Positions 1-51,598 of a DNA stretch of 51,598 nt are shown piece after piece; within the stretch, counting starts at the first letter, position 1; each line of letters begins with the position of its first letter. The notes below the pieces were generated by a model. The model had not been told where the DNA came from. It ran no database searches and worked only from the letters and a program-made list of their open reading frames with translations. Origin of the DNA: a virus; IMG/VR virus record IMGVR_UViG_3300018466_000001, positions 1 through 51,598 of that record. One strand, 5' to 3'. The translations under genes were made by a program, and so were the position numbers.

Positions 1-123
1 CCCTAATCCTGTACGCTTGCATCTTCTCGCCGGCCAAGGGGTCCCCAATCCACTCCAACACCATAGCGTTCAAAGCGATGTCGCACTTGGCGCAGATGCC
101 CCGGTAGACGTTGCCGTCCGCGC
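1..123. repeat. Terminal direct repeat copy 1 (identical to 51476-51598); circular assembly overlap or terminal redundancy
   Basis: Bases 1-123 recur exactly at 51476-51598. A minus-strand ORF reads in frame across the join. Confidence 0.95.
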
Positions 124-223
124 TTATCTGCCACTGGAAGCGCGACGGTGCTCCGCAGCGGGCGCACGGTACCCTTCGTATGCCGGACGCGGTGTAGGGC
201 CGCCTGCGTACCTTACTCGTCAT
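1..223 (-). CDS. Small zinc-ribbon protein (78 aa after circularisation); its 3' end lies at 51462-51475
   Basis: ATG at 223. MTSKVRRRPYTASGIRRVPCARCG...CAKCD...AYRIR continues through the repeat to VDNG-stop at 51462-51464. Has CxxC...CxxC. Confidence 0.55.
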   Translation of the reverse strand, partial: MTSKVRRRPYTASGIRRVPCARCGAPSRFQWQISADGNVYRGICAKCDIALNAMVLEWIGDPLAGEKMQAYRIR

Positions 224-419
224 GCACGATGTTGCGCGTAGCCTCAATCAGCATCTCTTGAACCATGCCGTCCAGCGTGGGCCTGTCCAGCACCGCCAGC
301 GCGAACGGGCTATAGCCTGCTTCGTCCACTTGAACGACCATTAGCTTGTGCCTTTCGCACAGTTCGCGGTAGTCTGTCAGGAAGTGCGCCTTGGCTTTCT
401 CCTCTGCCTTAGACGCCAT
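213..419 (-). CDS. Hypothetical protein (68 aa)
   Basis: Internal ATG at 419 (MASKAEEKAKAHF...) lies 3 nt after the portal stop. The upstream part of ORF 213-500 overlaps the portal gene. Confidence 0.5.
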   Translation of the reverse strand: MASKAEEKAKAHFLTDYRELCERHKLMVVQVDEAGYSPFALAVLDRPTLDGMVQEMLIEATRNIVHDE

Positions 420-421
420 CC

Positions 422-2137
422 CTACTGCTCCACAAAGGGTGCACCGTCGCTGCGTGCGAAGGCTTCCGCGTCTCCCTTTGGGATGCCTGCCGCGATCCAC
501 GCCGCCGTCCTATCCGCCTGCTGGTCAATGAGCGCCTGAACGGATGCCGCCTTCTCGCCCGGCGTGCGCTCTGCCGCGATTCGGTCACGCTCGCCCTGCA
601 CGTCCTGAATGCCCACGCGCGCGGTGCCTTCGCTCTTGGAAATCAACTCCGCCGCCGAGAGAGCAATGGCCGAAGCCTGCGCTTCGCTGGACACGGGACC
701 TGCGTTGGGGTGGGACTTGGCAACAACGGTCCAATCGTTGAGGAACGCCGGTGCGGAGCCGCCGGAGCGCCACTCCGCCGCAGCCATAACCCACGCGATC
801 AGCTTGGCAAGCGCGGTATCGATGGCCTCTCCCACGGATTCTATATCCGATAGGAACATCGCCCGCGCCTGTTCGTACGCCACGCCCGACGCCTCCGCCG
901 TGCTGCCCGAGAGTCCGTTCATGCGGTGTCCCTGGTGGCACGCGTCACGTAGAGCGAGGCGCTCGCAGTCCAGCGCCTCGATCAGGGTGGAAGGCGGCGA
1001 CGGTTCGTGGTAGTGCACGAACGGCGTCGTGATGCCCACCTTCTCGCCTGTTTCGTCGGTAGACGCGGTGTACTCGAACCCTCGGATCTTGCGGATGACG
1101 TAGTTGCCCAGCGTGGGAACAACGGGCTTGAAATACTCCGTCTCGCCGTTGCTGTTAACTCGGGTGCGGGGCGCTTCTATGCCGGCCGGAGCCGTCTTCT
1201 GCCACACCCCGTCGTCTTCCGTGTTTCCCTCAGTACGAGCTGCCAGGCCGTGCGCACCGCACAGGTTCATCAGCAGCGTGTTGATCGTGTCCACTGCGCC
1301 CTGTAGCCGCAGCACAGGCTCAGTCAGCAGCGTCCCGATCTTGACGTGCACGATGGGCAGCAGTCCGCCCGTGGGGATGATGGTCGGCTTTTCCTCCGCC
1401 TGCCCTGCGACGAGCATGCGCCAGACCGTCACCTCTTCGCCGCTCTTGCGCTCCTCTGAGTACCAGACTTCCGCGCACTCCCTGTCCTGCGTGTCGGTGA
1501 AGCGGAACCATCCCACCTCGCGGAGCGTGTCGGGGTCCGTGTAGATGCCGCATCGGTCCGGCGGAAGGGCTACTACCTTTATCCTGCGGAGCGCCGTGCG
1601 CCTGTTGGCCGCAAGGTTCGAGTTCGACCAGAACGCGCGCAGGCACGCGCGGCCCTGCAGCCACGAAGAGGCCATGGCGACTGCGCCGCGCACGCCCGTT
1701 GGGTCGCTCACGTCCATCCCGCCCCACAGGTCGTTATCGTCCCACCAGCGGGATGCGTCTCGCTTCAGTTGCTTGGCGGCGGCGATCTGTGTAGCGGACG
1801 GCGTGTCGTCCGGCCCTTCCGGCTCGGCGGGTTGGAAGTCCAGATCCGCTTCGTTCCCGCACGCACCGTTGACGCGCTCCTTGACGCACCCCAGCGCTTC
1901 GGGGATGGGCGCCAGCATGTTGCGGATGCGAGTCTGGTTATCCGCCGAGATGGAGCCGTCCGCCTCGCGCCCCGGCCCCTGCCAAGGCCGCCCCTCCTGC
2001 ACGTGATCCCCGGCGAGGTACGCGGGACCCTCTCCCACGCCGAGAACGGCCGCACGCCGGGTGGTCAGCCCGGCGGCGGCCTTGACGTGGTCCAGTGTCC
2101 ACTCTGCGGGGTCCTGCGGGATCGTGTCGAGGCTCAC
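422..2137 (-). CDS. Portal protein (by size and position)
   Basis: 571-aa ORF in the terminase-to-head module. Its GTG start overlaps the preceding stop (GTGA). Confidence 0.6.
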   Translation of the reverse strand: MSLDTIPQDPAEWTLDHVKAAAGLTTRRAAVLGVGEGPAYLAGDHVQEGRPWQGPGREADGSISADNQTRIRNMLAPIPEALGCVKERVNGACGNEADLDFQPAEPEGPDDTPSATQIAAAKQLKRDASRWWDDNDLWGGMDVSDPTGVRGAVAMASSWLQGRACLRAFWSNSNLAANRRTALRRIKVVALPPDRCGIYTDPDTLREVGWFRFTDTQDRECAEVWYSEERKSGEEVTVWRMLVAGQAEEKPTIIPTGGLLPIVHVKIGTLLTEPVLRLQGAVDTINTLLMNLCGAHGLAARTEGNTEDDGVWQKTAPAGIEAPRTRVNSNGETEYFKPVVPTLGNYVIRKIRGFEYTASTDETGEKVGITTPFVHYHEPSPPSTLIEALDCERLALRDACHQGHRMNGLSGSTAEASGVAYEQARAMFLSDIESVGEAIDTALAKLIAWVMAAAEWRSGGSAPAFLNDWTVVAKSHPNAGPVSSEAQASAIALSAAELISKSEGTARVGIQDVQGERDRIAAERTPGEKAASVQALIDQQADRTAAWIAAGIPKGDAEAFARSDGAPFVEQ

Positions 2138-2316
2138 TGCGCGGGGCCTTTGCCGAAGAGCGAATCGAAGAAGGCCACCAACAGCCTGTGCGTCTCTTGG
2201 GGGGTCGCCCCCGCCTCCACGGCGCCGCGATATACGGCCAGCGCCATTCCCGTGCTGGCGGATAGCGCCGCTAGCGCTTGGTCCATCTGGTGAGTCGAAA
2301 GCGGATCGGTTTTCAT
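2134..2316 (-). CDS. Small protein (60 aa), translationally coupled to peptide A2 and to the portal gene
   Basis: ATG at 2316 shares one base with the A2 stop (TGATG). Its own stop overlaps the portal GTG. Sequence begins MKTDPLSTHQMDQALAAL... Confidence 0.5.
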   Translation of the reverse strand: MKTDPLSTHQMDQALAALSASTGMALAVYRGAVEAGATPQETHRLLVAFFDSLFGKGPAQ

Positions 2317-2636
2317 CAGCAGGCGCCGCCGCACGACAGGTAGCACGCGTTGGTCATGCACTGAGTGGCGGCACAGGTATCCCAGTAGTAGGAGTTGTTG
2401 TAGCATGGGTTGTTGTTCGCCCAGCAGGTCCAGTTGCACGTGGCTTCCCCCGTGGGCGCGTTGGGGTCGTTAGGTTCCTGCGGGAAGCAGAGGCCGCGCG
2501 GGTCGCAGGACATGTTGACCGATCCGCACTGCGGGTCGTCAGTGTGCCCGCGTACCGTGCCGACCGTGGACGGCGGCCGGGCGGTGGCGAACGACTCCAC
2601 CTCGATTGCGTCAAGGTCCAGCTTCAGCTTGCGCAT
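2316..2636 (-). CDS. Cys-rich peptide A2 (106 aa, 11 Cys) with leader-like N-terminus MRKLKLDLDAIEVESF; RiPP-precursor-like
   Basis: Internal ATG at 2636 of ORF 2316-2921, preceded by AAAGGG. Paralogous to 2684-3001 in both the leader and the Cys pattern. Confidence 0.6.
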   Translation of the reverse strand: MRKLKLDLDAIEVESFATARPPSTVGTVRGHTDDPQCGSVNMSCDPRGLCFPQEPNDPNAPTGEATCNWTCWANNNPCYNNSYYWDTCAATQCMTNACYLSCGGAC

Positions 2637-2683
2637 CTGTACACCCTTTCGAATTATACGCCACCAACACCATGGGAACAAGG

Positions 2684-3001
2684 CTAGCAATCGTACGCGC
2701 ACGTCCCGTAGTAGCACGTGAACGAGCACGTGTCCATCCCGTTGGCGCAGGTCGCGTGTCCGGCGCAGGTCTCGCACGTCATGTTGCATGTGGCCGCGCA
2801 GGTCTCCCCACCCTCGGTCCAGCAGGTGCCGCCGCTCGGATCTTCCGTTCCGGTCTCGGGAAGGCATAGACCTCCGCCCGTTCCCGGCTGGCACGTGCTG
2901 TTCAGCAGGGTATGCCGGCATTGGCCCGCGTGTACGCCGCCGTCTCCGGTCGAGAACGAGTCCACCGCCAGATCGTCCAGTGCCAGCGTCAACTTACGCA
3001 T
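2684..3001 (-). CDS. Cys-rich peptide A1 (105 aa, 13 Cys) with leader-like N-terminus MRKLTLALDDLAVDSF; RiPP-precursor-like
   Basis: ATG at 3001 with GAGG 8 nt upstream. The C-terminal half is dominated by TC/SC dipeptides (CAATCNMTCETCAGHATC...). Confidence 0.6.
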   Translation of the reverse strand: MRKLTLALDDLAVDSFSTGDGGVHAGQCRHTLLNSTCQPGTGGGLCLPETGTEDPSGGTCWTEGGETCAATCNMTCETCAGHATCANGMDTCSFTCYYGTCAYDC

Positions 3002-3087
3002 CGTCGCCTCGCGTTTGTCGAAGGTTGCCCCGAAAGGAACGACGGAAGATACGATTGGCGCGATTTAGTCACAAGTACGCCGTGTGT

Positions 3088-3285
3088 TTATACCTCTTCT
3101 TCTGCCACCCGCCTCGCGTCAAAGGAGTAGAGCAGGGAGCCATCTTCCTGTGGAACCGGCGGAATGGTCGCTTGTCCCCTCCACACGTGCCCGTGCGCTG
3201 TCACCTCGAACCACGGCATGTCGGATTCCGGCATCTGGTGTTCGGGGACGGCGATGTCCACGTGTATGTACTGCGTCTCGCTCAT
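3088..3285 (-). CDS. Hypothetical protein (65 aa)
   Basis: ATG at 3285 overlaps the terminase stop (ATGA). Sequence begins MSETQYIHVDIAVPEHQ... Confidence 0.5.
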   Translation of the reverse strand: MSETQYIHVDIAVPEHQMPESDMPWFEVTAHGHVWRGQATIPPVPQEDGSLLYSFDARRVAEEEV

Positions 3286-4808
3286 TTGTAGGACACGTTT
3301 CCAGAGGTGGGAAGAGAACGGCGCGGCTTCGGTTCGTGGGTCAGCAGCAACTCGGTAATCAGCCACACCAGGGCGTCCAGACGGTTGGGCGACGGGTCTC
3401 CGGGCTCCCATGTGCAGAGTTCCTTCTCCAGCGCCACGAAGGTGCCCACGTGGTGCACGCGTCCGTCTTCGTAGAGCTTCTGGACGGGCTCGGCTCGGGT
3501 GCGCTTGCCCCGGCTGGCGTGGATCAGCTTCACCTTGGGCGCGTCAGGCACGGTGCCGATGGTGATCGCCACCATTTCGCCGCCGTTGTTGCTCTCGGCT
3601 ACCATGCGGTCCGCGTCCCAGCGCTTGAACGCCGCTACGGCTTCCTTGGCCCATGTCGCCGGCCCTCCTGCCGTGCTCGCGTCCTCAAGCACAAAGGCGT
3701 GCAGAATGCCCTTGATTCGCGCTACACCGCCCACGGCAATGCCGGCCTCGTCTCCACCCTCGGTAGCGTTCGGATCGATCCCCACGACGATGCGGAACAG
3801 GTCTGGCACGTTGACGGGCTTCTCGCGGAACGGATCAAGATCGCGCTCCCGGTTCCACAGTCCATCCTCTGACTCGTCTGTCTCGTGCTGCGCTTCGCGA
3901 AGGAACGCGGCCCTTCCCCACGTGTTCATTTGCGCTTCGCACGTTTCTATGCTCTGACCCGCCCACGTAGGCACGGCGTCGGTTATCTTGTACTGAGTGG
4001 GGACCGTGCCTGGAATGGCGTGATACCAATCTTTCGACAGGGGCGTTAGCGCGGGCTCGCAGAACACCTCTCTGCGCAACAGGAAATCCGCCGTGTTGTT
4101 GAGCAGCTTCGCGGCGATGCTGCCAGAGTGAATGACGTTCTGTACGAAAAGAACCGCTGCGTCGGTAGACTCTGCCGGGAGCACGCTCTGGGTTATGGTG
4201 GATATCTTCTTGTTGACCGTATCCTCCGTATCGTCCCTGTCGTCTACGTCGTCAAACACGAAAAGGTCTGGGCGATCACCCTCGATTTTTAGGCCGCGAG
4301 CCGCAGAGTCAAGCCCAAGAGCCAGCACGTTGAATCCGTTGTCGCACCGCAGCATGTCCACTCGCCAACCGAGGCTGCTTCCGTAGGGCCCGATCGCTCG
4401 CCCAATGCCCAGGTTCGTAAAGTGCGGAGCGATGTCCTGTAGGTGCTTGTTCGCCTGTGCCTGCGTTTTGGATATGTACAAGCAAAATTTGCGGGCCTGC
4501 CGCGCTCCCGTTCTCGTTGTCGCCAACTCAACAGTGGAGCTTTTGCCGCCTCCGCGAGGCCAGAGTTCCACCCGAGCATTTACGGGCCGCACACCACGAT
4601 TGAGCATCTCGAACCATTCCCACAAACGGACGTGCCTGTCCGCGAATGGGGATGATGTGGCGTGGGGGAAGTGCTTGGCAACCCACGTCCGCCAGTCTCC
4701 GGACGCACGCGGGCCGATCCGCTTGCCTTGCCCGGCGAAGTGGAACGGCCCTGTGCTTACCTGCGCCCAGTGCTTTAGGTTGGGCGGCGTGGTGTCCGGC
4801 CTGCTCAC
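3282..4808 (-). CDS. terL: Terminase large subunit
   Basis: 508 aa. Walker A-like LWPRGGGKSS and Walker B-like DLFVFDDVDD. The C-terminal half looks nuclease-like (VVGIDPN...). Sits upstream of the portal gene. Confidence 0.85.
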   Translation of the reverse strand: MSRPDTTPPNLKHWAQVSTGPFHFAGQGKRIGPRASGDWRTWVAKHFPHATSSPFADRHVRLWEWFEMLNRGVRPVNARVELWPRGGGKSSTVELATTRTGARQARKFCLYISKTQAQANKHLQDIAPHFTNLGIGRAIGPYGSSLGWRVDMLRCDNGFNVLALGLDSAARGLKIEGDRPDLFVFDDVDDRDDTEDTVNKKISTITQSVLPAESTDAAVLFVQNVIHSGSIAAKLLNNTADFLLRREVFCEPALTPLSKDWYHAIPGTVPTQYKITDAVPTWAGQSIETCEAQMNTWGRAAFLREAQHETDESEDGLWNRERDLDPFREKPVNVPDLFRIVVGIDPNATEGGDEAGIAVGGVARIKGILHAFVLEDASTAGGPATWAKEAVAAFKRWDADRMVAESNNGGEMVAITIGTVPDAPKVKLIHASRGKRTRAEPVQKLYEDGRVHHVGTFVALEKELCTWEPGDPSPNRLDALVWLITELLLTHEPKPRRSLPTSGNVSYK

Positions 4809-4832
4809 GATATCAGCTTACGCATGGGTTAG

Positions 4833-5057
4833 TTAGTGCAGATTGAGCACGGCTGCATATGCGGACACCTTCACGCGGAAGCCTTTTAGGGTTGAGCAAA
4901 GGAAATCATCCGCGCCGGGCACGGCAACCCACCGTCCGTCGCTTTCTTCGCCTTCGTAGCGGAAAAGACCAGGAACACCGCGTTCGCATCGGTATGAGTT
5001 GAGCGGTGCATCCCAGTAGAGAAAACGTTCTGTTTGAAACGTACCTGTAGCGGTCAC
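4833..5057 (-). CDS. Hypothetical protein (74 aa)
   Basis: ATG at 5057 overlaps the upstream stop (ATGA). Confidence 0.5.
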   Translation of the reverse strand: MTATGTFQTERFLYWDAPLNSYRCERGVPGLFRYEGEESDGRWVAVPGADDFLCSTLKGFRVKVSAYAAVLNLH

Positions 5058-5608
5058 GTCCCACCCCTCTTCTTCTTGCGGAGTTGCTGTTCTTTGGTCA
5101 CGGGAGCGCGGGGAGCAAGCCCAACTCCACCCATAGATTGCGGTAACTGCGCCACGCAGCCTCCGACGCCCGCCGCTGGCGCATCCTCGCGCTCTTGCGC
5201 ATCCGCCGGGTCAGGATTCGAGGGGCGGCGATTATGAGTACGTCCGGAGCCAGCAAACCCGTTTCCCGCATCCGCACTCGCATCCTCGCGTGTCTCTTGC
5301 TCATCGGCTACCGAGTGTGCGGAGGCGGCGAAATCGTGACCTTCCCATCGGGGTCCACGGCGATGTTCAGGCTGCACGTCAGGCTCAGGTCTGCGCACTG
5401 GCGCATGAACATGCTCAGGCCCGTGCGATTGAGCGCCACCGTCTCTCCGGACCTCACCTTCGCGATGATCTCTTGCGCCGTTGCCACTGTACGCCTCCAC
5501 GGCTCTTCGGATGTACTCTGAGCGACTTACGCGGTCTGCGTAGGCCCTGTCGTCCCAGCGCTGCCACATATCCTCTGGCACAACGATGGTGCGGCGGTTG
5601 TCAGCCAT
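5054..5608 (-). CDS. Ribbon-helix-helix (CopG/Arc-like) domain protein with a long charged tail; small-terminase or regulator candidate
   Basis: Internal ATG at 5608. MADNRRTIVVPEDMWQRWDDRAYADRVSRSEYIRRAVEAY fits the RHH pattern. Confidence 0.5.
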   Translation of the reverse strand: MADNRRTIVVPEDMWQRWDDRAYADRVSRSEYIRRAVEAYSGNGARDHREGEVRRDGGAQSHGPEHVHAPVRRPEPDVQPEHRRGPRWEGHDFAASAHSVADEQETREDASADAGNGFAGSGRTHNRRPSNPDPADAQEREDAPAAGVGGCVAQLPQSMGGVGLAPRAPVTKEQQLRKKKRGGT

Positions 5609-5948
5609 TCCACCACTCCATCGCCTGCCCCTGTGGACCGAACGGCGGCTCTGTATCAGCGGGTGCCCAATGCGTGACGTAGTCGCTCTGAAGCTCGGCG
5701 GGCTTCCCGTTGTGGAGGTGCGTCCAGCGCCCATCGTAATCGCGCCAGCAGTCCCGTACGGCGAACGAGTCACCATAGATGTCGAGCCAGAGGATTACGC
5801 GGTCAGTGCTGGCGCCCTTGTAGCGGTTGGCGCTTCGCCACGGCTTGTTCGCTCTCATGTCCCTATCTGTCCCTGATGGGGTAGGTGATTGCGTTTGCGT
5901 TACTGATGCAGTATACACCATTGACCCACCGTGCGCAAGGTGCTGCAT
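5601..5948 (-). CDS. Hypothetical protein (start uncertain)
   Basis: 115-aa ORF. Its 3' end overlaps the next start by 8 nt (AATGGCTGA). Confidence 0.45.
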   Translation of the reverse strand: MQHLAHGGSMVYTASVTQTQSPTPSGTDRDMRANKPWRSANRYKGASTDRVILWLDIYGDSFAVRDCWRDYDGRWTHLHNGKPAELQSDYVTHWAPADTEPPFGPQGQAMEWWNG

Positions 5949-5995
5949 TTTTGCTGCGTGTGGTGCGACTACCGCTTGTGCGTCATCCTGTAAAA

Positions 5996-6124
5996 TCAGT
6001 CCTCCAGTCGATCAACGGTGTCTTCCATGGTATAAACGACGTTGGCGGCCACGGGCAGAATCACCCCGAATAGTAGCGCTGTCGCGAGCAGCCCCAGCAC
6101 ACCGCCGATGAGCGCGGCAACCAC
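5996..6124 (-). CDS. Possible 42-aa single-pass membrane peptide
   Basis: Hand translation from GTG 6124: VVAALIGGVLGLLATALLFGVILPVAANVVYTMEDTVDRLED. Below the ORF-track length cutoff. Confidence 0.3.
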   Translation of the reverse strand: MVAALIGGVLGLLATALLFGVILPVAANVVYTMEDTVDRLED

Positions 6125-6136
6125 TTCTCTCGTTGC

Positions 6137-6361
6137 TCACCCCTCACCGCCGAGGTACCCGGTGGATGTGCCAAACGCGCTCGGTAGCCGGTCCCACTTG
6201 TCATCTACAACCGCGCGTAGGGCCTCCGCCGGCAGCGTGCTCAGGAACCGAGATGCGGTCTGGTTGCGCACCAGCGTTTGCGGCGTGATTGCCGGCGCAT
6301 GCGCCATGAAGTGTCCTGTCACCATGCCCGCAACCCAATCTGCACCGTTGTAATCGCTCAT
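6137..6361 (-). CDS. Hypothetical protein (74 aa)
   Basis: ATG at 6361 overlaps the upstream stop (ATGA). Sequence begins MSDYNGADWVAGMV... Confidence 0.5.
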   Translation of the reverse strand: MSDYNGADWVAGMVTGHFMAHAPAITPQTLVRNQTASRFLSTLPAEALRAVVDDKWDRLPSAFGTSTGYLGGEG

Positions 6362-6738
6362 GATTCGCCTCCCGCGCTGAGTGCTTCCAGCAGCCGCACG
6401 GCCTTGTCCGTCATGATCCCGTGCAGGACTGCGATCTGCTGGGCGTCTTGCTCGCGAATCCACGTTTCGTCAGCGAACACTCTGGCGTGAGCGTCGAGCG
6501 CGCGCAGGTTGCTCTCCAGGTATTTGGTGAGCAGTTCGCCTATCTTGTCTGCCGCTGCTCGCTTTTGGGTCGCGGGGTCCACCTTCCCAGCGCGCGCGAA
6601 TGCTCGCTTTTTCCATGCAGACGCCGTTCCCTTGGGGATGCTGTACGCTTTGGCTACTTGAGTGACACTCTGGCCGGCCAGCAGCGCCGCAGTCGCCGCA
6701 GCGCGTTCCGCCGGGTCATACTGTCTCTGTTCCTTCAT
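6358..6738 (-). CDS. HTH protein, terminase small subunit candidate
   Basis: ATG at 6738 (ATGA coupling). The N-terminal LLAGQSVTQVAKAYSIPKGTASAWKKR resembles a transposase/TerS-type HTH. Lies upstream of terL. Confidence 0.4.
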   Translation of the reverse strand: MKEQRQYDPAERAAATAALLAGQSVTQVAKAYSIPKGTASAWKKRAFARAGKVDPATQKRAAADKIGELLTKYLESNLRALDAHARVFADETWIREQDAQQIAVLHGIMTDKAVRLLEALSAGGES

Positions 6739-6941
6739 TGGCTTGTCTGTGCTCGCTTCCAAATGCAACGCTGAACATCGTGTTCATCTCCGTAGGAAAT
6801 GTCGCAGAAGAAACAGTACAGCTCGTCGGCTGCAACACTGTATCGCCACGGCTCATGCTCTCTGAGCCACTCCAGCACGTCCGTCGCGAGATCGGCTTTT
6901 TCTCGGCTGGATTCAAAGGTTGCGCAATCCTCGGTTGTCAT
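6735..6941 (-). CDS. Hypothetical Cys-containing protein (68 aa)
   Basis: Internal ATG at 6941 directly after the upstream stop. Sequence begins MTTEDCATFESSREKADL... Confidence 0.45.
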   Translation of the reverse strand: MTTEDCATFESSREKADLATDVLEWLREHEPWRYSVAADELYCFFCDISYGDEHDVQRCIWKRAQTSQ

Positions 6942-6942
6942 C

Positions 6943-7239
6943 TCAGCACCCGATGTTCGGTAGGCCTGCCCGCAGGCTATCACTATCGCCCCGTGCGGCG
7001 CAGAAGAGAAGCTTGGCCCTCTCCACGTCCGCGAGGCGCGTCTTGAGCGTGGATATCTCCTGCTCTGCCGCGACGATGCGGAACGAGTTGCTACGCACGT
7101 CCTGACGTACCTGTAGGAAGAAGATGATGAGCCCCACCAGAGGACCCATGGCGGCGACGAACATCAGGAAACTCCGGATGGAGAACGTGACGGTGTACGG
7201 TCCGCCCTCCTGCGGCTCCAGCGTCACCGCCTGAACCAT
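6943..7239 (-). CDS. Membrane protein with one TM segment plus a coiled coil; holin or spanin candidate
   Basis: Hydrophobic FLMFVAAMGPLVGLIIFFLQV followed by a heptad-like segment. Immediately downstream of the endolysin gene. Confidence 0.45.
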   Translation of the reverse strand: MVQAVTLEPQEGGPYTVTFSIRSFLMFVAAMGPLVGLIIFFLQVRQDVRSNSFRIVAAEQEISTLKTRLADVERAKLLFCAARGDSDSLRAGLPNIGC

Positions 7240-7294
7240 CGCGTCACCGCGTCCAGAGCGTTTGTGGCTTGGTCCAGCGCGAGGGCGGGTTCGT

Positions 7295-7867
7295 TCATGG
7301 GTGAACCTTTTTGATGGCTTTCAGGTGGTCGCTTACGCGCATCAGGAAGAAGAGCCACGGGAAGTTCGGGCCGGGGTCCGTGTGGTCGCTCTTCTTGTAC
7401 ACCGCCGAGACTTGGGAGTGTCCAACGATGCCCTTGAGGCCGGCCTTCAACTGCACGTCGTCAAGCCGGCGGGCGGGGATGTCGTACTTCCGGCAGTACT
7501 GGGCGCACGCCTTGGCCGCGAGGTTGAGCATACGCATGCTGTACTCATCTGCCCACTGGGCCGCTGTCTGGCGAGCGTAGCCAGTCAGTTCGATCTGGAT
7601 TCCGTCGCTGTTGCAGCCCGGCGCCGCCCACGCAACGTCGCTGTCCTTGACGCACTGGATGATCTCCCGGTGGTCTATACAGACGTGGGCACTTGCCTTC
7701 GTGTTCGTGGTGGAGAAGTAGCGGGCCACGTCACGGGCGGCGGTCATCTTCTCGGGGAACTCCATCGTGTGCACGACGAGAACGCGCACGCGGCGCTTTG
7801 GCTCCCTTTTGAGCGAAGTGAAGTGCTTCGCGGGGACGAAGGGCCAGTTGTCGGTATCGTAAGGCAT
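7295..7867 (-). CDS. N-acetylmuramoyl-L-alanine amidase endolysin (Amidase_2/PGRP type)
   Basis: ATG at 7867 with AAGGGAGA upstream. Contains VVHTMEFPE...ASAHVCID...GCNSDGIQIELTG...GHSQV...HTDPG, typical of T7-lysozyme-like amidases. Confidence 0.8.
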   Translation of the reverse strand: MPYDTDNWPFVPAKHFTSLKREPKRRVRVLVVHTMEFPEKMTAARDVARYFSTTNTKASAHVCIDHREIIQCVKDSDVAWAAPGCNSDGIQIELTGYARQTAAQWADEYSMRMLNLAAKACAQYCRKYDIPARRLDDVQLKAGLKGIVGHSQVSAVYKKSDHTDPGPNFPWLFFLMRVSDHLKAIKKVHP

Positions 7868-8100
7868 CAGGATGAATTTCTCCCTTGGTAGGGCCGCAGG
7901 TTGGGCGCTTCTCTCCACCCGTAACGGGTGCCGCTGGTCTTTGGGTAAGGGACGTGGGCCGCGCGGAGTGCGCCAACAACGGTTTGTCGCGGCACTCCGG
8001 TTATCTGACAGGTCGAGTCTACATCCCACCCCAAACAACGGAGCGCTACAGCAGCCTTCGTGCGCAAGGACCATGTTCCAAACCGTGCCCCGCCACTCAC
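7867..8100 (-). CDS. Small HTH protein
   Basis: GTG start in a GTGA overlap. CQITGVPRQTVVGAL looks like a resolvase/sigma-type HTH. Confidence 0.45.
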   Translation of the reverse strand: MSGGARFGTWSLRTKAAVALRCLGWDVDSTCQITGVPRQTVVGALRAAHVPYPKTSGTRYGWREAPNLRPYQGRNSS

Positions 8101-8339
8101 GAAGCGCTCTCAGGTGCTAGGTGGCAGTGGTGTTCGTGCGTGCCGATGGCGTGGCACTCCGGACAGGCGTGTACATTGAATCCCTGCACCTCGCGAGGGT
8201 TGACGAGGGTGAGCAGGAACGAGCCGAGCCGGAACGCCTCGCCTGCCGATAGGTCGGACGGCAGGACCAACTGCGCCTCAAAGTCTCTGAGCGGCACGGT
8301 GTAGACCAGTCCTCGACGCGTTGCGGTTTCGTTCGTCAC
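8097..8339 (-). CDS. Hypothetical protein (80 aa) with a CxxC/His cluster
   Basis: GTG start in a GTGA overlap. Ends ...HACPECHAIGTHEHHCH... Confidence 0.45.
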   Translation of the reverse strand: MTNETATRRGLVYTVPLRDFEAQLVLPSDLSAGEAFRLGSFLLTLVNPREVQGFNVHACPECHAIGTHEHHCHLAPESAS

Positions 8340-8545
8340 GTACGCTGCTCTTCAAGGTTGACGGCTGACTGCAACATCTCCCAGCCGTGTCTCCGCAAGG
8401 CTTCCGCGATCTTCTGCCGGTGCTCCGGGTTGGCCGGTCTGTTCCCTGCCGAAAGCTGCTTGAGCACGGACACGGATACGCCGCTCTCCCTGGAGAGAAC
8501 GCGCAGGTCCATCCGTACCGAGGCGAGCAGGTCATCGATCATCAT
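8336..8545 (-). CDS. HTH (XRE-like) transcriptional regulator
   Basis: MMIDDLLASVRMDLRVLSRESGVSVSVLKQLSAGNRPANPEH. First gene of the minus-strand late block, divergent from a plus-strand promoter. Confidence 0.6.
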   Translation of the reverse strand: MMIDDLLASVRMDLRVLSRESGVSVSVLKQLSAGNRPANPEHRQKIAEALRRHGWEMLQSAVNLEEQRT

Positions 8546-8551
8546 GCTACC

Positions 8552-8580
8552 AATCTATCCGTATCCGTCTGGTTGCACAA
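8552..8580 (-). promoter_or_regulatory. Promoter TTGTGC-17-TAGATT lying 6 nt from the ATG (leaderless-type) for 8336-8545
   Basis: Read on the minus strand: -35 at 8580-8575 and -10 at 8557-8552. Confidence 0.45.
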
Positions 8581-8585
8581 GGGTG

Positions 8586-8614
8586 TTGACACGCTGTCAC
8601 CGGATGGTTATACT
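8586..8614 (+). promoter_or_regulatory. Near-consensus promoter TTGACA-17-TATACT driving the plus cassette 8662-10366
   Basis: GGTGTTGACA motif shared with the promoters at 23854 and 30504. TGACAcgcTGTCA inverted repeat overlaps the -35. Confidence 0.6.
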
Positions 8615-8661
8615 TGTTGAGAGAGACGGAGCAGCCTACCCGAGACTGGAGCCTGAGAAGG

Positions 8662-8871
8662 ATGAGCAGCAACCTGCCGATGGAGCGCCCCACCTGCGGA
8701 TCGAACGCGGAGCACGGGTACATGACCCTCCGCCCGCTGCTCCACCAGTCGCGCGAGCAGAAGTTCTGCGGAGTGTGGTACGACTGCGGCAAAGAGGGTT
8801 GTCGCGCATCGGTTCTGTTCCCGTCTCAGGGCCTTCGTTCGCAGTGGGCCGAAATGGGCGCCACGCTGTGA
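8662..8871 (+). CDS. Small Cys/His protein (69 aa)
   Basis: ATG at 8662 preceded by CCTGAGAAGG. Sequence begins MSSNLPMERPTCGSNAEHGY... Confidence 0.45.
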   Translation: MSSNLPMERPTCGSNAEHGYMTLRPLLHQSREQKFCGVWYDCGKEGCRASVLFPSQGLRSQWAEMGATL

Positions 8872-8906
8872 GCCCTCACCACCTACCCTCTACCGGAGAA
8901 CGACCG

Positions 8907-9104
8907 ATGGATGTAACAATGTCTCAACTGCGCGAGGGGTTGCAACTGCTTGCTGATGTCGGTGGGTCGGCGTACCTCACGGTTACCGACGGACTTCCTT
9001 ACTTGGTGGTTGCTGCTATCAACACACCTCCGTCTTACGACCAAGGTCGCCTGCATGAACTCGGTTGGTCTGGCTCAGATACCGACTGGAAGATCAACTT
9101 CTGA
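8907..9104 (+). CDS. Hypothetical protein (65 aa)
   Basis: ATG at 8907 with GGAG 9-12 nt upstream. The rest of ORF 8358-9104 is antisense to the regulator gene. Confidence 0.5.
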   Translation: MDVTMSQLREGLQLLADVGGSAYLTVTDGLPYLVVAAINTPPSYDQGRLHELGWSGSDTDWKINF

Positions 9105-9135
9105 CGCTCACACTCAACTGCCGGGAGATGGGAAC

Positions 9136-9588
9136 ATGGGCAAGATGAACACCACTACCGTCACCTCCTGCCCCCTCTGCGGCGGCAACCTCTCCCCGGC
9201 CGATGCCGGAACCCGTTCGCAGTGCGACAACTGCGGGGCCAAGGTCAACGTCGTGACCGTCGAGCCCGGCGACCCCGATCCCATGACGGCCGAAGCCGTG
9301 ATCCGCTCCGCCCTGACGGCGCTCCTGCGCGTCCCGCTCACCTTTGACGCGAGCGAACGCTACCGGTACGAAGCGGACGCCACCATCCAAGAAGTCCGGA
9401 TCGGCTTGGGCAAGTGGTTGGATGGCCACGCAGATGCGGAGGAGGAGATGCGCTTTGACGCCTTCGCCCGCGACGTGAAGCGCCGCGCCCCCTTCGGCCG
9501 TGCGTGGACACCTTCCAACCTGCGTCCCCTGTTCGATGCAGGGCGTACGGTAGATGAGGTGCTGACCATGAAGCCCGAGGGTCGCTGA
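9136..9588 (+). CDS. Zinc-ribbon protein (150 aa) ending in MKPEGR
   Basis: ATG at 9136 with GGGAG upstream. Has CPLCGG...CDNCG. Its C-terminus is encoded by the conserved junction repeat. Confidence 0.55.
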   Translation: MGKMNTTTVTSCPLCGGNLSPADAGTRSQCDNCGAKVNVVTVEPGDPDPMTAEAVIRSALTALLRVPLTFDASERYRYEADATIQEVRIGLGKWLDGHADAEEEMRFDAFARDVKRRAPFGRAWTPSNLRPLFDAGRTVDEVLTMKPEGR

Positions 9589-9836
9589 TGCCTTCCATTC
9601 ACGAGAACCCGTCCCGCTGGTACGAAGAAGAGGCTATCGCCAAAGGCATCACACGTGAGCAGGCGATTAAGGAGAACGATGTAGACTTCGCCTCTCTTCA
9701 AGCCTACGGACTGGCGCTAGCGGCTGGAGAGACGCTTAACGCCTACAGCCAGAACAAGGTGAACGAGTTGGTGGCGCGCATATCCCTGCGCAGATCGTGC
9801 CTACACCGACTAGCCATGAAGCCGGAGGGCAGATGA
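9588..9836 (+). CDS. Hypothetical protein (82 aa) ending in MKPEGR
   Basis: ATG overlaps the upstream TGA. Its 3' end carries junction repeat CCATGAAGCCGGAGGG. Confidence 0.55.
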   Translation: MPSIHENPSRWYEEEAIAKGITREQAIKENDVDFASLQAYGLALAAGETLNAYSQNKVNELVARISLRRSCLHRLAMKPEGR

Positions 9837-10042
9837 GCCGCGCGATCCTGTACCGGAACGGCGGTTGCTACGTAACGGCGGCGGCTGGTGTCGGGCACTA
9901 CGTCGTGTACAGGCCATGGGGCACCGCGTCTGCCGCATGTGGCACGTTCCACTTCCCGAACGACAGCGACTACGCATACCGGCGAGCAGTAGCGGAGTGC
10001 GACCGCCGCGCTGGACTGCCCATGAAGCCGGAAGGGAGGTGA
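9833..10042 (+). CDS. Hypothetical protein (69 aa) ending in MKPEGR
   Basis: ATG at 9833 (ATGA overlap) with GGAGGG 5 nt upstream, inside the junction repeat. Confidence 0.5.
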   Translation: MSRAILYRNGGCYVTAAAGVGHYVVYRPWGTASAACGTFHFPNDSDYAYRRAVAECDRRAGLPMKPEGR

Positions 10043-10045
10043 GCG

Positions 10046-10366
10046 GTGGGAACCGTGGCCGATGCAATCGACCTGCGTAGACGGGCTAACGCTGCACTCG
10101 TTGCTTCTGTTCGTGTGCAAACGGACCGGCTCAAGGAGGGATTGACCCACAGGAGCGTTTGCTACCCTGTGGTTTCTGCCCTCCTTATGGAAGCAAGTGG
10201 CATTCTGAAAAGGCACCAAAATGGCGCCCTCAGCGATGATGCCTTTTCGATGCTTCACCTTATGAGATTGGAAGAGGCGCTTCGCCGCACTTCGAATACC
10301 TCGGCTCCAGTCCGGCATTCCGATCTTTACAGCCAGGCTGCGTTCGACTGGGCAACGGAAAGATAG
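10046..10366 (+). CDS. Hypothetical protein (106 aa); last gene of the cassette
   Basis: GTG start 3 nt after the preceding stop, with GGGAGG upstream. Confidence 0.5.
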   Translation: MGTVADAIDLRRRANAALVASVRVQTDRLKEGLTHRSVCYPVVSALLMEASGILKRHQNGALSDDAFSMLHLMRLEEALRRTSNTSAPVRHSDLYSQAAFDWATER

Positions 10367-10406
10367 GGACAGCAGCGAGGCGTGCCCAGTGGTGCTCTTC
10401 TGCATT

Positions 10407-10928
10407 TCACCCATCCGCCTTCGGAGCGAAAAGCGCGGTCTGTGCGTCTGCGTCCTGCCGGGGAGCTAGCGGCTGCGGGAGGGCGTGCGGTAAGATCTGG
10501 AGGGCGATCAAGCCACCCTTTGTTGCCCCAACCTCTTCGAATCCCGCCCGCCTGTAGCACCTCCCGAAGTCGCGCTTGCGGCGAACCTTCGTCGGGTCAA
10601 CGAAAGTAATCATCCCCAACTCCGGAGGCTCCCACCGCCATAGCGTGCAAGCAAGAGCCTGTCTTATCAACTCGCTCGACAACAGGTCCTTGTTCTCGTT
10701 CCGAAACGCGCTGCACACCCATGCTCCTGCCCAATCGTGTTTGACGAATTCCGCGTAGGGATAGGACGTGACCCAAAAGGCGGTAGCTGGGCGGGTAACG
10801 AGCACGAGGCATCGACCCGGCGGCACGAAACCTACAGCGCCGATCTTCTGCCGGTTGTAGTGGCGGTCCGCCAGTTCTCTCGCCTTCGGATCGGTTCTCC
10901 ACGACAGCCACCACTCCATGCTACCCAT
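10407..10928 (-). CDS. Hypothetical protein (about 173 aa; start 10928 or 10919)
   Basis: MGSMEWWLSWRTDPKARELADRHYNRQK...FRNENKDLLSSELIRQA... The long N-terminal extension of ORF 10407-11201 looks non-coding. Confidence 0.5.
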   Translation of the reverse strand: MGSMEWWLSWRTDPKARELADRHYNRQKIGAVGFVPPGRCLVLVTRPATAFWVTSYPYAEFVKHDWAGAWVCSAFRNENKDLLSSELIRQALACTLWRWEPPELGMITFVDPTKVRRKRDFGRCYRRAGFEEVGATKGGLIALQILPHALPQPLAPRQDADAQTALFAPKADG

Positions 10929-11065
10929 CCGCCGTCGTGGGTGCCAGCGTGGCGGGCGCTCTTGCCGGACCGGATGCGCTCCCACGGACCGGCCCCGCGC
11001 TCTCTGAGATGCGCATACAGTCCTGTAGCGTTGCCCTGCGTGGCCCACCAAACAAGGGCGCTGAT

Positions 11066-11569
11066 TCACGCACGGGGCGCCTGCCAAAGCTTGAGTGTCG
11101 TCCGCCAAACCCAATCTCCACCCGCCTCCTCGGGCACCACATGGACCACCTGAGCACGCATCCGAGAATACTTCTTCGGCATCGTTGCGGCGCTGCGCCA
11201 TGCCACGTCGGTTGAGTCAGAGGCGCGGTAGTAGACCACGTCATCCTCTACAGGCTCGCGGAACCACGCCTCACGCACGTACAGGATGACCGGCTCGGCT
11301 CCATCCACCGCGAAGAATGACCACGGGTTGTACAGGCGCTCGGTTACTAGCCCGTCTCGTTCGCTTACAGTATCCCCGCCTGCGTAACGCGCTACTGGCA
11401 CGTGCAATCCAGGCGACACGCCCCACAACTTGTCTGCGCGAGCTCGCGACAGGTCCGGCCCCTGCGCCATCAGGCTCTTGGGGCATGCGACAGTCACCGA
11501 TACCTCGCACGTCCCTTCCGCCAGAAGGGCGCGCACCTGTTCCACGGATAGCATGATGCTGCTAGGCAT
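11066..11569 (-). CDS. Hypothetical protein (167 aa)
   Basis: ATG at 11569 overlaps the upstream stop region. Confidence 0.5.
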   Translation of the reverse strand: MPSSIMLSVEQVRALLAEGTCEVSVTVACPKSLMAQGPDLSRARADKLWGVSPGLHVPVARYAGGDTVSERDGLVTERLYNPWSFFAVDGAEPVILYVREAWFREPVEDDVVYYRASDSTDVAWRSAATMPKKYSRMRAQVVHVVPEEAGGDWVWRTTLKLWQAPRA

Positions 11570-11786
11570 CGTCGTCCCTCCCTTCCGTGATCTCTCGTTC
11601 GCACTTCACGCATACCCAGCCTAGAACTGGATCGTGGCTGGCCTTTGCTTGATAGCAGTATTCGCATGGCACCTCTTCGGCACCACCCCCGAAGCCATGC
11701 CGCGCTCTTGCCGCAGCCGTGGCGGCGTTGCGGCGCATGCGCTCTGAGAACGCGTCCCACTTCGCCTGCTTCAGATCTCTGATCAT
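11562..11786 (-). CDS. Small zinc-ribbon protein (74 aa)
   Basis: Internal ATG at 11786. Has CEYC...CVKC. Confidence 0.45.
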   Translation of the reverse strand: MIRDLKQAKWDAFSERMRRNAATAAARARHGFGGGAEEVPCEYCYQAKASHDPVLGWVCVKCEREITEGRDDDA

Positions 11787-11829
11787 GGTTCCTCGTGAGA
11801 GTGAAGGCCCATCCAACCAGAGCCGTGCA

Positions 11830-12033
11830 TCACGGGCTCCTCCTCGCAGCAGAGCGGGCACCATCAGCGTCCGTTCTCGAAACGCCAACCTCTATCATTT
11901 CCACCACCGCCACGCCTTCCTGCCAGCAGCCCACGGGAGCGGTGTAGACGGGTGCGGCGCAGCCGCAGCACTCCACCTCGAACGGAGCAGGGCCGGTGTC
12001 TGCGAACGTGGCAACGATGTCCTCTTGTTTCAT
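11830..12033 (-). CDS. Hypothetical protein (67 aa)
   Basis: ATG at 12033. Sequence begins MKQEDIVATFADTGPAPFEVECCGC... Confidence 0.4.
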   Translation of the reverse strand: MKQEDIVATFADTGPAPFEVECCGCAAPVYTAPVGCWQEGVAVVEMIEVGVSRTDADGARSAARRSP

Positions 12034-12039
12034 GCTCCC

Positions 12040-12375
12040 TCACTTGTTTGGGTTCCGTCCGTCTTCTGCCCATCCCCAAATCAGAACCATGTCCATCCCT
12101 ACAGCGTACCGCTCCGCTTCTTCTGGCGTGGCTGTGCCGGACTTTACCAGCCTCTCCAGCCTATCCACCTCGGCACTCGCACGCTTGGCCTGAGACGCGT
12201 TCCTAAGCCCCTTGAACGCCTCCTCTGGCTCCCTGATGGTGCGTGGGAACTCATTGTGCCATGGTCTCCCCTGGCAGACGGTGCAGAGCGGCGCAGGGTG
12301 GTGCGGGAAGATCTCCGCCAGCGCCGTGTTGTCCACCGTGCGGCAGGCTTGGTTTGAGCAAACGAAGAGCGTCAT
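12040..12375 (-). CDS. Zinc-ribbon protein (111 aa)
   Basis: ATG at 12375 overlaps the DnaC-like stop (ATGA). Has CSNQAC...CTVC. Confidence 0.5.
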   Translation of the reverse strand: MTLFVCSNQACRTVDNTALAEIFPHHPAPLCTVCQGRPWHNEFPRTIREPEEAFKGLRNASQAKRASAEVDRLERLVKSGTATPEEAERYAVGMDMVLIWGWAEDGRNPNK

Positions 12376-13037
12376 TTCCACCTCTCCCATGCGTCAACGC
12401 CCTTGGCAGGGGCGCGCCGGTCGGGCCCGGTCAGCAGCGCACCCTTCAAGTTGGCACGCATGCGGCTAACGAGCTTGGCCCACTCGGGGCTACGGGTGCG
12501 AAGTTTCTCGGTCGAGTAGTTCGACGTGAAGAAGGTCGGGCGCCCAATCCGCGTATCAATCAACTTGAACAGGTGCGCCGTCGCGTCGTCTCCGCTGGGC
12601 TCAGTGCCCACGTCGTCCAGCACCAGCACGTCCGCCCATGCATACCGCCCAACCACCGCATCCGCCGTCACATCCGAATTGCGGTTGTACGTGGCCCGCA
12701 CCGCCGAGATCAGGTTCGCGCTGGACACCCACATAAGGGAGGGCCATTCGTCCTTGCCCTGCTCAAACGAGTAGATCCTGCCGGCACCTCTCCGGGCTAG
12801 CTCCATCATACTTGCGGCGGCTAGGAACGACTTTCCGCACCCTGGGGCAATCTCCTCACCGGTGCGCTCGCTGGTCAGCATGATCCCCGGCCCTCCCAAC
12901 GGTCGCCCTTCGTTGAACCACCGCTCTACCGCGTCCGTCCACTGAGAGGCGAGAGCCAACGCCTTCCGGTCCGGGTCCGGGTCGAACGTCGCGAACGTGG
13001 CGCGATGCAGGTGCGAAGGGATCTGCGTGCGTACCAT
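12372..13037 (-). CDS. DnaC/IstB-like AAA+ helicase loader
   Basis: Walker A IAPGCGKSFLA and Walker B VLVLDDVG, plus PTFFTSN. Start chosen at ATG 13037 to avoid a 113-nt overlap. Confidence 0.75.
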   Translation of the reverse strand: MVRTQIPSHLHRATFATFDPDPDRKALALASQWTDAVERWFNEGRPLGGPGIMLTSERTGEEIAPGCGKSFLAAASMMELARRGAGRIYSFEQGKDEWPSLMWVSSANLISAVRATYNRNSDVTADAVVGRYAWADVLVLDDVGTEPSGDDATAHLFKLIDTRIGRPTFFTSNYSTEKLRTRSPEWAKLVSRMRANLKGALLTGPDRRAPAKGVDAWERWK

Positions 13038-13080
13038 GAGAAAGAGCCTCTCGCGCCGCGCCGCTTCTTCGCGAGCAAAG

Positions 13081-13776
13081 TCAGCACTCGTCAACGTCTG
13101 CGAAGATCGGATCGTCGCGGGCAGACTCGCCTTCCCTGCGATATCGCCAATCGCGTGCGTCTTGCCGCGCCGCACCGTTGCGTCCGTTTCCATTTGTCTG
13201 CGCGTTCCGGTTAGCGTGAAACTCGGCAGCTTGCTCCAGCCACTTGTCGAACGAACGATCCGGATCTGTGTGCACCTTGTCGAAGTCGTGCGCCTTGTAC
13301 TTTCTCACCTGACGGTCAAGGTCCAGTTTAAGTTCTGCCGCCCTCGCTTTGTGGCGGTCTTTCGGTTCCCACCCCGCCGGTACCTGCTTCCACCCGTCCC
13401 CCTCTGTTTTTGTCTGTCTCTTACTCTCTCTCTGTCTCTCTCTCTTAGGGGCAGGTTGCTGGCTATTTGCTAGCGCCTCGATAGCGTCCTGCTCCGCAAC
13501 TATAAATCCTATGGTAATAAGGGGTTGCAGGTCCACGTCGTTTGTGCAACCGAGCCTCTGAGCGATCCATGCAGGGTCAGCCGGCACCTTGTTTTGCATC
13601 CTGCTCGCAAGGAGCATGATGCCAACCGCCAGCCACTTGCTAGCATCCTGCAAGCGAGTAAACTCGTAACTGTCCAACAGGTCGTTGTACAGTTTTATCC
13701 ACGGCGGGTTGCGGTCCTTGTAGTGCTGAAGGCGGTCGAAGTCCGCTACTGAAATGTACGGTGGCACGGCGGTCAC
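13081..13776 (-). CDS. Replication organiser/initiator-like protein (start 13776 or 13767)
   Basis: Sits immediately upstream of the helicase loader. Conserved-looking N-terminus FDRLQHYKDRNPPWIKLYNDLL, then a basic Arg/Lys/Glu-rich middle. Confidence 0.5.
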   Translation of the reverse strand: MTAVPPYISVADFDRLQHYKDRNPPWIKLYNDLLDSYEFTRLQDASKWLAVGIMLLASRMQNKVPADPAWIAQRLGCTNDVDLQPLITIGFIVAEQDAIEALANSQQPAPKRERQRESKRQTKTEGDGWKQVPAGWEPKDRHKARAAELKLDLDRQVRKYKAHDFDKVHTDPDRSFDKWLEQAAEFHANRNAQTNGNGRNGAARQDARDWRYRREGESARDDPIFADVDEC

Positions 13777-13807
13777 TCCGGAGTTTCAGGAAATGGCAGG
13801 TCGCCAA

Positions 13808-13966
13808 TCAACCCGGAGTCAACCAAAGCCAGAGCGCTCGCGACCATTCGTACAGGTCAATGATTTCTTCGCTCATGTTACATCGTTGGTTATGGGGTCC
13901 CATACCAGCACGCCCTTCGTGCGGTTGCTCTAGCCGCTCTATCTCGGCTTCCAACTCTTCTACCAT
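13808..13966 (-). CDS. Possible 52-aa coiled-coil protein
   Basis: Hand translation: MVEELEAEIERLEQPHEG...EEIIDLYEWSRALWLWLTPG. Below the ORF-track cutoff. Confidence 0.3.
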   Translation of the reverse strand: MVEELEAEIERLEQPHEGRAGMGPHNQRCNMSEEIIDLYEWSRALWLWLTPG

Positions 13967-13989
13967 GTGTCCGGTGGCCGCTCATGGTC

Positions 13990-14205
13990 TCAATCTCCTT
14001 CTGAGTACGCATGAAGACGGGGATGGCGCAGGCCCTCCATGCCGCCCTCCTCCATGCCGAAGCCGGTATCGCGGTCGAGGTGGGCGCGCAAACTCCCGGC
14101 CTTGTACATGTCCACGTAGCCACTGCCGCGAACCACGAGTTCCACGCTGTCCGGCATCTTCCGCATGATCGCGCGGAACTGCTTCCACCACTGTTCGCGG
14201 GTCAC
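13990..14205 (-). CDS. Hypothetical protein P2 (71 aa), paralog of 32386-32601
   Basis: GTG at 14205 (GTGA overlap) gives the same length as the paralog. Both share FR.IMRKMP.SVELVVRG.G.VDMYKAGSLRAHLDRDTGFGMEEGG. Confidence 0.6.
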   Translation of the reverse strand: MTREQWWKQFRAIMRKMPDSVELVVRGSGYVDMYKAGSLRAHLDRDTGFGMEEGGMEGLRHPRLHAYSEGD

Positions 14206-14405
14206 GGCTTCGGCTCCTTGCATAGTTCTGCCACGTCCACCCCGAGACGGGCGGCGAATTCATCCACGCGAGAGAGAGACAGGCCCCGCTTGCCCCGTAC
14301 CACGTCGCACACGTAGTTGTAGGGCCATCCCAAGTCGCCGTAGGTGTAGCCGCGTGCTTCAAGCAGGGTGGCGATGTTGGCGCGGATGCGGTCGTGGAGG
14401 TTCAC
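14202..14405 (-). CDS. HTH (XRE-like) protein (67 aa)
   Basis: GTG start in a GTGA overlap. Contains ...RGKRGLSLSRVDEFAARLGVDVAEL. Confidence 0.5.
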   Translation of the reverse strand: MNLHDRIRANIATLLEARGYTYGDLGWPYNYVCDVVRGKRGLSLSRVDEFAARLGVDVAELCKEPKP

Positions 14406-14725
14406 GGCTTCACCAACTTCAACACCGCTTCCAGCGTTTCAAGCGACAGGGAGGACCACACTACGTCACGGGCCAGCACCCCCGCGACGTGCTCCTTGCG
14501 AATGGCAGCGAGGCGTTCGGGCGTAGGCTCCACAGACGCCATGCTGCGACCTCTTCCGATCATGCCGCCGTCCTCCCGGCGGTAGCGCTCGCCGTGCGGA
14601 AGAACGATCTGCGTGGGCGTGACTCGCTCGACAGTGGCTAGCGACAGGGTGCGCACCCCGTACCCATAGGAACGTACCACCTGATCTCCGGCTTTCAAAT
14701 TCGCCAGCCACGCGTATTCGCTCAT
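14402..14725 (-). CDS. Hypothetical protein P1 (107 aa), paralog of 31326-31675
   Basis: ATG at 14725 preceded by CCTGAGAGA. Shares WLA.LKAGD.VVR, ERYR..DG, VEPTPERL.AIR and LETL.A with the plus-strand copy. Confidence 0.6.
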   Translation of the reverse strand: MSEYAWLANLKAGDQVVRSYGYGVRTLSLATVERVTPTQIVLPHGERYRREDGGMIGRGRSMASVEPTPERLAAIRKEHVAGVLARDVVWSSLSLETLEAVLKLVKP

Positions 14726-14768
14726 GACCAAGTCTCTCAGGGTTCGTCTGCCTGCCGCCGTGAGAGAC

Positions 14769-14797
14769 AGTATAGCGACCCGCTAGCACCCGCGCAA
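14769..14797 (-). promoter_or_regulatory. Candidate promoter TTGCGC-17-TATACT
   Basis: Read on the minus strand between the RusA-like gene and P1. Confidence 0.4.
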
Positions 14798-14809
14798 GGG
14801 GTGTAGGAC

Positions 14810-15397
14810 TCATCCCGTTCGCCGCACCTCCACCTCCACCCTTGGCCTCTCCCTGTCCACCTCCATGCGCACGGGGAGGAAGGAGAAGCCGGAGTCGTTG
14901 GCGATGATCCCTGCTCCGATCCCGCGAGGTACCGGAGCGGCCAGCCCATCGATTCCCGCTTTCATCGAGGCCAGAGCCGAATCCGCGTCCCTGCGGCGAC
15001 GGTCCGGAAAGTAGAACGTGAGTTGCACCTCTGCGGTCTCCCACATGGGGCCGAATACCCCCGCCGGCCTGCCGTGATCGAGTCGCGGCGGCAAGGCCAC
15101 CTCGCGTACCTCCTCCCAGGCAGCGAAGTAGGCGGTGTGCCGGTACGCCCTCGTGGCCTTCTGCCGCACCGCCCAGTGCACGCGGGAGTTGGGGTGTAGC
15201 TCGCGAGGCGGTAGCGGCAGCACGACGCGGATGGTGCCTGCGGCGCCCGTGGACGCGTTCTGAGCCACTTTCGCTGGCGCGGGGGTGTTCCGGGTGCTCC
15301 CCTGTCTCGCCATGCGCTCTAGCGTCTTCCTCGCGTGCGCGTTCTCGGTGAGAGAGGCGGCGGCAAGCAGGCGCTCGCGGGGAATGCCGTTCACCAT
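14810..15397 (-). CDS. rusA: RusA-like Holliday junction resolvase (start uncertain)
   Basis: LPLPPRELHPNSRVHWAVR...FPDRRRRDADSALASMKAGIDGL matches the RusA pattern of hW plus acidic D..D..K..D. Confidence 0.65.
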   Translation of the reverse strand: MVNGIPRERLLAAASLTENAHARKTLERMARQGSTRNTPAPAKVAQNASTGAAGTIRVVLPLPPRELHPNSRVHWAVRQKATRAYRHTAYFAAWEEVREVALPPRLDHGRPAGVFGPMWETAEVQLTFYFPDRRRRDADSALASMKAGIDGLAAPVPRGIGAGIIANDSGFSFLPVRMEVDRERPRVEVEVRRTG

Positions 15398-15741
15398 TCC
15401 GAGCACGTAAGCACCTGTGGGAACTTGCATGACGCGGCCCATGTGGCGCAGGCAGCGGAGACGGTAGGCATAATCCCGCTCAAGTCCACAGTGAAACCAT
15501 CCCGTCCAATCCATTCCGCAACGTCGGGGTCTTCGGGATCGCATGGGGAATCGACCAGCGTCATCGTGAAAATCCTGTCATCCGGCAGTTGAACGGCCTC
15601 GAACTCGGTGCCCTCTGAGTCCGCGAGGACCGTTTCTACCGACTCCTGCTCGGTTGTGGCGGCTACGTGGTGCGTCACGAAATCGTCTTCCAGCACGCGG
15701 AACACGTGCATGGCGCTTGTGCCTTCCGCTGCATCGCTCAT
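15391..15741 (-). CDS. Acidic hypothetical protein (116 aa)
   Basis: ATG at 15741 in an ATGA overlap. Confidence 0.5.
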   Translation of the reverse strand: MSDAAEGTSAMHVFRVLEDDFVTHHVAATTEQESVETVLADSEGTEFEAVQLPDDRIFTMTLVDSPCDPEDPDVAEWIGRDGFTVDLSGIMPTVSAACATWAASCKFPQVLTCSEW

Positions 15742-15947
15742 CCCGCCCTCGCTTCCGCTCTGAGTCTCGCCGCTTCCTGCTCATAGAACTCAGCTTGAAG
15801 CAGGTTGTAGGTTGCGGACACCCTACGCGGGCGGCGTCTGCGCTCCCATGCTTCAAGGAGGTTGCAGGCCACATCCAGCAGGTAGGAGGTGATCGGGTGC
15901 GGGTTGCGGCGGTAGCCGTTGTCTCTCAGGATTCGCATCAGGTCCAC
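15738..15947 (-). CDS. Hypothetical protein (69 aa; alternative ATG at 15938)
   Basis: GTG at 15947, or ATG at 15938 sharing one base with the upstream stop. Confidence 0.45.
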   Translation of the reverse strand: MDLMRILRDNGYRRNPHPITSYLLDVACNLLEAWERRRRPRRVSATYNLLQAEFYEQEAARLRAEARAG

Positions 15948-16324
15948 ACCTCCGCATTTTTAAGCATGGCCTCAAGGCGCCGGGCCAGCACCAAGAGTTG
16001 TCGCCGAGACGCGCAGTTGTCACACATCATCCACCCGTCGGACGTTTCGCATGGGTCGCGAGGGTACTCACATGCGATATCACCAATGGTTGAGCGCAAA
16101 CTGGTGACAATCTCTTTGCCGGTCATTCTAGCCTGCGCTTCCTTGGCGGTGAGGTTGGAAACAGTTTCCATCAGTTCCACGATACGGGCGACACGTCCGG
16201 GTACGGTTCTCTTCCCCTTGCGCCAGCGGTTCACCTCGTTGCGGCGAGCGGCAAGTAGATCTGCGGCGGCCTGATCGCTCAGGCCGCGCGCTTCGATCCA
16301 TGCGGAGAACTCGGTAGCGGTCAC
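15938..16324 (-). CDS. HTH protein (128 aa) with a Cys-rich C-terminal half
   Basis: GTG start (GTGA). N-terminus LSDQAAADLLAARRNEVNRWRKGKRTVP. Carries palindrome copy 1 in frame (METVS). Confidence 0.5.
   Translation of the reverse strand: MTATEFSAWIEARGLSDQAAADLLAARRNEVNRWRKGKRTVPGRVARIVELMETVSNLTAKEAQARMTGKEIVTSLRSTIGDIACEYPRDPCETSDGWMMCDNCASRRQLLVLARRLEAMLKNAEVWT
16157..16169. repeat. Palindrome copy 1, GGAAACAGTTTCC
   Basis: Inside CDS 15938-16324. Read on the minus strand as ATG GAA ACT GTT TCC (METVS). Confidence 0.9.
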
Positions 16325-16719
16325 TGCGTGAGCCCCGTCGCAATCGCGTACTCTGCCTGCGCCGCAGCCACGCGAGTGGGGTAGGTGAAGTCCCCTTCCC
16401 GCTTGTCACATACGATGCGCCATTTGCGGTCCGGATAGTTCCGGCTCACGCAGCCAACGGCGCCCGAAGGATAGACGCAATTGTTGACGTACCATCCTCC
16501 GTGCCGCCACGTGGAGAACGTGGGGGTCCATTTAACGATGCAGGGTATACCGAAGCGCATGGAACGAACGTGCCCCCCAAGGGCCACCAGTTCATCCGCC
16601 GCCGCATCCAGCTCTGGCGTAGACTCCGCCATGTATACCGGCCGCCCGTCCTTCAACCATCCACGCATGCGGTCAACGAGCGGGGCGTAGCGGTCATCAG
16701 AAGAATCGCGATCTCTCAT
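16321..16719 (-). CDS. Hypothetical protein (132 aa)
   Basis: ATG at 16719. Its stop overlaps the next GTG. Confidence 0.5.
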   Translation of the reverse strand: MRDRDSSDDRYAPLVDRMRGWLKDGRPVYMAESTPELDAAADELVALGGHVRSMRFGIPCIVKWTPTFSTWRHGGWYVNNCVYPSGAVGCVSRNYPDRKWRIVCDKREGDFTYPTRVAAAQAEYAIATGLTQ

Positions 16720-16811
16720 GGCGGTTCCGGCTCCGGCGTTGGGTGTGGCGTGCTCCGTCTCTCTGTACCAGTGGTAACACCACGCCGCCGGTCGCGCAAG
16801 GGTCTTGTTGC

Positions 16812-17084
16812 TCAGAAGTCGAATGGATCATCGTCCAGCTCCGGAGCGACGAACGAGCCGTAGCCCGTGGCGTCCGGCATCTGGCGCAGCAACTCTACTT
16901 CGTGCAGCAACTTGTTGCCTTCCACGTCCAGCCATGCCGTGTTCGCCTCGGGGTGGGAAATGGTTTCCTCTGCCGCATCCACGGCGGACGGCTTCGTGAG
17001 GTCGTGTTGCTTGGACAGGCGCAGGTCTTGTAGCTCGCGGGCCAGTTCTCGGAAGCGTCTCACGTAGTCGTCGTGGGTTTTCAT
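16812..17084 (-). CDS. Small acidic protein (90 aa) with an SSB-like C-terminal tip DDDPFDF
   Basis: ATG at 17084 (ATGA overlap with the Rad52-like gene). Ends ...FVAPELDDDPFDF. Confidence 0.5.
   Translation of the reverse strand: MKTHDDYVRRFRELARELQDLRLSKQHDLTKPSAVDAAEETISHPEANTAWLDVEGNKLLHEVELLRQMPDATGYGSFVAPELDDDPFDF
16956..16968. repeat. Palindrome copy 2, GGAAATGGTTTCC
   Basis: Inside CDS 16812-17084. Read as GAA ACC ATT TCC (ETIS). Confidence 0.9.
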
Positions 17085-17695
17085 GCGAAGGTCTGACCGG
17101 TGGATTTCTCCACTGCGGTAACGACGCGGCGGGTTTTTTCTGCGCTGTTCTTGAGCGCCTGCCAGTTGTCGCGCACCCACTGCTTAAGCGGGAAGGACTC
17201 ACCCTCCATGTTCAGCGCTACGTCGTCCTCACAGCGGGAGCCTACGTCTTTCAGGAAAGCCATCATCTTGGCGTGCTGCTCGTCCGCCTTGGCGCGGGCG
17301 CGCTGTTCTTCCTCCCTGCCTGCGGCGCCGGTTTTGTCGTACATATCCAAACCCAAACCAAAAAGAGAGCACGTTCGCTTAAACGCCTGAGCAAACGAAT
17401 TGGTCGCGGCATCCCCGAAGTCCACGCCCTCCTCTTCCTCGCTCCCGAAGTTGACGCGTGTAGTGCCGAGGATCGTTATGGGGAGAGCGGTCACGAGTTT
17501 ACCGCCCACGTCGCGCATGACAGGCTCCCCCATGCTCCATCCTGGGCCGACAAGGCGGTTGAGGCGGCGTGCGTAGTGGTGCCAGGAAACAAAGGAGATA
17601 GTCCCTCCCTTCTTCTTCTGCTGGACTAATGCGGGTGGGAAGGGCTCCGCCAGCGCCTTTTCCAGCTCCTCGCACCATTGCGTGTACTCTGCCAT
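17081..17695 (-). CDS. Rad52/Sak-like single-strand annealing protein
   Basis: ISFVSWHHYARRLNRLVGPGWSMGEPV...NSFAQAFKRTCSLFGLGLDMY resembles Rad52-family (DUF1071-type) annealases. Confidence 0.65.
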   Translation of the reverse strand: MAEYTQWCEELEKALAEPFPPALVQQKKKGGTISFVSWHHYARRLNRLVGPGWSMGEPVMRDVGGKLVTALPITILGTTRVNFGSEEEEGVDFGDAATNSFAQAFKRTCSLFGLGLDMYDKTGAAGREEEQRARAKADEQHAKMMAFLKDVGSRCEDDVALNMEGESFPLKQWVRDNWQALKNSAEKTRRVVTAVEKSTGQTFA

Positions 17696-17717
17696 CTGGC
17701 GTCTCTTGGTTCAGCGT

Positions 17718-17730
17718 GGAAACAATTTCC
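17718..17730. repeat. Palindrome copy 3, GGAAACAATTTCC
   Basis: Intergenic, 23 nt upstream of the Rad52-like start. Confidence 0.9.
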
Positions 17731-17882
17731 ATAGAGGGGGAGCGTACCCACGTGACAGGAGAGAGACTGGCGAGCGGCCGGCAGGCCGTTCCTCGCGCGC
17801 TGCCATCTCCTTCTTCCCGGCGAGTCGGGCGCTGCAACCGAGGGGCAGCTACCGGGAGGCTACGCGCCACGTGGGTACGCTG

Positions 17883-18425
17883 TTACTCGGTCTTCACCGT
17901 CACTTTCAGGGCGGCAGAGATCTCGGCAAGCTTCACCTTTAACGCCTTCTCCAGCCCGTCAACGATAGTGGAATTCGCAGACGACAACGCTTGCTTCATG
18001 GCCCGCTCTACCTCGTAATGCAGGTGCTGGTTCACCATGTGCATGACGCGCGTTTGCGTGCCCTTCCACGAGTAGGCGTCGGAACCCTTGGGTTTCCCCT
18101 CGTGGTTCACTGTCTCGGTGAGGTAGGCTTCCGCGCGCTGCACCAGATACTCCCTAAAGGTGAGCGAACCGCCCTTGGCCTCTCCCCACTCGTTCGTCTT
18201 CTGGAGGGTGATAGACTCCACGCCACCTTCCACAAGCGGGCGGATGGCGGTGTCCATCCGCTCCCGCGCCACCGCTTCCACCGTTTTGCGAACGAGGTAT
18301 CGGATGTCCGATTGGTATTCGTTTAGCATGGCTTCCGCCACCTGTCCGGCCGCGCGCTCTATAACGAGGTCTCTAATCTCGTCGCTCGAAACGCTAAGGC
18401 CGATCATCTCCGCTGGCTTGCTCAT
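17883..18425 (-). CDS. Hypothetical protein (180 aa)
   Basis: Internal ATG at 18425 overlaps the upstream stop (ATGA). Confidence 0.5.
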   Translation of the reverse strand: MSKPAEMIGLSVSSDEIRDLVIERAAGQVAEAMLNEYQSDIRYLVRKTVEAVARERMDTAIRPLVEGGVESITLQKTNEWGEAKGGSLTFREYLVQRAEAYLTETVNHEGKPKGSDAYSWKGTQTRVMHMVNQHLHYEVERAMKQALSSANSTIVDGLEKALKVKLAEISAALKVTVKTE

Positions 18426-18595
18426 CCCTGCTCCACTTCGTCGCTGGTGTACGTGCCCGTGGGGGGAAGTATCCCGGCAAGCGCAGCCGCCACCCCGTCG
18501 CTGTCCAGCCACCGCAAAATTAGCACGGCCTGCGATTCAGTTAACGGGAGCCCGACGCGCCGGCCGTTGATCTCAAGCTGCGTCTTGTCGCTCAT
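18422..18595 (-). CDS. Hypothetical protein (57 aa)
   Basis: Hand translation MSDKTQLEINGRRVGLPLTESQAVLILRWLDSDG... ATGA overlaps at both ends. Below the ORF-track cutoff. Confidence 0.45.
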   Translation of the reverse strand: MSDKTQLEINGRRVGLPLTESQAVLILRWLDSDGVAAALAGILPPTGTYTSDEVEQG

Positions 18596-18861
18596 GCTTC
18601 CTCGTTCGTGTAGAAGTCTGCACCGCTGGTGTGGGGCTTACCTGCTTCCACGTCCTCCTCAGTACGTTCGTCGTGGTCCATGCACGTGCAGTCGTCCATC
18701 CACTCGCCGCATCCGGAGCACAGTTCATCATTGGCGCACGTGCACTCGAACCACGCGTTCCCACAGTGGTTGCAGTTGGCGCTCACGCTCTTCTCTCCCT
18801 CTGACGGTGGGTAGATGTGCAGGGCCTGTAGTCTGTGAAGCGAGAGTTGATCGGGAGTCAT
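18592..18861 (-). CDS. Cys-rich acidic protein (89 aa)
   Basis: NCNHCGNAWFECTCANDELCSGCGEWMDDCTCMDH. ATGA coupling. Confidence 0.5.
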   Translation of the reverse strand: MTPDQLSLHRLQALHIYPPSEGEKSVSANCNHCGNAWFECTCANDELCSGCGEWMDDCTCMDHDERTEEDVEAGKPHTSGADFYTNEEA

Positions 18862-19469
18862 GGGAACGCGTCGGCCATGGAAATCCCATCACCCATCCTG
18901 CCTCCACCAATGACGAACGAAGGTGCCCAGCCGTGTTCCACGAACGCCATGGCGGCGCGCTGCGTATAGCCTTCGCCAGTCAGCCACATAGTGAGTTCAC
19001 CGGGAGACGCGAACACGGGCGATACGGGCGAGCCTTCGGAAACAGTTTCCCATACCTGCCAACCCTCGCCCGCCGGAGGCTCAGTTGCCTCCCATGCTTC
19101 GTACGCATCACGCACTGCGGGGTCCATCCCCTCGCCTTCGCAGACTGAGCAGGTTTTCCACTCGGAGGGAAGTCCTGCCAGTTCGCCCAACTTCTTAACC
19201 GCCGCCCACGCGTCAGTGCTGTCGTGGCCGAAGAGCCCGACGGCACGCCCGGCCAGATAGGAAGTGATCTTAGCGTACTCTGGTGTTCTTAACGCAGAGG
19301 TGTCCCACATCAAACTGTTCACGTGCGCCGCGACCAGTTCATACGCGGGAGAGTAACCGCCACGACATCCGGCAGGGCACTCGCGGTAATGCGGGTTGAT
19401 GAAGCCTCCCCACACCTTGTTGAGCGGCCACGAGAAGTCCAGCGGCACCCTCTTGATTTCGCGTCCCAT
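18858..19469 (-). CDS. Hypothetical protein (203 aa)
   Basis: ATG at 19469. Contains palindrome copy 4 in frame (WETVSE). Confidence 0.5.
   Translation of the reverse strand: MGREIKRVPLDFSWPLNKVWGGFINPHYRECPAGCRGGYSPAYELVAAHVNSLMWDTSALRTPEYAKITSYLAGRAVGLFGHDSTDAWAAVKKLGELAGLPSEWKTCSVCEGEGMDPAVRDAYEAWEATEPPAGEGWQVWETVSEGSPVSPVFASPGELTMWLTGEGYTQRAAMAFVEHGWAPSFVIGGGRMGDGISMADAFP
19038..19050. repeat. Palindrome copy 4, GGAAACAGTTTCC
   Basis: Inside CDS 18858-19469 (WETVSE). Confidence 0.9.
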
Positions 19470-19472
19470 CTC

Positions 19473-19682
19473 TCACCTCAACAGAGAAAGCGGTGCGCAG
19501 TTGAGCGCCTTTGCAAAGCGCTGGAGGCTCTTCAAGGTCACGTTGTCCAACCCGTTCTCCATCATGCTTACGCGGGCGCCGGAGACGGGAGGGTCCATCC
19601 GCTTGCCCAGTTCCCTAACGGAGAGCCCAAGGGCCTCCCTGCGCGCTCTGGCATTGGCTGCGAATCGCTCGTTCAGTTCCAT
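19473..19682 (-). CDS. XRE-family HTH regulator (69 aa)
   Basis: MELNERFAANARARREALGLSVRELGKRM...TLKSLQRFAKAL. Start ATG at 19682. Confidence 0.65.
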   Translation of the reverse strand: MELNERFAANARARREALGLSVRELGKRMDPPVSGARVSMMENGLDNVTLKSLQRFAKALNCAPLSLLR

Positions 19683-19689
19683 GCCTGTA

Positions 19690-19717
19690 AATATACACGT
19701 GAACACCACGGGCGCAA
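19690..19717 (-). promoter_or_regulatory. Promoter TTGCGC-16-TATATT lying 7 nt from the ATG (leaderless-type)
   Basis: Read on the minus strand directly upstream of 19682. Confidence 0.45.
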
Positions 19718-19725
19718 GAGCGGCG

Positions 19726-19932
19726 TTATACGGCCAGTGGCGTGAAGACTTCCACCAGACGGCAGTTGTGGCGGCGATGCTTGCTGCTTTCCCATTCCTC
19801 TACTGTCTCGTACATGTAGATGTCCATCGCCTCGTTGTGGACTAGCGCCTGAGCGATGCCGGTTCGAGCCGCCTTGGCCTTGGCCCAACGCGACACGAAC
19901 TCTCTCGTTCTGTGATCCATTTCGTCTCTCAT
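19726..19932 (-). CDS. Hypothetical protein (68 aa)
   Basis: ATG at 19932 (ATGA overlap). Sequence begins MRDEMDHRTREFVSRWAKAKA... Confidence 0.45.
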   Translation of the reverse strand: MRDEMDHRTREFVSRWAKAKAARTGIAQALVHNEAMDIYMYETVEEWESSKHRRHNCRLVEVFTPLAV

Positions 19933-20390
19933 CCGTAACAGGTGATTCCTGCTTGCTCGCGCGTATGCTGCTTGGCTAGTTCCGGCGTGCTCCCGATCCG
20001 TGCCCAAAACGTATCGCAGCCTTCGTTGTGCACCCGCTGGTGGCATCCGGGGGCGCCGTGCATCCGCGTCAAGTCGCAAAGTGGCATCGAGTCGCGATCT
20101 TCCCCGCCGTTCTTCTGCGACGGATCGTGGTGCGGAACGCTGGCCCCTTCTCTCCCGCATGCGTAACACGGCAGTTGATAGCAGGCCTCCGCTTGAACAT
20201 CGAAGTTCTTGGCCCTCGTCTCCGCCGCCCGCTTCTTGTTGACCTTGGGCAGCGTGGCGTACGTCCTGAGCGTCGATCCGGGGGCGGTCCGTCCCTTTGC
20301 CCTGTCTCGCTTGCCGCGTGGCTTCTGGAGTGCTCCTGGGGCTTCTTCCAGTGCGTTCCAGTCGATAGAGCCAGAGGGCGGATCGGTCAC
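19929..20390 (-). CDS. Cys/His-rich protein, possible HNH-type nuclease
   Basis: CYACGREGASVPHHDPSQKNGGEDRDSMPLCDLTRMHGAPGCHQRVH fits CxxC..HH..PLC..H..H spacing. GTG start (GTGA). Confidence 0.4.
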   Translation of the reverse strand: MTDPPSGSIDWNALEEAPGALQKPRGKRDRAKGRTAPGSTLRTYATLPKVNKKRAAETRAKNFDVQAEACYQLPCYACGREGASVPHHDPSQKNGGEDRDSMPLCDLTRMHGAPGCHQRVHNEGCDTFWARIGSTPELAKQHTREQAGITCYG

Positions 20391-20599
20391 GGACGGTATC
20401 CCAGCATGCGAGCGTAGGAGTCGCGGAAGTTGTCACGCTCCCGGCGTGCGCTCTCCAGTTCATCCAGAAGCGACCGGACGACGTCTGCGCGCATGGTCAG
20501 TTCGCCCGTGTACACGTCTACCGACTGCTGGCACCTCTCTCTGAGAGCCGCGATGCGTCCTGCATCCCATGCGGGCGGCTGGTTGGCGTCTGTGCTCAT
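20387..20599 (-). CDS. Hypothetical protein (70 aa)
   Basis: ATG at 20599 in an ATGA overlap. Confidence 0.5.
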   Translation of the reverse strand: MSTDANQPPAWDAGRIAALRERCQQSVDVYTGELTMRADVVRSLLDELESARRERDNFRDSYARMLGYRP

Positions 20600-20814
20600 G
20601 CGTCTGCACTGACTTCTGCGGGGCCCGGCGTTACGGTGATCGTAAATGGGACGTAGCACGCTTCCGAACTGCTCATGTCCACCGTGAATGTTCCGGTGGC
20701 GGCGTCTCGGAAGTATTCGCCTACGTTACGGTTGTCGACGTCCAACGCACCCTCGATCAGCGCCAGCAGGCGGTCGTGGGCCTCTCGCACGATGCGCTCG
20801 TCTCGCTTGCTCAT
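20596..20814 (-). CDS. Hypothetical protein (72 aa)
   Basis: ATG at 20814 in an ATGA overlap. Sequence begins MSKRDERIVREAHDRLLAL... Confidence 0.5.
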   Translation of the reverse strand: MSKRDERIVREAHDRLLALIEGALDVDNRNVGEYFRDAATGTFTVDMSSSEACYVPFTITVTPGPAEVSADA

Positions 20815-21152
20815 CCCTCGTTCTCCTTGCCGATGGGTAGTGGGCCGGGGTCCAGACGCTCCCGTACCTTGTAGGCGCCTTCCTCCATGCGGTCTCGTAT
20901 CAGGTGGCGTGCTCCGTCCAGCACACGGCGTGAGAGACGCGGGGAGTTGCGGAGTAGTTCTAGGATCACCTGCTCCGCCGTCTTGTCGGGGAGCCGCAGG
21001 AGCAAGTCCGGGCTGTCTGGCGTGCTGCCGAAAGCCAGCGTGGCGCCCGTTGGATCTTCTTCGGTGCCGTCTGCGGTGTGGTCGTCCTCCACGTAGACCG
21101 GTGCGTTGGGCGCCACCAGCAGTGCGGCGTAGTAGATGGTGACGGCGTTCAC
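20811..21152 (-). CDS. Hypothetical protein (113 aa)
   Basis: GTG start in a GTGA overlap. Confidence 0.5.
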   Translation of the reverse strand: MNAVTIYYAALLVAPNAPVYVEDDHTADGTEEDPTGATLAFGSTPDSPDLLLRLPDKTAEQVILELLRNSPRLSRRVLDGARHLIRDRMEEGAYKVRERLDPGPLPIGKENEG

Positions 21153-21367
21153 GGTACCCCCTTGATTGATGGCGACTGCGCGTTGAGGATTTTACAGCAC
21201 CGCAGGCAAGCGAACGGGGAGAAAGCGAACATTCGGCGCCCCTCTTCCACCATGGCACCGCACAGGCTCTTGCCTGTGCCAAACGGCACGGCGTGCTGCT
21301 TGGGCGGCTTCGGACTGCGCACCGTGGCACCCTGTGACGTACCGACACGGAGAACGGTCCCCTTCAC
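21149..21367 (-). CDS. Hypothetical protein (72 aa)
   Basis: GTG start in a GTGA overlap. Confidence 0.45.
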   Translation of the reverse strand: MKGTVLRVGTSQGATVRSPKPPKQHAVPFGTGKSLCGAMVEEGRRMFAFSPFACLRCCKILNAQSPSIKGVP

Positions 21368-21576
21368 GGTGCACCCTCCCTCTCATGCTCCTCGTCAACC
21401 CACGAGCCAGCGTTTAGCACGGCAGCAAGGCGAACCGCAAGCGCCTCGTTCTCTTGGGCCGTGCCCCTTCGGCACTGGACGCCGGGAAAGACGCGCTGTT
21501 CACCGTACACGGCCCAGACCTTGGTGCGGCCGCTCGTGGTCGTGGAGCGCTTTACCTTGAACCTTGGCGTGCTCAT
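21364..21576 (-). CDS. Hypothetical protein (70 aa)
   Basis: ATG at 21576 in an ATGA overlap. Confidence 0.5.
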   Translation of the reverse strand: MSTPRFKVKRSTTTSGRTKVWAVYGEQRVFPGVQCRRGTAQENEALAVRLAAVLNAGSWVDEEHEREGAP

Positions 21577-21785
21577 GCGTTCTCCTGAAACTCACGGGTG
21601 GTTGCGTCGAACAGTCGGTCCCTCACCACGTCTCGCACCCATTCGGCGGGCGTGAGCCCCACGCGCTCGGCTTCTCTCTCTATCTGTGCGTGCTCTCCAT
21701 CGTGCAGAGAAATTTTCATCCTGCGGGAAAAGCGCTTGCCTTCCTTCGGCTTGAAGGAGGTCTTCGTGGCGTGGCGTGGACTCAT
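21573..21785 (-). CDS. Ribbon-helix-helix protein (70 aa)
   Basis: RRMKISLHDGEHAQIEREAERVGLTPAEWVRDVV fits the RHH (CopG/MobC-like) pattern. Confidence 0.55.
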   Translation of the reverse strand: MSPRHATKTSFKPKEGKRFSRRMKISLHDGEHAQIEREAERVGLTPAEWVRDVVRDRLFDATTREFQENA

Positions 21786-22075
21786 CCGGGGAACTCCTGA
21801 CCGCCCGTGCGCTCGTTGCAGTGCGTTTCTAGCGTGGAAACCAGACCCGCTTCTAGGCAGCGAATGAGGTGCAGCGCTGCTGTCTCCTCGTCAAACGGCT
21901 CTACCTCATCGACCTGCGCCTGTCGCAGGTGATCCTCTCGGATCTCATCGAACGTCATCCCGTTGGGCGCGTGGCGAACGCTCATCACGGAATGCGCGAT
22001 GTAGGCCCAATCCTCGTTGCGCTCCGGCTTCGCCAGCGACGGCGTTCGGATGAACGTCACGCTCTCAACAGACAC
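21782..22075 (-). CDS. Hypothetical protein (97 aa)
   Basis: GTG start with GAGAGAGGCGG upstream. Confidence 0.5.
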   Translation of the reverse strand: MSVESVTFIRTPSLAKPERNEDWAYIAHSVMSVRHAPNGMTFDEIREDHLRQAQVDEVEPFDEETAALHLIRCLEAGLVSTLETHCNERTGGQEFPG

Positions 22076-22119
22076 GGTTCCGCCTCTCTCGGAGAATGCC
22101 TTGGTTCCTCTGCCACCTT

Positions 22120-22148
22120 AAGGTATGCTCCCGTAGTCACCCGCGCAA
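22120..22148 (-). promoter_or_regulatory. Candidate promoter TTGCGC-17-TACCTT
   Basis: Read on the minus strand upstream of 22075. Confidence 0.35.
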
Positions 22149-22248
22149 CTGCGTCTTTTTAACACGCCTGCATCTTCCCCCGGTCCGTCCGTTGCGATAC
22201 CATTTACGCCATGAACGAGACTCGCCCGGTGAACCCACGCCGCTGCTC

Positions 22249-22578
22249 CTATACCCGCCAGAAGAGGCAGGCACGTGCTGCCATGGCTAGGCGGTGGGAA
22301 CTGGCGTCTCGCAACGTCGAACGAGAAGCAGGGCGTTGGCTGCTGGGGACGGATCTCGCATGGAGGCGGTGGGAGGCCGACGATGGGTTGTGGCCGCGCG
22401 AGATCAACTCCAGAGACACAGCCCCGGAACCACAGCACAGGTCGTAGAATTCCTGTTCCGGATGCAGGTACATGTGCCTGACGATCTCCGGTGCCTGTCG
22501 CCGCTTTCCACCCTGGTATGATACAGGAGGTAGTAGGTGCACCCGGCGCGGACGCATCTGGCTGGAAACTGTTTCCAT
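22249..22578 (-). pseudogene. N-terminal fragment of a D12-class (Dam-like) DNA adenine methyltransferase; apparently truncated
   Basis: PPVSYQGGKRRQAPEIV...FYDLCCGSGAVSLEL matches the Y.GGK and motif I parts. No DPPY/NPPY appears in any frame before the next gene. Confidence 0.4.
22564..22576. repeat. Palindrome copy 5, GGAAACTGTTTCC
   Basis: Abuts the ATG of the methyltransferase fragment (METVSS). Confidence 0.9.
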
Positions 22579-22582
22579 GGCC

Positions 22583-22792
22583 CTAGTTCACCTCAACCAC
22601 TTCGCTAACCACCTTCACTAGGCGGAACGTTCCCGGCGGCCAGCGGCTGCGGTTTTCCTTGAACGCCCGGCGAGCGGATGCCTCGTCGGTAAAGCCGTCG
22701 CCGCCCGTAAGCGCGGTCCAGTATCCGTTCCTGCCGATGGCATGCTCGGCGTCTATCCACCCCTCCAATCTCCACGTCGCTTCTTCGCTCAT
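22583..22792 (-). CDS. Hypothetical protein (69 aa)
   Basis: ATG at 22792 in an ATGA overlap. Confidence 0.5.
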   Translation of the reverse strand: MSEEATWRLEGWIDAEHAIGRNGYWTALTGGDGFTDEASARRAFKENRSRWPPGTFRLVKVVSEVVEVN

Positions 22793-23043
22793 CCCTCGGT
22801 CCTTTCCTTGGCGCATCCTGCGAAGAGAGTAAGCACCCTGTCCGCTACCCACGACGTGAAGTCACCAGCGCCGGTGTAACGCTCTTTCTCGCGCCACATG
22901 GAATCAGGCTGTGGCTCCCACTCCCAACGCACGTAGCCGCTTTCCGGGGACGATACGAAACTGACGTGACGGGGAGACGGGGTGCGGCGCTCTATGCGCT
23001 TCCACGGTTCGGAGCGATCGATGCGTTGCCATGGGATGCTCAT
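22789..23043 (-). CDS. Hypothetical protein (84 aa)
   Basis: ATG at 23043 overlaps the stop of ORF 23040-23258. Confidence 0.5.
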   Translation of the reverse strand: MSIPWQRIDRSEPWKRIERRTPSPRHVSFVSSPESGYVRWEWEPQPDSMWREKERYTGAGDFTSWVADRVLTLFAGCAKERTEG

Positions 23044-23112
23044 TCGCGTTCCTCGCGAGCCGGGCCGGAGTGCGTCACCTTCGCGCCGAAGGGACCGAAC
23101 AGTTCCGGATGC

Positions 23113-23364
23113 TTAGCCATGATACCGTCCAGCGTGCGTGCGTTCATGACTACGCGATGTTCCTTGGGGCGCTTGGGCGGCTGCTCCCTGTGTCTCAACC
23201 CATTTACCATCCATCCACCTATCCCACTCCATCGCCTGAGACGTGGCGGTGTAGTCAAAAACCAGATCGTCCGGCATGGCCTCGCTTACCTGAATAACCA
23301 GCGGCGGAGGGAGGCGCTGTATCTGCTCCACCATCTTCCGAAGTTCCGCCATGAAGTCGCTCAT
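23113..23364 (-). CDS. Hypothetical protein (83 aa); its 3' end conflicts with ORF 23040-23258
   Basis: ATG at 23364 (ATGA overlap). The C-terminal 30 aa look low-complexity, and the other frame ends in a plausible MNARTLDGIMAKHPELFGPFG... Confidence 0.4.
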   Translation of the reverse strand: MSDFMAELRKMVEQIQRLPPPLVIQVSEAMPDDLVFDYTATSQAMEWDRWMDGKWVETQGAAAQAPQGTSRSHERTHAGRYHG

Positions 23365-23561
23365 TCGATCTCCACTGCTACGATGCACCGCGCGACCTGC
23401 ACGCCGTACCTGCGCCGGTCGTTGTGGTAGATATTGAACCCGCCTCCGTAGGCACCGTTATACGAGGCGATGGCGTCCTTCCGGCGCTTGTCCACGGTGC
23501 AGGGGAGCGGCCAGCCTCCAGCGTTCACCACGCACCACATACGTACCGTTCTGGCGGTCAC
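23361..23561 (-). CDS. Hypothetical protein (66 aa)
   Basis: GTG/ATG start overlapping the XRE stop. Confidence 0.5.
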   Translation of the reverse strand: MTARTVRMWCVVNAGGWPLPCTVDKRRKDAIASYNGAYGGGFNIYHNDRRRYGVQVARCIVAVEIE

Positions 23562-23812
23562 GATCTCACCTCGCCTTCAAGCACTTCTAGGGGGTTGTCA
23601 GAGAGCAGGGAGGATGCCTTGACGCCCAAGTTAAGCGCTGTACGTTCCAGCGTCGTCAGGGTGGCGTTCCTCTTGCCCGTGCGCCAGAGGGAGGCGAGCT
23701 GCGGAGACACCCCGCTCTCCTTGGCGAACGACTCCGCGTCCAGCTTCCGCGATTCGCGGATCAGATCCAGGTTGCGCACTAGGCGCTGCCCCAGTGTCTC
23801 GGTAGTTTTCAT
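23558..23812 (-). CDS. XRE-family HTH regulator, paralog of 30193-30441
   Basis: MKTTETLGQRLVRNLDLIRESRKLDAESFAKESGVSPQLASLWRTGKRN. Shares a 22-nt identical stretch (gcggatcagatccaggttgcgc) with the paralog. Confidence 0.7.
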   Translation of the reverse strand: MKTTETLGQRLVRNLDLIRESRKLDAESFAKESGVSPQLASLWRTGKRNATLTTLERTALNLGVKASSLLSDNPLEVLEGEVRS

Positions 23813-23819
23813 GGCCTGA

Positions 23820-23848
23820 ATCATACAATCGTCGCAGCCGATGCACAA
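23820..23848 (-). promoter_or_regulatory. Promoter TTGTGC-17-TATGAT lying 7 nt from the ATG (leaderless-type)
   Basis: Minus strand, back-to-back with the plus-strand promoter at 23854. Confidence 0.45.
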
Positions 23849-23853
23849 GAGTG

Positions 23854-23882
23854 TTGACAAGACCGACGAGAGGCGCTAGACT
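23854..23882 (+). promoter_or_regulatory. Near-consensus promoter TTGACA-17-TAGACT driving the RNA island
   Basis: GAGTGTTGACA is shared with the promoter at 30504. Spacer is 17 nt. Confidence 0.6.
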
Positions 23883-23888
23883 GGTATT

Positions 23889-24353
23889 CAGCAAGCGGGG
23901 CAGGGTGGGGCTGTCGACAGCCCAATGGCGTGAATCCCTTCGCCTATCCACGTGGACTTTGAATCGGGTGCCACGGTACCGCCAGATTAAGTTGCACGGT
24001 CCGGCCGCCAAGAGGGGCCGCCCTGTCCCGCGTCTTTGTTGGTGGAGGGGAGAGTAGTACCGAAGCGCACGCGCTAGGTGAGACGTGGCAGGTCCGGCCC
24101 GAGAGGGTGACAATGCGGCCTCCGTCGCGCCGCTCTGCTGGAAAGCCGCCGTTTTGTTCGGTGGGCCGAGAGCGCCAGATTCCCGCGTGTGATGGAGCCG
24201 GGTAAATCGGGCATGGCGTACGTTGATCCGGCCTCTTCGTGCCGGGGAGTAGAAGCGTGTTCGGGGCCGGCGAAAGTGCAGCTAGGGACATGCGCAAGCA
24301 CCATGCGGCGGATTTGCTGCGTCGCACCCCCTTCACCTGAGCGGAGAACGACG
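23889..24353 (+). ncRNA. Candidate structured non-coding leader/ncRNA (about 465 nt)
   Basis: No credible ORF follows the strong promoter. GC-rich with many local inverted repeats, including the perfect 16-nt palindrome GGGCTGTCGACAGCCC at 23908-23923. Confidence 0.35.
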
Positions 24354-24584
24354 ATGGGCGACGTGCGGCAGGACATAACGGAGGAACAGGCCGAGTGGCG
24401 CATACGCAACGACGAGCCTACCTTCGCTGAGGTCTACGGCAAGCGGGTGCGCATCGTGGAGATGGGACCGCCGCCCAAGCGGACCGGCGAAATGCGACTC
24501 GTAACGGCGTGGCACGGCGGCAAGTTCCACACTCCGCGATTCTTCGCCCACAACTTTGGCAAAGAGGACGCACGGATAGGTTAG
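24354..24584 (+). CDS. Hypothetical protein (76 aa)
   Basis: ATG at 24354 with GGAG 9-12 nt upstream. Sequence begins MGDVRQDITEEQAEWRIRNDEPTFAEVYGKRVRIVEMG... Confidence 0.45.
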   Translation: MGDVRQDITEEQAEWRIRNDEPTFAEVYGKRVRIVEMGPPPKRTGEMRLVTAWHGGKFHTPRFFAHNFGKEDARIG

Positions 24585-24894
24585 CATCGGTTGCCCACGG
24601 GCCGTTAGGCGCAGGCGCCATCGTGGGACAAATGATTTGCGGTGCAGAACGCCGGCAACACAGGGCTCAGTGCAGGATGGAGCGCCAGTCCTGCCTGCAC
24701 GCAACCTTTGGGGTGGGGCTTCACCTGAGCGAAGGCGACCGTGCGGTGTTTAGTCAAGTACATAATTCCGAAAGGATTCAGGGTCCGGTGGGAATCAGCC
24801 GTGCGACCGTGGGATTAGAAGACCACAGCAAAGGGCAAGTGACCGCAGGCCGGGAGGCGACAGGAGCGCGCGACCGCTCCACCCGGCACCACAT

Positions 24895-25012
24895 GGAGGG
24901 CGTGGGCAAACTGGTAAAGCCGACGCGCAGAGCGGATGATTCTGGACGCGGAGCGCCGCTAGGCCAGCGGTAAGCACGATCCGGATGCGGGTTCGACCCC
25001 CGCCGCCCTCCC
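24895..25012 (+). ncRNA. Aberrant 118-nt tRNA-like element (8-bp acceptor stacked on a 5-bp T-arm)
   Basis: GGAGGGCG pairs with CGCCCTCC. T-arm is GCGGG-TTCGACC-CCCGC. D-like arm is GGC-AAACTGGTAAA-GCC. An 84-nt non-canonical insert contains the hairpin CCGCT-AGGCC-AGCGG. Confidence 0.4.
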
Positions 25013-25118
25013 TTCACCCGGTGTTCCCGTACGTCGCCCGGTCAAGGCCGATCCTCGCACCTAAGCGGGGCGGAAATGCAAAGTGGACGGCTCGCGTGCG
25101 GGGCATCGGGGATCTCTT

Positions 25119-25131
25119 GGAAACAGTTTCC
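25119..25131. repeat. Palindrome copy 6, GGAAACAGTTTCC
   Basis: In the ORF-poor RNA island. Extended match TGGAAACAGTTTCCGG is shared with copy 7. Confidence 0.9.
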
Positions 25132-25291
25132 GGAGCAGACGGTACCAAGCGAGAGGGGCGCGGCGGCGTCCGGTACGAGAGAACATGGGAGCCTGCCGGC
25201 GGAAAAGCCTCGCAAGAGGCGCAACCCCATAGACTGAGGCTGGTAGCGGGGTGGGGAATCCCGTCTCTCGTTTGGTGTGTCGCTCATCTGT

Positions 25292-25304
25292 GGAAACAGT
25301 TTCC
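25292..25304. repeat. Palindrome copy 7, GGAAACAGTTTCC
   Basis: In the RNA island, 97 nt upstream of tRNA-Gln. Confidence 0.9.
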
Positions 25305-25400
25305 GGCGGGCGGTCTACCGGTACGGTGCCGGGAGCCGAAAGGCCACGGAGCGCAGCGCTGCGTTGATCACGCCTAACCCCGTAGGCCGTCCGCCACGTT

Positions 25401-25472
25401 CGCCCTGTAGCACAACGGTTGTGCGCCCGCCTTTGGAGCGGGAGGTTCTCGGTTCGAATCCGAGCAGGGCAG
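25401..25472 (+). tRNA. tRNA-Gln (anticodon UUG)
   Basis: Hand-folded cloverleaf. D stem GCAC/GTGC, anticodon stem CCCGC/GCGGG, loop CTTTGGA, T arm CTCGG-TTCGAAT-CCGAG. Has a C1/A72 mismatch and G73. No CCA encoded. Confidence 0.85.
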
Positions 25473-25831
25473 TTGGGTGTTGGCGGTAAATAGACCGCCT
25501 GTCGTTTGGAGCTACTGGGAACCGCGCGTTCTGTTCACGGCCCGGACGCTGGTAGCCTGCGGAGGAAGTCCGGATAACACGGCGAAGCGGATGCGCCAGC
25601 CGCCGGGAATCTCCAGAGTCGATACCAGACGGCACCGCCAGCACCCTTTGTCCGCCCGCTCTGTCGCGACAGTGCCTAGCATGCGGGGCTAGGCGAAACC
25701 TGATGGAGTGGGCCACGGTGAAATCGGCTGGAGTGCGGCGTAGGAGCCTTGCGCAAGCGCCGTCGCCAGCCTCCCAAAAGGGCGCCGTGGCTCACAGGTT
25801 TCCACCTCACCAAAACACTCAAGAAATCCCA

Positions 25832-26752
25832 ATGAGCGACGGCCGGCTACACTCCTACCCGAAGGTCTGGAACCTGGGGCATCCTAACCTTGCCGAACTG
25901 TTTTCCGGAGAGGTGGTGGTGCAGGAGAAGGTGGATGGTTCGCAGTTCTCCTTCGGCGTGGTTGGCGGGGTCCTCCTGCTCCGGTCGAAGGGTGCCACGC
26001 TCTACCCGGAGACGAACGACAAACTGTTTCGGGGTGCGATTAACACCGCCGTGCGGCTCTTCAACGAAGGATTGCTGCCGGAGGGTCTGACGTACCGAGG
26101 CGAAGCGTTCATGAGCCACAAGCACAACGCGCTCGCATACGAACGGTGCCCAGCGGGGAACTTCGTGCTCTTCGACGTGGACGATGGCCTAGAGAGCCGA
26201 TTCGACGCAGCGCGCCTGCGTGACGAGGCCGCGCGGCTGGGGCTGGAGGTGGTGCCTACGTACTTCGTGGGGGAGGTCGAGTCTCTGGAGGGCCTGCAAC
26301 CCTTCCTCGCGACTCCTAGCGTGCTGGGCGGGCGCACAGAGGGCATGGTGGTGAAGAACTACGCCCGACGGGGTCGCGATGGCAAGATGCTGATGGGGAA
26401 GTTGGTGGCGGACGATTTCCGCGAGATCAACGGCAAGGAGTGGAAGAAGAGCAACCCCACCCGCGCCGACGTGATTGAAACGTTGATCGAACGTTTCCGC
26501 ACCGAAGCGCGGTGGGCCAAGGCGGTGCAGCACCTTCGCGAGCGTGGGGAGATCACAGGCGATCTGCGCGACATCGGCAAGTTGATCCGCGAGGCTCCGC
26601 AGGACGTACGCGAGGAGTGCGAAGACGAGATCAAGCAGGCGCTCTTTGACGCGTTCTGGAAGGACATCTCCCGTGGCGTGACTCGCGGGCTTCCGGAATG
26701 GTACAAGGCGCAGGTTGCGGGTGAGCAGGTGTTCGCGGGCCCGGAGCCTTAA
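25832..26752 (+). CDS. ATP-dependent RNA ligase-like nucleotidyltransferase
   Basis: Motif I QEKVDGSQ (KxDG), YRGEAF, FVLFDV, motif IV/V-like TEGMVVKN and GKLV. Start placed at ATG 25832 (MSDGRLHSYPKVWNLG) and is uncertain. Confidence 0.75.
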   Translation: MSDGRLHSYPKVWNLGHPNLAELFSGEVVVQEKVDGSQFSFGVVGGVLLLRSKGATLYPETNDKLFRGAINTAVRLFNEGLLPEGLTYRGEAFMSHKHNALAYERCPAGNFVLFDVDDGLESRFDAARLRDEAARLGLEVVPTYFVGEVESLEGLQPFLATPSVLGGRTEGMVVKNYARRGRDGKMLMGKLVADDFREINGKEWKKSNPTRADVIETLIERFRTEARWAKAVQHLRERGEITGDLRDIGKLIREAPQDVREECEDEIKQALFDAFWKDISRGVTRGLPEWYKAQVAGEQVFAGPEP

Positions 26753-26902
26753 TTACGGCGTCACCATGCGTGCCGACCGTCACGGAACCGTCTCGGTAGC
26801 GACCATGCTGCCGGGGCGGTTGCGTTTGCGCGCTAGACGCATCAGATTGCCGCCTGCGTACGTCGCCAGCAGGCCCACAAGCCACGAAGGGAGGACTGCA
26901 CC

Positions 26903-27079
26903 ATGCCAGGAGCCACGGCAGAGCAGCGCGAGCGTCTGAGGCGCGTTATCGAGAGCGAACCGTTCCTTACAATGCAGACAGGTCCGGGGACCGGGGGCGG
27001 TGGCGGCAAGGGCGATCCGGAAGAGCCACCTCCTCCCCCGCCCACGCCGCCCGAGGGTGGGAGCGACGGAGAAGGCTGA
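26903..27079 (+). CDS. Pro/Gly-rich small protein (58 aa)
   Basis: ATG at 26903 with GGGAGG 8 nt upstream, followed by a terminator hairpin. Below the ORF-track cutoff. Confidence 0.45.
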   Translation: MPGATAEQRERLRRVIESEPFLTMQTGPGTGGGGGKGDPEEPPPPPPTPPEGGSDGEG

Positions 27080-27084
27080 CGCGT

Positions 27085-27114
27085 AGAGGGCCGGCGATCA
27101 CTCGCCGGCCCTCT
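27085..27114. terminator. Perfect 12-bp GC-rich hairpin between convergent genes
   Basis: AGAGGGCCGGCG-atcact-CGCCGGCCCTCT. Overlaps the last codons of 27098-27304. Confidence 0.5.
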
Positions 27115-27304
27115 GGTCTTCCAGTAGGCCATCTTCCCTGCACCATCGGCAGGGCTTGCCGCTGTTGACGTTCGACAGCCTGCGCTTGTGCCGGAAGCGC
27201 TCGCACCATACCCACGGGTCCTGTTCCTCCCTGCGCAGGATCTTCCGAGCCATGGCCCGCTCCCAGCGGTAGGGGCTGTCCTGTAGGTCTCGGAGGGTCA
27301 TCAT
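27098..27304 (-). CDS. Small basic protein (68 aa) with Cys pairs
   Basis: MMTLRDLQDSPYRWERAM...CERFRH...CRWC. Starts 5 nt after the PP-loop gene stop. Confidence 0.5.
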   Translation of the reverse strand: MMTLRDLQDSPYRWERAMARKILRREEQDPWVWCERFRHKRRLSNVNSGKPCRWCREDGLLEDQRAGE

Positions 27305-27308
27305 GGCG

Positions 27309-28082
27309 TCACCCCTCCACGAAGCAGCCGCAGCCGCCAATATCGTATTCGTCCACGTCGCCGCAGGACACGCGGGAGCGGAGTACCGAGAGCGGCAGGG
27401 GCTTCGTGGTGCCGCCGCGCCTGTCGCGCAGGATAGCGACGTTGCCGATTTGGGCACGTAGCATGTTCTCGTTTCTCTCCCACTCCGCAAACACGTCCGG
27501 CAGAGTGCGCAGTAGATGGGCGAAGTGGCCCTGCCCCGCCTTTACGCAGCCGCCGCCGCAGTTGTTGTGCGCGAACCCGAGTTTGTAGAGGCGCGGAACC
27601 TCGATACCACAGGCGGCAAGGTCTTCCAGAATATCCTCTTTCATCCTGTACGGCGCATCGCACAGGGGGGCCTCACAACGCCATCCGGGGCGGTTCTTCC
27701 GCACGCCTTCAAGGCGGTGCTCTTCGGTCCAGTCGATGCCGTAGTAGAGCACCGTGTCTGCCGGATCGCAGTTGGCCTCCGCCCACGCGTTTGACACGTT
27801 TTGTTTAAGCTTTATCGAGCAGTGGGCCACTCTGGAGTTACCCAAAAACCCCTTTTTGCCGTGAGTACGAAACACCTCCCACGGCGTGCGGCCATCGGCC
27901 AGGATCAGTAATTCGGCCCCCACATCGCGCGCTGCTTCTCCCAAGAATCGGTACAGGTCTGCGTCCTCAATGAGGGTGTCGGTGAAGAGCAGCACCATAT
28001 CCGCCGTCCCGAATCTCTCCGCAACGCGCTTGGCGGCGGCCCAAGACCCTACTCCGCCGGAGAACATGACAACGTGTCTCAC
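27309..28082 (-). CDS. PP-loop ATPase, PAPS-reductase-like family
   Basis: GTG at 28082 (GTGA overlap). Has VVMFSGGVGSWAAAKRV (SGGxxS PP-loop), LLFTDTLIEDADLYRF, and Cys clusters NNCGGGC and GGCGCF. Confidence 0.7.
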   Translation of the reverse strand: MRHVVMFSGGVGSWAAAKRVAERFGTADMVLLFTDTLIEDADLYRFLGEAARDVGAELLILADGRTPWEVFRTHGKKGFLGNSRVAHCSIKLKQNVSNAWAEANCDPADTVLYYGIDWTEEHRLEGVRKNRPGWRCEAPLCDAPYRMKEDILEDLAACGIEVPRLYKLGFAHNNCGGGCVKAGQGHFAHLLRTLPDVFAEWERNENMLRAQIGNVAILRDRRGGTTKPLPLSVLRSRVSCGDVDEYDIGGCGCFVEG

Positions 28083-28879
28083 AAGAGCACCGCCGTCCTC
28101 TCCGCGCGTGCTGCGCTCAGCACTTCCTCGCCCCACTCGCATACGTTGGTCTCTGAGCGCCGCTTTGCCACCGTCAGGGCACGTTCGGCCAGTTCCGCCG
28201 CTCTCGGGTAGTCTCGCATGATCGTGGCGGCCACAGACGCGTGCACGAGGTTCCTTGCCGCGTGTTCGTGGTGGGGGAGTCCAGCGAAGATGAAATCCAG
28301 GGCCACACCCGCGCTGCGGTACTTGTTGGGCGACGACATCAGGGCTGCCGCGTACATGGCGTTCGCGGCAGCGGCCATGTGGAACCTGGGGTGATCCATG
28401 CTGACCGGAACGACTCGCCATGCGTGGAAGGCGTGCGAGGCGCTGTCCCTGCACTGCGGATGGGCGTACATCGTCTCCTCTGCGAAGTCGGCAAGCAGGC
28501 CGGTGATCTGCGGGGCCTTCCTGTTCCGCTCGGAGTACAGTTGGAACGCCTTCGCTCCCCACTCCCTGCGTGCCTTGGGAATCCGCGCCTCCTTGCCTGT
28601 CACGTACAGATCGTGAAGGCTCGGCCCTATCCAGTGCGAGAGGCCATGCCCCACGGCCACGGCCATCGCTTCCTGAAAGCAGGACAATGCCTGCTTGGGC
28701 TCTGCCCTGGACAGGTACACGCGGCCCAAGCAGGCGAAGGCGTGATACGCCACTTCCGGCACCTTCTCGGCGTCCGCTTCCGACAGCGCGGCAGCAACGG
28801 CCATCTCGCATGCGGGCAGGTCTCCGTCTCGGCGTTCTTGCCGGGCGGATGCGAGGAGGATTTCTGCGTTGGAAATCAT
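28079..28879 (-). CDS. All-helical, TPR-like repeat protein (266 aa)
   Basis: ATG at 28879 (ATGA overlap, inside palindrome copy 8). Ala/Leu-rich helical repeats. Confidence 0.45.
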   Translation of the reverse strand: MISNAEILLASARQERRDGDLPACEMAVAAALSEADAEKVPEVAYHAFACLGRVYLSRAEPKQALSCFQEAMAVAVGHGLSHWIGPSLHDLYVTGKEARIPKARREWGAKAFQLYSERNRKAPQITGLLADFAEETMYAHPQCRDSASHAFHAWRVVPVSMDHPRFHMAAAANAMYAAALMSSPNKYRSAGVALDFIFAGLPHHEHAARNLVHASVAATIMRDYPRAAELAERALTVAKRRSETNVCEWGEEVLSAARAERTAVLL

Positions 28880-28883
28880 TTCC
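28871..28883. repeat. Palindrome copy 8, GGAAATCATTTCC
   Basis: Contains the ATG of the TPR-like gene (GGAA ATG ATT TCC = MIS). Confidence 0.9.
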
Positions 28884-29133
28884 GATGAAAGCGAATGGAT
28901 TCGCCTGCCACGTAGCGGTCCTGCACTGCGGAAACACCGAAGCCGGGAACGCCGAGAGTGGCGCAGCGCATGTTGCAGGCGGACGAGTGATTCATCTGCG
29001 TGCCGTTTGGGTTGGCCCAGCAGCCCGCACAGCAGTAGGCGAGCGCGGCGGCCTTCGGGCGGCCACAGCCGCAGGTGTCCGTGGCGACCTCGTTGCCTGC
29101 CGCGTCCAGCAGAGGCGGATACGGCTTGCTCAC
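28876..29133 (-). CDS. Cys-rich small protein (85 aa)
   Basis: TDTCGCGRPKAAALAYCCAGCWANPNGTQMNHSSACNMRC. ATGA coupling at both ends. Confidence 0.5.
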   Translation of the reverse strand: MSKPYPPLLDAAGNEVATDTCGCGRPKAAALAYCCAGCWANPNGTQMNHSSACNMRCATLGVPGFGVSAVQDRYVAGESIRFHRK

Positions 29134-29327
29134 TTGGCCCTCCGTTGCTCTTCACGCTCGCGGAAGTCGGACAGCATGGATTCAAGCGCATCGTCCGTCT
29201 CCGCGCCGAACTCGGGAGCTCCGTAGGCGTATGGGTCTACGCTTGCTAGGTACTCCAGCGCTCGCAAAAGGCACGTCTCTTGGTGCGTGTTTAGCACGTA
29301 CCCGGACGTGTGGCGGGGAGCGGTCAT
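29130..29327 (-). CDS. Hypothetical acidic protein (65 aa)
   Basis: Internal ATG at 29327 in an ATGA overlap. Confidence 0.45.
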   Translation of the reverse strand: MTAPRHTSGYVLNTHQETCLLRALEYLASVDPYAYGAPEFGAETDDALESMLSDFREREEQRRAK

Positions 29328-29542
29328 GGGGAAACCCTGCGCACGGGTGGGATCTCCGGACCTTGCCGCCATACCCATACGTTGACCCGCCCTGAAGACT
29401 CTAGCCTAACCTCTCCAAACATGCCGCCGTCGTTGCAAAGCACCGTCGCACGCTCGCCATTGCGGCGCTCTACCCGCTCTCCCGGCTGGAACGGTGCATC
29501 GTCGTTCGTGGTGCCCGGAGCGGCTTGCGTTTCGTTGCTCAT
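29324..29542 (-). CDS. Hypothetical protein (72 aa)
   Basis: ATG at 29542 in an ATGA overlap. Sequence begins MSNETQAAPGTTNDDAPFQPGERV... Confidence 0.5.
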   Translation of the reverse strand: MSNETQAAPGTTNDDAPFQPGERVERRNGERATVLCNDGGMFGEVRLESSGRVNVWVWRQGPEIPPVRRVSP

Positions 29543-29694
29543 AGGATTTCGTCCTCCCATCCACCAGCGTGTACGTCGTCGCTGCCACAGTAGGGGCAGA
29601 ACTGCGGCCCATCGCCTTCGCGACCGTTTCGCAGCGATATTTCGTAGTTGTTGGCGCACTTTCCGCACGTGTACTCTTCGTCGTTGGGGATCAT
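29539..29694 (-). CDS. Zinc-ribbon protein (51 aa)
   Basis: ATG at 29694 (ATGA). Has CGKC...CPYC. Confidence 0.5.
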   Translation of the reverse strand: MIPNDEEYTCGKCANNYEISLRNGREGDGPQFCPYCGSDDVHAGGWEDEIL

Positions 29695-29921
29695 CTCGGC
29701 ACGATCTCTCCTTTCCCGTCTCCGGGGTACCTGAAAGGTCCCTCTTTGATCTCGTGAAGCGGCACTAACTTGTGCTCCACGCCAAGAAAAGCGTGGTACG
29801 CCGGGTAGCGCTTGCCGAGCAGTTCGTGCAGCAAGCCGATGGCCTTGGCGAAGTCGCCATTTTCGTCCATCAGGGCGTCGATGCACCATTCGACCGTAGC
29901 GCGCTCGCGTTTGTTCAGCAT
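29691..29921 (-). CDS. Hypothetical protein (76 aa)
   Basis: ATG at 29921, with palindrome copy 9 three nt upstream. Confidence 0.5.
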   Translation of the reverse strand: MLNKRERATVEWCIDALMDENGDFAKAIGLLHELLGKRYPAYHAFLGVEHKLVPLHEIKEGPFRYPGDGKGEIVPR

Positions 29922-29923
29922 CT

Positions 29924-29936
29924 GGAAATCATTTCC
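29924..29936. repeat. Palindrome copy 9, GGAAATCATTTCC
   Basis: Intergenic, ending 3 nt upstream of ATG 29921. Confidence 0.9.
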
Positions 29937-30053
29937 ACGCTTACGCGCTAAGGATGTCGGACAGTTGTCGCGCGAACTCTCGATCCATCGCCGCTTGAGC
30001 GCGGTACGCCGACTTCGTCCACGCCTCCATTTCAGGGTCTTCCTCCCGCACGC

Positions 30054-30206
30054 CTACAAGGTCCACCTCGGCTGCATCAGCGTAGGCCAAAGCGCGGCGA
30101 TACGCTCCATCCTGCGGAGACGGGCGCGCAGTTCCGCGTTCTCAAGCGCACGATCGGTCGGGCCTACGCAGGCGTCTGGCGAGCGCAGCGCTTCAGTCCT
30201 GTCCAC
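30054..30206 (-). CDS. Possible 50-aa leucine-zipper-like protein
   Basis: GTG at 30206. Contains RALENAELRARLRRMERIAAL. Start uncertain. Confidence 0.3.
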   Translation of the reverse strand: MDRTEALRSPDACVGPTDRALENAELRARLRRMERIAALWPTLMQPRWTL

Positions 30207-30441
30207 GTAGCACCTCCGCAGGCTCTTTAGCCAGTAGTAAGCCGGGGTCAACTCCGATATTCTCTGACACCTGTCCGACGCGGTGTAGGGACGGTGCGTG
30301 CTTTCCGGTTCTCCAGAGAGAGAGCAGCCGGCGACTCACCCCCGACTCGCGGCAGAACGCTTCGGTGTCGAGCTGTCGGGCGTGGCGGATCAGATCCAGG
30401 TTGCGCGCGAAGCGCTGCGCTAGCGGCGTGGTCTTGTTCAT
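30193..30441 (-). CDS. XRE-family HTH regulator, paralog of 23558-23812
   Basis: MNKTTPLAQRFARNLDLIRHARQLDTEAFCRESGVSRRLLSLWRTGKH. Confidence 0.7.
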   Translation of the reverse strand: MNKTTPLAQRFARNLDLIRHARQLDTEAFCRESGVSRRLLSLWRTGKHAPSLHRVGQVSENIGVDPGLLLAKEPAEVLRGQD

Positions 30442-30448
30442 GGAAGAC

Positions 30449-30477
30449 ACTATAACCGGTGACGCCATCCTGCGCAA
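30449..30477 (-). promoter_or_regulatory. Promoter TTGCGC-17-TATAGT lying 7 nt from the ATG (leaderless-type)
   Basis: Read on the minus strand upstream of 30441. Confidence 0.45.
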
Positions 30478-30503
30478 GCCTGCTCCTAATGTTGCCGAGA
30501 GTG

Positions 30504-30532
30504 TTGACAGATGGGATGTGGTGTGATATTAT
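30504..30532 (+). promoter_or_regulatory. Near-consensus promoter TTGACA-17-TATTAT driving the cassette 30577-33788
   Basis: GAGTGTTGACA motif. Inverted repeat GGATGT-N14-ACATCC spans the spacer and -10. Confidence 0.6.
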
Positions 30533-30576
30533 ACATCCACGGCAGGCGAGACGAACCCGAACCGAGAGCCCCGACG

Positions 30577-30771
30577 ATGCGTTACGAAGAATACCGCGCG
30601 ACCACCGAGAGCAGCGAAGCCAAGCAAGCGGAGGCGCGCGTCAGCGGGGTGCTTCGCGGCGGATATGTCGTCGCAGACTCATTCTACTACTGCGGCGGGC
30701 ACGGCTTCGCCCATGTCCGCATGGCGGAGGTTTCGGAACTTCGCTACTGGCCGTATGAGGCGAACGGCTGA
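30577..30771 (+). CDS. Hypothetical protein (64 aa)
   Basis: ATG at 30577. Sequence begins MRYEEYRATTESSEAKQAEARV... Confidence 0.45.
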   Translation: MRYEEYRATTESSEAKQAEARVSGVLRGGYVVADSFYYCGGHGFAHVRMAEVSELRYWPYEANG

Positions 30772-31049
30772 TGCCCACGTTCAAGGAACAGATCCTCGCG
30801 GAGTTGAAGGCGGAGGGCATCTACAAGCGCGGCCAGACGTACGACGCCGTGCTGAACCCGCCGCCGGACGAAGAGGAAGGGGTGGACCTCTTCGACAATC
30901 CCGAAGAGGGCATCAACATTCGCCCTCTGGACGAAGTGCTCGCGGTGGCCCAGCGTGGCGATGTGGTTGACGTGTACGTCTTCGCGAAGCCCGAGGCCGA
31001 GGGCTGGGATGCATCGCTCGTGAACAACCTGCTTGTCACCCTTACCTAA
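30771..31049 (+). CDS. Acidic hypothetical protein (92 aa) ending in VTLT
   Basis: ATG shares one base with the upstream TGA. Its 3' end carries junction motif CTTACCTAA. Confidence 0.5.
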   Translation: MPTFKEQILAELKAEGIYKRGQTYDAVLNPPPDEEEGVDLFDNPEEGINIRPLDEVLAVAQRGDVVDVYVFAKPEAEGWDASLVNNLLVTLT

Positions 31050-31063
31050 AACGAGATCCGACG

Positions 31064-31288
31064 ATGATGCGTACTGAGTACGGGGCCAAGAGTTACATCC
31101 AGAGCGACCCAGTTCACCAGACGCCAGAGAGCGATGACGATTGCTCCCTCTGCAACCGCCCGCCGGAATTGCTGGTCGGGTTACGTCGGATTGAGGCGAG
31201 CCGCAATGGCTTCCAGACTACGCTCCACATCTTCATCTGCGCCGCGTGCCGTAGGGATCTGGTTCATCATCTGGAAACGGATTCGTAA
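31064..31288 (+). CDS. Zinc-ribbon protein (74 aa)
   Basis: Has CSLC...CAAC. Starts at ATG 31064. Confidence 0.5.
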   Translation: MMRTEYGAKSYIQSDPVHQTPESDDDCSLCNRPPELLVGLRRIEASRNGFQTTLHIFICAACRRDLVHHLETDS

Positions 31289-31325
31289 ACGTGCGCGTAT
31301 CGCTACCCTTACCTGAGAACCGAAG

Positions 31326-31675
31326 ATGAATGAGCGCGCGGAGTGGCTAGCGTCGCTGAAAGCAGGAGACGAGGTGGTTCGGACCAGCGCGCTTGGTGGT
31401 GGCGGAGAGAGCGGAGCGCAGGTGCGCAAAGTGAAGCGTGCAACCTCCACGCTGGTCATCGTCGGGGATGGGGACCAAGAAGAGCGCTACCGGCTCGCCG
31501 ATGGCCGTCTCTCTGGTCAGACCGGATACTACTACACAACCATCGTGGAGCCTACCCCGAGCGGCTGGACGCCATCCGGCGCTCTCGTCTGGCGGGCCGT
31601 CTTGAAAGGGTTAAGTGGGCGGATCTCCCGCTTGAAACACTCCGCGCGATTGCTGCGCTTGTCCCTACTACCTGA
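31326..31675 (+). CDS. P1-prime, paralog of 14402-14725, interrupted by a -1 frame change at C4 run 31555-31558
   Basis: The N-terminal half is in the frame of ORF 31326. The C-terminal half (ERLDAIRRSRLAGRLERVKWADLPLETLRAIAALVPTT) is in the frame of ORF 31343. Both halves align to the minus-strand paralog. Confidence 0.5.
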
Positions 31676-31686
31676 GAAACCCGAAG

Positions 31687-31875
31687 ATGCCCAAGAACGA
31701 GTTCAGCGCCACTGAGCGCTTCGTGGACGTGCTGGAAACGGCGTGCGGTGCCAAGTTCAACGACGAACTGCGCGTGCGTTTGGAAGACGCCTTCAACGAT
31801 GCAGTAGACGCCAGAGTAGAGAAGGCGCTTGCCGAAGCCAACCAAAACAGGGGAGTACTGAGCCATGATGATTAA
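31687..31875 (+). CDS. Hypothetical protein (62 aa)
   Basis: ATG at 31687, lying 10 nt after junction motif TACCTGAGA. Confidence 0.5.
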   Translation: MPKNEFSATERFVDVLETACGAKFNDELRVRLEDAFNDAVDARVEKALAEANQNRGVLSHDD

Positions 31876-32374
31876 TACAACCAAACGCCACACGCCCGGA
31901 CCGTGGACGCCGCGAGCGGACCGCACGGTGGTGGCGGACGGCGTGCCCATCCTTCGCTTCTACGCGAACCGCAATGAGCACGCGAACGCTCGCCTCGTCT
32001 CCATGGCGCCAGAGCTTTTGGACGTGTGCGCAGAGGCCGCCAACCTGCTAGCCGACTACCTGAACGATCCTGCGGCTTTCACGCGGGAGACCGTAACGGA
32101 GACGGCGCTGGAGTTGGACCGCGTCCTATCGCTGGCGTACGGCTACGTGCACCGGGACAACTACACCGTTGGGGTTGCCGTGGAGCAGGACCACGAGCAC
32201 CCGGTGATCTGGCGCGCCACCAGCGTAACCGGCCCCGGTTTCGCTCAAGGGTACACTCTGTGGCACACTGACGCTGAGCATGCGGCGGAAGCGGTGGAGC
32301 GGTGCATTCGTGCGGTATTCCCCGAGCACGCCTTCGACTTCACACGCACCGGTCTGCCGGTCACGCTTACCTGA
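31865..32374 (+). CDS. PGPW-motif protein (169 aa; Ead/Ea22-like C-terminal motif)
   Basis: HTPGPWTP...ANARLVSMAPELL resembles the common phage PGPW...APELL module. Ends in VTLT. Confidence 0.45.
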   Translation: MMINTTKRHTPGPWTPRADRTVVADGVPILRFYANRNEHANARLVSMAPELLDVCAEAANLLADYLNDPAAFTRETVTETALELDRVLSLAYGYVHRDNYTVGVAVEQDHEHPVIWRATSVTGPGFAQGYTLWHTDAEHAAEAVERCIRAVFPEHAFDFTRTGLPVTLT

Positions 32375-32385
32375 GAGGCAACACG

Positions 32386-32601
32386 ATGACGCGCGACATG
32401 TGGTTCAAGCGCTTCCGCGAGATCATGCGAAAGATGCCGGAGAGTGTGGAACTAGTAGTGCGCGGCGGCGGCAACGTGGATATGTACAAAGCCGGTAGCC
32501 TCCGCGCACACTTGGACCGGGATACCGGGTTCGGCATGGAAGAGGGCGGAATCGACTCCCTGCGTCACGCGCGTCTGTACGCCTATCCAGAGGGCGACTG
32601 A
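32386..32601 (+). CDS. P2-prime (71 aa), paralog of 13990-14205
   Basis: ATG at 32386 with GAGAGG upstream. About 80 percent identity by eye to the minus-strand copy. Confidence 0.6.
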   Translation: MTRDMWFKRFREIMRKMPESVELVVRGGGNVDMYKAGSLRAHLDRDTGFGMEEGGIDSLRHARLYAYPEGD

Positions 32602-32762
32602 TGGCCGGCTGCACTCCAGACCACCACGTAGGCCCCTTCAAGTCCTGTCCCTCATGGGATGGATGGATAGGATACGATTGGGTAACGTGCAAAGCATGCA
32701 AGTCCAGCGTGACTACGCTGACTGCTGCAATGGCACCGGAGATTCCCCGCTGCCGAGGTTGA
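32601..32762 (+). CDS. Possible Cys/His-rich 53-aa protein
   Basis: Hand translation MAGCTPDHHVGPFKSCPSWDGWIGYDWVTCKACKSS... ATG shares one base with the upstream TGA. Confidence 0.35.
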   Translation: MAGCTPDHHVGPFKSCPSWDGWIGYDWVTCKACKSSVTTLTAAMAPEIPRCRG

Positions 32763-32805
32763 CGGCAGGCGGGGTTCACCATCCACGTACGAGAGGAGTA
32801 GGGAG

Positions 32806-33225
32806 ATGAACGAACGAGTGCGCGCGCACCTCGCGGCACTACAAGAGGCGCGGGCCAGTCGGCGCCCCCAAGACCCCTTCAGCGGCGTTCTGGAAGCGGT
32901 GGAGGCCATCTGCGGTGCCGCAACGGCGCTGGAGTCCTGCGGTGGCGGGTGGGGCGCTGAATCCCTAGCTGGGCTGCGGCGCGCGGCCGACTTGCTGCTT
33001 GAGACCGACTTGGCGCGCGTCGAGGCGGATACAAGAAACCGCGCCATCGTTCTGGCCCCGCTGGCTGCTGCTGGGAACCGACCGCTAGCGCTTGCTCGGC
33101 TGGTTTGCCGTGGCATCGGGCTGGAATTGAGGGACAGTAGCCCTGACGTGGCGGACAGGTACGCGACGGCGGCCGGGGCTGTCGCCGTCGCGATGTCTCA
33201 CCCCTCGGCGGTGGTGCCCTCGTGA
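32806..33225 (+). CDS. Ala-rich hypothetical protein (139 aa)
   Basis: ATG at 32806 with GGAGTAGGGAG upstream. Confidence 0.5.
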   Translation: MNERVRAHLAALQEARASRRPQDPFSGVLEAVEAICGAATALESCGGGWGAESLAGLRRAADLLLETDLARVEADTRNRAIVLAPLAAAGNRPLALARLVCRGIGLELRDSSPDVADRYATAAGAVAVAMSHPSAVVPS

Positions 33226-33788
33226 GCGCCCCCATCACCACCTGCCCCACCTGCGGAACCCAGCGCCTCAACGGCCTCGTGGTGGAGAGCGGGACAGGGG
33301 AGCGCGTCACGCGCGAGGCGCAGGAGGCGAGCGGCGGGGTGACGGCGGACGAGATCGCCAGCGGGGCCCTCGCGTGGCTGGAGAGCGTCGTGTCGCAGTT
33401 GCGCGACAGGGCCAGCACCGCCGGTGCCTTCAAGACGCCCGCCGGGATGAAGCATGCGGCGGCGCTGCGTGCTGAGCTTGACCTCGGCTACGCCTGCCTC
33501 GCCGCCCTGCGTGCTGGCGCTCCCGCCGCCCCCGTGGTGGACGGCCTGCGCCAGCCAGCGACGGACGCCGCCGTGCCTCCCACGTTGCCAGTCGAGATCA
33601 AAGATGTAGACGACTACGTCCTGTGGGTGGGCGACGGGTGGCGGGGGTACCTGCGACTGGACGTGAAGCACCGCCACTGCAGCATGGTGGACCTGGACGA
33701 GTGCGGCGCCCGCCGGCTACGCGACGCGATCGACACGTGGCTGGTTGACGAACCTATCGCCGCCCCTGACGCGGGCGGTGCGCAGTGA
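33222..33788 (+). CDS. Hypothetical protein (188 aa) with N-terminal CPTCG
   Basis: GTG start in a GTGA overlap. Confidence 0.5.
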   Translation: MSAPITTCPTCGTQRLNGLVVESGTGERVTREAQEASGGVTADEIASGALAWLESVVSQLRDRASTAGAFKTPAGMKHAAALRAELDLGYACLAALRAGAPAAPVVDGLRQPATDAAVPPTLPVEIKDVDDYVLWVGDGWRGYLRLDVKHRHCSMVDLDECGARRLRDAIDTWLVDEPIAAPDAGGAQ

Positions 33789-33794
33789 GCGGCC

Positions 33795-34244
33795 CTACCT
33801 GACCCCGTTCTCGCGCTGGCTGCGCATCTCTTCACGCTTCTTCAGCATGTCGATATCTGCGGCCTGATGTGCGGCTGTTTGCAGGTATTGTGACATCATG
33901 CCCTCGATGCGCGCCAATGGGGTAGTGACCTGTTCAGTCATGCGCGCTGACATAGCCTCGTGTGCAGCCTCGGTGCGCGTGACCCTGTCGCGGGTTTCGT
34001 CAAGGTCTGCGCGGGCCATGAGGAATTGCCGGGAAAGCGATTCGACTTCCTTTGCGGCGACGTCCTGACGTTCGCGCAGGCTCTTGCCCAGCCCGTCCAA
34101 GGAGGGCTCCTTGACATAGCCCGCCTTCATCAGGCGGGCTTCCAGCAGGGTCCACGCTACGCCGAGGGCGATAGCCACCGTGGCCCATGGAATTTCCGCA
34201 AGGTCGATGACCGTGGAAGACGGGGCAAGAAGCAGGGTGGGCAT
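33795..34244 (-). CDS. Membrane-anchored coiled-coil protein (149 aa)
   Basis: TM-like IPWATVAIALGVAWTLL followed by a charged helical region. Last gene of the late block. Confidence 0.45.
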   Translation of the reverse strand: MPTLLLAPSSTVIDLAEIPWATVAIALGVAWTLLEARLMKAGYVKEPSLDGLGKSLRERQDVAAKEVESLSRQFLMARADLDETRDRVTRTEAAHEAMSARMTEQVTTPLARIEGMMSQYLQTAAHQAADIDMLKKREEMRSQRENGVR

Positions 34245-34291
34245 GAAGTGACTTGGTCCATGATGGGATGTGTACCTGCGCGAGGGTTTTC

Positions 34292-34552
34292 CTAGCCTGC
34301 GACGGCGTCCTTATAGAGAGCCGCTTTCACTTGTTCCATGGACGCGATCTGTACGTCAACGTCCCTGCTCTGCGCCGTCAGGGATTCACGCTGCTTGTAC
34401 AACTCGGCCAGCGCGGCGCTTGCCCCGCCGAGCGTGATCTCCATCAGCGGCCACCCACCGCCCGCCCCCGCCACCTCGCTTTCCACCACCTGCCAGAGCC
34501 ACCAGCGGCCCGTTTCCTCGTCCTTGCGCGGCTCTTTCCGTTCGTTGTGCAT
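34292..34552 (-). CDS. Hypothetical protein (86 aa)
   Basis: Internal ATG at 34552. Sequence begins MHNERKEPRKDEETGRWWLW... Confidence 0.45.
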   Translation of the reverse strand: MHNERKEPRKDEETGRWWLWQVVESEVAGAGGGWPLMEITLGGASAALAELYKQRESLTAQSRDVDVQIASMEQVKAALYKDAVAG

Positions 34553-34572
34553 CTGTTGTCTCCGCTTGGGGT

Positions 34573-34950
34573 TCAGGATTGCTCTACGGTTCGGCCGCCG
34601 CAGTTCCACGTGATCGTGGCGCCCGAGACGCCCGTCACCTGAACGTTGACGGTGTCCGGATTCGAGCCGACCGCGAGAACGCTGCATCCGTTGATGGAGC
34701 CCTCTCCAGCGCCGGACGATCCCTGCAACACGGCGGGGACGTTGACATTTCCTCCCACCGCGCGGCGGGCGCCACCCTCGAAGGACAGCACCGCGATTTC
34801 GTCAGTCGCCGCGCACCAGCCAATCAGTACACCCGTGAACTGCAACCGCACCCCCTCCGCGACGGTGAAACTCGCGATGGTCGTGGGTGTCGCGTTGGTC
34901 GTATCCACGCTAGCCACGGCTCCGAACTGGCCGTAAGTCGGTAGTGCCAT
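34573..34950 (-). CDS. Tail-associated hypothetical protein (125 aa)
   Basis: Position directly after the fibre gene. Composition is beta-rich. Confidence 0.45.
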   Translation of the reverse strand: MALPTYGQFGAVASVDTTNATPTTIASFTVAEGVRLQFTGVLIGWCAATDEIAVLSFEGGARRAVGGNVNVPAVLQGSSGAGEGSINGCSVLAVGSNPDTVNVQVTGVSGATITWNCGGRTVEQS

Positions 34951-34962
34951 GCGTTCTCTCCG

Positions 34963-36258
34963 TCAGGCCGCGAGGATGGTTGTTGCGCCGGCGCTGTTCT
35001 TGGTCTTCAACACCCCGCCGATCGATGCCAGCCACACCTTACCAGCGGCCGGGTTGCCGGCGGGGAACGCGGTGATATTCGGGATCTCCAGCGGCCCGTT
35101 ACCGCGCACCCGCAGCCTTTCCAGCGGGCCCGCGCCGGCAACCGCCTGCGCTTCAAGCACGAGGTCGCCCACGTTGGACGCGAGTTGCACGGCGTAGATG
35201 CGCGCGATGTTCTGCACCCCTGCGGTGCCCGCGTGGAAGTTGAGGCTTGAGCCAGAGCCCGCCGTGTTGCTGTTGTTCGCCAGCCGGAGCGCTTCCACCA
35301 TGACTCCAGCGCTGGTGTTCAGCGCATGCACGGTGGCGCTGGGAACCACGCCCGTGCCGAGGTTCACGCCCAGGGCGGTCCCGAACGCCGCCTTGCCCGC
35401 GTCCGCTCCGGCAAACAGGGTGAGCGCCCGTGTAGAGGTGCCCCCCGCGCTGGCCGTGGAGAAGTAGTAGGGCAGGCGGTTCCCGTCCCGGTCGCTGAAC
35501 GCGTCGATACCGATATTGCGCAAGCCGGAGGCGGCGTTGAAGTTGCCCACCATGGAAAACGCCGAAGCGGCTCCGTCGAACATGGTGATACCCGCAAACC
35601 CGCCCGCACCGCCAACGGTGTTCTGCGGCCTGAGCGTCAGCGTAATGTTGGCGTTCGTCCCGCTGCGCAGCCGGAGCATTCCCGCGCCCTGCCGGTTCAC
35701 CAGCACGTCGGCGGCCGAAGAGCCGTTGCCCCACTCGTCGGTTCCGTCGTCCAGCATGCGCCGGCGTGGTGCGCTATCGCCCGTGCGGCGCATCTGGAAA
35801 GCCACGGCTCCCGCCGCGCGTTCGACCGTCTGCGTGTCCGTGAACACGTTCGCCGCGTCAACGTAGGCCGTGCTGGCGTGCTGCTGAGCCTTCGCGAGAG
35901 CCGCCACCCATGCCGGCATACCTCCCGTGCCAGAGTGGGTCAGCACGGACGCTACTGCCGGCGCGGTCAGTGCGGCGTACAGGTCCAGCGCCGAGCCGTA
36001 TAGCAGAGCGCCGGCAGGGAAAGTGGTGAGGTGCGTGCCACCGTTCGCTACGGGCAGGTTGCCGGTCACGGAGGACACAGAAATGGGATCGTCGCCCACT
36101 ACGTGCGTTGCCCCGTGGGTGGACGGCGCTCCACCCGACGAGCCCGCTGCGGCTCCCATCAGAAAGCCAGAGCCGGGCGTAGGCACAACCCGCATGCTCG
36201 CATCCAGCGTAACCGTCGCCCCATCCGGAACGATGGTAGAGCCCTGCACGATGGGCAT
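34963..36258 (-). CDS. Tail fibre protein
   Basis: 431 aa, Gly/Ala/Thr/Asn-rich. N-terminal HGATHVVGDDPI resembles the H..H..G.D motif common in tail fibres. Confidence 0.65.
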   Translation of the reverse strand: MPIVQGSTIVPDGATVTLDASMRVVPTPGSGFLMGAAAGSSGGAPSTHGATHVVGDDPISVSSVTGNLPVANGGTHLTTFPAGALLYGSALDLYAALTAPAVASVLTHSGTGGMPAWVAALAKAQQHASTAYVDAANVFTDTQTVERAAGAVAFQMRRTGDSAPRRRMLDDGTDEWGNGSSAADVLVNRQGAGMLRLRSGTNANITLTLRPQNTVGGAGGFAGITMFDGAASAFSMVGNFNAASGLRNIGIDAFSDRDGNRLPYYFSTASAGGTSTRALTLFAGADAGKAAFGTALGVNLGTGVVPSATVHALNTSAGVMVEALRLANNSNTAGSGSSLNFHAGTAGVQNIARIYAVQLASNVGDLVLEAQAVAGAGPLERLRVRGNGPLEIPNITAFPAGNPAAGKVWLASIGGVLKTKNSAGATTILAA

Positions 36259-39134
36259 TACAGTTCCTCCCCCAAAACGATCTCCGCCGAATAGGACCTT
36301 GGGCCTTCCACCGCCCCGGCGTAGTAGCTCAGGCCAACTTTTACACGGCTTCCATCCGGCGCGTGGTAGCTACCGATATCGTCCGTGGCGCCGGGTGACA
36401 GGTTGACCGTCAGGTCCGCTACGCCGTCCATGTAGTAGACCGCACGAACGTCCAGCGTATCGCTGGTGTTGGTCCAATCCGCCTCAAGTGTCGGCTCGTC
36501 TGGCAAAAAGTCGGGGCCTGGACGCAGAAAGGGCGTGCCGGGTGACAGCGTGATACCCCCCCCACCTCCCCCCTCACCCGGCACGCCCGTAATCACGATG
36601 CTGTCCCTCGCTTCCACGTAGGTGCCCCTGTCGCTGAACCCCTGCACCAGCACGTGGTGGGTGCCGTTTCCGACCGACCACGAGGCCGTTCTTACAGTCC
36701 TGAGATATTCACCCTGATAATATAATGCATCTACGTCCGGAGCGCCCCCTATTTTGTCGTAAACCCTCCATCGCACCGTGTCCGCGCCGGGGATGATGGT
36801 CGCGTTCAGCACGCCAAGCGGCGAGTGCGTGAGGTTGAGATTGAAGATGGCGGGGCGCCTGCCGATCCCTCGCACCTCTACGCCGAGGTTTCTGTAGCCC
36901 GCATAGGCGCCCTTCGGCTTGCCGCCGCACTTCCACCGCGTGCGCCCAACTCCAGCGCTCGGGAACGTGTGCGTGAGCAGGAGCACAGCCGAATCCTGGT
37001 CTTCATCGAAGAGGAGGGCGTTCGCCTTCCATCTCACCAGATCCCCCACTTTCGCGAAGGGGCAATACTTGGTCTCGGGCTCCATCGGGAGAGGTGGGTT
37101 GGATACGTCGGGGTAGATGCCGCCAACCATAGCGTCAAGCTGAGCCTGCGTGTTGACGCCCTTCGCCGCCTCTTCGCTGAAGATCAACGGCCGCTCTCCA
37201 TACAGCAGAATGAGCGGGTCCGTGGCTACGTCTTCCTCTGCCGGCAACTGTGAGGTGAGGATCTTTCCGGTCTCATCTTCGGCGTGCCCTATAACGAGCG
37301 TACGCAGGTTGCGGTTATCGGTGCGCAGGGTGTGCACGTCAAGGTACGTCTCGGGCGAGATGGAATAGTCGGGCTCCGTCTTCTCCCGGTCCGGCTCGAT
37401 AACGGCTACCTGCCACTCTTCGTCCACCGGGTTCCACTCCTGCCGGATGGACTTTCCACCCCACTGCTGGGCAAGGTTCTCGATGGCTTCCAGCGCGGAG
37501 ATGTCGCGGACCGGGTATTTGCGCACCGCGAACCCTGCCCCTACCGTAAGATCGTACACTGTGTACTGGCCGTCCCCCATGCGGTCGTCAAGAATGGCCT
37601 GCATCGCAACCAGCGCGTCGGGAGGGGTGTCTTCGTCGCCGTACTCCGTTTCGTTGCGAATGATCGCGTCCGACAGCGGCCCGAGGTAGTCTCTGGCGCT
37701 CAACTGCACGTCGCCGGACTTGCCCGGCCACTCAGGATCATCAGCGACCCCGGCGAACTTCCATTCCCAGTCCCCGCTTTCCGGTTCCACGCCCGGCGGC
37801 AGGATGCAGGTGTAGATCTCGAATTCGCGACCGAAGTCCAGTGCCGGCGCGTATGTCTCCCCGTCTTGGTTCAAGGCGCTACCAGTCATCAGGGGTGCAA
37901 GCGAGAGCGCCCCCACCTGCCGATGCAACGACACTCGCGCGGTCCCGATGGTCTGATCCACTCCGGATGCGGAGACGGTGGCGTCTTTGATCCAGTTGTG
38001 GCCGAAGAAATCACGCAGGGATTGCATGACCCCCGTGCCCTCGGAAATGATTTCCACGCGCACGTCCACGTGCGTCACGTACTCCCCTGATTCCCACAGG
38101 TTGAGCGTCTGGAAGGGCTCAGACGCCCCCCATGCGCTCCATAGCCCATCTCCGTCCTGATGCCGCGCCTCGGCAATCAGGTCCGCATCGTCAACGGGCT
38201 GTCCCTGCGGACCGGTGGGACCTTCGGGTAACCCCGTGGCGATGATCGAGGCAGACCCCAAGGGCAGCGATACAGGGCCGTATTCGATGCCTGACGTCGA
38301 TACGCGCCTGACGCGTACCTGCGTGGCCGCGTGAACCGCAGAGCCGCCAGAGGCCGCCACAAACGCTCCTGCGCCTATTCGAGAGGTCGTGCGCCGGATC
38401 TCCGAGACGGTTACCAACGGGGAGGGCGGAAGGAACCCCCAATCCAGGGGGGCCGTGTCTCCGGCCGTGCCCACGCCCACGCGGTCGTATTCTACCCAGT
38501 GATACGGGTTGGCAAACGGATTGTCGGCGCTGTATGGGGTCGCGCCGTTGAAGCCCACGCCTGCATACCCTGCGGCCAGCGGGGCGCCGTCCGTGGCGTC
38601 GTAAGTGGCGGCGGTGCTCTCCCCGTAATCCGCCTCTCCATCATCCCACGTCCAGAGCTTGAACTCCACCATCCCGCCGGCATCAACCGACAGTCGATAA
38701 CCGTACGGCGTGTCCACGGAAAGCCCGCCGGCCCCCGAATCCAAGACCGTGTGCGCGAGGTTGCCGGTGTGGCGCCGCAGTTGCCGGGTGCCGAAGCCGT
38801 CGATCCCGCACTGGTAGCTACTGCCGTTCGCTGAATTTTGAGCACGGACGAGGCCGAACGTCTGACCATCGTACGCCCACACGTGGACCTTGATGCGCCC
38901 GGCTTCCTGCGTGGGTCCGCTGATGCTGCCAATACCCGTCCAGACGAGCGAATACTTAATTGCGTCGCTGCCACCGATGTAGTTGCGCGGCTCAAGCCGG
39001 AGCACTTGACCGGACAGGCCCCACGCGTCGGCGCGAACCGTTGCCTTGGCAAACGCGGCGTCCTGCGCCTCCGTCCAACCCACCGGTGCGGAGCCGGCCG
39101 TATCCGTGCCGAAGTCGGTCAGGTGGCGAGCCAC
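36258..39134 (-). CDS. Large tail/baseplate host-recognition protein (958 aa)
   Basis: Size and position (tape measure, then a 115-aa protein, then this gene). Has a poly-Gly linker GEGGGGGGI near the C-terminal domain. Confidence 0.6.
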   Translation of the reverse strand: MARHLTDFGTDTAGSAPVGWTEAQDAAFAKATVRADAWGLSGQVLRLEPRNYIGGSDAIKYSLVWTGIGSISGPTQEAGRIKVHVWAYDGQTFGLVRAQNSANGSSYQCGIDGFGTRQLRRHTGNLAHTVLDSGAGGLSVDTPYGYRLSVDAGGMVEFKLWTWDDGEADYGESTAATYDATDGAPLAAGYAGVGFNGATPYSADNPFANPYHWVEYDRVGVGTAGDTAPLDWGFLPPSPLVTVSEIRRTTSRIGAGAFVAASGGSAVHAATQVRVRRVSTSGIEYGPVSLPLGSASIIATGLPEGPTGPQGQPVDDADLIAEARHQDGDGLWSAWGASEPFQTLNLWESGEYVTHVDVRVEIISEGTGVMQSLRDFFGHNWIKDATVSASGVDQTIGTARVSLHRQVGALSLAPLMTGSALNQDGETYAPALDFGREFEIYTCILPPGVEPESGDWEWKFAGVADDPEWPGKSGDVQLSARDYLGPLSDAIIRNETEYGDEDTPPDALVAMQAILDDRMGDGQYTVYDLTVGAGFAVRKYPVRDISALEAIENLAQQWGGKSIRQEWNPVDEEWQVAVIEPDREKTEPDYSISPETYLDVHTLRTDNRNLRTLVIGHAEDETGKILTSQLPAEEDVATDPLILLYGERPLIFSEEAAKGVNTQAQLDAMVGGIYPDVSNPPLPMEPETKYCPFAKVGDLVRWKANALLFDEDQDSAVLLLTHTFPSAGVGRTRWKCGGKPKGAYAGYRNLGVEVRGIGRRPAIFNLNLTHSPLGVLNATIIPGADTVRWRVYDKIGGAPDVDALYYQGEYLRTVRTASWSVGNGTHHVLVQGFSDRGTYVEARDSIVITGVPGEGGGGGGITLSPGTPFLRPGPDFLPDEPTLEADWTNTSDTLDVRAVYYMDGVADLTVNLSPGATDDIGSYHAPDGSRVKVGLSYYAGAVEGPRSYSAEIVLGEEL
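38043..38055. repeat. Palindrome copy 10, GGAAATGATTTCC
   Basis: Inside tail gene 36258-39134 (VEIISE). Confidence 0.9.
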
Positions 39135-39481
39135 TAGACCTCCCGAAGCAGCAGGTTGAGCGTGTCGTTGAATTCGCTCCAGTCGGCCACGTTTCCGGAT
39201 ACGTCAGGACCCACCTCGGCGCTCTCCGCCGTCACCTTGCAAAGAACCTCTTCCTCGCGAATCACGCAGACCACCGGGCCGTCCGCGATGGCTGATTCAA
39301 GGGTGGCAACATCCTCCGGCAGCATCGGCAGGCTTTCGCCTTCCCACGCGCGCGCTGTCGCAGAAGTCCCGTCCAGCAGCGTGTTGGCGAGAGAGCGCAC
39401 CGCCTCCCCGATCACGCCGTCCATCCGCTTTTTGAAGCGGACCATGCGGACTTCCTGACCCGCAATTGTGAGCAGGATCAC
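39134..39481 (-). CDS. Tail protein (115 aa; distal-tail position)
   Basis: GTG start overlaps the tape-measure stop (GTGA). Confidence 0.45.
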   Translation of the reverse strand: MILLTIAGQEVRMVRFKKRMDGVIGEAVRSLANTLLDGTSATARAWEGESLPMLPEDVATLESAIADGPVVCVIREEEVLCKVTAESAEVGPDVSGNVADWSEFNDTLNLLLREV

Positions 39482-42400
39482 CGGGGCTCCGGGTAGGATG
39501 CGAGTTGCACGTTAAGCGCCGGGTTTCCTCGCGCGAGGTCGCGCAGCCCGTAATACCACTTCCTGTACATGTCCTGAAACGTGTTGTCCTCCGAGCCATT
39601 GAACACGATTGTAGGTGCGATGCTCACACTCTGCTGGACGGGCGCAACGGTTTGTGCGGCGCGGGACTGGCTCACCTCCGGCACGGTGCGAGGCGCAGAA
39701 GGAAGCGCGGCGAAGCGGTAAGGCTCGATCTTGAAGCCGTCGACCGCGTTGATGAGCGACTCCGTTAGTTTGTCGGCGGCCTCGGATGTCTTCTTCAACG
39801 CATCCTCGAAGGACATCCCCTGTAATTCCTTGCGCTTCTCCGCCATCTCCTTGGCGGCGTCCTTGAAGCCGTTGCCAAGGTCGATCATCGCCTGCCCTGC
39901 CTTCACCAACGGGTCTCCGGGAGAGCCGGGAAGCTTGTTGACCAGCCGCCCGATACCCCGAACCAGCGAGCCGATTGCTGTCGCGATTGCACCTGCTACC
40001 TTGGCGAGGATTTCACCCAGGTAGGACGCGACCACCGCGACAACCTTGAACACCGGGAACAGCAGCCGCAGCACGGGGATCATCAGCAGGGACAGAATCT
40101 CGCCCAGCATGCGCAGGGGTAGCGTGAGCGCGTCCAGTGCTGGTTGTAGCGCCTGAAAGAAACCCGTGGTGACTTCCATGACGGCGGCGAAGGGCACGGC
40201 CTTGGAAAGGGCCGTGGCGAGTCCGGCGCCACCCTTCACCGCCTCGGCCGCGTAGGACGATATGTTGGACGCGAACTGCCCGCCGGCAGAAGCCGCCTGC
40301 TCCACCGCCCGGACCAGCACCCGGCCAGCCTGCAACGCGCTCTCGCGAAGGGTGAGCAGGGCGGTGCTCACCAGCCCAAGGTTCTCCCCGAAGCCGTCTC
40401 CGAACATGCTGCCGCGCGCCGCGTTGCCCCCGCTGGGATTCAGCGCACGGTTGGCGTTGGGATTGAACATCCCCGTCATGTTGTTGACCGGCACCGCACC
40501 CATGTTCGGCGCCCTGCTGGCGAGGCCGTTCCACTGGGCCGCCATCTCCTGCAACTCGCGGTTCGCGATCTGTAGTTGCAGGTTCAGTCGCGCGAACGCC
40601 TGCACCGCTCCGTCCGGAGCCGCCGCGCCCATCTTGCCCAGCGCGGCGCCAGCCTGCGTGATCCTGTCCGTCAGGCTGTCAACGAGCGTAAGCTGCTGCT
40701 GGATGTTCTGCGGCAGGTCGTTCTTGAAGGTCGCCCCGGAGAACATGAAGAGCGCCTTCATATCCGCCGTGAGATCCTGTAGCGCACGCCGCTGGGCGGC
40801 CATCTTGTCCGCGCCTCCCGTCAGGTCCAGCACGGGCGTGCGAGGCTCCAGCGCCCGCGCCTGTCGAGCGTGGAGCTCGTTGGTGATCTCACCCAGTTCA
40901 CGGGCGCGATCATTAATCATCCCTTCGACCGTCGCCAACTGCTGGCGCTTGGAATCGATCAGGGGATCTTCCAGCGGTACGTTGATCGTGGGAACGCCCA
41001 AGGCGCGGTCAAGGGCCGTAGCAGCGCGCGCGTACCGACGAAGCGGACCCGGCTTGGGGGCCTCCTGCGGCGCGCCCAGCAACTTCAGATCGTCCGCCAG
41101 CGCGTTGCGCGTGCGGATCAAAGCATCCGTCGCGCGCGACTTCGCCATCAGGCTGGACTGTAGTACCGCATCGTCCATGGACAGCAAAGACGAACGGAAC
41201 TTCGACGCCGCCGCCTCGGCATCGGCCGCAGCCGCGAGCGCTTCCATCCCCACCATGACGAAGGATGCCGCGATGATGCCCAGTCCGATCACGATGGGTC
41301 CGCTCGCCAGCAGCAACGGCAGGAGTCCGATGGAGAGAGCCGTTGCCAGCGTGCTTACCGCCGAGATCACCCCACCGATAAACAGCACCAGCGGTCCGGC
41401 GGCGGCGGCCACGGCGGCGAAGGAGATGGCCGTACGCAGCGTGTACGGGTTCACCTCGCGCACCTGAGAGAGCAGGTTCGCCAGCCCATTCACCAGCGGG
41501 ATGACGGCCGGCAGGAGTTGTTCCCCGATGGCGGCGCGCGTGCGAAAGAGCGCATCGTTCATGTTCTCGAACGCGTTCCCCACGCCACCCGTCACGGCCG
41601 GCAGTTTCAGCAGTTGCTCCGTCAGCCCCTCCACGAAGGCGGTGGCCGAAAGCCCGGACTTCTGCAACTTCTCCGTATCCGCCGTCCCGAACGCCGCCTG
41701 CATTGCCTTGCGGACCTGCGGCACCCGCTCGGAAAGCTGGTTGATCTCCTCCGCGCTGATCTTGCCCTTGCTGGCAATCTGCGTGAGCGCCAGCGTCACC
41801 CCGTCCAGGTCAGCCTTGCCCTTGCCCACGGTCGCCAGCGCGTTGCCGAAGGCCATCAGGGACCGCTCGGCACCCTTGGCGCTGAAGCCGGCCGCCTGTA
41901 GCGAGACGGAGCCGCGAATGGCCTCCTGAAAGCCAAGGCCGGGCAACTTCGCCACGTCCTGCAACCGGGCCAGTTGCCGCTCCGCCTCTTCCGCGCTCCC
42001 CGCTACGGCGATCAACCCGCGCTTCAGGCTGTCCATCTCGGCGGCGGCCTTGACTACCGATCCGGCCGCAAAGGCGATGGGGAGCGTGACGCCGAGGGTA
42101 AGCTTTAGCCCTGTCGCCATGAAGCGGTCCGCGATCTCCTTGGCGGCCTTTTGCGCGGGCGTGAAGCCTTCCGACAGCGCTTTCTGCGCCTCGTTCACCC
42201 GCACCACGAAGCGGCCAAAGGCCCCGCCTGCCTTGTCTACCTTGCTGGCGAGCGCGGTTACTTCGTCGCCGGCCTGCTTGCCTGCCCCCACGAAGCGCCC
42301 CAGCGCGTCTCTACCGCTGTTCGTGGACCGGGTGAGGGTGTCTACCGCTGTGGAGGCCGTACGCGCCGCAGGAGCGATGCGGGTAAGCGCGGGAGCCACC

Positions 42401-42684
42401 CGCTCCGCAGGCTGCGCCAACTGCCGGAAGCGCTCACTGGTGCGGCCTACCCCTTCGCCTACGTTGGCTATGGCGCGGGCGGCTGCGTTGGACGGCTGCA
42501 CCACGCGCGAAAGCCCCGCCTCCGCCTTTGCGGTGGCAGAGGTGAGGTTGCTGGAGAACATGCCGGACAGGCGTTCCAGATGGCCCGCCAGTTCCAGCGT
42601 CCCGCGCTGCACGGCGGCGAAGGCGGCCAGCATGTCGCTGGGGTCCGCCTCCATCGTCGTAACCACTCGGGCAATCTGTACCAT
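39478..42684 (-). CDS. Tape measure protein
   Basis: 1068 aa, Ala/Gly/Leu-rich, with central hydrophobic segments. Lies immediately downstream of the G/G-T chaperone pair. Confidence 0.85.
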   Translation of the reverse strand: MVQIARVVTTMEADPSDMLAAFAAVQRGTLELAGHLERLSGMFSSNLTSATAKAEAGLSRVVQPSNAAARAIANVGEGVGRTSERFRQLAQPAERVAPALTRIAPAARTASTAVDTLTRSTNSGRDALGRFVGAGKQAGDEVTALASKVDKAGGAFGRFVVRVNEAQKALSEGFTPAQKAAKEIADRFMATGLKLTLGVTLPIAFAAGSVVKAAAEMDSLKRGLIAVAGSAEEAERQLARLQDVAKLPGLGFQEAIRGSVSLQAAGFSAKGAERSLMAFGNALATVGKGKADLDGVTLALTQIASKGKISAEEINQLSERVPQVRKAMQAAFGTADTEKLQKSGLSATAFVEGLTEQLLKLPAVTGGVGNAFENMNDALFRTRAAIGEQLLPAVIPLVNGLANLLSQVREVNPYTLRTAISFAAVAAAAGPLVLFIGGVISAVSTLATALSIGLLPLLLASGPIVIGLGIIAASFVMVGMEALAAAADAEAAASKFRSSLLSMDDAVLQSSLMAKSRATDALIRTRNALADDLKLLGAPQEAPKPGPLRRYARAATALDRALGVPTINVPLEDPLIDSKRQQLATVEGMINDRARELGEITNELHARQARALEPRTPVLDLTGGADKMAAQRRALQDLTADMKALFMFSGATFKNDLPQNIQQQLTLVDSLTDRITQAGAALGKMGAAAPDGAVQAFARLNLQLQIANRELQEMAAQWNGLASRAPNMGAVPVNNMTGMFNPNANRALNPSGGNAARGSMFGDGFGENLGLVSTALLTLRESALQAGRVLVRAVEQAASAGGQFASNISSYAAEAVKGGAGLATALSKAVPFAAVMEVTTGFFQALQPALDALTLPLRMLGEILSLLMIPVLRLLFPVFKVVAVVASYLGEILAKVAGAIATAIGSLVRGIGRLVNKLPGSPGDPLVKAGQAMIDLGNGFKDAAKEMAEKRKELQGMSFEDALKKTSEAADKLTESLINAVDGFKIEPYRFAALPSAPRTVPEVSQSRAAQTVAPVQQSVSIAPTIVFNGSEDNTFQDMYRKWYYGLRDLARGNPALNVQLASYPEPR

Positions 42685-42708
42685 TCGTGTCTTGCCCGGA
42701 GCAGGTTT

Positions 42709-43199
42709 TTACAGGGTTGTGCCCACGAAAAGATGTGGGTACTTCTTGGACAGCAGGTAGTACTTGACGTACTCCTCTCGGGTTACCGTCTCCCACATCT
42801 CGGAGACGGTGCGGTTCAAGAAGCCGCTCAGGAGATAGTCGAACTCTTCTCCTCCGTGGAAGAGTTCTCTTTTCCCAGCGCTTCGGCCTCTTCGCCGATG
42901 TAGGAAAGGCGGTTGACCACGGCCAGAATCGCTAGGCTGTCGTTGACGTGCAGGCCCTCAATTGCGTCCCGGTCCTCCTGGGAGTTCACGTTCCAGATCA
43001 GTTTACCCGTGCTCGGGTCCTCCGTCGCGAGCGCGATTGCAATCGTGTTCTGCTTTTCCTTCGCGGCGTTCGCCATACGCTGCACGGGGCCTGACATCAG
43101 GCTTCGCACCTGCACGGACGCACCGGCCACGGGCAGGGTCACGAGTTCGCGCTTGATGGCCGACTGAGAGGCGGACTGGATCGAGTCTTTGAGGCTCAC
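42709..43199 (-). CDS. Tail assembly chaperone G-T fusion, made by a -1 frameshift
   Basis: The -1 frame stays open from the slippery site to TAA 42709-42711. It encodes ...FDYLLSGFLNRTVSEMWETVTREEYVKYYLLSKKYPHLFVGTTL. Confidence 0.55.
42828..43199 (-). CDS. Tail assembly chaperone (gpG-like)
   Basis: 123 aa, between the major tail and tape-measure genes. Slippery heptamer lies near its 3' end. Confidence 0.65.
   Translation of the reverse strand: MSLKDSIQSASQSAIKRELVTLPVAGASVQVRSLMSGPVQRMANAAKEKQNTIAIALATEDPSTGKLIWNVNSQEDRDAIEGLHVNDSLAILAVVNRLSYIGEEAEALGKENSSTEEKSSTIS
42870..42876 (-). promoter_or_regulatory. -1 frameshift slippery heptamer G GGA AAA
   Basis: Zero frame reads CTG GGA AAA GAG, close to the lambda G GGA AAG site. 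Confidence 0.55.
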
Positions 43200-43235
43200 G
43201 AGTGGTGTGCTTGCGTTGTGGGGAGGGCGTTAGGA

Positions 43236-43664
43236 TCAAGCGAGCGTGATCGTGGTGGGCGCGTCGTCAACGCCTTCCCAATCGAAGGTGCGCGGGATGA
43301 TCTCTTCGTCTGCGTTCAGGCCGTAGGTCAGGCGGGTAATGTTTGCCTCGAACTGGTCAACTTTCAGGCCCGTGGTTGTGCCGAAGGGGCAGTATTGGAG
43401 GAATACCGAAGTACCGTTGCGCTTGGCGGTCTTCAGGATCTCTTGCCCCGTGGTGTCTCCATCATCGAACAGGCACTCTACCGAACCCGAGAGCGTGTTG
43501 TCGCCCGGCCGGATGGTCTGCCCGCCCAGGTACTTCGTCTTGGTGCGGTTCTCCTGTCCCTCGTCAATCGAGGCGTTGCGCACCTTGCCCACGACGGTGT
43601 AGGTGCCGGCAAGCGTGGTGGAGACGCGCACGCGGGCATTGGTGGGATCGTACGGAAACGGCAT
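43236..43664 (-). CDS. Major tail protein
   Basis: 142 aa, directly upstream of the chaperone pair. Confidence 0.6.
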   Translation of the reverse strand: MPFPYDPTNARVRVSTTLAGTYTVVGKVRNASIDEGQENRTKTKYLGGQTIRPGDNTLSGSVECLFDDGDTTGQEILKTAKRNGTSVFLQYCPFGTTTGLKVDQFEANITRLTYGLNADEEIIPRTFDWEGVDDAPTTITLA

Positions 43665-43692
43665 CGCGGTATCCTCGCTTCAGGTGTTGGTT

Positions 43693-43914
43693 TCAGGTGC
43701 CGCGCAGGTCCCGCACGCGCTCCACGATCTCTTCCTTGTTGGCGCCGATGGTGTCCACTCCGACCGCCGCCGCCCGCTCCGCCAGTTCCTTCATCGGCAG
43801 TTCTGCGGCCTCGCGCGCCAGTCGCCCGCGTTCGTTGTGCATGTTCGGTACGCGGATCACCTCGAACGTCGGCTCTTCGGCCGTCGCGTTACTCGGCTTC
43901 TGCTTGCTCGGCAT
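43693..43914 (-). CDS. Small protein (73 aa) with a SAP/HeH-like C-terminus
   Basis: ATG at 43914 with GGGAGAG upstream. Contains LPMKELAERAAAVGVDTIGANKEEIVERV. Confidence 0.45.
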   Translation of the reverse strand: MPSKQKPSNATAEEPTFEVIRVPNMHNERGRLAREAAELPMKELAERAAAVGVDTIGANKEEIVERVRDLRGT

Positions 43915-44062
43915 CGGTCTCTCCCGCTGGGCGTGTGTCACCAAGGAAGCGCGGCCTCCACTCCTCTTCCTGAACCCGCTTCGGCGCGGCGCCTTCCTCC
44001 GTCAGCAGCCGCAGCGCAGCAGTCAGCAGATGGATGAGGGCCGCTCGCGTGGATTCGGTCAT
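43889..44062 (-). CDS. Hypothetical protein (57 aa)
   Basis: ATG at 44062 in an ATGA overlap. Sequence begins MTESTRAALIHLLTAALRLL... Confidence 0.4.
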   Translation of the reverse strand: MTESTRAALIHLLTAALRLLTEEGAAPKRVQEEEWRPRFLGDTRPAGETDAEQAEAE

Positions 44063-44277
44063 GCGGGGAAGGACGCGGCGACTTCGCCCTTCTCTTTGTC
44101 CCAAATCCTGAAAGGGAAAATCCTTACATCCACTCCATCAAAGTTGTCTGCCCATATACCCACTTCGCCTGTTTCGGAGTCGGCCCACCTCACGCGGCGT
44201 ACCTCTTCCCCCGCCTCACTCAGAACGCGGTAGCGCCACATGTGGCCCTCTACCTCTGCATCTACTCGCATCCTCAT
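44059..44277 (-). CDS. Hypothetical protein (72 aa)
   Basis: ATG at 44277 in an ATGA overlap. Confidence 0.45.
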   Translation of the reverse strand: MRMRVDAEVEGHMWRYRVLSEAGEEVRRVRWADSETGEVGIWADNFDGVDVRIFPFRIWDKEKGEVAASFPA

Positions 44278-44681
44278 CCTGTCGGGTACGTGGTGATTCG
44301 GTAGCGCAGGTTGCCGTGCCTCAGAAGCCCGTCCTCTTCTTCCAGCGTCACGAGAAGATCCGGCTTAAGCACCGCCGTCCCGTAGCCTTCCAACGTCAGG
44401 GGCTCCACGACCGCCGCATTCATCTGCTCCGCTATCGCCGCGATTTCGCTGTCTTCTAGGACGCGGCTGAAGATGTGTCCGTTCAGGGTGTTCGCCCAGC
44501 CGTTTCCGCCGAGGTGGAGCAAGGCCGGCATCTCCGTCTTCTGGCCGATGCGCAGGTAAGGATGCATGGTGCCCTTCGGCGCGATCCCGTCCAGCACCCG
44601 CCCCCCGATGATGGCGGTCAGAGGACCGTATCCCTTCCAGCGTGCGACCGCCGCCTTTTGCACCGCAGCGAAGGAAATCAT
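44274..44681 (-). CDS. Tail completion/terminator-like protein (DUF3168-like)
   Basis: 135 aa in the head-tail joining cluster. Its start codon lies inside palindrome copy 11 (MIS...). Confidence 0.5.
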   Translation of the reverse strand: MISFAAVQKAAVARWKGYGPLTAIIGGRVLDGIAPKGTMHPYLRIGQKTEMPALLHLGGNGWANTLNGHIFSRVLEDSEIAAIAEQMNAAVVEPLTLEGYGTAVLKPDLLVTLEEEDGLLRHGNLRYRITTYPTG

Positions 44682-44685
44682 TTCC
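44673..44685. repeat. Palindrome copy 11, GGAAATCATTTCC
   Basis: Contains the ATG of 44274-44681 (MIS). Confidence 0.9.
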
Positions 44686-45064
44686 GGAGCGATCCCAAGG
44701 CCCTGCGCACTGCGTCGCCAACGGCCTTCGTGCTCCGCGCCTTCCGCCCCTGGTGCACCTGAAAGAGGAAGTCGTTCGCGGCCATGCGCGAGGTGCCGAG
44801 AATCACAAACCAGAAGTACGGCACGTCGGGGAAGTCTTCTTCCCAGTATCCGACATCGTACGTAAGACCTTCGGCCGAGAAATCAACGCGCGTCTTGCTC
44901 GCCATGTAGCCCGTATCCCGAGGGCACGCCGCCTCTGCTTCCTCGCGCTGCGCGATCCCATTGGCCCTCACGGCCTTCCGCACCTCGCGTGGCACGGCAC
45001 GGCGGGCGGCGTGGATGTTGGCAACCAGACCGGAGAGCCCGGTCACCTTGAGCCCGCCTCTCAT
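44678..45064 (-). CDS. HK97 gp10-like head-tail component
   Basis: 128 aa. MRGGLKVTGLSGLVANI...TGYMASKT pattern and position. Confidence 0.5.
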   Translation of the reverse strand: MRGGLKVTGLSGLVANIHAARRAVPREVRKAVRANGIAQREEAEAACPRDTGYMASKTRVDFSAEGLTYDVGYWEEDFPDVPYFWFVILGTSRMAANDFLFQVHQGRKARSTKAVGDAVRRALGSLRK

Positions 45065-45405
45065 GCTGCGCCCTTGGGCGTGATCTCAAATTGCTGGTGG
45101 ACGCTGAACGAATGCAGGTCGAGCGATTCGACAACGTAGGTGCCAGAGAAGCCAGTCCGGGGAGACTCTACCGCGATCTCGCTGGTTTCCTCCACCTCCA
45201 CGCCCAGCGGCAGAGACAGCAACAGCGCGTCCCCCTTCCTCTGCACTCTGCCCATCGTCACTACTACATCAGCCGCGCCCTTGATGCGCCCGCCCAACTC
45301 CCCTTCCGCGATTGCGTACGTCGTGATCGCCACGGTGTCCGGCATCTCTGACTCGGATATCCGCACGAATTCGGCTATGGTGCCGGCGTCGAAGAGGAGT
45401 CCCAT
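45061..45405 (-). CDS. Head-tail adaptor/head closure protein (by position)
   Basis: 114 aa. ATGA-type coupling on both sides. Confidence 0.45.
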   Translation of the reverse strand: MGLLFDAGTIAEFVRISESEMPDTVAITTYAIAEGELGGRIKGAADVVVTMGRVQRKGDALLLSLPLGVEVEETSEIAVESPRTGFSGTYVVESLDLHSFSVHQQFEITPKGAA

Positions 45406-45812
45406 CAGAACACCACCGTCACGGGGACGGATTCGGACGGCATAAAGGAGCCAGACGCGGAAACTGTTTCCACCACTCCGGCGTTGCCTAGCGCCACCTC
45501 GAACTCAGCCCTGTACTTCGCGGCTTCCTTGCTGAACCAGCCGCGTTGATCCTTGATGGACCGGCCGCCCACGCCTTCAAGGTTGGCAGTGTCCGGGGAG
45601 CCGGCCAGCGCCCAAAACTTCGCGTCGAATGCGCGGTAATATCCGTACGGTAGCGCGATGGCGTCACCCTGTGCCTCCGTCGCTCCGTCCGGCGTGAGCG
45701 CCGCCGCCTGCTCCAGCCACAGGGTGAGATTCGCGGGCAGGTCTTCACCCGGAAACCATGATTCGTACACGCGCCCCGTAGGCTGGATGAAGTCGGCGGC
45801 AGTCACGGCCAT
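45405..45812 (-). CDS. Head-tail connector protein (by position)
   Basis: 135 aa, downstream of the capsid gene. Contains palindrome copy 12 in frame (VETVSA). Confidence 0.45.
   Translation of the reverse strand: MAVTAADFIQPTGRVYESWFPGEDLPANLTLWLEQAAALTPDGATEAQGDAIALPYGYYRAFDAKFWALAGSPDTANLEGVGGRSIKDQRGWFSKEAAKYRAEFEVALGNAGVVETVSASGSFMPSESVPVTVVF
45459..45471. repeat. Palindrome copy 12, GGAAACTGTTTCC
   Basis: Inside CDS 45405-45812 (VETVSA). Confidence 0.9.
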
Positions 45813-45815
45813 GCG

Positions 45816-46073
45816 TCAGCCCTCAAAAGCACGGATCTCGCGCAGACGGGCCTTGCCGATACCGTCCAGCCCGAGTAGCTCCTCGTCGCTGGCGTTCTGC
45901 ACGGCTTCCCAAGTGCCATACCCGCCATCCGCCAGAATGCCGGCGTAGGGGTACGCCTCGGGAGTGCCCTCTTTCTCCTGCTCGGGCTGTTCCTCCTGCT
46001 CCGCTTCCTTGCCCTCCGCGTTCACGAGCTTGTCGCCGACGCGGTACAGGCCGCCAGCCTGAATCTCAGCCAT
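45816..46073 (-). CDS. Small acidic protein with a C-terminal helix-hairpin-helix-like motif
   Basis: Contains LLGLDGIGKARLREIRAFEG. Confidence 0.45.
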   Translation of the reverse strand: MAEIQAGGLYRVGDKLVNAEGKEAEQEEQPEQEKEGTPEAYPYAGILADGGYGTWEAVQNASDEELLGLDGIGKARLREIRAFEG

Positions 46074-46091
46074 ATCGTTTCACTCCCCCGA

Positions 46092-47189
46092 TCAGGTGAA
46101 GGTGGGCGCCGTGTAGACTCCGCCGCTCCCAGCGTTCGCCCACAGGATCGCCCCGTTGGTGCGCGTCCACGCGCCGAAGCCGAACAGGGACGCCATGTGC
46201 CGGGCGTGCAGAAGGAACAGCTCCGTCTCCGCGTCGATGTAAAGGCCCTGCAACTGGCGCTCGGGCGGGATGCGCATGCGGAGAGGCTTGCGCGCATCGC
46301 TCGCGTCGAAGGCGAAGTAGTACTCGGCAGGCATCCACGGCTTCGTCCAGACTTCCGCGCCGTGGAAACGGCCGATGGCGCGGTTGTCCAGCCGGGACAT
46401 GTCAAGCACGCCGTCCGCCCGGTTGTTGGCGGTGCCGGGGATGATGCCGGCCTCCACGTACGGCGCGAAGTCCGTCAGCGTCTTTACGACCGCTTCCTGC
46501 GCCCTGTTGATGTAGATGCGCAGCGCGCCGCCGTGATCGTGCTCCACCACGTTGTCCACGAGCGCGATCAGGGCCGTGTTGAGCCCGGCGCCGGACGTGC
46601 TCGCCGTGGCGACGTAGTGCGTGTGCGTTGCCCCGTTGAACGAGAGGGCGTTGCGGTTGATCGGAATGGGGTCGCCGTCCGCGTTGAGCAGGCGCTTGAC
46701 CGCCAGCGTCTCGCCCACGGCTTCGGTGGCGAAGCGCTCGACTGCGGTAAAGTTGGTGGGACCAAAGAGGGTGTCGCGGATGCCGCGCCGCAGGGCGTTG
46801 ACATGACCGCGCTGCATCAGCAGTTGCTTTTCGATCATGTCCGAGACGGTGGAGCGGATGAAGTAGTCCCGCGTCCAGCCGGTGGCGATCTGGCGCTTGC
46901 GCATCGGCCATGCGACCTTGCCGCGAGCCTGTGCCTTCTGCGTCCGCACCTCGCCAAACTCATCCACTTCTTCCATGTTGGCGTCCTGCTCGACCCCATA
47001 CGTCCCCGTGCGCTCCGTGGTAGGGGCAACCAGATCGCCAAGCATGTTCTGAACCTGCGCGTTGTGCGCAGCCAGGGCATCCGTGAGCGGCTGGACGAGG
47101 TTTTCTACGCCGTAGTCGATGATGCGGCTTTCGGCCGCGTCGCGGTTGCTGAGCAGATCCGCGATTGTGTAGGTGCCAGTTACGGCCAT
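46092..47189 (-). CDS. Major capsid protein
   Basis: 365 aa, directly after the scaffold and decoration-like genes. The long plus-strand ORF 46197-47606 is its antisense shadow. Confidence 0.7.
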   Translation of the reverse strand: MAVTGTYTIADLLSNRDAAESRIIDYGVENLVQPLTDALAAHNAQVQNMLGDLVAPTTERTGTYGVEQDANMEEVDEFGEVRTQKAQARGKVAWPMRKRQIATGWTRDYFIRSTVSDMIEKQLLMQRGHVNALRRGIRDTLFGPTNFTAVERFATEAVGETLAVKRLLNADGDPIPINRNALSFNGATHTHYVATASTSGAGLNTALIALVDNVVEHDHGGALRIYINRAQEAVVKTLTDFAPYVEAGIIPGTANNRADGVLDMSRLDNRAIGRFHGAEVWTKPWMPAEYYFAFDASDARKPLRMRIPPERQLQGLYIDAETELFLLHARHMASLFGFGAWTRTNGAILWANAGSGGVYTAPTFT

Positions 47190-47201
47190 GTGCGGATCTC
47201 C

Positions 47202-47612
47202 TTAAGCGACGAGTGCACGGACGACGATATCCGTGGGGGAGATGATCTTGGCGATTGCGACGGTGCCGCCAGTGGTCGCGGCATCGGCCAGCCTACCAGC
47301 CGTAGCGCCCAGGTAGAGGGGGCCGGGAGCGGCGAAGTCGCCGTACCCGAACCGGGTGCCGGGGCCGAACAGCTTCACCGGCTCGCCAGCCGCGTAGGCC
47401 ACGGGCGTAAACCCGTCCACCTTGGCGGCGGCGTCGGCTGCGGTGCCGTTGCTCATGTACACCATCATCCGTCCGCCGACAAACTCCTTGATGTAGCAGG
47501 GCGCAACGGCGTCCAGCGCCTCACCCGCAATGTAGTCGCCGGACAGTTGCGCGGCCTTCATGCCGGTGGTCGTATCCACATGCGCCGTAGCGGCGCGAGT
47601 AACTAGAGCCAT
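47202..47612 (-). CDS. DUF2190-like head decoration/cement protein
   Basis: 136 aa. The pattern ...AGEALDAVAPCYIKE...DGFTPVAYAAGEPVKLFGPGTRF... is typical of DUF2190 proteins next to capsid genes. Confidence 0.5.
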   Translation of the reverse strand: MALVTRAATAHVDTTTGMKAAQLSGDYIAGEALDAVAPCYIKEFVGGRMMVYMSNGTAADAAAKVDGFTPVAYAAGEPVKLFGPGTRFGYGDFAAPGPLYLGATAGRLADAATTGGTVAIAKIISPTDIVVRALVA

Positions 47613-47636
47613 GTTGAACCCTTGTGTCAGTGTGCG

Positions 47637-48302
47637 TCAGACGGAATAGTCTACCCGCGCCGTCACCGCCTTCTTGTGGTCTTCTGCCGTGCGCGCGCCA
47701 TCCGAAGAGGCGCCGCGCCCGCCGCGCTGTGCTGGCAGCGTGGGGTCCCCGCTACCAGCCTTGGCCGCGAACATGGTGTCGGGCAGGCTCTTGGCCTTCG
47801 CCCACTCGGAAAGACGCATCGCCTTACCGTCCACGGTCACGTAGCCCACCGCCAGCGTCTTTTTCACCTTCGCACCACCCTCGGACACTTCAACCTCTTC
47901 GTCCTTGGTCTCGAAGGGCGCATCTCCGAGGATCATGTCCAGCACGTTCGCGCTCTCCGGGACCCATCCCTCGGTAACCACGGCCTTCGCAAGCCCGTCC
48001 TGCCGCTCTCGGGTTGCGACTTTGCTCTTCAGGTCGCCGTGTTCCGTGACGATCTTCTTGACCTCGGCGGCGGGCAGTGCGAGGGCCTGTAGCGCCTCCC
48101 ATTCCTTCGCTTCCTCCGCAGTCAGCACCTTCGATCCTTCGGCGGGGACGGCCTTTAGCTTCTCGTCGCGCTCGCGGATCTCGTCACGCTGCTTCTGGTT
48201 GTCCTTCTCCAGCTTCGCCACCTTGGACGTGATGTCCGTGGGGCTCATCTGAAGGGCCAGGAACGACAGGTATTCGCGGTGCTGTGCTTCGGTGATTTCC
48301 AT
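47637..48302 (-). CDS. Scaffolding protein
   Basis: 221 aa, charged and coiled-coil (KVAKLEKDNQKQRDEIRERDEKLK), immediately upstream of the capsid genes. Confidence 0.65.
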   Translation of the reverse strand: MEITEAQHREYLSFLALQMSPTDITSKVAKLEKDNQKQRDEIRERDEKLKAVPAEGSKVLTAEEAKEWEALQALALPAAEVKKIVTEHGDLKSKVATRERQDGLAKAVVTEGWVPESANVLDMILGDAPFETKDEEVEVSEGGAKVKKTLAVGYVTVDGKAMRLSEWAKAKSLPDTMFAAKAGSGDPTLPAQRGGRGASSDGARTAEDHKKAVTARVDYSV

Positions 48303-48427
48303 CAGTGCTTCCGCATCGGAAGGTGGCGCTACGGCATCCGTAGCGAGGTGGGATCTGGTGCGTCCTGGCGCATCGCTGGACGCGTTTACTGCGGGGGTGC
48401 TGAGACCCTGGGTTGGTGCCTAACGAC

Positions 48428-48469
48428 AAAAAGCCCCGCCCTCCGCGCATCGCGAAGGAAGGAGCCTTT
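48428..48469 (-). terminator. Intrinsic terminator (long GC hairpin plus U5) for the tRNA-like RNA unit
   Basis: Minus-strand RNA: AAAGGCUCCUUCCUUCGCG-AUG-CGCGGAGGGCGGGGCUUUUU. Confidence 0.55.
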
Positions 48470-48555
48470 CCCGTGGCCCTGTGTCCCGTGTCTCCCTACA
48501 TGGTCTCAGGCGCCGGGACAGCGCTCTTCAGGAGCTACCCTAGAGACCATTTAAG

Positions 48556-48627
48556 GCGCGGCGGAGGGATTCGAACCCGCCCGGCGGTAGCAACCTAGCG
48601 CTACCGCTTCCCACTTCTCTCGCCGCA
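48556..48627 (-). ncRNA. 72-nt tRNA-like element lacking a canonical D-arm and anticodon loop
   Basis: Acceptor UGCGGCG/CGCCGCG, T-arm GCGGG-UUCGAAU-CCCUC (one mismatch), and a central 8-bp hairpin GCGGUAGC-GCUAGGUU-GCUACCGC. Confidence 0.45.
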
Positions 48628-48649
48628 CCGGTCTTTACTTCATACCTGC

Positions 48650-48678
48650 ACTATACGCTCCGGACGCCCTGTCGTCAA
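48650..48678 (-). promoter_or_regulatory. Promoter TTGACG-17-TATAGT for the tRNA-like RNA unit
   Basis: Read on the minus strand, back-to-back with the plus-strand promoter at 48697. Confidence 0.5.
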
Positions 48679-48696
48679 GAGACGATATCAAGACCC

Positions 48697-48725
48697 TTGC
48701 GCTCCTGCTCAGAGGGTGTTACCAT
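48697..48725 (+). promoter_or_regulatory. Candidate promoter TTGCGC-17-TACCAT for the cassette 48765-49297
   Basis: Spacing and hexamers read from the sequence. Confidence 0.4.
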
Positions 48726-48764
48726 TGGTACAGAGAGACTGCCGCCCTAGCCAGAGAGCCACCG

Positions 48765-48989
48765 ATGATCGACCTGACGATGACCCCGACTCGGATCAAG
48801 CGCGCGGAGCAAGAGTGGACCCGGTGTGCAGGTGGCCTGCCGATCCGCGTAGAGGGCACGGAGATCGGCGCTCCGATCTACGGCTTCGGTGATGAACTAG
48901 CGATCCGCCGCCTTGCGGACAAGATGAAGTGCGGAACGTTCGGCTATAGCAAGAATCTCGGCACGTGGTACTTCTGCAACCAGAAGTGA
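48765..48989 (+). CDS. Hypothetical protein (74 aa); plus-strand moron inside the head module
   Basis: ATG at 48765 with GAGAG upstream. Confidence 0.5.
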   Translation: MIDLTMTPTRIKRAEQEWTRCAGGLPIRVEGTEIGAPIYGFGDELAIRRLADKMKCGTFGYSKNLGTWYFCNQK

Positions 48990-49297
48990 GCAACTCCGAT
49001 TTAGGCGCGCTGCTCGCGTGGGCGCGCCCGCAGATGGCCAGTTTCTTCGCCAACCCACCCGAGGGCCTGTGCAGCGGGGCTAACTATCACGCCTCCGCAC
49101 TCGCCTGCTTGGACCAAGTCATTCGAGAAGGCGCTGGCGCACCCGACAAGATCCGGCTTGAAGCGGTGCATCAGGCCCGACAGTGGATGGGCAAGATCAT
49201 CGCTGACATGCCCGAGGGGAAATGCGAGGTCGGGGTTGCGGCATACGCCAAATGGGAGGCATGCATCCGAAAGTTACCGACTGCTTGGAGGCCGTGA
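48986..49297 (+). CDS. Hypothetical protein (103 aa)
   Basis: GTG at 48986 in a GTGA overlap. Confidence 0.45.
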   Translation: MSNSDLGALLAWARPQMASFFANPPEGLCSGANYHASALACLDQVIREGAGAPDKIRLEAVHQARQWMGKIIADMPEGKCEVGVAAYAKWEACIRKLPTAWRP

Positions 49298-49335
49298 CCG
49301 CCACCGAGTTTCTCCGCATGCCCCTTATCGACAGA

Positions 49336-49950
49336 TCACCTGAATTCCCATTCGCACTTGCATCGCGTACGGCAATCGCGTGCCCCAATCTCGGGTACTT
49401 CCCTGCTCTTGATCGGGTGCCAACCCGCCGCCGTGGCCGCCACGCACCCCGCGCACGAATCCCCACGGTGCCGCTTGTTGCGCTTCTCGGTAGATCCGCG
49501 CAAGTCCTGCTCGGCTATCTCTATGCGGTGGTAGAGAGGGCGTCCGGCTTGGGTGTATAGGTGCGCGCGGGCGTTCAGCCTGCCGTCCAGCAGTTGTCGG
49601 CCCGCCTGCACGTCCTGGGCGAAACCGCGTAGGTACTGGTACTGGCCTCGTACGTACTGCCCCACCCGCCCGTAATCCGCATCGCTCATCTGCGCCCAAC
49701 CACCCTTAGCAGCCGCAGCGCTGTAGAGGGAGACGTTCTTGATCTCGCGGCGCATGGCGACTTCCCAGGAGATCAGGTCTATGTTGCCGGTCCGCAGGGC
49801 TGTTGCGAGGCCGTCAATACGTTTCGTGGCGGTGTCTAGAGCTACGTCCAGCCACGCGCGGACCTGTGCAGGCTGAACAAATCGGCCGCCGGGTCCGCGA
49901 TACCTGCCTGCCACGCGGTCGTAAGTGTACTCAGGACGTTTGCGCGGCAT
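49336..49950 (-). CDS. Head morphogenesis/minor capsid protein (MuF/SPP1 gp7-like)
   Basis: 204 aa. C-terminal Cys cluster ...CAGC...DCRTRCKCEW resembles the CRC-type ending of gp7-family proteins. Position is between the portal and scaffold genes. Confidence 0.4.
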   Translation of the reverse strand: MPRKRPEYTYDRVAGRYRGPGGRFVQPAQVRAWLDVALDTATKRIDGLATALRTGNIDLISWEVAMRREIKNVSLYSAAAAKGGWAQMSDADYGRVGQYVRGQYQYLRGFAQDVQAGRQLLDGRLNARAHLYTQAGRPLYHRIEIAEQDLRGSTEKRNKRHRGDSCAGCVAATAAGWHPIKSREVPEIGARDCRTRCKCEWEFR

Positions 49951-50122
49951 CGCGCGCCTTTTCTAGGACGTTGAGTACCTGTTCAAGTTCTGAAGCGTCT
50001 ACATGTACCTGCGACGGACCAACCCGCATCCCGCCTCGCGTGCGCGCCTCTTCAATGGCTCGCCGCATGCGCTTGACGACGTGCGCGAGCAAGCCGCTAC
50101 GCAACTCTTGCACGTCGCTCAT
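49931..50122 (-). CDS. Hypothetical protein (63 aa)
   Basis: Internal ATG at 50122. Sequence begins MSDVQELRSGLLAHVVKRMRRAIEEA... Confidence 0.45.
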   Translation of the reverse strand: MSDVQELRSGLLAHVVKRMRRAIEEARTRGGMRVGPSQVHVDASELEQVLNVLEKARDAAQTS

Positions 50123-50166
50123 TTGCTGGTCCAGTTGCAACGCACGAACGCGTTCCGATCTTCTCG

Positions 50167-50634
50167 TTAGCGTCCATGCGACAACCCGCTTCGCTTCTGG
50201 AACCGGCGGTTTCGTCCCCGCCCGCGAGTCTGCCCAGTTGCGTGGTATGCAGGCGCGAACAGGGTCATCGTGGCGCTTGCCTTCTCGGCGCTCTCTCCTG
50301 CACGTGCAAGAGCGTCGGCGCTCGGGATAATGCTGTGCGCGTACGGGTTCGCACCCTGCGCCGCCTCCTCGGGACTCTTGCCATGGACAAGCAGGTCTCC
50401 CACCCGTTCCAGTGCCTTCTGCCGGGCAGGAGTGCCGTCGAACAGGGGGCATCGAGACACGGCGGTCTCGTATTCCTCCTGAGTTCGACAGACCGCGCGC
50501 ACGCGGTGCTGGGCCGCCTGCATGTCCAGCATCGCGTGTAGGGCAAGGTTCCACTGGAGCAGGCGCGCGCGTAGCGTACCAATGCCGACCCCAACACCAT
50601 CCGCGACCACGCGAGAAAGTTCTTTAGCGTCCAT
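50167..50634 (-). CDS. Hypothetical protein (155 aa)
   Basis: ATG at 50634 with GGAGGTG upstream. Palindrome copy 13 lies 20 nt upstream. Confidence 0.5.
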   Translation of the reverse strand: MDAKELSRVVADGVGVGIGTLRARLLQWNLALHAMLDMQAAQHRVRAVCRTQEEYETAVSRCPLFDGTPARQKALERVGDLLVHGKSPEEAAQGANPYAHSIIPSADALARAGESAEKASATMTLFAPAYHATGQTRGRGRNRRFQKRSGLSHGR

Positions 50635-50869
50635 CCGCCACCTCCGCCCTGTTGGAAATTGTTTCCACGTCGATACCAGCGGCTTCGATCTTGGACACCG
50701 GCATAACGAAGCGCCTCGTGACCCAGCCTTGCGCGATGGGGATCAGCACCGTCAGGAAGGTGCCCCAAAGCGTTGCCTTCTCGCCGCTCAGGATGCCGTA
50801 GGAGACAAGCAGGGCCATGCCGGCACCGATCACGCCCACGGCCATGGCTGGCTCTCGTGAGACCTTCAT
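50624..50869 (-). CDS. Two-TM membrane protein (81 aa), holin-like
   Basis: ATG at 50869 (ATGA). Hydrophobic segments AMAVGVIGAGMALLVSYGIL and LWGTFLTVLIPIAQGWV. Confidence 0.4.
   Translation of the reverse strand: MKVSREPAMAVGVIGAGMALLVSYGILSGEKATLWGTFLTVLIPIAQGWVTRRFVMPVSKIEAAGIDVETISNRAEVADGR
50654..50666. repeat. Palindrome copy 13, GGAAATTGTTTCC
   Basis: In the 3' end of CDS 50624-50869 (VETISN), 20 nt upstream of ATG 50634. Confidence 0.9.
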
Positions 50870-51126
50870 AGCGGCGCTTCCTCGCGCGGTGCGTGAATTA
50901 TGATCGTGCGTCCGTCGTGCAGAAGTATCCACCCCGGCGCCTTGCCGTGCCCGCAAAAACTCTTCGCGGTCAGGATGCCGTGCGCGTTGAGGGCGTTAAC
51001 CAGCGGGGCTATGCAGGCATCCACCCCCTTGACGTCCGGATGCGTCTTGCCGTTGTGCGCTAGATTAGCGGGCACAATCACCGGCAGCAGCACATCCGTT
51101 CCCCACTCGCACATTATGGCCTCCAC
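50866..51126 (-). CDS. Cys/His-containing protein (86 aa; alternative ATG at 51114)
   Basis: MCEWGTD...HPDVKGVDACIAPLV...SFCGHGKAPGW. Confidence 0.45.
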   Translation of the reverse strand: MEAIMCEWGTDVLLPVIVPANLAHNGKTHPDVKGVDACIAPLVNALNAHGILTAKSFCGHGKAPGWILLHDGRTIIIHAPREEAPL

Positions 51127-51314
51127 CCTTGGTGCAGTGCGCGGATAACGGCGGCCAACCCGAGTATGTCATCGTCCGTGAAGTCGGGCACGTTCCCGCC
51201 CTTGCCGCGCAGGTACCAGTACCCTCGCGGAGTGCGGGTCGCGAGGCCGCCGCTTGGCAGTGCGTAGTCCTGCTCGCCGTGCTGGTTGGAGGTTATCACC
51301 TTATGGTCGCTCAT
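51114..51314 (-). CDS. Hypothetical protein (66 aa)
   Basis: ATG at 51314 in an ATGA overlap. Confidence 0.5.
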   Translation of the reverse strand: MSDHKVITSNQHGEQDYALPSGGLATRTPRGYWYLRGKGGNVPDFTDDDILGLAAVIRALHQGWRP

Positions 51315-51469
51315 GCGTCCCCCGCGTATTCAGTTGCTTCCAGAAGGTTGACGGCCACTGGCTCCGTGTCGGCGCGCCACGCGGCCACGGCGCTGGCACG
51401 GTCGCTTAGCGAAATCGCGGAGAAGCCGTCCAACTCCGCATCGGTGAGGTCGGGGAGCGGCTCAGCCAT
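51311..51469 (-). CDS. Hypothetical acidic protein (52 aa)
   Basis: Internal ATG at 51469 (MAEPLPDLTDAELDGF...). Overlaps the stop of the junction-spanning gene by 8 nt. Confidence 0.45.
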   Translation of the reverse strand: MAEPLPDLTDAELDGFSAISLSDRASAVAAWRADTEPVAVNLLEATEYAGDA

Positions 51470-51475
51470 TGTCCA

Positions 51476-51598
51476 CCCTAATCCTGTACGCTTGCATCTT
51501 CTCGCCGGCCAAGGGGTCCCCAATCCACTCCAACACCATAGCGTTCAAAGCGATGTCGCACTTGGCGCAGATGCCCCGGTAGACGTTGCCGTCCGCGC
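51476..51598. repeat. Terminal direct repeat copy 2 (identical to 1-123)
   Basis: Exact 123-nt identity with the window start. Confidence 0.95.

Follow-up and report, generated by a model that had tools for sequence, protein, structure and literature searches.

The window analysed here is the whole of a viral record of 51,598 bases, which is complete, has direct terminal repeats and a G+C content of 63%, and carries nearly all of its genes on the minus strand. Its source is an uncultured, non-integrating tailed phage. In minus-strand order, the large terminase gene (3282-4808; Pfam Terminase_6C match) is followed by a gene for a 571-aa protein and then, past the record ends, by small genes and the gene for a 204-aa protein (49336-49950; phrog_24776). 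Two plus-strand genes (48765-49297) separate the latter from a gap of 463 nt, beyond which lie a putative scaffold gene of 221 aa (47637-48302, minus strand), a 136-aa gene, both ORF calls on the same strand, and the major capsid gene (46092-47189, minus strand), whose product matches phrog_3990 with an E-value of 5e-29. An initial annotation had described this region as a run of genes from MuF to scaffold; 'MuF' and 'scaffold' are labels by position only, neither the 204-aa nor the 221-aa protein having a Pfam family match. In agreement with the lack of an integrase stated in that annotation, tyrosine and serine recombinases (PF00589, PF00239) are absent from the complete genome, as is an alpA gene (PF05930). 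A genuine tRNA-Gln at 25.4 kb is the only tRNA found by ARAGORN and Rfam in the window.

The gap ahead of the putative scaffold gene houses an RNA unit delimited by a promoter and a terminator, both on the minus strand. The sigma-70-type promoter (48650-48678) comprises a -35 hexamer, TTGACG (48678-48673), a 17-nt spacer and a -10 hexamer, TATAGT (48655-48650). It agrees with the consensus at 10 of 12 positions and is the sole sigma-70-like site in the 2 kb between 47500 and 49500, where shuffled sequences would be expected to yield 0.3. Transcription probably starts near 48643. Both hexamers and their spacing are identical in three related phages, designated L005 and L008 (by scan) and L022 (by reading). 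About 215 nt later lies an intrinsic terminator (48428-48466), a G+C-rich hairpin of 15 pairs (-23.7 kcal/mol) followed by UUUUU, the stem of which is kept with compensatory changes in relatives. This hairpin was missed by a simple terminator scan, probably owing to an internal stem mismatch. The free energy of the whole unit, taken alone, is not unusual (z = -1.5); the recurrence of promoter, helix, repeats and terminator in relatives, with compensatory changes, is beyond chance. Promoter and terminator had both been recognized in the initial annotation, which had further set the unit back-to-back with the promoter of a two-gene plus-strand moron. The two genes are present; for their promoter, no plus-strand site reaches the scan threshold, and the one read by eye agrees at only 8 of 12 positions.

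Downstream of the terminator, the 5' untranslated region (UTR) of the putative scaffold gene (48303-48427, minus strand) contains two conserved hairpins, 48344-48328 and 48322-48308, the second of which buries a GGAAG ribosome-binding site 5 nt ahead of the scaffold AUG. The hairpin stems show compensatory changes, CUUCCG/CGGAAG in the window being CUACCG/CGGUAG in the relative L003. These hairpins occur in the window, L002, L003, L004, L005, L008 and L022, even where the RNA unit is absent, and they may constitute a separate translational control.

Within the unit, the first structured segment is a non-canonical tRNA-like element of 72-75 nt (48555-48629, minus strand), recognized from its sequence and predicted fold. 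It has an acceptor stem of 7 bp (48627-48621 with 48563-48557), which includes U1-G72 and is extendable to 9 bp, a central 8-bp hairpin (48607-48584) with an 8-nt loop, GCUAGGUU, a variable region of 3 nt and a T arm (48580-48564), whilst the D arm is replaced by 13 unpaired nt. These details bear out the tRNA-sized element of the initial annotation. The T arm, with one C-U stem mismatch, bears a UUCGAAU loop that fits the UUCRANY loop of tRNAs; the element lacks both a D arm and the usual anticodon stem of 5 bp with its loop of 7 nt, and its anticodon-like arm exceeds the proper length by 7 nt. Scans with ARAGORN and Rfam had been put forward in the initial annotation: neither ARAGORN nor the Rfam tRNA model (RF00005) calls a tRNA here, and the best Rfam match, obtained at a lax threshold, is to tRNA-Sec, with 17.6 bits and an E-value of 0.9 against a cut-off of 47. 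Judged by its predicted structure, the element keeps the features that tRNA-end enzymes recognise, namely the acceptor stem and T arm, and loses those that decoding needs.

Relatives of the unit and the conserved fold

The relatives' loci were recovered in several cases through homologues of the 204-aa protein, of which metagenomes contain 117, in one case through a metagenome scan with the scaffold protein and in the case of L022 through a DNA pattern. The comparison set consisted of nine relatives and one more distant phage. Close DNA relatives are absent among GenBank phages, where a tblastn search with the capsid protein was also negative. Protein-pattern scans of IMG/VR with the 204-aa and scaffold proteins gave no relatives, the metagenome scan giving one locus, and exact-core DNA scans of IMG/VR gave either no match or L022 only. 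The UTR-hairpin pattern was found at 16 loci, L022 being the only relative among them. Bacterial genomes, scanned with a pattern of the motif, yielded a single chance match in a coding region of a Desulfobulbus metagenome-assembled genome, and neither a prophage nor a host.

The order of elements is the same in ten phages: promoter, variable RNA cargo, a structured motif, two complements of its loop (C1 and C2), terminator, UTR hairpins and scaffold gene. The conserved stretch between the variable RNA and the terminator amounts to about 90 nt. The slot upstream of it is occupied by differing, odd tRNA look-alikes in L002, L005 and L008, for which ARAGORN gives a loose call or none and which fall below the Rfam tRNA cut-off, by true tRNAs in L022 (Thr, Gly), L029 and L006 (Leu), and by a non-tRNA structure in L004; in L030 it is empty. 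In the more distant phage, L047, a tRNA is likewise followed by the motif, a terminator and the scaffold gene. Two relatives, L003 and L026, lack the whole unit; in these, a similar promoter stands some 130 nt upstream of the scaffold start and leads into the same UTR hairpins. Because the contents of the slot vary, and because L003 and L026 lack the unit, the tRNA-like element is variable, accessory cargo, the least conserved part of a unit that sits in the leader of the scaffold operon.

Several other features of these loci were observed. A 67-nt tRNA-like call by ARAGORN directly precedes the motif in L005 (5881-5947); it has a CUA (amber) anticodon in a standard 7-nt loop and scores below the Rfam tRNA cut-off, and the loop of its counterpart in the window contains CUAG. 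Long, class-II-like tRNA look-alikes with a small hairpin in place of the anticodon loop are found at L005:5624-5732 and L008:1066-1178, which have this design in common, with compensatory changes, and a second tRNA-like element in the window, at 24.9 kb (24890-25016), loosely resembles them. Further stretches that are ORF-free and G+C-rich are located between the promoter or tRNAs and the motif in L022 (about 170 nt past the promoter), L092 (1580-1820, minus strand) and L002 (5195-5290), and may be additional RNAs. Although L003 is without the motif, a hairpin resembling a terminator, with a tail rich in T, separates its promoter from the scaffold gene (5531-5551).

The motif itself is a three-way junction of the int-alpA type (48500-48550, minus strand), supported by a covariance model and by compensatory changes. 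It is closed by P1, an 8-bp helix, AUGGUCUC / GAGACCAU, that pairs 48550-48543 with 48507-48500 and corresponds to the 8-bp helix of the initial annotation. The other two arms are the P2 mini-hairpin (48540-48531) and the P3 hairpin (48524-48510), which presents the loop UGUCCCG. The elements are read in the order P1, UAGGG, P2, GAARAG, P3 (with a GCGC stem), CU and P1', and the junction bases UAGGG, GAARAG and CCUG are invariant. Further along the same strand, the P3 loop is complemented by C1, CGGGACA (48482-48488), a 7-bp pseudoknot partner with a duplex energy of -12.1 kcal/mol, and by C2, CGGGAAA (48467-48473), with which it pairs over the 5 bp of CGGGA (-8.1 kcal/mol). In the scaffold-leader family C2 ends 0-3 nt ahead of the terminator stem. 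C1 and C2 are the CACGGGA-type repeats of the initial annotation, found as described and now interpreted, from the comparison of sequences, as two loop complements forming a covarying pseudoknot.

Across the family, P1 comprises 6-8 bp in six different sequences and is always paired. Compensatory changes affect all eight of its pairs in 30 sequences, in which 97.5% of cells pair, as opposed to 72% in shuffles and 28-55% (about 40%) with slid partners. These figures derive from a model-based alignment, used in place of a raw MAFFT alignment on which RNAalifold missed P1 and P3 through one-column offsets. The P3 loop, by contrast with the invariant junction bases, varies by lineage (UGUCCCG, UGUCGUG, UCCUCUGG, UUUCCGUG, AGUCCGUA), and each lineage has the complement of its own loop twice downstream, as C1 and C2. 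Loop and C1 covary over a total of 22 distinct loop sequences. Each of 27 sequences, both layouts included, contains one or more complements of its own loop, and two or more own-loop sites of at least five pairs are present in 81% of these 27, compared with 23-25% when loops are swapped or shuffled. A third complement in the 3' strand of the terminator, which would allow anti-terminator pairing, was seen in five of ten cases and is no commoner than with swapped loops (22-36%). Taken together, the helix and repeats appear from this conservation to be the functional core of the unit, so that the emphasis of the initial annotation, which had dwelt on the tRNA-like domain and placed helix and repeats last, is reversed.

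Hammerhead, HDV-like, twister and pistol ribozymes were considered as identities for the fold and rejected, their junction lengths, core bases and strand order being a misfit by eye and none giving an Rfam match. A separate pairing was noticed between GAGACAC (48495-48489), just before C1, and GUCUC (48404-48398), just past the terminator. Pairing of this type recurs at the same places in L002, L004, L005, L008 and L022, the partners becoming GGACAC and GUGUCC in L008 and L022, and in transcripts that read through, this possible long-range helix would enclose the terminator.

Relationship to the int-alpA family

A covariance model built from nine sequences (R1) finds one copy of the fold in the window. 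A loose pattern of the core retrieved 60 viral loci, 24 of which are matched by R1, and eight of the 11 R1-matching loci that were scanned pass the Rfam cut-off for the int-alpA RNA motif (RF02996; gathering threshold 35.8 bits), which originates from Weinberg et al. 2017 (PMC5737381). Two loci matching an L006-type pattern, L031 and L032, were discarded as apparent coding regions without a model match at an E-value of 0.1. When a second model (R2) was made from only the eight sequences passing the Rfam cut-off, it scored 48467-48552 of the window at 58.8 bits (E 5e-17), a value to be read with the caveat that these eight were aligned with the help of R1, itself built from the window's own family. 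The Rfam int-alpA model matches neither the window nor L022 even at an E-value of 10, and gives L047 32 bits. Since the window copy falls below the Rfam threshold yet reaches 58.8 bits with a model derived from above-threshold sequences, the fold is, on the strength of covariance modelling, a divergent, terminator-coupled member of int-alpA. Window 48467-48552 and L022:4492-4577 both have the near-full consensus; they score about 60 bits with the model of Rfam-validated members and receive no score from that of Rfam.

The resemblance extends throughout the fold. Both int-alpA and the window copy run through P1, UAG, P2 (GGG...CCC), CGAAAAG, P3 (GCG...) with a pyrimidine-rich loop, CCUG and P1', and the window junction, UAGGG...CCUGAAGAGCGC...GCGCCUG, is two junction bases off the int-alpA consensus. 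The 3' tail of that consensus complements the loop, just as in the window (7 bp with C1, 5 bp with C2), and int-alpA likewise occurs in phages. The differences lie in context: int-alpA is associated with integrase and alpA genes, neither of which is present in the window, whereas the window copy has an intrinsic terminator ahead of a scaffold gene and a tRNA-like element on its 5' side. Rfam, moreover, types int-alpA as 'Gene; sRNA', whilst the anatomy in the window points to action in cis. In the literature searched, int-alpA is mentioned only among tabulated small RNAs of E. coli and as a satellite gene order, and no functional study was found.

Seventeen copies from other phages were read for the downstream start codon and for complements of the loop. 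Tail complements of at least four pairs are present in all 17, at two or more distinct sites in 16. The last of them ends 2-7 nt before the start codon, a spacing characteristic of ribosome-binding sites, in 14 of the 17, and at 9-10 nt (two copies) or 24 nt (one) in the others; the preceding complement is more distant from the start codon, in most cases by 17-26 nt. The genes downstream are mixed and encode endonucleases of the HNH and GIY-YIG types, a tail chaperone, a tail tube protein, a glycosyltransferase, a methyltransferase, a primase and unknowns. By BLAST, the motif is also present in cultured phages of Pseudomonas, Vibrio and Rhizobium.

Among individual copies, that of Pseudomonas phage vB_PaS_IME307 (L093; 32869-32953) lies in the tail module under the first 90 nt of a hypothetical coding sequence (32862-33425), the annotated start of which has probably been called too early. 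Free-standing homing-type endonuclease genes (HNH; NUMOD3 with AP2) stand directly behind int-alpA at L037:1777-2361, L059:2924-3496 and L040:5131-6111, where the loop complements their ribosome-binding sites. Two phage contigs contain the motif a second time, in a weaker copy (L069:8451-8539 and L079:4232-4323), which implies that some phages use the motif more than once.

Proposed action in cis and competing explanations

Two observations link the unit to the genes that follow it. No second sigma-70-like promoter was found between the terminator and the scaffold start in the window, L005 or L008, and in the relatives without the unit a promoter stands directly before the same UTR; the unit is therefore best placed as the leader of the scaffold/capsid operon. 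In addition, since the P3 loop covaries with complements in cis, the second of which lies just before the next start codon in other phages, the loop would act on its own transcript. A function in cis is accordingly the best-supported reading, although the preference for it is modest. In its specific form, favoured to a similarly limited degree on comparison of the sequences, the unit would consist of a promoter and a structured cis-acting leader or attenuator of about 340 nt for the scaffold-capsid operon, in which the choice of pairing partner sets the level of read-through. The initial annotation had taken the locus for a stand-alone small-RNA unit that interrupts the head module. That an RNA unit runs from promoter to terminator has been upheld; its independence has not, given the lack of a second scaffold promoter and the layout in relatives, and a mere interruption of the module is not supported. 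Against a leader, the Rfam typing as an sRNA, together with the unit's own promoter and terminator, also fits a discrete small RNA, and a metabolite riboswitch would not be expected to precede genes as mixed as those downstream in other phages. There might also be a late promoter specific to the phage after the terminator, beyond the reach of a consensus scan.

The following sequence of events is envisaged. A strong promoter of the host type would start the transcript, and the degenerate tRNA-like element would be made first, possibly serving as a processing handle for nucleases acting on tRNA ends and so giving the downstream RNA a defined 5' end. The interval of 2-16 nt between the tRNA or tRNA-like element and P1 in the window, L005, L008, L022 and the unrelated L033 would be compatible with such a role. 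A tRNA next to the motif is not general, being restricted to the scaffold-leader family and L033 and found at none of the other matching loci. The int-alpA-type fold would follow, with P3 presenting a 7-nt loop able, as the covariation shows, to pair with either of the two downstream complements. In most other phages the second complement coincides with the expected ribosome-binding site, and the choice of partner would control translation. In the family of the window it abuts the terminator, and the same choice would determine whether transcription stops at 48428 or reads through into the head genes. From this position of C2, modulated termination may set the dosage or timing of the capsid genes.

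Known systems share parts of this arrangement. The c4 antisense RNA of the P1/P7 immI operon, small and folded, is transcribed together with its target. Pairing takes place between its loops and sites downstream on the same transcript, one of them over a ribosome-binding site, and RNase P releases it from a precursor. The window loop similarly has downstream complements in cis and a tRNA-like element directly upstream, but the c4 fold is not a three-way junction with the junction bases of the window and there is no Rfam c4 match in the region. In the riboswitches preQ1-II and SAM-II, whose H-type pseudoknots mask the ribosome-binding site, and in PK-repZ, a pseudoknot activator of plasmid rep genes, a hairpin loop pairs at or next to a ribosome-binding site, as in the present motif, and riboswitch classes also couple one sensor domain to outputs of both the translational and the terminator type. 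They differ in that the genes controlled by the present fold are heterogeneous, that there is a second, decoy complement and that no sequence match exists. The MHV68 TMERs, the stable RNAs of the T4 tRNA cluster and the GOLLD and ROOL RNAs likewise place a tRNA or tRNA-like element directly 5' of a structured RNA in one transcript, although these are other RNAs of other hosts and tRNA adjacency is not general for the int-alpA motif. GOLLD and ROOL have been described near tRNAs in prophages (PMC5737381).

The principal rival to a cis-acting leader, and a fairly unlikely one, is that a terminated transcript of about 215 nt acts in trans as a stand-alone sRNA, perhaps after being cut into the tRNA-like piece and an int-alpA RNA of about 140 nt, with the P3 loop pairing to targets elsewhere and read-through into the scaffold gene being incidental leakage. 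A strong promoter and a strong terminator of its own, the Rfam listing as 'Gene; sRNA' and the presence of two copies in some phages (L069, L079), as for a regulator with several sites of action, all suit this proposal. It is opposed by the loop complements, which occur in cis, twice, and covary with the loop in every lineage, the second lying just before the adjacent start codon in other phages, at the expected ribosome-binding site; it also leaves the scaffold gene without another recognisable promoter. The same promoter and terminator call to mind the late leader of phage lambda, PR'-6S RNA-tR', in which a constitutive promoter, a leader of about 200 nt and a terminator immediately precede the late structural genes. 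A leader of this type, in which a protein antiterminator loaded at the promoter enables the polymerase to pass the terminator and the RNA fold has no part in the decision, would suit a consensus promoter and a strong terminator some 215 nt apart directly before the head genes. It is nonetheless improbable here. Lambda needs Q and its leader fold is not conserved, whereas no match to the Q-family antiterminators PF06530 and PF03589 was obtained in the genome at an E-value of 1, although distant analogues may exist, and a deeply conserved fold, found also without terminators before unrelated genes, would be left unexplained.

The remaining alternatives concern the tRNA-like element. That it functions in decoding as a tRNA, such as an amber suppressor, with the rest of the unit as its 3' trailer, might be argued from the CUA in its loop, from the CUA anticodon that ARAGORN calls in the L005 counterpart (5881-5947, with U33-CUA in a proper 7-nt loop), from its tRNA-like acceptor stem, T loop and GG-containing connector, and from the true tRNAs that occupy the same slot in L022, L029 and L006. 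Yet it has no D stem, its T stem is mismatched and neither ARAGORN nor the Rfam tRNA model calls it; an 8-bp anticodon-like stem with an 8-nt loop, moreover, misfits the geometry of the ribosome. Nor is there an in-frame TAG in the real genes, every candidate site being antisense to genes, and a suppressor role thus has no visible use. Stop-codon recoding by the CUA-bearing element is rejected on this ground, and decoding in general is highly improbable. Less credible still is a relic of a tRNA-derived attachment site (attP), an explanation that the initial annotation had already rated as weak. Its one attraction is that the 3' half of the element resembles the 3' end of a tRNA. The complete genome lacks a tyrosine or serine recombinase, no integrase family is listed among the called genes that flank the unit within 3.5 kb in relatives, the slot is part of a transcript with a promoter of its own and is filled by unrelated tRNAs from one phage to another, and the exact 28-mer is missing from other viral contigs.

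In the cis-acting leader, a ligand, a protein or timing might flip the choice of partner. It is conceivable, if rather doubtful, that the int-alpA fold is a sensor domain, either a riboswitch or a factor-binding switch, that gates genes by masking ribosome-binding sites or, in the present phage, by way of an intrinsic terminator. The coupling of a single sensor domain to two kinds of output is a signature of regulatory switches, and this would be a switch governing the phages' own late genes. The int-alpA motif has stood as an orphan since it was described in 2017, and an entire branch of the family escapes the Rfam model. The present comparison supplies the motif with a testable anatomy, consisting of a presented loop, a decoy and a functional complement, and its occurrence in cultured phages makes experiments feasible. 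If the fold is indeed a sensor, the genes under its control would include those for heads, tails, homing endonucleases and replication, and it would, in the phage studied here, time the synthesis of scaffold and capsid proteins, with the upstream tRNA-like element acting as the nuclease handle that sets the 5' end of the sensor.
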